Virus record (IMG/VR): IMGVR_UViG_3300033067_001461
Coordinates: 1 to 27,948 of that record
DNA length: 27,948 bases
DNA from: a virus
Taxonomy: Duplodnaviria; Caudoviricetes
Direction: 5' to 3' (one strand)
Positions 1 through 27,948 of this stretch are shown here, in pieces. How positions within the stretch are numbered: position 1 is the first letter of the stretch; each line of letters begins with the position of its first letter. The position numbers and the translations under genes were made by a program. The notes below the pieces were generated by a model that made no database searches, had not been told where the DNA came from, and saw only the letters and a list, made by a program, of their open reading frames with translations.

Positions 1-155
1 GTGAGGTTACCATCGGCGTCTTCTTGATAACCCGCCTGCAGAAGCCCCAACGCGCGAGCTTGCTTGTCTTTCTGGAGCTTGTCGATACCACCGAGAAGCC
101 CGGTACCCGCACCTAAGATAGCGTTGCCTGCATCAAACCAGTTTGGCTGTGGCAT
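1..155 (-). CDS. Probable internal virion/DNA ejection protein, 5' part (runs off the window)
   Basis: Own translation MPQPNWFDAGNAILGAGTGLLGGIDKLQKDKQARALGLLQAGYQEDADGNL...; GAGGGG RBS; ATG directly after the upstream stop; N-terminal Gly-rich hydrophobic stretch; position after the tail genes. Confidence 0.55.
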   Translation of the reverse strand, partial: MPQPNWFDAGNAILGAGTGLLGGIDKLQKDKQARALGLLQAGYQEDADGNL

Positions 156-755
156 TTATTGTAGCCCCTCTTGTTCAGTATTGCCGCCAGTTCCAAGTCC
201 ACCAACAGTACCCCCAAGTGCTCCGCCGGCTTGAGCGCCCATCTGTGCACCTTGCGGACCACCAAAAGCCATCCCCACAGCTCCGCCAAGAACGGCCCCA
301 CCAAATTGCAACGCACTCATAAGAATGCCGTTCTCTTGCTTCTTCTTGTTTAAAGCTGTTCGGTAGTCATTCACTGCTTGGCGATGTCTAACTTGAGCAT
401 TTTGTCTAAGAGCTTGATTGGCTCTTTCTTGAGCGGACAGCTGTTTACCCGTAGCATCATAACCAGCTTGAGCTTTGAGCTGCTCTAGCTCCTGGCCGTA
501 TATTTTCTGTTTTTTTCTACCCAACGCTTCTGAAAGCGCTGTATTTGCTGGTCCACCAGCAGCTGCGGCTTCACGCTCTACCTGGTCTTTATCAGGAGCA
601 AATGACTTGTTCTGGTCAATACCAGCCAATTGATCTTGAGCAATCTGATCGGTCGTCTTGGTCGCTTGGGTGGAAAGATTGTTTAATAATCCTTCAGTGG
701 AAGCATCACCTTGAGATTGAGCAACCGGCAGTTTAGTGACTGTTGTGGTAGCCAT
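156..755 (-). CDS. Putative DNA ejection (internal virion) protein with C-terminal glycine zipper
   Basis: Q/A-rich helical protein ending in GGAVLGGAVGMAFGGPQGAQMGAQAGGALGG; TAATG coupling; synteny with podovirus ejection genes. Confidence 0.6.
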   Translation of the reverse strand: MATTTVTKLPVAQSQGDASTEGLLNNLSTQATKTTDQIAQDQLAGIDQNKSFAPDKDQVEREAAAAGGPANTALSEALGRKKQKIYGQELEQLKAQAGYDATGKQLSAQERANQALRQNAQVRHRQAVNDYRTALNKKKQENGILMSALQFGGAVLGGAVGMAFGGPQGAQMGAQAGGALGGTVGGLGTGGNTEQEGLQ

Positions 756-1195
756 TATCCGAATAGCCCCTTGGATTTTTCATATTCTCTTTGCAAATTA
801 TATTGCTGAACCTTACGGTCCTGATCAGCTGATTGCACAGCTAATCCGGAAGACGCCGCAGCGCTATCCAGTTGACCAAGTTGATCTTCAAGGCTTTTAT
901 TTATATCTGCTCGCCTTGAAGCTAACGCGGAAGCTGTAGATCCCTCTGCTTGGGCTTGTTTGGCTTGTTTGATGCCAGAGTTGAAAAGCCCTCTAGCTTG
1001 CGATCCCTGAGAGATGTTTTTCTTTTGCTCATTGAGCTGTTGGGTAGCTGCAGATTTCGCGGCATTGAACTGCTTTTCTTGCATCTGTGGCATATTAGCG
1101 CGGAAAGATTGCGCCTGATTTGCCTGAGCATCTCGGATGCTTGTAAGTCGAGTATCTACGGCTGGTAACTGCGGCGGCTCCGGTGTTTTTCCCAT
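755..1195 (-). CDS. Putative DNA ejection/internal virion protein
   Basis: Q/A-rich coiled coil with ARGLFNSG motif; GGGGG RBS; follows the GNAT gene as in P22/T7-like tail modules. Confidence 0.55.
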   Translation of the reverse strand: MGKTPEPPQLPAVDTRLTSIRDAQANQAQSFRANMPQMQEKQFNAAKSAATQQLNEQKKNISQGSQARGLFNSGIKQAKQAQAEGSTASALASRRADINKSLEDQLGQLDSAAASSGLAVQSADQDRKVQQYNLQREYEKSKGLFG

Positions 1196-1602
1196 TCTGT
1201 AGCCCCCCTTTCTATATCTCCAACAAATATGCTGTAGGCATCTTTCAATAACTTCATGCCCAGAAAGTTCATGATCCTATAGCTTAAGTATGCCTCTGGC
1301 GATTGCTCAAGTCTAACCTCACACGTAATTTGACTGACACCCATCGCTTGAAGCTCATGGATCAAAGCTTTTGATAGCCTATAGGAGGCGCCACGAGCCT
1401 CTGGGAGAACCGTTAAGTAGTCAGCATAGGCCATGACTCGAGACTCCACTACACCAGCCCAAACGTAGCCAACGACCCTTCCATCCTGCTCTTCCACAAG
1501 GAAGACGTCTTGGAGCATTTCACGTTTAGGTTTCTTCAACCCCACAGTCTTTGAGACAGTCAGGATCTGCTCAAAGTCAGACTCCATAGCGCGCCGGATC
1601 AT
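1156..1602 (-). CDS. GNAT-fold acetyltransferase-like protein in the tail module
   Basis: MIRRAMESDFEQI...VEEQDGRVVGYV...DYLTVLPEARG matches the GNAT N-terminal and motif A pattern. Confidence 0.75.
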   Translation of the reverse strand: MIRRAMESDFEQILTVSKTVGLKKPKREMLQDVFLVEEQDGRVVGYVWAGVVESRVMAYADYLTVLPEARGASYRLSKALIHELQAMGVSQITCEVRLEQSPEAYLSYRIMNFLGMKLLKDAYSIFVGDIERGATEWEKHRSRRSYQP

Positions 1603-1934
1603 GCCAACACCATAACCTTTGCTATTCCGGTCGCGGAAGATTGCAAAAATATTAGGTCTTTAGTGTTTTGAGACACTCCGTCGTAAAGGGAAAGCGGGCT
1701 GTTAGCTCCGATTAAAACATATCCAACGGGAACAGCTCCAAGAGTGTGTGGAATGGTATAAGTTGTAGCCCCTATAGCAAACGTCACTGAAATTATTTGA
1801 GCTCTAATGTTGTCTGTTACAGATATTTTTCCTGAAAAAGCATCCTGAACCTGACCACAGAAAATGGAGACAAATCTCTTTAAGTCATCGAGACTTTTAA
1901 TATTTTGTAGATCGCTTGAAGCGCTGATTCTCAT
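1599..1934 (-). CDS. Small tail-associated structural protein
   Basis: ATGA-coupled on both sides; beta-rich with IPHTLGAVPVGY motif; directly after the nozzle gene. Confidence 0.5.
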   Translation of the reverse strand: MRISASSDLQNIKSLDDLKRFVSIFCGQVQDAFSGKISVTDNIRAQIISVTFAIGATTYTIPHTLGAVPVGYVLIGANSPLSLYDGVSQNTKDLIFLQSSATGIAKVMVLA

Positions 1935-3667
1935 ACGTTTCTCTGGAATCTACTTTCAAAGGTATACCCGTTGATTCTAAGCGTGGTCGTTGTTCCAACC
2001 ACTAAAGCCTGGACAGCAATGCTCTTAGCCGGCAATCCAAAATCAATCCTAGATTGGAACGGAGCTTGGCTCATGTAGCGGATGAGAGACGCACTCTGCG
2101 AGTGATCCGTAAAAAACCTGCACTCGATGTTGTTACTCTGTCCAGCTACCGGATCCACATCAAGGTAAAGCCTTCTCCAAAGCTCAGTTACCGTGTTCTG
2201 TCCATTAATGAAGAACCTGGACTTGAACATGTAAGTGATGCCCTGACCGAGGTCACTATGGATGTCTGAATGGAAATAGCCTACTGATCCAGCGTATGAC
2301 CCAAAGAATGGAGCACTAGAGGTTAGGTCACCACGCATATAGGCCAAGCTGGAGGCGTTCACTCCCTCGTACTTTGTGAAAGCATCAATCAAGTAATTAT
2401 AGACAATCGTACAATTATTTAAGGTTGCCCCATTACATGGGATCGCAAACCAAACTTCTTGCCGATCTCTGTTGTGTATTGCGACAGCGTTGTCTTTTGC
2501 AGCAGCGATGTTCATCGAATCTATGATGGGCTCGATCCGCTCACTCATAATCTCAATGTTTGCGCCGTTAAAACGGACAATCCCGGAGGTGTCTAAAAAT
2601 AAGAGGTTGTCTCGGTAAACGACATTAGCCCTGTTGCTAATAGATCCATATTGGTCAGAGATGCTGCTTAAAAAGAAATTATCTGGGTTATCCCCGGTAA
2701 GTCTAGAGATGCTCTTTTCTTTGAAGATCATCAAAGCATCTTGATAAGATTTCTTTCCAGTTACTCGGTCGCCATCATTAGTTCTGACTTCAAAGAAGCT
2801 CTCAGCGGCCACACCCTCTGGCTCACCGAGCTCAGAGAAGAACACCGAACTAGGGAAACCAGAGAACCCGGACATAAAAAGTCTATTTTGATAAAGCTCC
2901 AAATACCTTGGAATAAGAGTGAAAGCATCAATAGCCGGAGCGAGCTGTATAAGGGTTGCGCTGGTAAGGTTATAATTAACAGTTCCAACCGGGATCAGCT
3001 CTGCAAGAGATAAATCGACCCCCCCGGGCTCTGTTCGATAAAGGGCAATTGCAGTTATCCCGTAACCCGCTGGGGTGGTCATGCCTTGGTATCTAATCGT
3101 GTTGTTCCCAGCAGAAAGAGCGATAGAGAACCCAGAGAAGACTGGGCCAAAGAATCCCCTAGTGTTCAGATACCCGTAAGCGGCTAGATAATCCCCATCT
3201 GGCAAGAGAGCGACAGCTGCTGTAGTAACAGAAAACGCAGAGCTCGCGCCAAGTGGTAGACCATAAGGGATCGCGCTAATCCCATCGTACTTAAAAAAGT
3301 CTTGCCCGTTAGCGGCGAATACGTGGTCTACAAACGTCGTGAAGTCAAAGATCCCAGAATCAAGAAGCCCAGTTTTAATTGGAGTCCAAGCAGCACCAGC
3401 GCGCACGTAAGCATTGGTATTCGCAGTCATCAGCTGATAGGAGGCACCTGAGAGTTTGGTGTACTCATACAGCCCGCCTACACGGCCATTGACTGTCGCA
3501 CCAATAAAGTTGGTTGTCCCAGATCTAGAAGACCAGGACCCCGGCCGATCAAATGAGAAGTTAGTGAGGTCAAGAACTTCATTTTGACCCGTCGTGTACT
3601 CGCTTACCTTTTGATTGATGCCGCCGACGTTTTGGTAATTTTCGTGCTTATCCTTTTGATAAGCCAT
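1931..3667 (-). CDS. Tail nozzle / stabilisation protein (P22 gp10 / T7 gp12-like beta-propeller)
   Basis: 578 aa; LYQNRLFMSG..SSVFFSELGEPE, LMIFKEKSI, GSISNR, LLFLDTSGI, EVWFAIP..IVYNY motifs typical of podovirus nozzles; follows the adaptor. Confidence 0.8.
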   Translation of the reverse strand: MAYQKDKHENYQNVGGINQKVSEYTTGQNEVLDLTNFSFDRPGSWSSRSGTTNFIGATVNGRVGGLYEYTKLSGASYQLMTANTNAYVRAGAAWTPIKTGLLDSGIFDFTTFVDHVFAANGQDFFKYDGISAIPYGLPLGASSAFSVTTAAVALLPDGDYLAAYGYLNTRGFFGPVFSGFSIALSAGNNTIRYQGMTTPAGYGITAIALYRTEPGGVDLSLAELIPVGTVNYNLTSATLIQLAPAIDAFTLIPRYLELYQNRLFMSGFSGFPSSVFFSELGEPEGVAAESFFEVRTNDGDRVTGKKSYQDALMIFKEKSISRLTGDNPDNFFLSSISDQYGSISNRANVVYRDNLLFLDTSGIVRFNGANIEIMSERIEPIIDSMNIAAAKDNAVAIHNRDRQEVWFAIPCNGATLNNCTIVYNYLIDAFTKYEGVNASSLAYMRGDLTSSAPFFGSYAGSVGYFHSDIHSDLGQGITYMFKSRFFINGQNTVTELWRRLYLDVDPVAGQSNNIECRFFTDHSQSASLIRYMSQAPFQSRIDFGLPAKSIAVQALVVGTTTTLRINGYTFESRFQRNV

Positions 3668-4330
3668 TTAGAAACCCCATCCACTGCCGCCGCCCCAATC
3701 ACCCGTAGTAACAATCATCCGAGGTTGATCGACATTACGTTCGTCGGAGTCCTCGTCCATAGCCTTCTCGTACTCAGCAATCTTGGTTTGAATAAGAGAA
3801 GCTTCACGCCCGTCTTTAATCAAACAGTCACGGGCAGCATAAAGAGCAAGAAGCTCATGGTAGCTCTCTGGTACATCTGGAACTTCGGCGTCTAAAGACA
3901 TTTCGGCTACCCTATGAGTGTAAGATAACCGGATTGGAAGAACGCTGTCTGGAGTAGGGAACAGTTGGATTGAATTTTTCTTTAGGACATACGCCGCTGG
4001 CTCGCCAGTATGGGTAAAGATCTGATCTTGCTCATTCAGAGTGATAAAGTGCAATCTCCCAACGATCTCATTAGGGGCGGTACCACCTGTGACGAGTTCC
4101 AGGCGGTTAATCTTCAAAAAATCTAAAGGTAGCGCATATCCACATTGGCCAATGACGGTATTGGTCTGCTTGCACTTCAAATAGTAATTATCCCCAGAGT
4201 TGATCAGCTTCTTAGCCGTCTCAAACTGGGCGTTGTTCAGAAACCGATTAACTTGGGTTCTTGTGAAATAACCGAATTGTAGGTCGTCCACAAAATAGGC
4301 AACAAGGTCTGCTAGTTGTCCAAAAGTCAT
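3668..4330 (-). CDS. Head-tail adaptor / tail tubular protein A-like
   Basis: Start placed at MTFGQL (ATGA overlap with upstream stop); FLNNAQ, YALPLDF, LFPTPD, VPESYHELLALYAA adaptor motifs. Confidence 0.75.
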   Translation of the reverse strand: MTFGQLADLVAYFVDDLQFGYFTRTQVNRFLNNAQFETAKKLINSGDNYYLKCKQTNTVIGQCGYALPLDFLKINRLELVTGGTAPNEIVGRLHFITLNEQDQIFTHTGEPAAYVLKKNSIQLFPTPDSVLPIRLSYTHRVAEMSLDAEVPDVPESYHELLALYAARDCLIKDGREASLIQTKIAEYEKAMDEDSDERNVDQPRMIVTTGDWGGGSGWGF

Positions 4331-4530
4331 GGGCAACCCCCAACGCAACCATCGCAGTCAGTCCAAACGGTAGTAATAGTGTCGTCGCAACAACCGGGGC
4401 CCCAGATCCCGGACGTTGGCCACAAGAACCCTTGTGTATTAAGTCCGAGCCCCTCAATTGTGTTGAAGGCCTCAAAGCCAAAATCATTGAGCGCATCACC
4501 AACAATGATTGCTTCGACTGCATTCGCCAT
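4327..4530 (-). CDS. Small Cys-rich peptide (67 aa), function unknown
   Basis: GGGGG RBS, coupled to the adaptor gene; C-terminus GCCDDTITTVWTDCDGCVGGCP holds 5 Cys. Confidence 0.65.
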   Translation of the reverse strand: MANAVEAIIVGDALNDFGFEAFNTIEGLGLNTQGFLWPTSGIWGPGCCDDTITTVWTDCDGCVGGCP

Positions 4531-4534
4531 TTAG

Positions 4535-4580
4535 CTACCCCCAAGCGGAACCGTGGCGCGGCTAGCCTACTAGGGGAGGT
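4535..4580. repeat. Intergenic hairpin whose loop carries ccgtggcgcggctag (inverted copy at ~10006-10021)
   Basis: Arms cccccaag / ctagggga; 12-bp core tggcgcggctag is the exact reverse complement of ctagccgcgcca at 10006-10017. Confidence 0.5.
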
Positions 4581-4606
4581 CACTCGTGCTCGTAAGAAAG
4601 ATTATC

Positions 4607-6820
4607 CTATGCGAGGCTCTCTTTGACTACCGAGTAATTAGGCAGCTTTAAAAAGCCTTCTAGCCACTCGTCAGCAACCGACTCCCAAGAATAGTCCGTA
4701 GGATCAATGGAAACTCGTTCCCAAGCTTTAGTCTCCAAGGCCGTCTCAAGCGCTTTGGCCCATTCATCGTACTGGCTTTCAGTCTCACAATCGATATCGA
4801 GGATAGTAGCCATCCCAGCCATCTCTGCTGGCCCAAGCGTATCTTGCAATGCGCCAAGTCGACGAGTGATCGGGTAGGTCCCAGCACAAAGCATCTCGAT
4901 GGCTGTGATGCAGAAGGTCTCAATAAAGTTAGCTGGATGCAGCCAGATCGACGCCTCTTTAAAGTGCTCAGCCAAGACATCCTGCTGCACGTTGCCATGA
5001 TACTTGATCCAAGGTCTATCCTTGACCATGGCCTCAAGCCGATCTGCCATTTCACTCAGACCGAACTTACGTAGGTTGTCGAACCCATAGAACACATGTA
5101 GTTCCAGCTCGGGGTACTTACCAATAAGCCGATCCATGATTCTGATAGCCCTGTCAAGCCCACGATCCGGACTAGACGGGAATACGATCTTAAATGGCTT
5201 CTTAGTCGGACGTGGCCCCATGAATCGCTTTGGATCAATCCCATTTCGAGTAATCTGAATCTTTTCTTCTGGGATGCCTTGGATAGCCTGGACGTATCTT
5301 GAGTGGAACGGACTTAAACATAGGAGCTTTTTGTACTGAGCCGTTTGCTCACCATTCAATGCCATCAGGTCATGGCACCAGAAGTACGTAGGAGCGTCGG
5401 TTAACTTCATGTTGTGACGCCACGCAATGTGAACAACCGGTTTGTTCGCCTTGAAGTAAAGCGGCATCTCTTTGCTAGGGATGTACTCGACACCGTCTAT
5501 TGTCTTAGCTACAGAACGCTCATTAAAGACCTTCACAGGACGCCCTGTGAGCTTATGAAGCCAATAAGCCATATGAATCGCAGCAGTCTCAGATCCACCG
5601 ACACCCTTCTCTTTAGCAATGTCAGCATCCCATTCATACGGGCCTGGGTGAGGGCATGAGATTACAATGTCGTCACATTCTACAGATTTTGAGAAGTTTG
5701 TGAGGTCCCTGACCCGAGAGATCTCTCCCAAAATAGCGTTAGTCTCTTCATTTGGCCTAGTTTTCATCGCTTCGAAGGCCGCGTTCTCTGCTTTGTCCCA
5801 TTGTCCCAAATGGGCATAAACCTTGGCCAACTGATTGTTAGGATAAACGCCGTAAGCATCTTCATGACTGAAGATAGGACCGGCCATCCCGTTCTGCACC
5901 GCTCCATGGTTGATGCAGGCCCTGGCGGCAGCATACTCAGGGATGGCATCTACTATGCGCCCCATCTTTGCGTAGCAATCCCCAATAGAAATGCGGAATT
6001 CAGCCCTGTTTGGAGCCAGCTGAACGCCTGTAAGAGCTACTTCAATGGCTCGATCCCATTGCTGGGCAGACATGTAGCTATAAACTGCATATTGAATAGC
6101 TAGAGTCCTATCGTGCAGCTCTGTTGCTGGATCGGAAGCGGCCATCATTAACCAATGGACCGCATCCACAGGCTTACCGGCTTCAAAAAGCTCTTTACCG
6201 TAGTAATACTTCATCCGTGGATCAAGCTTGTCTTTGCGGCCTTCAAAAAGGCGTAGATTGCGGGATCTATCCTTCTTCATGTCCGTTTCAGTGCGCATGT
6301 GCTTCACAGACCACGTTGGGATGTACTGTGGGCGCACTTGTTTGCCATAAGGAGAGATCGGCAGGATCCCCTCATGCACAAAGTATCGCCAAGACATGCC
6401 TAGATCTCTTTTAATCACCCGCTCTCGTGCAAATGAGCAGACGGGGAGACCTGTTTTAACGTCACTGGCGTAGTGATAGGTAGCCAACCAGTAGTCAGCA
6501 AGGCCCATTGCCTCATCCCGCCAACGGATGAAGGCATCTTTACCTTGCAGTGTGTCATCCAAATCTAGCCAGCAGATGTAATCAGTGGTGGGGTGTTGAA
6601 AAGCAGCGTTCCGAGCAGCAGCAAAATCATCAATCCAATCGAAATGATGAATAATAGCGCCGCGCGCTTTAGCCATTTCAACCGTTCGGTCCGTGCTGCC
6701 CGTGTCTGTGAAGTGGACTTCATCAAAACACCCTTCGATTGAGTCAAAGAATTGGGTGATGTTCTCTTCTTCATTCTTGGCAATCACTGCCAAGGCAATA
6801 CTAGGCCTAATAGGCTTCAT
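4607..6820 (-). CDS. Bifunctional glycosyltransferase: GT2 (SunS-like) + TPR repeats + GT4-like GT-B domain
   Basis: IAKNEE, DTGSTDRT, WIDDFAAARN, WLDLDD (DxD) and VHE in GT2; TPR-like helices (YYYGKELF..., QLAPNRAEF..); GGSETA, SSPDRGL and ETFCITAIE (ExxxxxxxE) in GT4. Confidence 0.9.
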   Translation of the reverse strand: MKPIRPSIALAVIAKNEEENITQFFDSIEGCFDEVHFTDTGSTDRTVEMAKARGAIIHHFDWIDDFAAARNAAFQHPTTDYICWLDLDDTLQGKDAFIRWRDEAMGLADYWLATYHYASDVKTGLPVCSFARERVIKRDLGMSWRYFVHEGILPISPYGKQVRPQYIPTWSVKHMRTETDMKKDRSRNLRLFEGRKDKLDPRMKYYYGKELFEAGKPVDAVHWLMMAASDPATELHDRTLAIQYAVYSYMSAQQWDRAIEVALTGVQLAPNRAEFRISIGDCYAKMGRIVDAIPEYAAARACINHGAVQNGMAGPIFSHEDAYGVYPNNQLAKVYAHLGQWDKAENAAFEAMKTRPNEETNAILGEISRVRDLTNFSKSVECDDIVISCPHPGPYEWDADIAKEKGVGGSETAAIHMAYWLHKLTGRPVKVFNERSVAKTIDGVEYIPSKEMPLYFKANKPVVHIAWRHNMKLTDAPTYFWCHDLMALNGEQTAQYKKLLCLSPFHSRYVQAIQGIPEEKIQITRNGIDPKRFMGPRPTKKPFKIVFPSSPDRGLDRAIRIMDRLIGKYPELELHVFYGFDNLRKFGLSEMADRLEAMVKDRPWIKYHGNVQQDVLAEHFKEASIWLHPANFIETFCITAIEMLCAGTYPITRRLGALQDTLGPAEMAGMATILDIDCETESQYDEWAKALETALETKAWERVSIDPTDYSWESVADEWLEGFLKLPNYSVVKESLA

Positions 6821-6871
6821 GCGGCGCGGTCTCCCCTTACTTAAGAGTGTTAAGTCCTCTTAACTAAACGG

Positions 6872-7351
6872 TCAAGACTTTGCTGCGGTAGAGGTCGTAT
6901 TTGTCAGCGTCTTTGTCTGCAATAATGTGCTGCTGCCACGAGAGTAAACAGTCCAAGTACCAGTAGACTTAGCAAAACTTGCATTCCCTTCCAGCCACTC
7001 CTGGATGCGCTTTAAGTAACCAATTGCGGTGGTTGGATCAATAGCTGTTGACCCAAAGCTATCAGCAACAGTCCCAAGACGCTCGTCAACAGACTGAACC
7101 GGATCCAAAACCCCCTCGAGGTAGCGAGTAGAGTCAGGTAACGCTGCCCCACCATCAGCTAAGAAATAAACAGGACCAGTGGCTGAGTAACTGAACTGGT
7201 AAACTCCGCTGCCAGGAAAGAACTCCGTTACTCCTGGCGCAGGAAGTGTTGCTCCAGATCCCATGTCCCAAAATTGAACCAAGGTTGGCGTGAGTCCCGT
7301 CGTCACTCTCGGGTCTTCAGTAGTAAAGATCAATCCATAGGTCTTTGCCAT
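6872..7351 (-). CDS. Hypothetical virion protein (Thr/Ser-rich, beta-rich)
   Basis: 159-aa ORF directly after the tail fibre-like gene; composition typical of structural proteins. Confidence 0.5.
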   Translation of the reverse strand: MAKTYGLIFTTEDPRVTTGLTPTLVQFWDMGSGATLPAPGVTEFFPGSGVYQFSYSATGPVYFLADGGAALPDSTRYLEGVLDPVQSVDERLGTVADSFGSTAIDPTTAIGYLKRIQEWLEGNASFAKSTGTWTVYSRGSSTLLQTKTLTNTTSTAAKS

Positions 7352-7354
7352 TGC

Positions 7355-9973
7355 TTATGTCCCCGGTTTTACGATGGTGAGTCGTGCGTTCAAGATAATG
7401 GCGTCTCCAGAGGCAAAGGATAAACTAAACCCTGTCCCGCCCTGCTTAAATCCATTAGATCGATTAGTCGTTGCTGTAAGATATGTAGACGACGTCACAG
7501 CTACAGCTGGATAAATATACTGGCTGCCCAGCATAATCGTCCTACAGACATACGTAGCGTCACTAGCATCCACTATAGATGCTTCCCCAACGCACTGAGA
7601 CGGCGATATCCCGTTAACATCCTGTAGAACGCTGTCGACAAGCTGTCTTTTGTAATCCACAGGATATTCCGTTGGGAGAGATAGACAGTAACTCCCATCT
7701 ACAATGGTGCCCGAAAAGGTAACCACTGCTTGTACAAACATCACGTCATCAATGACTTTGTACTTCGCTTTAACCGTTGCAGCAGGGTCCGACATGACAA
7801 GCCCACTAGATATGTCGGCGATATAACAAGCGTATGGTGTCCAGTCCGTTATAAATGGAACCTTCGCTGGCTCAACTGCGGTAAAATTCTGCTTACTTTC
7901 AAACTCACCGTGGGAACGAGAAACGTCTACTGCTCCGATTTGAACGCTGACGGCTCGGCGCTCAACAATAAGCTTATGAAACCCCTCGCTTGCGACGGGG
8001 ATAACCGTATTGAAGAGGCTTACCCCAGCAGAGTTTTGAACTCCATCGATCGAGATAAACAAGCTCCCGCCGCCGGCGAGACCCTTGATCATGATGTCCT
8101 TGCCGTACCACTGGAAGTCCAACCGATGATTTGCCCCAGTTAAGTTCCAGAAAGAGGCCCAGCCATTTTGAAGTGTCGAGGCGCCAACTCTAACTGCGCC
8201 ACCGTTGAAATACAGTGAGTCAGCAGAATAGCGTTGGTACATCCCAGGAGCGGTTTGGAAAGAGCTCCCGGGGTTAACACTTGCGACAGCTTGCATTGTA
8301 TCAAACGTAGCAAGGTGACCGAACGTAACTCCTTGGCCTGGAGCGTAGTCGTAGAAGTTGATCTTATTCACACCAATCTGTGGACCATGGCTTGGCCCAA
8401 GGACGATGTTGAATTGGTGCCACATAGGTCCACCGTCAGTCAGAAGCGTATGCTTAATGTACTTAGGAGAGGTGGATTGGCCAATTACTGAGCTATGAAC
8501 AACGGTAGTAATCCCGTCAACGAGCAGGTGGTATTGAAGGATCTGGGCTGATGCACCAAAGCTAAAGCCTGAGTACCATTCAATGTCAGCAGCGGCACAA
8601 CGCCCCTGCGCCATTAAGTTACCGCCAGCTCCTACTTGATAGTTTAGTCCTGGATACAACGCCCAAGTCTTACCGTCATAAGTTCCAATCCCACCGGACA
8701 CACCGATGTATTGGCCGTACATTTGAGCGATACCTAAAACATAGCGGCTATATGGATCAGTCCAGAAAGAAAGGGTTGCCCCGGTTGTTGCACCTTGGAA
8801 GGCGGTAGCTCCAAAGCTGAAGGCTGGAGTTCCACTGTAGAGACTTGCTGAGATGGGGGCTGTGACAGAACTCCAGTAGTACGGGTAGATAGCTCCGCTG
8901 ACTCCAATATGAAGTGTAGGACCGACAGTGAACGTATCTGTGGAGATTGACTGAATAACACCTACGTAATGGCTGGTGCCGCTTAAAGCGATAATACCTT
9001 GGCCTTGGTGGAAGCTTGCCCCATGCCCGGTAGTAACCGTGAGTAGATTTGTCCCGCTAGATCCGGTAGCGACGCTAACGATAGGAGTATGTCCTACCGA
9101 AGTCACCACATAAGAACTCGCAGAGTCCTTATAAACTAAGGAACGCCCACCGAGACTTGCTCCAAACGTTGGTAGCGGCAAAGTCGCACCGACAGCGGTC
9201 GTCTGCTTGGTCTTATCGATGTAGCTCGTCCCTGGGAAACACTCGATGTTCGCTCCAGAGTTCTCGAAGTAGACAACTACGCCAGTGATGCGCAGCCCGA
9301 AGCTTTGCGATCCAGAGAGGCCGTTGCTCGTGAATCGATAGTCATGAATGTCGTTGGTTTCATTGGCAGCTGCATGAACGGTCCCAGAGTAAACCCGTCC
9401 TTGAGTGACGTAGTACGGGTTATCAGCGTTGTTCTGATTGACCGTTGCCCCTGAAATTCCATCAACAGCGATCAGTCCTGATTCAGTACCGCCAGTTGAA
9501 GTGTTGTTTGGCACAGTAAGCCACATCACTCGGCGGATCTTCCCAGTAACACCCATCCCACCGTTGATGTTCCTAAAGCCGACCTGAACATTGTACTGGC
9601 TGTTCATTGGGTCATAAACAGTAGAGCCAGGAACAGCTCGCTGACCACGCTCTAAGTAAGGAGCTCCAAAGACATACCCATCCACACCAGGGAAGGTCTC
9701 ATTGAACACTACTCTATAGGTGGGTTGACTATCCTGCCACTTAGACCGGTCCTCAATGAGGACAAGATCCTTGATCCAGAGAGTCTTTACACCGTACTTT
9801 GGCGCATCGTCATTCGCGTAATACCCACCGAGTGGATTGGTCGAAATAGTAGAACTCAGTCCAACGTTTGAATCAGCAGGAACGGAGATGTCCTGGAAAG
9901 CAGCCTTAACGAAATCGTTAGAGCTCTGACTGCCCGCACCTGATGGTTTAAATAACTGGAAGCCTTCGTTCAT
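7355..9973 (-). CDS. Large tail fibre / receptor-binding-like protein
   Basis: 872 aa, Gly/Ser/Thr-rich beta structure; C-terminal DWTPY..KYKVIDDVMFV..LSLP domain resembling tail fibre tips; GAGGT RBS. Confidence 0.65.
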   Translation of the reverse strand: MNEGFQLFKPSGAGSQSSNDFVKAAFQDISVPADSNVGLSSTISTNPLGGYYANDDAPKYGVKTLWIKDLVLIEDRSKWQDSQPTYRVVFNETFPGVDGYVFGAPYLERGQRAVPGSTVYDPMNSQYNVQVGFRNINGGMGVTGKIRRVMWLTVPNNTSTGGTESGLIAVDGISGATVNQNNADNPYYVTQGRVYSGTVHAAANETNDIHDYRFTSNGLSGSQSFGLRITGVVVYFENSGANIECFPGTSYIDKTKQTTAVGATLPLPTFGASLGGRSLVYKDSASSYVVTSVGHTPIVSVATGSSGTNLLTVTTGHGASFHQGQGIIALSGTSHYVGVIQSISTDTFTVGPTLHIGVSGAIYPYYWSSVTAPISASLYSGTPAFSFGATAFQGATTGATLSFWTDPYSRYVLGIAQMYGQYIGVSGGIGTYDGKTWALYPGLNYQVGAGGNLMAQGRCAAADIEWYSGFSFGASAQILQYHLLVDGITTVVHSSVIGQSTSPKYIKHTLLTDGGPMWHQFNIVLGPSHGPQIGVNKINFYDYAPGQGVTFGHLATFDTMQAVASVNPGSSFQTAPGMYQRYSADSLYFNGGAVRVGASTLQNGWASFWNLTGANHRLDFQWYGKDIMIKGLAGGGSLFISIDGVQNSAGVSLFNTVIPVASEGFHKLIVERRAVSVQIGAVDVSRSHGEFESKQNFTAVEPAKVPFITDWTPYACYIADISSGLVMSDPAATVKAKYKVIDDVMFVQAVVTFSGTIVDGSYCLSLPTEYPVDYKRQLVDSVLQDVNGISPSQCVGEASIVDASDATYVCRTIMLGSQYIYPAVAVTSSTYLTATTNRSNGFKQGGTGFSLSFASGDAIILNARLTIVKPGT

Positions 9974-9990
9974 GACCTACCTCGATGTTA

Positions 9991-10041
9991 GACATGACGG
10001 AGAGTCTAGCCGCGCCAACGGAACCCACTCCCCGTCATATC
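9991..10041 (-). promoter_or_regulatory. 15-bp stem-loop in the 5' leader of the tail fibre gene
   Basis: Minus strand GATATGACGGGGAGT / ACTCTCCGTCATGTC (two G-U pairs favour the minus strand), 21-nt loop; GATAAT -10-like hexamer just upstream; no U-tract. Confidence 0.6.
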
Positions 10042-10077
10042 CATTATCGCGAACCAATAAAGGTCCACAATTCTAAT

Positions 10078-10515
10078 TCAGGTGCTCACGCCGTAGTGGC
10101 TGACAATGTCCTGAAGCTTCTTCACGACAATGCTAACCGACACGTTCAAAGCAGCCGAGTTAGCTCCGGAGGTCACAAGCGAGAGGATATCCCCAGCTTG
10201 CATCTGAAGGAGCGTAGAACCGGCAGCGATCAAGGACATGCCCTGAACGCCAGAGGTTCCGATTGCGGACACTGCGAACGAGCTGTTCTGACCAACAATC
10301 GTGGTCAAGCCAGCGCCAGCAACGAACCGGACGATCCCCAGGTTATGGAGAGGCGTTCCGGACAAGCCAGCAGAAGCCGTCTGAGCGGCAACCAGTTCAC
10401 ATGGGAACGGAGCCATCCAGATAGCGTACGTGGACGATACAGCGGTTGCAGCGATGAGCTGCGTGTGGTCCAACTTCTTTTCTGAAACTTCTAGATCTCT
10501 TGCGGCAATAGCCAT
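10078..10515 (-). CDS. Putative capsid decoration / minor head protein
   Basis: 145-aa Ala/Ser/Gly-rich beta protein two genes after the major capsid gene. Confidence 0.45.
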   Translation of the reverse strand: MAIAARDLEVSEKKLDHTQLIAATAVSSTYAIWMAPFPCELVAAQTASAGLSGTPLHNLGIVRFVAGAGLTTIVGQNSSFAVSAIGTSGVQGMSLIAAGSTLLQMQAGDILSLVTSGANSAALNVSVSIVVKKLQDIVSHYGVST

Positions 10516-10517
10516 GA

Positions 10518-10979
10518 TTAGGCCCCCTTTAGTCTACGGTTATCGATTTTAGCAATGGTGCTAGTATTGATGTCATTGGTCGCTTTGGCAAAGTCTTTAC
10601 GCATGTCCGCAGCTCTCGCTCGGATGTCGTTCCTCTGTGCCCTTGCGTCCAACTCCTGTTGTCGAGCCTCTTGTTTTTCCAACTCCTCTAGAACACTCAC
10701 AGCTCGGTTGTGGTCATCGATCATCTGAAGCCTGCTATAGACAGGCTCCAAACCCCATTCCACAGGACGACCCTTGATGCTCCAGGTGTCAGTCAAACAA
10801 AAGATGAGGTGCGGGTTAGGACGAGAGTAACTGAGCACTCCAGATCCAAAAGAGTAAGACTCCCAGCGAACGCTATCCCGATAGACTTGAACCATTCCGT
10901 TCGAGCTACGCTTAGCGTAAAGCTTTGGGTCGTATTTCTTAATGAGTCTGTTAAGGCTCGTTACATGCTCGTCCATCAC
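10518..10979 (-). CDS. Hypothetical protein (head module)
   Basis: 153-aa ORF with GAGGAG RBS, immediately after the capsid gene. Confidence 0.6.
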   Translation of the reverse strand: MMDEHVTSLNRLIKKYDPKLYAKRSSNGMVQVYRDSVRWESYSFGSGVLSYSRPNPHLIFCLTDTWSIKGRPVEWGLEPVYSRLQMIDDHNRAVSVLEELEKQEARQQELDARAQRNDIRARAADMRKDFAKATNDINTSTIAKIDNRRLKGA

Positions 10980-10999
10980 CCGCTCCTCTATGATCTCAA

Positions 11000-12214
11000 C
11001 TAGGGAGCGATGTAGCCCTTGACGGCAACACTCGCGGGTGGCTTCTCATTGAACAGGTTGAAGAAGAAGCGCAGGAGAATCTCGTAAGAGTCTGCGCCCG
11101 TCTGCCTGATCATCGTGGAGCCGGTTTCATCCGCCCATTCAAGCTCAGCAAGCACGTACTTCATGATGTGCTTAGCTTCGAGCATGAAGATACGGGTAGG
11201 GCAGTCTTTGTCGACAACCCATGGCTTACCGTTCCATTCGAGGTAGCTCTTGGCTTTCTTAGCGAAACCGCCGTCGCCTTCAACAGTGTTGCTGAAGCGC
11301 TTATCGGCAGTCAGAAGCTTCTGGTAATACCGGCGAGACGTGAAATCCGAATACAAAGCATCCAGATTCGCACCGCCAAGCCGCATTGCCAGATCTTCAG
11401 CTTGCTGCAACAAGTCCAACGTCAACTGAACGCCAGCGGCGTCCACAACGTTGCCCTGGAAAGCGGGGTAAAGAGAACGGTCGATACCGAATACCGTGCT
11501 CGTTCCACCGTCAAGCTGAGTCAACAAACCCTGGACTTCATTGCCGCTAGAGTTAGCGCGAATCAGGATGTCGTTGGCAGAGGCCGTAACAGCAGCCGAC
11601 AAAGTCAGCGTAGCAGTCGAGCCAGACCGAACGAGGTTGGTGATCGTGACGCCAGAAGCTACAGGAAGACCGCTGACGCTGCCCAAGATGTCGATCACAG
11701 TGCCGACATCAAGGAACTTCCAACCGTCTTCAGTGGACTCACGTCCCTTGATGACAAGAACGGTGGAGGCAACAGCAGCCGTGTTAACCAAAGCCAAGTC
11801 GCCCGTGCCGTCCCATGAGAGCTGACGATTGATGTCAGACTTCATGTCGTTCATGCCTTGTTCCATTTCGAAAGCCATGATCGAAATGAACGCGCCCTTA
11901 TCTCCTTGAGATGCCTTGAGCATAGGCCCAGTCATCCCAGCGCGGAGATAGTTGAACTTGGCAGGGATCAAAGCCTGCTGCGTGGTCTGTTGACCGATCG
12001 AAGGCAAGGTGCCTCCGTCAGAGACAGCGCCGATGCCTTGGTTACGACGCACCTTTACAGGGCGGACAACCTGCAAGCCGTTGTACTTTTCTTTACCCTT
12101 TTCACATCCACGATAGATGTCGATCTCATCGTTGAACTGCGTGACGATGGGTCCTGCATAGAAATTCTTGAGGATCCCCGCCGCAGTAGAAATGCTGGCG
12201 AATTGGTTAGCCAT
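11000..12214 (-). CDS. Major capsid protein (HK97 fold)
   Basis: 404 aa after the scaffold; LKNFYAGPIVTQFN, INRQLSWDGTG, EVQGL, FGIDRS, WVVDKDCP motifs; GAGG RBS. Confidence 0.85.
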   Translation of the reverse strand: MANQFASISTAAGILKNFYAGPIVTQFNDEIDIYRGCEKGKEKYNGLQVVRPVKVRRNQGIGAVSDGGTLPSIGQQTTQQALIPAKFNYLRAGMTGPMLKASQGDKGAFISIMAFEMEQGMNDMKSDINRQLSWDGTGDLALVNTAAVASTVLVIKGRESTEDGWKFLDVGTVIDILGSVSGLPVASGVTITNLVRSGSTATLTLSAAVTASANDILIRANSSGNEVQGLLTQLDGGTSTVFGIDRSLYPAFQGNVVDAAGVQLTLDLLQQAEDLAMRLGGANLDALYSDFTSRRYYQKLLTADKRFSNTVEGDGGFAKKAKSYLEWNGKPWVVDKDCPTRIFMLEAKHIMKYVLAELEWADETGSTMIRQTGADSYEILLRFFFNLFNEKPPASVAVKGYIAP

Positions 12215-12248
12215 TGACTAAACCTCGTTTGTTAAAGTGTTAAACTGA

Positions 12249-13133
12249 TCATGAGCCAAACTCAGCCATAGCTGCGTCACGTGCTTCTCGGATCGTTCTG
12301 AATTCTTTCGGTCCCTGTGAGGGGGTGCCGCCGCCCGATGCCACGTCGCGTCCTTTAAGGCCTGCGTCTAACTGACTTTTCTGCAGTGTCCGGTAATGCC
12401 CTTCGTACCGCTGCGTATGCCGCTGGTGATCAGCTTGATAAAGCTTCTCCCAGAGATTCTCAGTGAACTTGAAGTTTGGATCTTCAGCTTTCTTGATTGC
12501 GTAAAGAGCTTCAGCTTTAGCGTAGATGCTTTCTTGATCAGCTAGTTTGTACTTGTCTGCGAATTTCGCATCCCAAGTGTCTAACTGACTTTCGATTGCT
12601 GAGATTTCCTTTTCGCGAACGTAGGCTTCGACCTTTTCAAACCTGTCGGCCACATCTGGATCAATCGGCAAATACTTTGGCTCTGAAGGATTCGTACTCT
12701 GCGTTTGTGCTGGTAGCCCAGTATTCTGAGACTCAGCCAAGATAGTGTCCACGTAAGAGTGGTACTCCTTGGGGTAGAGTTGTCGGAATTGAGCAGCCAG
12801 CTGTGGGTTCTTACGCACGCTCTCCAGATCCCAGTAGAGGGCTTTTTGATACTTGCCTTCGTCAGCTAGTTTCTGGGTTTTGCGTGTATAATCGTCTTGG
12901 CGGAGGACAGCCTTCTTGAGGTCTTCAGCTGTCCACTCCTTGCCTTGAAACTTGAATTTACCGAGCTTCTCGAGCTCAGCTACAGCATCAGCAATGGCTG
13001 CGTCTTTTGACGCGCCTTGTGATTGCTGGGGTTCACTTGAACCTTGGTCTGTGGAGGGCTGTTGTGCCTGCTCGGCGGCAGTAGCACTCTCCAGGGCGTT
13101 GGCGACTTCTGTCTGGTCTACATCAAAACTCAT
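12249..13133 (-). CDS. Capsid scaffolding protein
   Basis: Acidic disordered N-terminus, EDLKKAVLRQDDYTRKTQKLA motif, helical body, TIREARDAAM C-terminal helix; directly before the capsid gene. Confidence 0.8.
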   Translation of the reverse strand: MSFDVDQTEVANALESATAAEQAQQPSTDQGSSEPQQSQGASKDAAIADAVAELEKLGKFKFQGKEWTAEDLKKAVLRQDDYTRKTQKLADEGKYQKALYWDLESVRKNPQLAAQFRQLYPKEYHSYVDTILAESQNTGLPAQTQSTNPSEPKYLPIDPDVADRFEKVEAYVREKEISAIESQLDTWDAKFADKYKLADQESIYAKAEALYAIKKAEDPNFKFTENLWEKLYQADHQRHTQRYEGHYRTLQKSQLDAGLKGRDVASGGGTPSQGPKEFRTIREARDAAMAEFGS

Positions 13134-13153
13134 GTTTGGCGCTTTCTAGGTTG

Positions 13154-13468
13154 TTACTGCTTAGGTTGTTTCTTTGACGCGGCCTGCATTGCCGCAGCTC
13201 GGTCGAACAGTGACTTTGGGGGGCGGCCAGTCATGGCTTGTTCAGCCGCGATGTGGTCAGCCATGGGGAAATCAACGCCCTGCTCCTGCTCCGCAGCCTC
13301 GAGCTCAGGAGCTTCAGCGCTCTCGTCTTCACTCACCTCTGGAGCTTCGGGGGCAAGATCGGTCCCCTTAAGTGCGGAAGTCTCCAGCTCACCCTCTGGG
13401 GAGACGTCAATGGAGATAGTGAGACCCGAACGCTTCTTCTTGATCGCTTCAGCCATTGGATCGTGCAT
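13154..13468 (-). CDS. Small acidic hypothetical protein (head module)
   Basis: 104 aa, Glu-rich, AGGGGG RBS. Confidence 0.6.
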   Translation of the reverse strand: MHDPMAEAIKKKRSGLTISIDVSPEGELETSALKGTDLAPEAPEVSEDESAEAPELEAAEQEQGVDFPMADHIAAEQAMTGRPPKSLFDRAAAMQAASKKQPKQ

Positions 13469-13498
13469 TAAGAGCCCCCTAAGTTTGACGTAGGGTTA

Positions 13499-13527
13499 AT
13501 GATAGGGGGGATTGGGACAAAAGTTAA
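13499..13527 (-). promoter_or_regulatory. Putative sigma70-type promoter for the scaffold/capsid operon
   Basis: TTAACT-17 bp-TATCAT on the minus strand in the divergent intergenic gap; imperfect inverted repeat ttgatcggt..accgttcatcaa at 13541-13571 upstream. Confidence 0.4.
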
Positions 13528-13587
13528 GAAGAATTAACTATTGATCGGTTGCGCCAATGACCGTTCATCAATTACCCGTTCCCACGT

Positions 13588-13914
13588 ATGGCAATTGAAT
13601 TTAGAGTGGAGCGCGGGTGGTCATTCTTTGGGTACCAAGCCTGGATCTTGGATTATCGAGATGGGAAAACCCACATAGCCAAACCCATGGAGTTGGAGTT
13701 TGTCCCAATTGCTGAGCATGAGCGGTTACCTGAACCCACTCTGAAAATTAGCCATCAGCTAGCCATCGAATTTATTCCAAAGCTTAAAAAAGCACTCGCT
13801 GGGGTTACTTGGCCAAACGATAAAGAAGAATATGAAGTTCAGAAGCGTGTTGAAAGCGCAATGCAGGCGCACATCGATTCACTTAAGTTGGTCATTGATA
13901 GGACTGTGAAATGA
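13588..13914 (+). CDS. Hypothetical protein (opposite-strand island)
   Basis: 108-aa ORF, ATGA-coupled to the next gene. Confidence 0.65.
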   Translation: MAIEFRVERGWSFFGYQAWILDYRDGKTHIAKPMELEFVPIAEHERLPEPTLKISHQLAIEFIPKLKKALAGVTWPNDKEEYEVQKRVESAMQAHIDSLKLVIDRTVK

Positions 13915-14093
13915 GAGAGATGAGACTGATCGACTTTCTCTCAAAAAGCGGGATATCTGTGATTGTCCCCGTTGGTCTCGACCCAGCAAAGACCCTAAGT
14001 AAGATCTATGTCCGGATCCAGGACTATGACCAGGGTGGGACTGTTGAGAAGGGCTGCGATGAAGCATGGGAAAAAAACGGGGAGCGCAAGTGA
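13911..14093 (+). CDS. Hypothetical protein ending EAWEKNGERK
   Basis: 60-aa ORF coupled on both sides. Confidence 0.5.
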   Translation: MREMRLIDFLSKSGISVIVPVGLDPAKTLSKIYVRIQDYDQGGTVEKGCDEAWEKNGERK

Positions 14094-14299
14094 CCAACAG
14101 TAACAAACCTCAACAACATTTGGTTATTTTGACACCTGAAGAAGTAGCAGAGAGACTAAAAATCCCTTTAAGGGGATGTTACACGTTATTAAAAAAACGG
14201 GAACTTAAACACTTTCGAGTGGGAAAACTCATCCGAGTTCTTGAGACTGATCTAGTCCGCTATATAAACGATTCTCAGATTAAGTGTTGCGATGAGTGA
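14090..14299 (+). CDS. Excisionase-like winged HTH DNA-binding protein (HTH_17 type)
   Basis: LTPEEVAERLKI..CYTLLKKRELKHFRVGKLIRV..DL..YI is the canonical Xis-like pattern; GTG start overlaps the upstream TGA, GGAG RBS. Confidence 0.85.
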   Translation: MTNSNKPQQHLVILTPEEVAERLKIPLRGCYTLLKKRELKHFRVGKLIRVLETDLVRYINDSQIKCCDE

Positions 14300-14378
14300 C
14301 GTTTTGCCTGACTGCATGATGCCAGATGGAGCTGATCCTTGTGCCGAGGCGTGGGAAAAGAACGGAGAGCGCAAGTGA
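14292..14378 (+). CDS. 28-aa peptide MSDVLPDCMMPDGADPCAEAWEKNGERK
   Basis: Own translation; overlaps both neighbours; synonymous-only divergence from the repeat at 14061 supports coding. Confidence 0.5.
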   Translation: MSDVLPDCMMPDGADPCAEAWEKNGERK

Positions 14379-14497
14379 ATAAACTTAGCCATGAAGCAAA
14401 AGTTGGAGGATGGGTGATACTTATCCTCAGCGTGGGCCCATTTGTATTTCTGCTCTGGCTGCGTGTGATGTTGGGGTTTTGGAGGACTATACAGTGA
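14375..14497 (+). CDS. Small membrane protein (40 aa)
   Basis: GTG start overlapping TGA; hydrophobic WVILILSVGPFVFLLWLRVMLGFW. Confidence 0.45.
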   Translation: MNKLSHEAKVGGWVILILSVGPFVFLLWLRVMLGFWRTIQ

Positions 14498-14540
14498 CCA
14501 ATAGTGCGGGGCGCAAGCTCGACACGTCCCAGGACCTGGG

Positions 14541-14786
14541 ATGAGCAATATTGTGCGTCCACCCAAAGAGAGGTCGAGCTATTCAAAGTATTCCGCTCAT
14601 ACAAATGAGGCCGTGAATCTTGACTTGGTTTTGACAGTCACAAAAGCACGTGAAGCCTACTATCCAGATAATGAGGGCATCCCCGTCATCCGATTTTGGT
14701 TTGGAGATAAAAATTATCACCAATGGTATTTTGATCGCGGAGAAGAGTCGCAGATCGACAATTGGCTGCGGCTACTTGATGGGTGA
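14541..14786 (+). CDS. Hypothetical protein
   Basis: 81-aa ORF in the coupled island. Confidence 0.55.
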   Translation: MSNIVRPPKERSSYSKYSAHTNEAVNLDLVLTVTKAREAYYPDNEGIPVIRFWFGDKNYHQWYFDRGEESQIDNWLRLLDG

Positions 14787-14874
14787 CAACGTCATCATGG
14801 GCGGAGTAGATGCTCCTACAGCTCCACTCGCGATCTGTCTCGCTGCGCTTAAGGCAGTTGGAGTTGAAGTATGA
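14779..14874 (+). pseudogene. Short ORF or remnant carrying the C-terminal TAPLAICLAALKAVGV motif of phage ABA-sandwich (BC1872-like) proteins
   Basis: Motif recognised from memory; only ~31 aa from the ATG at 14779; the rest of the domain appears absent. Confidence 0.4.
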
Positions 14875-15068
14875 CCGTCAGAGAATTAAGAGAAGAGCTT
14901 CTAAGATTCGATCAAAGTAGACCAGTTTGGGTCGCCACTGGCTGCGAGGCTTGGGCATGGGGCGAACTGCAAAGCCTTTTCGTAAACAAACTGAACGGGT
15001 TTGTAGTGCTTACCGACCTTACGGTTGAGAGCGCTAATTTTAGAATTAAAAACGGTCAAGCCAAGTGA
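14871..15068 (+). CDS. Hypothetical phage protein (MTVRELREEL..FD...PV type)
   Basis: Common small phage protein N-terminus; GGAG RBS; ATGA overlap. Confidence 0.6.
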   Translation: MTVRELREELLRFDQSRPVWVATGCEAWAWGELQSLFVNKLNGFVVLTDLTVESANFRIKNGQAK

Positions 15069-15077
15069 CTCAACGCC

Positions 15078-17165
15078 TCAACCAACCCCAGGAGCCGGTG
15101 GAGCCCCAGCAGAAGTAGCTGCTTCTCGCTTGGCTAACGAAGCCCCTAATTTATCTCCACCCGGAGTCGCTGGAGCGTTGGGATCAGCATTCGCAACTTC
15201 TTCTTCAGGAGACTGTGGCGGTGGGCCGTGCTCTTCAGCGGTCTCAATCGAAGGATCCTGAAGCTTCATCATCATCTGGGTGTGGAGATCAATAGATGCC
15301 AGGAGAAGGGCCTGCTTCTCTGGATCCAGTGAATCGTACTTGTCAGACATCCGGTAATCATTGAGCTCTTGAATCGCAAGGATGTGCGGATCGAGCTTAT
15401 TGATCTTTGGAAGCTGACCCTTTTCAATAGCTTGGATCTCTTTTTGAACCATGCCCATCTGAAGTGTGCGGGTTTTCCAGATCTCAGCAACATCCCCGTA
15501 TTCAAGCATCCCAAGAACATTGGACCGGACTTGTGGATCCTGTGGGTCACCCAATAGGCCCTGAGTGTAGGCGTTCAGCAGTTCTTGACGGCGTAAGACC
15601 TTGGATCCAGGGATGGTGGAGCCACGGATAACCGTAACGTCGTGGTTGCCCTTAATGTCTGCACCAACGAACTGACGCACCGTGTACTCCATGCCGTCTC
15701 CGGCAAGCTTGAGTAGACGTGGAGTTTTAATGAACCGTTCTACGTTGAGAAGGATCAGGTTACCGATAGCGGCGTAAGCCTCTTCATGCTGCTCTGTGAC
15801 TACACCGATGCGGGTGTCATCTTGCTCAGTGAGGAGCTGCATCCCGATAGCAGGGATCGAGGCGCTCGGCAGAGTACCCTTGGACACCTCTGAGATGCCC
15901 ATGATGTCGTTGATATTCTTCTCGTGGACCGAGTCCTCGTTATAAGCGTAGGATGGGATGTTGGGCATCACCATCGGTGTAGGAGGCCCGCCATTGGGGG
16001 TTTGGTCGTAGTAGACCACTTCCCCAGACTGATCGTTTAAAGCTTCCTGCTGAAGCCCTGATCCACGTGCAGCCAAAATCTTGCCGGTCAGAAGTCGATT
16101 GACCCACTCGGCGCGCTTCTGAAGGGTACGGTTGTATTGGTCCTGGCTAGGACGAGCGTGGGTGACTGTTGACTCGCTGTAATACTTCCCTGCAATGAGA
16201 ATGTCGTCGAATTTAACGAGTGGGAACTTGCCCACTGGGAGAGCTTTGTTCTCGAGCAACACACCGTTGGCGCTCACTACCATGCGGCCATTCGGGTGCT
16301 TAGGGGACCTGCGCTCGTAGTACACCACTTCGATTGCTGAGTTCTTAAAGCGTGCTTCAGCCGTACCAGAAGTGAACCCTTGAGTGGTTAGCCCATTGAT
16401 ACGGGACTCGTACTGGGCAGAGAGCAGCCAGGCGCCCTCTTCTTTGACCAACGCACCGCGCTCGGGATAACGGTTCTGGAAGTAATCAAGCTTCCTGACC
16501 TTTGCCTTAATCACCCACTGGGCTTCTTCCAGGGTCTTTGCAAGGGGGTCTGGGAACACTTCAAAAGGGCTGACCACATTGACTGAGATGTCACCCTCGT
16601 AGCCAACCAGCTCACCTGTGGTTGGATCAACCATGGGCTCACCCTTATCTGGGTCGTAAGAGACCTCCAGATAGCCGTGGCCGCATTGCTGCACCCACAT
16701 CAAGAGGTCTAGACGCTTACGGTTGATCTTCTCCAGATCCCAGTACTGATTAAGAATCTGGAGACCCAGTTTGGCTGCTTCTTTGTCATCGTTAGATGGG
16801 GAGCCAGGCTTCACGTCATACTGTGGAGCATTCTTAGCCAACCGCGCTAAGCGATTCTGAAGAGTGGGAAGGATCTTGTTAACGTGGATGCGGTTCCGGC
16901 CCTGGAAGCGGTAGGCTTTGTCACTTGGGCGGAAAGAGCGGGAGTTGGTGTCGTAGTACACGCCATCATAGCCAAGCACGTAGGCGATGTTGGTCATCCA
17001 CACTCCCTCATGGGAGACACGGGAAGCAGCGGCTCTAGACTCTTCTAGCCGGGTACGGCAAAACCCGACGAGGTCTTGCTCCTCAGTGGTCTGGTCGTTA
17101 ATAGTTTTGGGCGCCGAATCTCCCCCAACTCCAAGTTTCGCTAGAGCAGATTCCAATAGACCCAA
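15078..17165 (-). CDS. Portal protein (P22-like)
   Basis: 695 aa after the terminase; VNKILP, VVSPFEVFPDP, SQDQYNR, GISEVSKG, AIGMQLLTEQDD motifs; TTG start with GGGGG RBS. Confidence 0.88.
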   Translation of the reverse strand: MGLLESALAKLGVGGDSAPKTINDQTTEEQDLVGFCRTRLEESRAAASRVSHEGVWMTNIAYVLGYDGVYYDTNSRSFRPSDKAYRFQGRNRIHVNKILPTLQNRLARLAKNAPQYDVKPGSPSNDDKEAAKLGLQILNQYWDLEKINRKRLDLLMWVQQCGHGYLEVSYDPDKGEPMVDPTTGELVGYEGDISVNVVSPFEVFPDPLAKTLEEAQWVIKAKVRKLDYFQNRYPERGALVKEEGAWLLSAQYESRINGLTTQGFTSGTAEARFKNSAIEVVYYERRSPKHPNGRMVVSANGVLLENKALPVGKFPLVKFDDILIAGKYYSESTVTHARPSQDQYNRTLQKRAEWVNRLLTGKILAARGSGLQQEALNDQSGEVVYYDQTPNGGPPTPMVMPNIPSYAYNEDSVHEKNINDIMGISEVSKGTLPSASIPAIGMQLLTEQDDTRIGVVTEQHEEAYAAIGNLILLNVERFIKTPRLLKLAGDGMEYTVRQFVGADIKGNHDVTVIRGSTIPGSKVLRRQELLNAYTQGLLGDPQDPQVRSNVLGMLEYGDVAEIWKTRTLQMGMVQKEIQAIEKGQLPKINKLDPHILAIQELNDYRMSDKYDSLDPEKQALLLASIDLHTQMMMKLQDPSIETAEEHGPPPQSPEEEVANADPNAPATPGGDKLGASLAKREAATSAGAPPAPGVG

Positions 17166-17185
17166 AGATTAGCGCCCCCTGTGGG

Positions 17186-17425
17186 TTATAGCGGGCCCAC
17201 GCCCCCGGTCAGCCGGTTTAACTCCTCCAGCGAACCGTCGTCGATCGGTACCCGCACGATATCTGACTGTGGCGCTTTGGGCTCAGATAGTTGCTTTGAT
17301 ACTTGGTACTCATGATAATTGCGACTCATGAGTTTATCCAGAAGCTTTTGAGTCTCTCTGGCGTGAAGAATATTCTGTACGATCAATAGCGTTGCCAGCA
17401 ACATGATCAAACCCGCTTCAACCAT
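17186..17425 (-). CDS. Small protein with N-terminal transmembrane segment
   Basis: Start placed at MVEAGLIMLLATLLIV (GAGGAG RBS); KLLDKLMSRNYHEY motif. Confidence 0.6.
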   Translation of the reverse strand: MVEAGLIMLLATLLIVQNILHARETQKLLDKLMSRNYHEYQVSKQLSEPKAPQSDIVRVPIDDGSLEELNRLTGGVGPL

Positions 17426-17597
17426 CGCCAAGCTCCTCATATAAATCTCTGACATCCTGCATAAAGACAGTGTCTTGATCCGTCCACTCGTCGGAGCTGT
17501 CCTTCTCTATAAAACGATCAAGAACACTCTCAACCAGTTCACTCAGTGAATCTCTAATGCGCAGCAGCTTAAGATACTCCGAGCGAGTTGGATTCAT
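17418..17597 (-). CDS. Hypothetical acidic protein (59 aa)
   Basis: Own translation MNPTRSEYLKLLRIRDSLSELVESVLDRFIEKDSSDEWTDQDTVFMQDVRDLYEELGDG; fills the gap, coupled on both sides. Confidence 0.55.
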   Translation of the reverse strand: MNPTRSEYLKLLRIRDSLSELVESVLDRFIEKDSSDEWTDQDTVFMQDVRDLYEELGDG

Positions 17598-18001
17598 TGA
17601 TTTGTAGGCTTGTCTCCAAGCAGGCGCTGTCCAAGCTGGATCGACTCACGCTTCTCGATGATTTCTGTCATCCCGATTGGGTAAACTTTGATGCTCTTAT
17701 AGACGATGTAACCTGGGGGGCTCCAAGGACGGCCACGCATGATCAGGTCAATGATCTCTGGCTTAGTCTCGATCGACTCTTCCCCAGACATTGCGGCAGT
17801 AGCGATCTTGTTCTCAAACGTGCTCACTGTTTCATTGTCTGGATCAATTCCCTGGGTCTCTGGTGGGAGAAGTTGAACTTCTTGTGGAGCAACAGACTTA
17901 GTATTCAGTCCGCTCAAAACTTTGTCTAGGGTCTCGACCTTGTGCGAGCTGTTGGAGGTACCACTTTTCATGCTCGTTTGTTCCTGGCGCGGGTCTGTCA
18001 T
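17594..18001 (-). CDS. Hypothetical protein overlapping the end of the terminase nuclease gene
   Basis: AAGGGGAG RBS before the ATG at 18001 (MTDPRQ...); GYIVYKSIKVYPIG motif. Confidence 0.55.
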   Translation of the reverse strand: MTDPRQEQTSMKSGTSNSSHKVETLDKVLSGLNTKSVAPQEVQLLPPETQGIDPDNETVSTFENKIATAAMSGEESIETKPEIIDLIMRGRPWSPPGYIVYKSIKVYPIGMTEIIEKRESIQLGQRLLGDKPTNQ

Positions 18002-18716
18002 TTCGATTCTCCCTTTGTGGATAGTAGACAATTTGTTCTAGCTGAGAGAGTGCGTCAAGCAAATCATCGTGGCCCCCTCTTGGAAATGTCCCGTACTCTG
18101 TCTCAAAGTCATGAAGACCCTGAGCAATAAGAATACGTCCCCACTCAAAGCGGGGCACTAATCCCATGATACGGGTCTCCTTACTCTTTGCTACACCCGG
18201 GTTAATCCCCTTTACTGGTAAGATCGTACCGCGCCGTTTCATTTCCTCATCAAGCATATAGAGAAGTGCTTTTTGGTAGGCAACGATCTCAACTCCGATG
18301 CCCTGGCACTGGAACTCTTTCTGGAGGTTAAACATCAGAGTAACGATCTGGGTGGGAGTGATCTTGAACCGCTTGGCGTACTTCAGATACCAGGTCTGAT
18401 CAGCGTCCACATCGATCACTGTGACTGCGGTGTAGTCGGCATCATCCGACTGAGAGATGGCCGGGTCAATGAAAGCGAACGTGTTCTTAATCTGTGGGAG
18501 CTGCTGATAATACTTCAGCCAAGTGCGTTGGAACGGTTGAGATCCATCAGGGATGATCTCGTTGAGGTACTGGTTCGAAAAAAGGTAAGTCCCCATTGTG
18601 CGACGAGCTTCTTGAAGGAACTCGTGGGTGAGACGCTCAGGGAAGAAGAGAGATCCATCATCGTGAATCGCCTTTGCGTAAATCACCGACCACCGTGGGT
18701 CTTTCGGGATCTTCAT
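17898..18716 (-). CDS. terL: Terminase large subunit, C-terminal half (ATPase lid/linker + RNase H-like nuclease)
   Basis: DGSLFFPERL..MGTYLFSNQYLNE lid/linker; FIDPAIS..DADYTAV, GVEIVAYQ, KETRI and FPRGGHDDLLDAL nuclease motifs; no Walker motifs. Confidence 0.9.
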   Translation of the reverse strand: MKIPKDPRWSVIYAKAIHDDGSLFFPERLTHEFLQEARRTMGTYLFSNQYLNEIIPDGSQPFQRTWLKYYQQLPQIKNTFAFIDPAISQSDDADYTAVTVIDVDADQTWYLKYAKRFKITPTQIVTLMFNLQKEFQCQGIGVEIVAYQKALLYMLDEEMKRRGTILPVKGINPGVAKSKETRIMGLVPRFEWGRILIAQGLHDFETEYGTFPRGGHDDLLDALSQLEQIVYYPQRENRNDRPAPGTNEHEKWYLQQLAQGRDPRQSFERTEY

Positions 18717-18865
18717 TACCTCGAAATATAAACCAGGGTCATCAAGCAGGCCACAAGCAGAGCAAGCTGTAGAGACACGAGAGACTTGTACATCTTGATT
18801 GTTTGTTCATATCGCTCAGCTTTGCCGCGCCAGGCTTGGTAGAGGGCTTGATGATCTTGAGTCAT
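18716..18865 (-). CDS. Small membrane protein (49 aa)
   Basis: Own translation MTQDHQALYQAWRGKAERYEQTIKMYKSLVSLQLALLVACLMTLVYISR; AAGGA RBS; TAATG-coupled to terL-C. Confidence 0.55.
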   Translation of the reverse strand: MTQDHQALYQAWRGKAERYEQTIKMYKSLVSLQLALLVACLMTLVYISR

Positions 18866-18880
18866 ACCAATTCCTTTACT

Positions 18881-20824
18881 TTAAGCTTGGGTAATTGTCA
18901 TGTCGTCAAACCAAGCTGACAATGACGTCCCGCCATAAACCTGAAGCTCGATTTCAACCACAGCTTGTTCCGTTGGTGTGAATGAGAAGGAGATTTCTTC
19001 ATAGGTATTAGCTGCTGCAGAGGCCGTAGCAATAAGGTCTGAAGGGGCTCCATCAATCTGACCACCACGCATAAACATTCTTGCAGTGATGCCAGTGGAG
19101 CTGCGCTTTACCCAGATCTTCACGGTAACAGTGCCTGAGCTTAAGCAAGCCACTCTGGCCACAATCAATGAGAGTGGGTAGGTGACGCTAGCGTTGGCTG
19201 ACGTTGGGCTAAACTGCCAGGCAAGTCCTGAGAGCGTATGACGGTTGGAGTCGGCGACACTGACAATGTTCCCAATGTCCCAAAACGTTCTGTTGTCGTT
19301 GTTACTGCCGTTGTAGTGCTCCACTCTGACCACGGCGGCTGTGTAGAGTGTCCCAGAGACAAGTACTGGCGTAGTATCTGTCAAAGTGCCATCGAGAATG
19401 ATGACTTCTCCTCCATCATTTCTGATGCCAGCAGTAGCGTTTGTATCAGAAAAGAAGCTTCTGACTACTAGACTACAACTCGTGGTGTTTTGAATTCCAT
19501 AGCTCCCATTGTTTCTACAATAGAGCGTAGTCCCCATGATGAAGTTAGCAGCGTTCGTCTGCAGACCATTGATCACGTTGTTATCGCAATAGACAGTAGT
19601 GAACTCGTTGTTCTGAGTTTGGATGGTGATCCCGTTACCACCGTTGCTGTCACACCATAAAGACGTCATCGTCAGATTCTTGACGGTAGAGATTAGGCCG
19701 TTTGTGGTGTTGTTGTTTAAATGGCAGGTATCGAAGGTGATGGTATTTCCACCCGTGAAGTTCATCCCCGTGGTGTAGCGATAAAGTGAGATCTTAGAGA
19801 ATGTTAGGAAGGCGATTGTGCTACCCGTTAAGAACCCTACGCTCCCATTTCTCCCTGTGACATGGGTCTCTCCCGTTTGGGTAGACATGTCTGTCCGGTT
19901 CCACCCGCCAGACGTTACGATTGGAGAACTATCAGTCCCACTGTTTGTGTAGGTATTTAAGTTTGTTGCGGAAGTAGCTAGCGCCGTCTGTATGGGTTCT
20001 CGCTTGTAGGTTGTGACCGTCTCGGTGACACCGCTATAGCCACGCCCCACTGTAGGCAAAGAGTTTGGATTTGCATCAAGCAATACATTGGTGCCATTGA
20101 TGCTTTGGATCGCAAACCAAGTCTCTCCAGCGGTGTTCTTACCAATCACTGAGTTCAGATTGAGAGAATCAGCAGATGCGGAGGCTTTGCAGGCTAGGAT
20201 ATTGTCTAGACGCACAGTCACGGTGCCAGGGTCCAAAAGAGCCTGGAGCACCACAGATTGAATGCTGTTACCGAGCGCTGCACCATTATCAAAAGTGATC
20301 GCAGTCCACAGATTGACGTTTGGAACAGCTGGGATTGGTATTGTGTTTACGGTGACCAGTCCAGCAGCATCCGAGCATAGGCGCAGCTCCAGGGTGCTCG
20401 CTGCTATAGCTACCGTCGTGATGAACCAAAACGATACCTGTTGATATGCGGAGAAGTCTGTAGCTGAAAACGATTCTCTTGCTACCTGGCCAGTCACGAA
20501 GGCTGCAGCTATAGCCATTTGAGCAGAGAAAGAACCCTGCTTTCTAGTAGCATTAGCAGTAGTGGTAACGTTGACCGCAGCTGTCCATGCTGTCTCACAA
20601 AGTGAGATGTTGGCGGTGAGGGCAGATGCCAGCGTTACCGTCTTAGATGTCGAGTTCCATGTGGCGTTACCAATAGACGTTGCATCCGGAGATGCCATGA
20701 CTCTGATAACGTCACCAGCGCCCGCTATGGAGTTAGCTGAGGCTAAGGTTTTCTTTCTTAATGCAAAAGTACTCCCGTTGTTACCGTCATTGCCGTTCTC
20801 TAGATCAACGTACAGAGTACTCAC
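18881..20824 (-). CDS. Right-handed beta-helix (tailspike/pectin-lyase-like) protein
   Basis: N-terminal YVDLENGNDGNNG..KT...GDVIRV motif; Asn-ladder repeats (NNTTNGL, NGGNGI, NNVINGL, NNGSYGI); probable C-terminal carbohydrate-binding-like domain. Confidence 0.7.
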   Translation of the reverse strand: MSTLYVDLENGNDGNNGSTFALRKKTLASANSIAGAGDVIRVMASPDATSIGNATWNSTSKTVTLASALTANISLCETAWTAAVNVTTTANATRKQGSFSAQMAIAAAFVTGQVARESFSATDFSAYQQVSFWFITTVAIAASTLELRLCSDAAGLVTVNTIPIPAVPNVNLWTAITFDNGAALGNSIQSVVLQALLDPGTVTVRLDNILACKASASADSLNLNSVIGKNTAGETWFAIQSINGTNVLLDANPNSLPTVGRGYSGVTETVTTYKREPIQTALATSATNLNTYTNSGTDSSPIVTSGGWNRTDMSTQTGETHVTGRNGSVGFLTGSTIAFLTFSKISLYRYTTGMNFTGGNTITFDTCHLNNNTTNGLISTVKNLTMTSLWCDSNGGNGITIQTQNNEFTTVYCDNNVINGLQTNAANFIMGTTLYCRNNGSYGIQNTTSCSLVVRSFFSDTNATAGIRNDGGEVIILDGTLTDTTPVLVSGTLYTAAVVRVEHYNGSNNDNRTFWDIGNIVSVADSNRHTLSGLAWQFSPTSANASVTYPLSLIVARVACLSSGTVTVKIWVKRSSTGITARMFMRGGQIDGAPSDLIATASAAANTYEEISFSFTPTEQAVVEIELQVYGGTSLSAWFDDMTITQA

Positions 20825-21147
20825 TTAATTGCCGCTCTCACTAGATCAATGTAGGCCTGAGTCTTCTCTAAAACAGCCGCAACTTCTTGATTAAGAGCCT
20901 GAGCGTTTCCGACGATCTCTTGCATGGAGTCTAAAAGAGCAAAAGCCTCCGATGGTGGGACATCCACTGGAGCGTTCAACGTGTCGATGTAGTCTTGAAT
21001 GGCTTGGTTGATCTCATCGGGTGATGACTTACCGTCCAACCCCATGGACGCTACTTCAGACTCAATCCCGTTGGTGATCTTGAAGATTACTAGGATCGTC
21101 CCGTCTGGTCTCTTCTGAATGTCAGCAATGCCAGCGAGTTTCCACAT
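20821..21147 (-). CDS. Hypothetical protein coupled to the beta-helix gene
   Basis: 108-aa ORF; GTGA overlap with the next gene. Confidence 0.6.
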   Translation of the reverse strand: MWKLAGIADIQKRPDGTILVIFKITNGIESEVASMGLDGKSSPDEINQAIQDYIDTLNAPVDVPPSEAFALLDSMQEIVGNAQALNQEVAAVLEKTQAYIDLVRAAIK

Positions 21148-21157
21148 GGTTTCATTC

Positions 21158-21340
21158 CTACTTGGCGTAACTCACAAAAGGTTGTGCGCGATAAGGGAAG
21201 TCCATCAGCGCAAGGTTCGTTGATTGAGTGGTCGCTACCCAACAAAAGGGTTGAGCGTAATAGACAAAGTCCAAGCCCTTGAGTGTGGGTGGGGCACTAG
21301 CGAACCCAAAGAAGACGAATTTTGCTAATGAGTTCATCAT
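21158..21340 (-). CDS. Small protein with internal DFxYxAQPF repeat
   Basis: LDFVYYAQPF and MDFPYRAQPF within 60 aa. Confidence 0.55.
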   Translation of the reverse strand: MMNSLAKFVFFGFASAPPTLKGLDFVYYAQPFCWVATTQSTNLALMDFPYRAQPFVSYAK

Positions 21341-21453
21341 AGCTTGATGTGCACCTTCCTAGAGATGAGCTCTTTCATGTCTTTACGTTGGCGCAGGTAG
21401 GCAATCAGACTCATACAGATCTGCAGGCCCAGTAATAGCTCAATGACGATCAC
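21337..21453 (-). CDS. Small membrane peptide (38 aa)
   Basis: Own translation (GTG start) MIVIELLLGLQICMSLIAYLRQRKDMKELISRKVHIKL; coupled on both sides. Confidence 0.4.
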   Translation of the reverse strand: MIVIELLLGLQICMSLIAYLRQRKDMKELISRKVHIKL

Positions 21454-21752
21454 GGCTGCCCCTCGAATCCTTGGGAGCGTCCTCTTAGCACGGAGACCAC
21501 GGTAGTTGCACTCTGGGCGGCAAGGTAGAGAGTCCCAATCATGTCGAAGCTGCAGATGGCGCTACCCGGCACTACGAACCCTTGGTCCCACAAAGCTGGG
21601 GTGTTTGGGTTCACGATGAGTAGGGTGCCCCCCGACAACCACTCTAGTGAGACGGAGATTTGTCCTGGGCGTACGGAGACGCCAATGATGGATGAGAGGC
21701 CGACTGTGATGCGCTCAGGGATAAAGTCCGCAATGACCTTCTCGCGAGCCAT
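21450..21752 (-). CDS. Small beta-sandwich protein, paralog B
   Basis: MAREKVIADFIPERITVG..SGGTL..GT.YL.A..AT.VV.V.R.RS.GFEG; AGGAG RBS. Confidence 0.7.
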   Translation of the reverse strand: MAREKVIADFIPERITVGLSSIIGVSVRPGQISVSLEWLSGGTLLIVNPNTPALWDQGFVVPGSAICSFDMIGTLYLAAQSATTVVSVLRGRSQGFEGQP

Positions 21753-21761
21753 TAAGTCTCC

Positions 21762-22094
21762 TTAGTTAGAAGCTACGCCGTTAAACCCGCCGGTAGCACC
21801 TTCAAATCCGATAGAGCGGTGCCGGATGATCTGCACGATGGAGGTAGCGCCTGAGGCTACAAGCCAAAAGGTGCCGCCTACACGGATCTCCATAGGAGTG
21901 GAGGGTAGAACATAGCCTGCGGCAAAGCCCACGCCTGCAGCTGGGTGTCCGATAGCAACAGTGCCGCCTGAGACAAACTGGAGAGTAACAAACTCCTGGC
22001 CAGGGAGAGCAGTGACTCCGATAAAGATGGAAGCGCCGTTACCGACGGTAATCCTCTCGGGTAACAAGTCTACTGCAATTGGTTCTCTAGCCAT
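21762..22094 (-). CDS. Small beta-sandwich protein, paralog A
   Basis: MAREPIAVDLLPERITVG..SGGTV..GT.WL.A..AT.IV.I.R.RS.GFEG. Confidence 0.7.
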   Translation of the reverse strand: MAREPIAVDLLPERITVGNGASIFIGVTALPGQEFVTLQFVSGGTVAIGHPAAGVGFAAGYVLPSTPMEIRVGGTFWLVASGATSIVQIIRHRSIGFEGATGGFNGVASN

Positions 22095-22133
22095 GTGGAG
22101 TCCCCCGACTCGTTTTAAACGGTTAGTTGGATG

Positions 22134-22838
22134 TTAAGCGATGAGCCCCTGGCTGGCAATCTCGTTCTCTAGTACCCAGCCTATGATGTCACCCGAGTGG
22201 TATCTAGTCCCAATGACCACCATGGTCCCGCCTGGTTCTAAGATGGCTGTATTCATCCGGTAGTGGTTGATGACCTTTTGCCTGCCCTCTTCAGTACCCG
22301 AATTGTTACCGGAGTTTAAGTCATCCATTATGATGCGGTTGTAGTGCTGACCTACTTTGACAGTTTCTACGCCGCCGCAAGTAATGCTCGCTTCTTTGAG
22401 AGGGACAGTGCGTTGAGCAATGGTTATTTCCCCTTCTGACCAAGGCTCATGTCTGAAGGTTCCAAAGAGGCGAGTGAGAGCTGGATTCTCTAGGTGTGCT
22501 TTGATCTCACGCAGAAAGTTCTTGGAGTTCGAATAGACCTCGCTATCGATAAGGATGCGCTCGTTAGGGTTCCTGAGTAGGCACCAGATAGAGTAGGCCA
22601 CTACGCCCAAGCTGCTCTTAAAACAGCCTCTAGGGACACACAGGAGCTTCCTGAGGGTGTGTGATTCGAGTGCTTGAATGATAGGGCCGTGAGTAGCCCA
22701 GGTAATGTCTTTGTAGCCTAGGAGTTGCTTAGCGGTGAGGTATAGGGACGAGCGATATTCATTGGCCAGCATTCGCTGCACAACCATTGCTTTAACGCTG
22801 GGGTCTTCTTGTTCTAGGCGCTTAAGATGTTCGATCAT
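22134..22838 (-). CDS. terL: Terminase large subunit, N-terminal ATPase half
   Basis: Walker A-like VPRGCFKSS, Walker B IIMDD, coupling motif VVIGTRYH..D; stops ~20 aa after this motif. Confidence 0.9.
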   Translation of the reverse strand: MIEHLKRLEQEDPSVKAMVVQRMLANEYRSSLYLTAKQLLGYKDITWATHGPIIQALESHTLRKLLCVPRGCFKSSLGVVAYSIWCLLRNPNERILIDSEVYSNSKNFLREIKAHLENPALTRLFGTFRHEPWSEGEITIAQRTVPLKEASITCGGVETVKVGQHYNRIIMDDLNSGNNSGTEEGRQKVINHYRMNTAILEPGGTMVVIGTRYHSGDIIGWVLENEIASQGLIA

Positions 22839-23091
22839 CCCTATGAGACAGTATCAGCAGGATCTGCTTAATGTCCTTCTGCATGTCGTCTTGGGATCTT
22901 TGGAGTGATTGTACGACAAAGTCAAAGTGCTTCTGAGCAACGTAGAGGGATGAGATCTCTCCAAGATCAGCAGCAAGTCGGTCGAGCTCTTTTTGGATGT
23001 TTTCGATCTTGTTTTGATTTGCTCCGTAGCTGACAGCAGCAATCATAAGAGAAGTAATTACAGAAAGTGCGACACTCCAGTACTCTGCCAT
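22822..23091 (-). CDS. Membrane-anchored coiled-coil protein (holin/XhlA-like candidate)
   Basis: N-terminal TM segment WSVALSVITSLMIAAVSYG followed by coiled coil. Confidence 0.45.
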   Translation of the reverse strand: MAEYWSVALSVITSLMIAAVSYGANQNKIENIQKELDRLAADLGEISSLYVAQKHFDFVVQSLQRSQDDMQKDIKQILLILSHRDDRTS

Positions 23092-23399
23092 TAGGGTTTA
23101 TTGTGAACTGGAGTTCCTATAACCTCAATGGCCCTTTTCTCTTGTTGCAAGACTTCTAGCTCTTTTAAAAGCTCATCGGCTCGGTCTTTGATGCCCGTAT
23201 CTTCAACCATGGGTAGTGCGGCTGTGGGTTTTGGATAGCAGAACTTAGCCACTTCGAGCCATGCCCAGACCTTGCGAGCGGGATCGTCTAGCTCTCCAAT
23301 GAGGTTTAAGATCTCATCTATGGCGTCAACACCACGGGATCTGAGTTTGTCTCTGACGTAAAAAGAGTCCCGGTTGGGCGCACCTGGTGGTCTAGCCAT
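23091..23399 (-). CDS. terS: Probable terminase small subunit
   Basis: MARPPGAPN start, helical core, AKFCYPKP motif; two genes upstream of the terL ATPase half. Confidence 0.6.
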   Translation of the reverse strand: MARPPGAPNRDSFYVRDKLRSRGVDAIDEILNLIGELDDPARKVWAWLEVAKFCYPKPTAALPMVEDTGIKDRADELLKELEVLQQEKRAIEVIGTPVHNKP

Positions 23400-23405
23400 G
23401 TATTT

Positions 23406-23435
23406 AGTATACACAAAATATTATACGACACGCGT
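23406..23435 (-). promoter_or_regulatory. Putative promoter for the packaging operon
   Basis: ACGCGTGTCG-TATAAT plus a second hexamer TATACT 6 nt before the ATG; no Shine-Dalgarno. Confidence 0.5.
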
Positions 23436-23453
23436 CATAGAGACTTGTGAAAG

Positions 23454-23678
23454 TCACTTCGTCTCTTCCCCCCAGCAACGTTCCACGTAGAACTCTGGGC
23501 TTTTCTCTGGTTCCATTTTGGACTTCTGCTTCTTAGAAGATTGTAACTGTTTGTATTCAGATGACTTTGTGTGTGCGCAGTGAAGTGTTTTGTGGATACA
23601 GGCTAAGCGTGAGGACTCTGTGTTTTCTGTGTTGCAGAGGATAGCGGCGAGGTAGACGGCTGGTAGTAGTGCGGGCAT
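23454..23678 (-). CDS. Small Cys-containing protein with signal-like N-terminus
   Basis: MPALLPAVYLAAILC; 4 Cys; AAGGA RBS. Confidence 0.5.
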   Translation of the reverse strand: MPALLPAVYLAAILCNTENTESSRLACIHKTLHCAHTKSSEYKQLQSSKKQKSKMEPEKSPEFYVERCWGEETK

Positions 23679-23693
23679 TGGTTGATCCTTTGG

Positions 23694-23906
23694 TTAGTGC
23701 ATTTGTCTTAAAGCTTCTTCACAGGCTCTTAATAGATCCAGAGCTTCATAAAGTCGCCTGATAGCGACACTCCGTTGTCTTCTTAGAGTTCGGACTCGGT
23801 CAACAGCTGCGGTGCCGTCTGTGCCCAGTTGTTTTCTAAGGAGCTCTATTTCAGCCTCTAGTTCTCTGATCTTTTGTTCTTCTGCTGTGTTGGCGACTAG
23901 GTTCAT
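23694..23906 (-). CDS. Small coiled-coil protein
   Basis: Start placed at MNLVANT (ATGA overlap with the resolvase stop). Confidence 0.55.
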   Translation of the reverse strand: MNLVANTAEEQKIRELEAEIELLRKQLGTDGTAAVDRVRTLRRQRSVAIRRLYEALDLLRACEEALRQMH

Positions 23907-24382
23907 AAAAATATTTGTGTGGGGTCTATGGATCCACATGGTCCCAAAGGGATGGCGCTTACGTGTTGGTGCCCGATAGAGCCTCTCGTACCGTAAGCAG
24001 CAGCGAGAGTAGAAGCAGGAATAAAGATGACGTGGTTGATGAGTCTAAGCCAGATGACATACCCAGCTATAGCTCCGCAGTGAACGTGTGGGAGCATTTC
24101 ATCGATCTGGTGAGGCTCTATTGCTGAATGTGGGAAGAAGGCGCCCGCTATGCTTTTGGTGTCCAAAAGAGCGGTACGCCCTTTATGAGTCACTACCCAG
24201 TCCCATGGGGTTTTGACTTGTATAAGCTTTTTAAGCCCTACGCGTTTGCAGCCTTCTGGGAAACGAGTGATGGCTAGGCCTTTATTATGCCCACAGGAAC
24301 GAACGAACACCTCTTCAAAGGCTTGGCCATGTCTTTTGGCACTAAGCCCAGCCTGACGGCGTTTAGGATTACTCAGAGGCAT
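23903..24382 (-). CDS. RecU-like Holliday junction resolvase (PD-(D/E)xK nuclease)
   Basis: HGQAFE..., PWDWV...ALLDTKS...F....I..HQ..EM....GAIAGYVI matches the RecU pattern. Confidence 0.75.
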   Translation of the reverse strand: MPLSNPKRRQAGLSAKRHGQAFEEVFVRSCGHNKGLAITRFPEGCKRVGLKKLIQVKTPWDWVVTHKGRTALLDTKSIAGAFFPHSAIEPHQIDEMLPHVHCGAIAGYVIWLRLINHVIFIPASTLAAAYGTRGSIGHQHVSAIPLGPCGSIDPTQIFL

Positions 24383-24572
24383 TTAAAGGGGCCTTTCGCT
24401 TTAGACAGGAGAGACAGGTGACTTCTTTCCAGTCAACGAACCTTGCGGGGATGGGTGAGCAAAGGGCTCTCCCTAAGATAGGGTCTGACTTATGAACGAT
24501 TCGAGCTTTTACCTGAGGCGATCTGCGTTCAGCATGTCTGCTAGTTTTTTTACGCGGAGTGTCTGTGCTCAT
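24369..24572 (-). CDS. Small Zn-finger-like protein
   Basis: VH...ALC...EVTCLSCLKR. Confidence 0.5.
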   Translation of the reverse strand: MSTDTPRKKTSRHAERRSPQVKARIVHKSDPILGRALCSPIPARFVDWKEVTCLSCLKRKAPLNASE

Positions 24573-24574
24573 AA

Positions 24575-24856
24575 CTATTTTGTGGGTTCAGCTCCTGGGT
24601 TCTCTCCCAGAGCAATCTGCTCAATCACCACAGCACTCACTCCGTAGGCGTAAGAGAAATTAACGCACTCGCTCCTTCTAATAGGGATCCTAGCTTTCCC
24701 CTTTTCTAAGGCAGCGATTCGAATAGTGGGGATCCCAGAGAGATGGGAGGCGGTGATGATGTCTAGATGCACTGCTCTGCGCCATTTATAGAGCATTCTT
24801 CCCATGCGCAGATCGATTTCTTGTTGCCTGAGCTCTTCTGGGGTTAAGGGCTCCAA
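24575..24856 (-). CDS. XRE-family HTH protein
   Basis: MGRMLYKWRRAVHLDIITASHLSGIPTIRIAALEKGK; start uncertain (TTG at 24856 chosen). Confidence 0.6.
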   Translation of the reverse strand: MEPLTPEELRQQEIDLRMGRMLYKWRRAVHLDIITASHLSGIPTIRIAALEKGKARIPIRRSECVNFSYAYGVSAVVIEQIALGENPGAEPTK

Positions 24857-25032
24857 AGGACAGCTACTCCTAGTAGGAAAGCAAAGGCCACATAGCCGCC
24901 AAGAAGCCAAAGGCTGTCAATCCAGAAGTGTCGTCTATGTGTATCGATAAGTGCGATAACGACCACAAAGGGGAGCCCAAATAAACAGGCCATAAAGAGA
25001 GCTGTACTGCCCGCTATGGCTGTATTCATCAC
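24844..25032 (-). CDS. Small two-TM membrane protein
   Basis: Two hydrophobic segments; coupled to neighbours. Confidence 0.55.
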   Translation of the reverse strand: MMNTAIAGSTALFMACLFGLPFVVVIALIDTHRRHFWIDSLWLLGGYVAFAFLLGVAVLWSP

Positions 25033-25337
25033 GTTGGGTGACCTTGGTAAAAAGGATTGGAGTTGTTGTCTTTAGAAGACATTCGTTCGTTATAAGCGGC
25101 TTTTGCTCGTTTAAAGCCCCTAGACCAATAAGAGTCATCGCAGTCAATATGTTGACGCCTGTTGTCTTGGATAACAGTTACATCGATAGGGAAGATCGTA
25201 AGCTCACAGCGTGAGCAATAGTCTAAGGATTGATCACTCAGAGCACTTGCAGCAATGTACCTAGAAAGCCCATCGGCCCATTGAGCGTGCTCAATTGAGT
25301 TCAGAAAGTTTTCGTGATCCTGATTTGGTGACTCCAC
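25029..25337 (-). CDS. Hypothetical protein (CxxC)
   Basis: 102-aa ORF; GGAG RBS; YCSRC motif. Confidence 0.55.
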   Translation of the reverse strand: MESPNQDHENFLNSIEHAQWADGLSRYIAASALSDQSLDYCSRCELTIFPIDVTVIQDNRRQHIDCDDSYWSRGFKRAKAAYNERMSSKDNNSNPFYQGHPT

Positions 25338-25473
25338 CCGTCTCTCCCCTTAGCTTCTCAATGAGGTCTACTAAGGATCTCACTGTGTCAAGCCTCATTA
25401 GGATGTGTATGTGGCCTAGCTCATCCCGTTCAACGATACGTTTCTTGATCGCTTCCAAGTCAATGGGTTCCAT
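25291..25473 (-). CDS. Hypothetical phage protein
   Basis: IDLEAIKKR...VRSLVDLIEKLR, a common small phage protein pattern. Confidence 0.55.
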   Translation of the reverse strand: MEPIDLEAIKKRIVERDELGHIHILMRLDTVRSLVDLIEKLRGETGGVTKSGSRKLSELN

Positions 25474-25492
25474 GTACCCAAGGGTAACGCAG

Positions 25493-25732
25493 CTATCTAA
25501 CTTTCCTAGCTCTTTTCTTAGAACTAGGAGCCTTTGCCCACCTGACTAAAATTCGCCTGCCAGTCAACATTTCAAGCTGGGAAACTGTGGTCTGTAAATG
25601 GGATACTAGCTCTGAAGCTTTAATAAAAACCGGATCAGTTTCTAAGACCTTTTGCACCTGAGCAGCTATCTTTCGATCCTTTGGGTTCTTGGCACTTACT
25701 TTAACTATTCTTTGCGCGGAGTATCTGCTCAT
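25493..25732 (-). CDS. Basic hypothetical protein
   Basis: AAGGAG RBS; ATGA overlap with the RNase H stop. Confidence 0.55.
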   Translation of the reverse strand: MSRYSAQRIVKVSAKNPKDRKIAAQVQKVLETDPVFIKASELVSHLQTTVSQLEMLTGRRILVRWAKAPSSKKRARKVR

Positions 25733-26235
25733 TGTTGCTCCTTGAGCCAAGAGATTGATCTACACGTTCTATCAACCAAGGACGTCCTCAAAAGAGTTCT
25801 TTTTCTTGCTACCTCAGCAAGATGATCAACTCGTTCATTCATCACATCTCCAGAGTGTCCTCTAACCCACTCAAACTCTATGAGTATTGACTGCATCTCC
25901 CAATCTAAAGACTTCCATAAATCAATATTCTTAATGCCACCAATTTTGGTCCACCCAGAGCTCTTCCATTTTGCTAGCCATTTAGTGCATCCATTAATTA
26001 CATACTCGCTATCACTGACGACTTTGAGGGCTAATCCATAGGATTTATTAGCTCTAATCGCTTCAATAACAGCGATCATTTCCATTCTATTATTTGTTGT
26101 TTCGTCCCCACCAAAACCCATTCCGTGGGAGAACTCTGTACACCAGGCCCATCCACCACTCCCTGGATTTGGGAAACAAGACCCATCTGTCCATATCTTT
26201 AATTCGTTCAATCCACATTTCCGTTTCTTCCCCAT
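25729..26235 (-). CDS. rnhA: Ribonuclease HI
   Basis: WTDGSCFPNPGSGGWAW, TTNNRMEM, SDSEYVINGCTKW, KNIDLWK, WVRGHSGDVMNERVD: all D/E/D/H/D catalytic residues present. Confidence 0.95.
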   Translation of the reverse strand: MGKKRKCGLNELKIWTDGSCFPNPGSGGWAWCTEFSHGMGFGGDETTNNRMEMIAVIEAIRANKSYGLALKVVSDSEYVINGCTKWLAKWKSSGWTKIGGIKNIDLWKSLDWEMQSILIEFEWVRGHSGDVMNERVDHLAEVARKRTLLRTSLVDRTCRSISWLKEQQ

Positions 26236-26815
26236 GGGCAGGGAATGTTCGCGAGCGCAGCGATACCTAAGGAAGACTTAGAATTCTTCCGATACTTCCA
26301 GCTGATAGCGCACACGCCTGTCCCGATTCTCCTATTCCCTCTTAGGTGAGGTATTCAGAACCATGACTACCCCTCAGAGGTTACTGGCAAGCCAGCCCAA
26401 AGAGAGTTGATTAGGGGTTAGAGAAGAGGGTGTGCCCCCCCATGCCCATCACAGCTACGTGCCTTCCGGGGTCTCTCCCTTAATCGAAGTTAGCTAGAGG
26501 GACCGTCCCGCTCGCTTGCTTCAACCCCTTCATGTAGCCCCTCGGATCTAGCTCCAGGGACCTATGCTACCCGTGTTAGCGGGGAGGGGCTCCGCACCCC
26601 CACGCGGGTTACGCCAGCTTATGGCACCCACGCTGTAAGCCTCATGAGGAAGGCTCCAACAAGCCGTTGTCTGCTTGGCTTAATCTCTGATGAATGTTTT
26701 GGAGTTGCTTCCGGGGCTCTCCCGCTGTACCTCCGAGACATTCATCTTGTTTAAGCACCACGATGAATGCCCCAGCGGATTGAGGCTGTCAAGCTTCTCC
26801 GTTGGGGCTATTTCC
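26236..26815. ncRNA. ORF-free, densely structured region (candidate ncRNA or RNA-primed origin)
   Basis: No ORF of 60 aa or more; at least eight stem-loops visible by eye; TTGACA on the minus strand at 26787-26792. Confidence 0.5.
26769..26813 (+). terminator. Long hairpin with short U-tail (possible plus-strand terminator)
   Basis: gccccagcgga-tt-gaggct-gtca-agcttc-tccgttggggc then tattt; G-U pairs favour the plus strand. Confidence 0.4.
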
Positions 26816-26827
26816 AAAAGGAACTAA

Positions 26828-27049
26828 ATGAGCCACGAATTGGATGAACTCTCGAATGTGTTGAAGATAACTCTGGAAGAGAACACCATGGTGTTGTTTA
26901 AAGTCCCAGCAGACGAATGCTCCAACGTTGGGAAAAACCTTGACGCCATGAACCACTTATTTAAGAAGCACGGCATCACAGCTCTCGTATGCCCAAGCCA
27001 TTACGAAGTAGTGGTGATCAATCCTAAAGAAAAGCAGGACGTCAATTAA
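26828..27049 (+). CDS. Hypothetical protein
   Basis: 73 aa, AAGGA RBS; lone plus-strand gene beside the structured region. Confidence 0.6.
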   Translation: MSHELDELSNVLKITLEENTMVLFKVPADECSNVGKNLDAMNHLFKKHGITALVCPSHYEVVVINPKEKQDVN

Positions 27050-27084
27050 GTCCCTTCTAAAAACATGGAATACTCCAACTGGTC

Positions 27085-27177
27085 CTACCTCTTGTCTCCG
27101 GGGGTAGATACCAACCCCATGACTACGATAGTGAGGATAGTCGCTATAAGCATGAGGATGTGAGAGATCAGTTCCAT
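27085..27177 (-). CDS. Small membrane peptide (30 aa)
   Basis: Own translation MELISHILMLIATILTIVVMGLVSTPGDKR. Confidence 0.35.
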   Translation of the reverse strand: MELISHILMLIATILTIVVMGLVSTPGDKR

Positions 27178-27182
27178 ACTTC

Positions 27183-27404
27183 TCATATCGACTCCTTGTC
27201 TTTAGTGTCCCATTGACCCCTGCCCGCTGCTTCCCACCGCTGCTTAGCTATTTCTAAAATGTCTTGGTTACTCCCGCCCACATTTGCCACAGGGACTTTT
27301 GGATCGGCACAGAGGCATGGCTCCTCGGTGACCTCAGAATCGTCTAGGTGCTGATATTGACGGACTCCGTAGCCCCCACATAGGCAATTAGGATCAGGAC
27401 GCAT
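27183..27404 (-). CDS. Small Zn-ribbon-like protein
   Basis: CLCGGYG...EPCLC. Confidence 0.55.
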   Translation of the reverse strand: MRPDPNCLCGGYGVRQYQHLDDSEVTEEPCLCADPKVPVANVGGSNQDILEIAKQRWEAAGRGQWDTKDKESI

Positions 27405-27579
27405 CCGTAGCGCCTGTAAAATGCTTTAAAGGGACAAATAAAGTGCTCTTGCACTCACAATCCCAGTAATAGCCAACGTAGGATCCTTCATCAGTTTCTA
27501 AACGGTGATCCTGAGGGATAGTTTGATGCACCTTGCCGCAGCCGCATTGCTTAGGCTTAGTCAGTTGAATGTCGCTCAT
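27394..27579 (-). CDS. Small Zn-ribbon-like protein
   Basis: KQCGCGK...WDCECKSTL; GAGG RBS. Confidence 0.6.
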   Translation of the reverse strand: MSDIQLTKPKQCGCGKVHQTIPQDHRLETDEGSYVGYYWDCECKSTLFVPLKHFTGATDAS

Positions 27580-27767
27580 TTTAGCCTCTTGGTGGATTTC
27601 CCATCCATTCGGTCTTTAAGCTCGGTCGTAATCTCTTCTATAAACTTCACGTCTTCTGGGTGACCTAAAACCTGATAAATGCTCACCAAACGATTCAAAT
27701 AATCCACAATATCTTTGGCTACGTCCGAGTGGATCGCCAAATACACGACCGATTTTTGCTTAGCCAT
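27576..27767 (-). CDS. Hypothetical protein
   Basis: 63-aa ORF coupled to the next gene. Confidence 0.6.
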   Translation of the reverse strand: MAKQKSVVYLAIHSDVAKDIVDYLNRLVSIYQVLGHPEDVKFIEEITTELKDRMDGKSTKRLK

Positions 27768-27773
27768 ATATCA

Positions 27774-27790
27774 ATCATAACGCCACGCGT
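27774..27790 (-). promoter_or_regulatory. Putative promoter (leaderless geometry)
   Basis: ACGCGTGGCGT-TATGAT, with the hexamer 6 nt before the ATG. Confidence 0.4.
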
Positions 27791-27902
27791 TCTAAAGTAA
27801 TAGTGTGTATTTTTAGACACATGCCTCATACTTGACCTGGGCACTATCCCACCTACCCAGGTGCCCATTAGATCCGGGCTATTCTCCTTGGCCCCAGGAT
27901 CG

Positions 27903-27948
27903 CCAGACCCAACCCAATCATGGATCGATCAAGTCGGGTCTGGTTTTT
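27903..27948 (+). terminator. Intrinsic terminator-like hairpin
   Basis: ccagaccc...gggtctgg followed by ttttt at the window edge. Confidence 0.55.

Follow-up and report, generated by a model that had tools for sequence, protein, structure and literature searches.

Some viral genes are found in pieces, and in several cases the pieces are joined again before the protein is made or as it matures. Herpesvirus UL15 consists of exons that are rejoined by splicing. Phage terL genes in pieces are likewise described for Jug phages (PMC12880540) and for the GOS terminase split intein (PMC2677866), and these too are rejoined by splicing; no such element is found in the locus reported here. A different arrangement is described in PMC2677866 for Aeh1 nrdA, whose enzyme works in two pieces without splicing. 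This gene and the split T4-like gp43 resemble our locus in that the cut lies inside a domain and a gene is nested between the halves. However, they were cut by homing endonucleases, and none was seen in the gap families that we scanned.

Large terminases (TerL) encoded by two genes are known from cultured Arthrobacter phages. The two-gene terminase of phage KellEzio is mentioned in PMC5513430, and PMC11920828 and PMC12820723 describe cluster AY phages in which TerL is encoded by two consecutive genes. Our search of the openly accessible literature for split terminases found no paper on the clade described below, and the parts of PMC7824862 and PMC5679792 that it covered contained nothing relevant. 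ANMV-1, Leptospira LE4 and a Helicobacter prophage were considered as further precedents and rejected, as each has a single full-length CDS.

Here, we analyze a stretch of 27,948 nucleotides of phage DNA (IMG/VR record IMGVR_UViG_3300033067_001461; hereafter, the window). We propose that its terL is two genes, cut in a loop of the ATPase domain, and that one copy of each protein likely combines with the other to form a normal motor subunit. We assign this reading a probability of about 0.82.

Two terminase genes in the window

The contig is a phage genome fragment with an estimated completeness of 73%, and its only two terminase matches are the halves described here, with no intact terL beside them. 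A head operon on the minus strand includes a RecU-like gene, a candidate small terminase, the terminase, a P22-like portal, a scaffold and the major capsid protein. The portal, scaffold and capsid genes, as assigned by PHROG, are downstream of the terminase (Table 1). Promoter and terminator scans were both at chance level (6 versus 5.8 and 4 versus 6.4, respectively).

The initial annotation described terL as two genes with seven ORFs (3.4 kb) between them, the first having Walker A, Walker B and the coupling motif and then a stop, and the second carrying the complete nuclease. Coordinates, strand and the HMM alignments it had called for agree with this description. Part 1 matches PHROG 38 over positions 294-465 (E 7.9e-29), with Walker A at residues 68-75, Walker B at D172-D173 and the coupling motif at T211-R212. 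Part 2 matches the same family over positions 461-724 (E 9.8e-50), as well as Pfam Terminase_6C; it comprises an edge strand (residues 9-14), the lid (approximately 15-57) and the nuclease (58-234). Together, the halves contain the ASCE ATPase motifs and the RNase H-like nuclease with acidic active-site residues that define a large terminase, and at the gene level no one polypeptide holds ATPase, lid and nuclease. Scanned separately, they score 87.2 and 25.3 bits against NCBIfam NF033889 (termin_lrg_T7), below its curated cut-off of 150 bits.

The halves had also been called non-redundant, and they do lie end to end on a one-chain homologue (P0131). Part 1 covers residues 26-224 of this protein with 45% identity, and part 2 aligns from residue 234 onward, beginning at its own residue 15, with 38% identity. 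In this alignment the breakpoint is a loop of approximately three residues, and no sequence is lost or duplicated. The ends of two half-length families, PHROG 4758 and PHROG 5573, coincide with this breakpoint. The separate start of part 2, coupled to the preceding ORF, was likewise seen as originally reported.

A sequence search with part 2 among solved structures gave no terminase match, but a fold search with its predicted model did recover terminases. The model aligns to the G20c nuclease (Z 15.8, rmsd 2.8, 158 aligned), and its residues 5-230 align to residues 188-415 of D6E TerL (Z 14.9, rmsd 3.7, 201 aligned). The D6E lid includes Y213 and R224, and the linker between ATPase and nuclease is residues 230-241 (PMC5727402). 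Because the alignment begins at D6E residue 188 and the linker comes only at 230-241, the ATPase domain includes approximately 57 residues of part 2. The cut had been placed exactly between the ATPase core and its lid. That placement needs correction, as the edge strand, the last one of the ATPase sheet, is also on part 2 and the break thus comes one strand sooner, whereas the accompanying claim of two polypeptides is upheld by the comparison of relatives below.

The gap between the halves is 3,417 nt long and, as the initial annotation stated, is packed with genes on the same strand: the lengths of its seven ORFs (38 to 647 aa) total 3,356 nt, with small overlaps. The longest product has no Pfam or PHROG match, and we infer that it is tailspike-like.

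Table 1. Positions of the terminase halves, the ORFs between them and selected neighboring genes in the window
Feature	Position	Strand	Basis or remark
P22-like portal protein	15078..17165	-	Pfam and PHROG matches; context gene
TerL part 2, 272 aa: edge strand, lid, RNase H-like nuclease	17898..18716	-	PHROG 38, Pfam Terminase_6C
49-aa ORF, hydrophobic C-terminus; stop overlaps part 2 start (TAATG)	18716..18865	-	ORF call
647-aa protein, predicted right-handed beta-helix	18881..20824	-	Feature score 0.94 to viral NosD/Beta_helix cluster
108-aa ORF	20821..21147	-	No family match
60-aa ORF, short internal repeat	21158..21340	-	No family (Pfam, PHROG)
38-aa ORF beginning with hydrophobic residues; possibly not a gene	21337..21453	-	ORF call
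100-aa second F0 copy, 44% identical to first	21450..21752	-	Family comparison
110-aa small all-beta protein, family F0, predicted jelly-roll	21762..22094	-	Possibly virion surface
TerL part 1, 234 aa: P-loop ATPase core without edge strand and most of lid	22134..22838	-	PHROG 38
107-aa candidate small terminase	23091..23414	-	Position only; PHROG match is a family of unknown function

The split among relatives

We assembled 165 loci by pattern scans across viral, metagenome and genome collections, counting also the window itself and one annotated record. Among these are 128 distinct part-1 proteins, for which clade membership was set at a score of at least 150 bits. Part 2 is on the same locus for 70 of the 128, and all 70 loci, which include the window and a few near-duplicates, are split. 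For the other 58 proteins, part 2 is absent within the DNA covered; across all 128, the part-1 ORF ends in a stop codon in 126. The scan of prokaryotic genomes contributed one clade locus, on an 11-kb contig from a bin labelled Enterobacterales, which we do not take as evidence of the host. In the phage collection, no match reached 60% identity, and the best among the matches listed was 34%.

A scan anchored on part 2, from which we took the best 80 of 491 matches, gave 68 new locus identifiers and 64 distinct ORFs. None of these ORFs is fused to part 1, 38 are split (12 of them new) and 26 have no part 1 in view. Of the latter, 24 have their own start and two are cut by the end of a contig. 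The expectation that related genomes would share the breakpoint is therefore borne out: the same loop is cut in all 82 clade loci that contain both halves, 12 of which are from the best 80 of 491 matches. A protein search also gave 759 relatives, with lengths of 128-410 aa overall and of 182-266 aa among the best 120.

Longer homologues of part 1 comprise ten intein-bearing proteins and five one-chain terminases with 39-45% identity. Two of the ten were read, and both end where part 1 ends; the other eight were assigned from their lengths and Pfam matches. For part 2, longer homologues were sought in the range 523-2,000 aa; they comprise four second halves with inteins, each of which was read, and 26 further proteins with at most 41% identity, of which four were read and found to be one-chain. 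An exhaustive search gave one exception. This protein, P0172, is a one-chain terminase of 508 aa at rank 5 of the top 150, encoded on a single 2.1-kb contig; its locus was sought in viral contigs and not found there. Because the word-based searches missed P0172, further one-chain members may exist.

Phylogenetic trees (quick trees and FastTree) separate the split terminases from the one-chain homologues. With P0172 left out, the split rows form one side of a branch (57 versus 11, SH-aLRT 100), and trees of each half show the same separation. P0172 groups with the clade, from which the other one-chain proteins are set apart by a long branch with full support. The best full-length tree leaves it outside the 30 split rows (support 63), whereas the part-1 tree places it among them, so that P0172 may either have diverged first or have arisen by re-fusion. 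Across 41 loci, the identity matrices for part 1, part 2 and the portal correlate to the same degree (Pearson 0.73-0.76), with one pair differing by more than 0.15, and give no general signal of reassortment of the halves.

Both halves appear to be maintained. Residues R70, G71, K74, D172, D173, T211 and R212 of part 1 and nuclease residues D84, E143, D218 and D221 of part 2 are invariant in 59 of 59 sequences. We compared closely related sequences in 13 pairs, none of which represents the window's own lineage, as it lacks a close relative. In 13 of 26 comparisons dS could be estimated and dN/dS was 0-0.17, and the remaining 13 were saturated at silent sites, with pN at most 0.23. These values point to purifying selection on both halves in the relatives, rather than the relaxed selection that the initial annotation had listed among possible counterevidence.

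Proposed assembly of the halves and alternative readings

Prediction of the complex, one of the checks initially suggested, gave a score of 0.89 for part 1 with part 2 and 0.00 for the best of three controls. The mark that this model passes is reached by 116 of 157 solved pairs and by 2 of 215 mismatched pairs. The runs agree on at least 91% of contacts, and partner pLDDT is at least 77. The most confident contacts pair part-2 residues 9-14 with part-1 residues 63-67, the strand that leads into Walker A, and Y50 of the lid with P69 and R70 of the P-loop; nuclease residues contribute no confident contacts. When part 2 is folded alone, no strand forms at 9-14. Because the halves of a split gene tend to pass such a test through their resemblance to solved one-chain terminases, the model speaks to how they fit and where the cut lies, not to binding in the cell.

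That the halves are two separately translated polypeptides is well supported by the comparison of loci. In the mechanism that we propose, both genes would be carried on one late transcript, part 2 would supply the missing edge strand and lid to part 1, and the heterodimers would assemble the usual pentamer on the portal. It is also conceivable that the split is a selected assembly switch in which part 2 turns the ATPase on, that it could hide the fold from Avs-type sensors, and that the small jelly-roll family of the gap (F0) is a third partner; we regard this elaboration as doubtful. Avs sensors recognize terminases (PMC11564622), and the PhiV-1 terminase solved with Avs3 matches both halves, but immune escape through splitting is speculation.

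The initial annotation suggested that separate chains would allow ATPase and nuclease to vary in stoichiometry. Part 1 might, for example, form an ATPase ring that part 2 joins loosely, in different numbers or at different times. The separate starts and freely varying gap mean that expression levels could differ, and removal of the D6E nuclease raises ATPase turnover approximately 60-fold (PMC5727402), so uncoupling could matter. However, part 2 brings the edge strand and lid, not the nuclease alone, and is predicted to dock on part 1. In the P74-26 terminase, lid residues are reported to be needed for ATP hydrolysis and for subunit contacts (PMC5389665), so a ring of part 1 only is unlikely to work. 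Because part 1 lacks the edge strand and the lid, we consider a 1:1 heterodimer likelier than free stoichiometry, and unequal association improbable.

Another reading is that the halves are rejoined into one chain at the RNA or protein level by a self-splicing intron, ribosome bypass or a split intein. There are examples of such processes: group I introns divide the Jug phage terL, with splicing visible in RNA reads (PMC12880540), split-intein terminases exist (PMC2677866), and some members of our clade have ordinary inteins inside either half. However, an Rfam scan of positions 17000-24000 gave no match at E<=1, and the gap is nearly all coding. The ribozyme core and conserved splice junctions of group I and II introns were absent from the window's gap, and no intein halves were present at the facing ends. 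Over 70 loci, neither the junction DNA nor the peptide tails are conserved, and the shortest gap is -1 nt, with stop and start codons overlapping. Beyond E226, the part-1 tails of 59 sequences are between 4 and 36 residues long. In most part-2 proteins the conserved W strand is preceded by 1-11 residues, and 55 of 67 part-2 starts coincide with a stop codon or lie only a few bases from one. Since split intein halves are approximately 90-105 and 33-54 residues (PMC2677866), these tails and heads leave no room for them. The original observation that the junctions lack intein termini or intron-like noncoding sequence thus holds, and rejoining is very unlikely.

The content of the gap varies among relatives, as had been anticipated. 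Gap lengths range from -1 to 8,644 nt (median 1,531), and F0 is present in most gaps: an HMM detects it in 64 of 70, and in a 65th it overlaps an over-long ORF call. Five of the 70 are HMM-negative, one of these having a divergent copy by eye, and F0 is absent from three of the 12 new split loci. It is the sole ORF in 10 gaps of approximately 300-400 nt, and all other cargo turns over between gaps. Among 57 gap proteins scanned from relatives, 15 have Pfam matches, including glycosyltransferases, methyltransferases, lectin/LamG, glycine-rich and SO2946-like proteins, and a K1-lyase C-terminal domain. No homing endonuclease was found by Pfam in these 57 proteins or in six of the seven ORFs of the window's gap; most cargo has no family, and an ancient endonuclease could have been lost. 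The gap is a variable cassette around a small gene with a predicted jelly-roll product, and its cargo is likely destined for the virion surface. The latter characterization is one that we infer, because only a minority of gap genes are annotated.

The persistence of F0 while other cargo changes might mean that F0 functions together with the split motor and is kept in the gap for this reason. The F0 HMM also found no match at nine loci with one-chain or distant terminases. Against such a three-part machine, the close relatives L055 (which has no gap), L061 and L043 do without F0, and the gene is duplicated in 12 of 70 gaps, with approximately 26% conservation per column over a length of about 105 aa. 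The predicted fold is a small beta-sandwich (pLDDT 84). Its best match, the PM2 spike (Z 9.0, rmsd 3.5, 88 aligned), is nearly tied with cupins, and non-viral matches reach Z 8.1; small viral beta-sandwich proteins and many uncharacterized phage proteins are similar as well. We therefore give a motor function for F0 very little weight.

The simplest history is that the split was tolerated and then fixed. Fission was likely a single event, probably the landing of a small jelly-roll gene in the loop, although a role of F0 in the origin is a guess, given the gaps that lack it. Once there was no reading frame to preserve, the gap would have become a slot that surface-protein and modification genes enter and leave. 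In L055 the halves are adjacent, but the tree places this locus within a group of relatives whose gaps are 1.1 kb long. Its gap has therefore likely lost its content, and despite their adjacency the halves have not been re-fused.

One public contig, possibly the window's own source, covers the entire stretch, and contigs from a second sample bridge both junctions. Comparison of contigs from three public runs, made at the contig level, revealed no joints, and none of the eight differences listed between contigs is inside either terminase half. Misassembly or a decaying gene, the former raised in the initial annotation and conceivable for a metagenomic fragment compared at the contig level, is effectively refuted by the comparative data, with the same split in every clade locus that has both halves and with selection and invariant catalytic residues in relatives; the bridging contigs also speak against it.

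Comparison with other terminases

The two-gene arrangement has implications beyond this clade. A force-generating ring motor can likely tolerate a break in the chain between its P-loop core and the strand and lid that transmit force, which bears on how lid motion drives DNA translocation. The locus is a natural complementation system, in which the halves could be separately mutated, labelled or swapped, with P0172 as a one-chain comparator. It also illustrates how the fission of a gene can open a slot for rapidly changing cargo within a core operon. In annotation, this widespread clade will be missed or misplaced by length filters and by marker trees based on terL.

One-chain terminases of the PHROG 38/T7-like type, such as T7 gp19 (4BIJ) and those of PhiV-1 (8DGC), D6E (5OE8) and PA11-like Pseudomonas phages, have the same domains and motifs in the same order, but in a single chain. 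The Arthrobacter phage KellEzio (cluster AT, KU647626) resembles the window clade more closely. Its gp4 ("ATPase domain") and gp10 ("nuclease domain") are on the same strand, both match PHROG 38 and are separated by five genes (1.8 kb), and inspection of motifs places the lid on the nuclease side. Unlike part 1 in the window, gp4 extends to position 470 of PHROG 38 and, as judged by inspection, retains the last strand, the cut being approximately ten residues later. The genes inserted in KellEzio also differ in that they include a RusA-like resolvase. Comparison of KellEzio with part 2 by hhalign gave no significant match, and the KellEzio split is likely an independent fission.

Phages of Arthrobacter cluster AY (BillyTP gp2/gp3, PP978841; BlueShadow 2/3) are also cultured and also have TerL in two genes. 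In contrast to the window, these genes are adjacent, and the cut is at the linker between ATPase and nuclease, giving proteins of 359 and 198 aa. They moreover belong to another terminase family, matching PHROG 9 over positions 75-467 and 478-673.

The lack of precedent implied by the initial annotation is thus contradicted by two-gene terminases in cultured Arthrobacter phages, one group having its halves five genes apart. Separated halves being already known from a cultured phage, it is the breakpoint that is notable here, and the system is testable. The terminase of the window clade is distinguished from the known two-gene terminases by a cut before the last ATPase strand, by its spread throughout a clade and by a slot of variable cargo between the halves.

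Arrangement of the two TerL genes in relatives

Among the relatives whose TerL is split at the same loop inside the ATPase domain (the clade), the gene for the ATPase core (part 1) and that for the edge strand, lid and nuclease (part 2) can lie close together and remain separate: at L055:9968-11433 they adjoin by a TAATG overlap, and at locus L194 they are 78 nt apart. Comparison of loci L048 and L059 gives 84% identity for part 1 versus 97-98% for part 2 and portal, and dS of 2.2 for part 1 versus 0.9. This contrast hints that part 1 was swapped across the gap, the variable gene cassette between the two parts.

Ordinary inteins are present inside the TerL halves of clade members (L074:8699-10471, locus L140 and proteins P0121-P0130, P0138-P0141 and P0171). 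Those in part 1 are of the LAGLIDADG type and occupy two sites, one in Walker A and one before Walker B; the part 2 intein is of the Hint_2 type and is located at the nuclease HDD motif.

Cargo genes and flanking regions

The gap gene L070:5524-7092 matches the ADP-ribosyltransferase of polyvalent proteins with a score just below the cut-off. Glycosyltransferases recur in the TerL gaps of relatives, and a protein with two glycosyltransferase domains is encoded in the window outside the gap (see table). The small ORFs beside the portal gene lie on the strand opposite to the operon, in a region of shifted GC skew; in relatives, the portal-scaffold interval is only 50-450 nt.

Additional genes in the window
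Feature	Position	Strand	Remarks
GNAT acetyltransferase-like gene	1156-1602		
737-aa protein	4607-6820		two glycosyltransferase domains; among structural genes
Small ORFs	13588-15068	plus	about 1.5 kb; between portal and scaffold
RecU-like resolvase	23903-24382		
RNase HI-like gene	25729-26235		

The 11-kb clade contig L018 (JBFFIY010000162.1) belongs to a genome bin labelled Enterobacterales. It may be a misbinned phage, and we do not take the label as evidence of host.

One-chain and half-length terminases

The clade side of the tree includes a one-chain terminase, P0172 (508 aa), from a single 2.1-kb contig. It may represent either the earliest branch or a re-fusion, and it offers a natural control for experiments. 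The half-length terminase families PHROG 4758 and PHROG 5573 have boundaries that coincide with the clade's TerL breakpoint, and possibly represent another split at the same loop.
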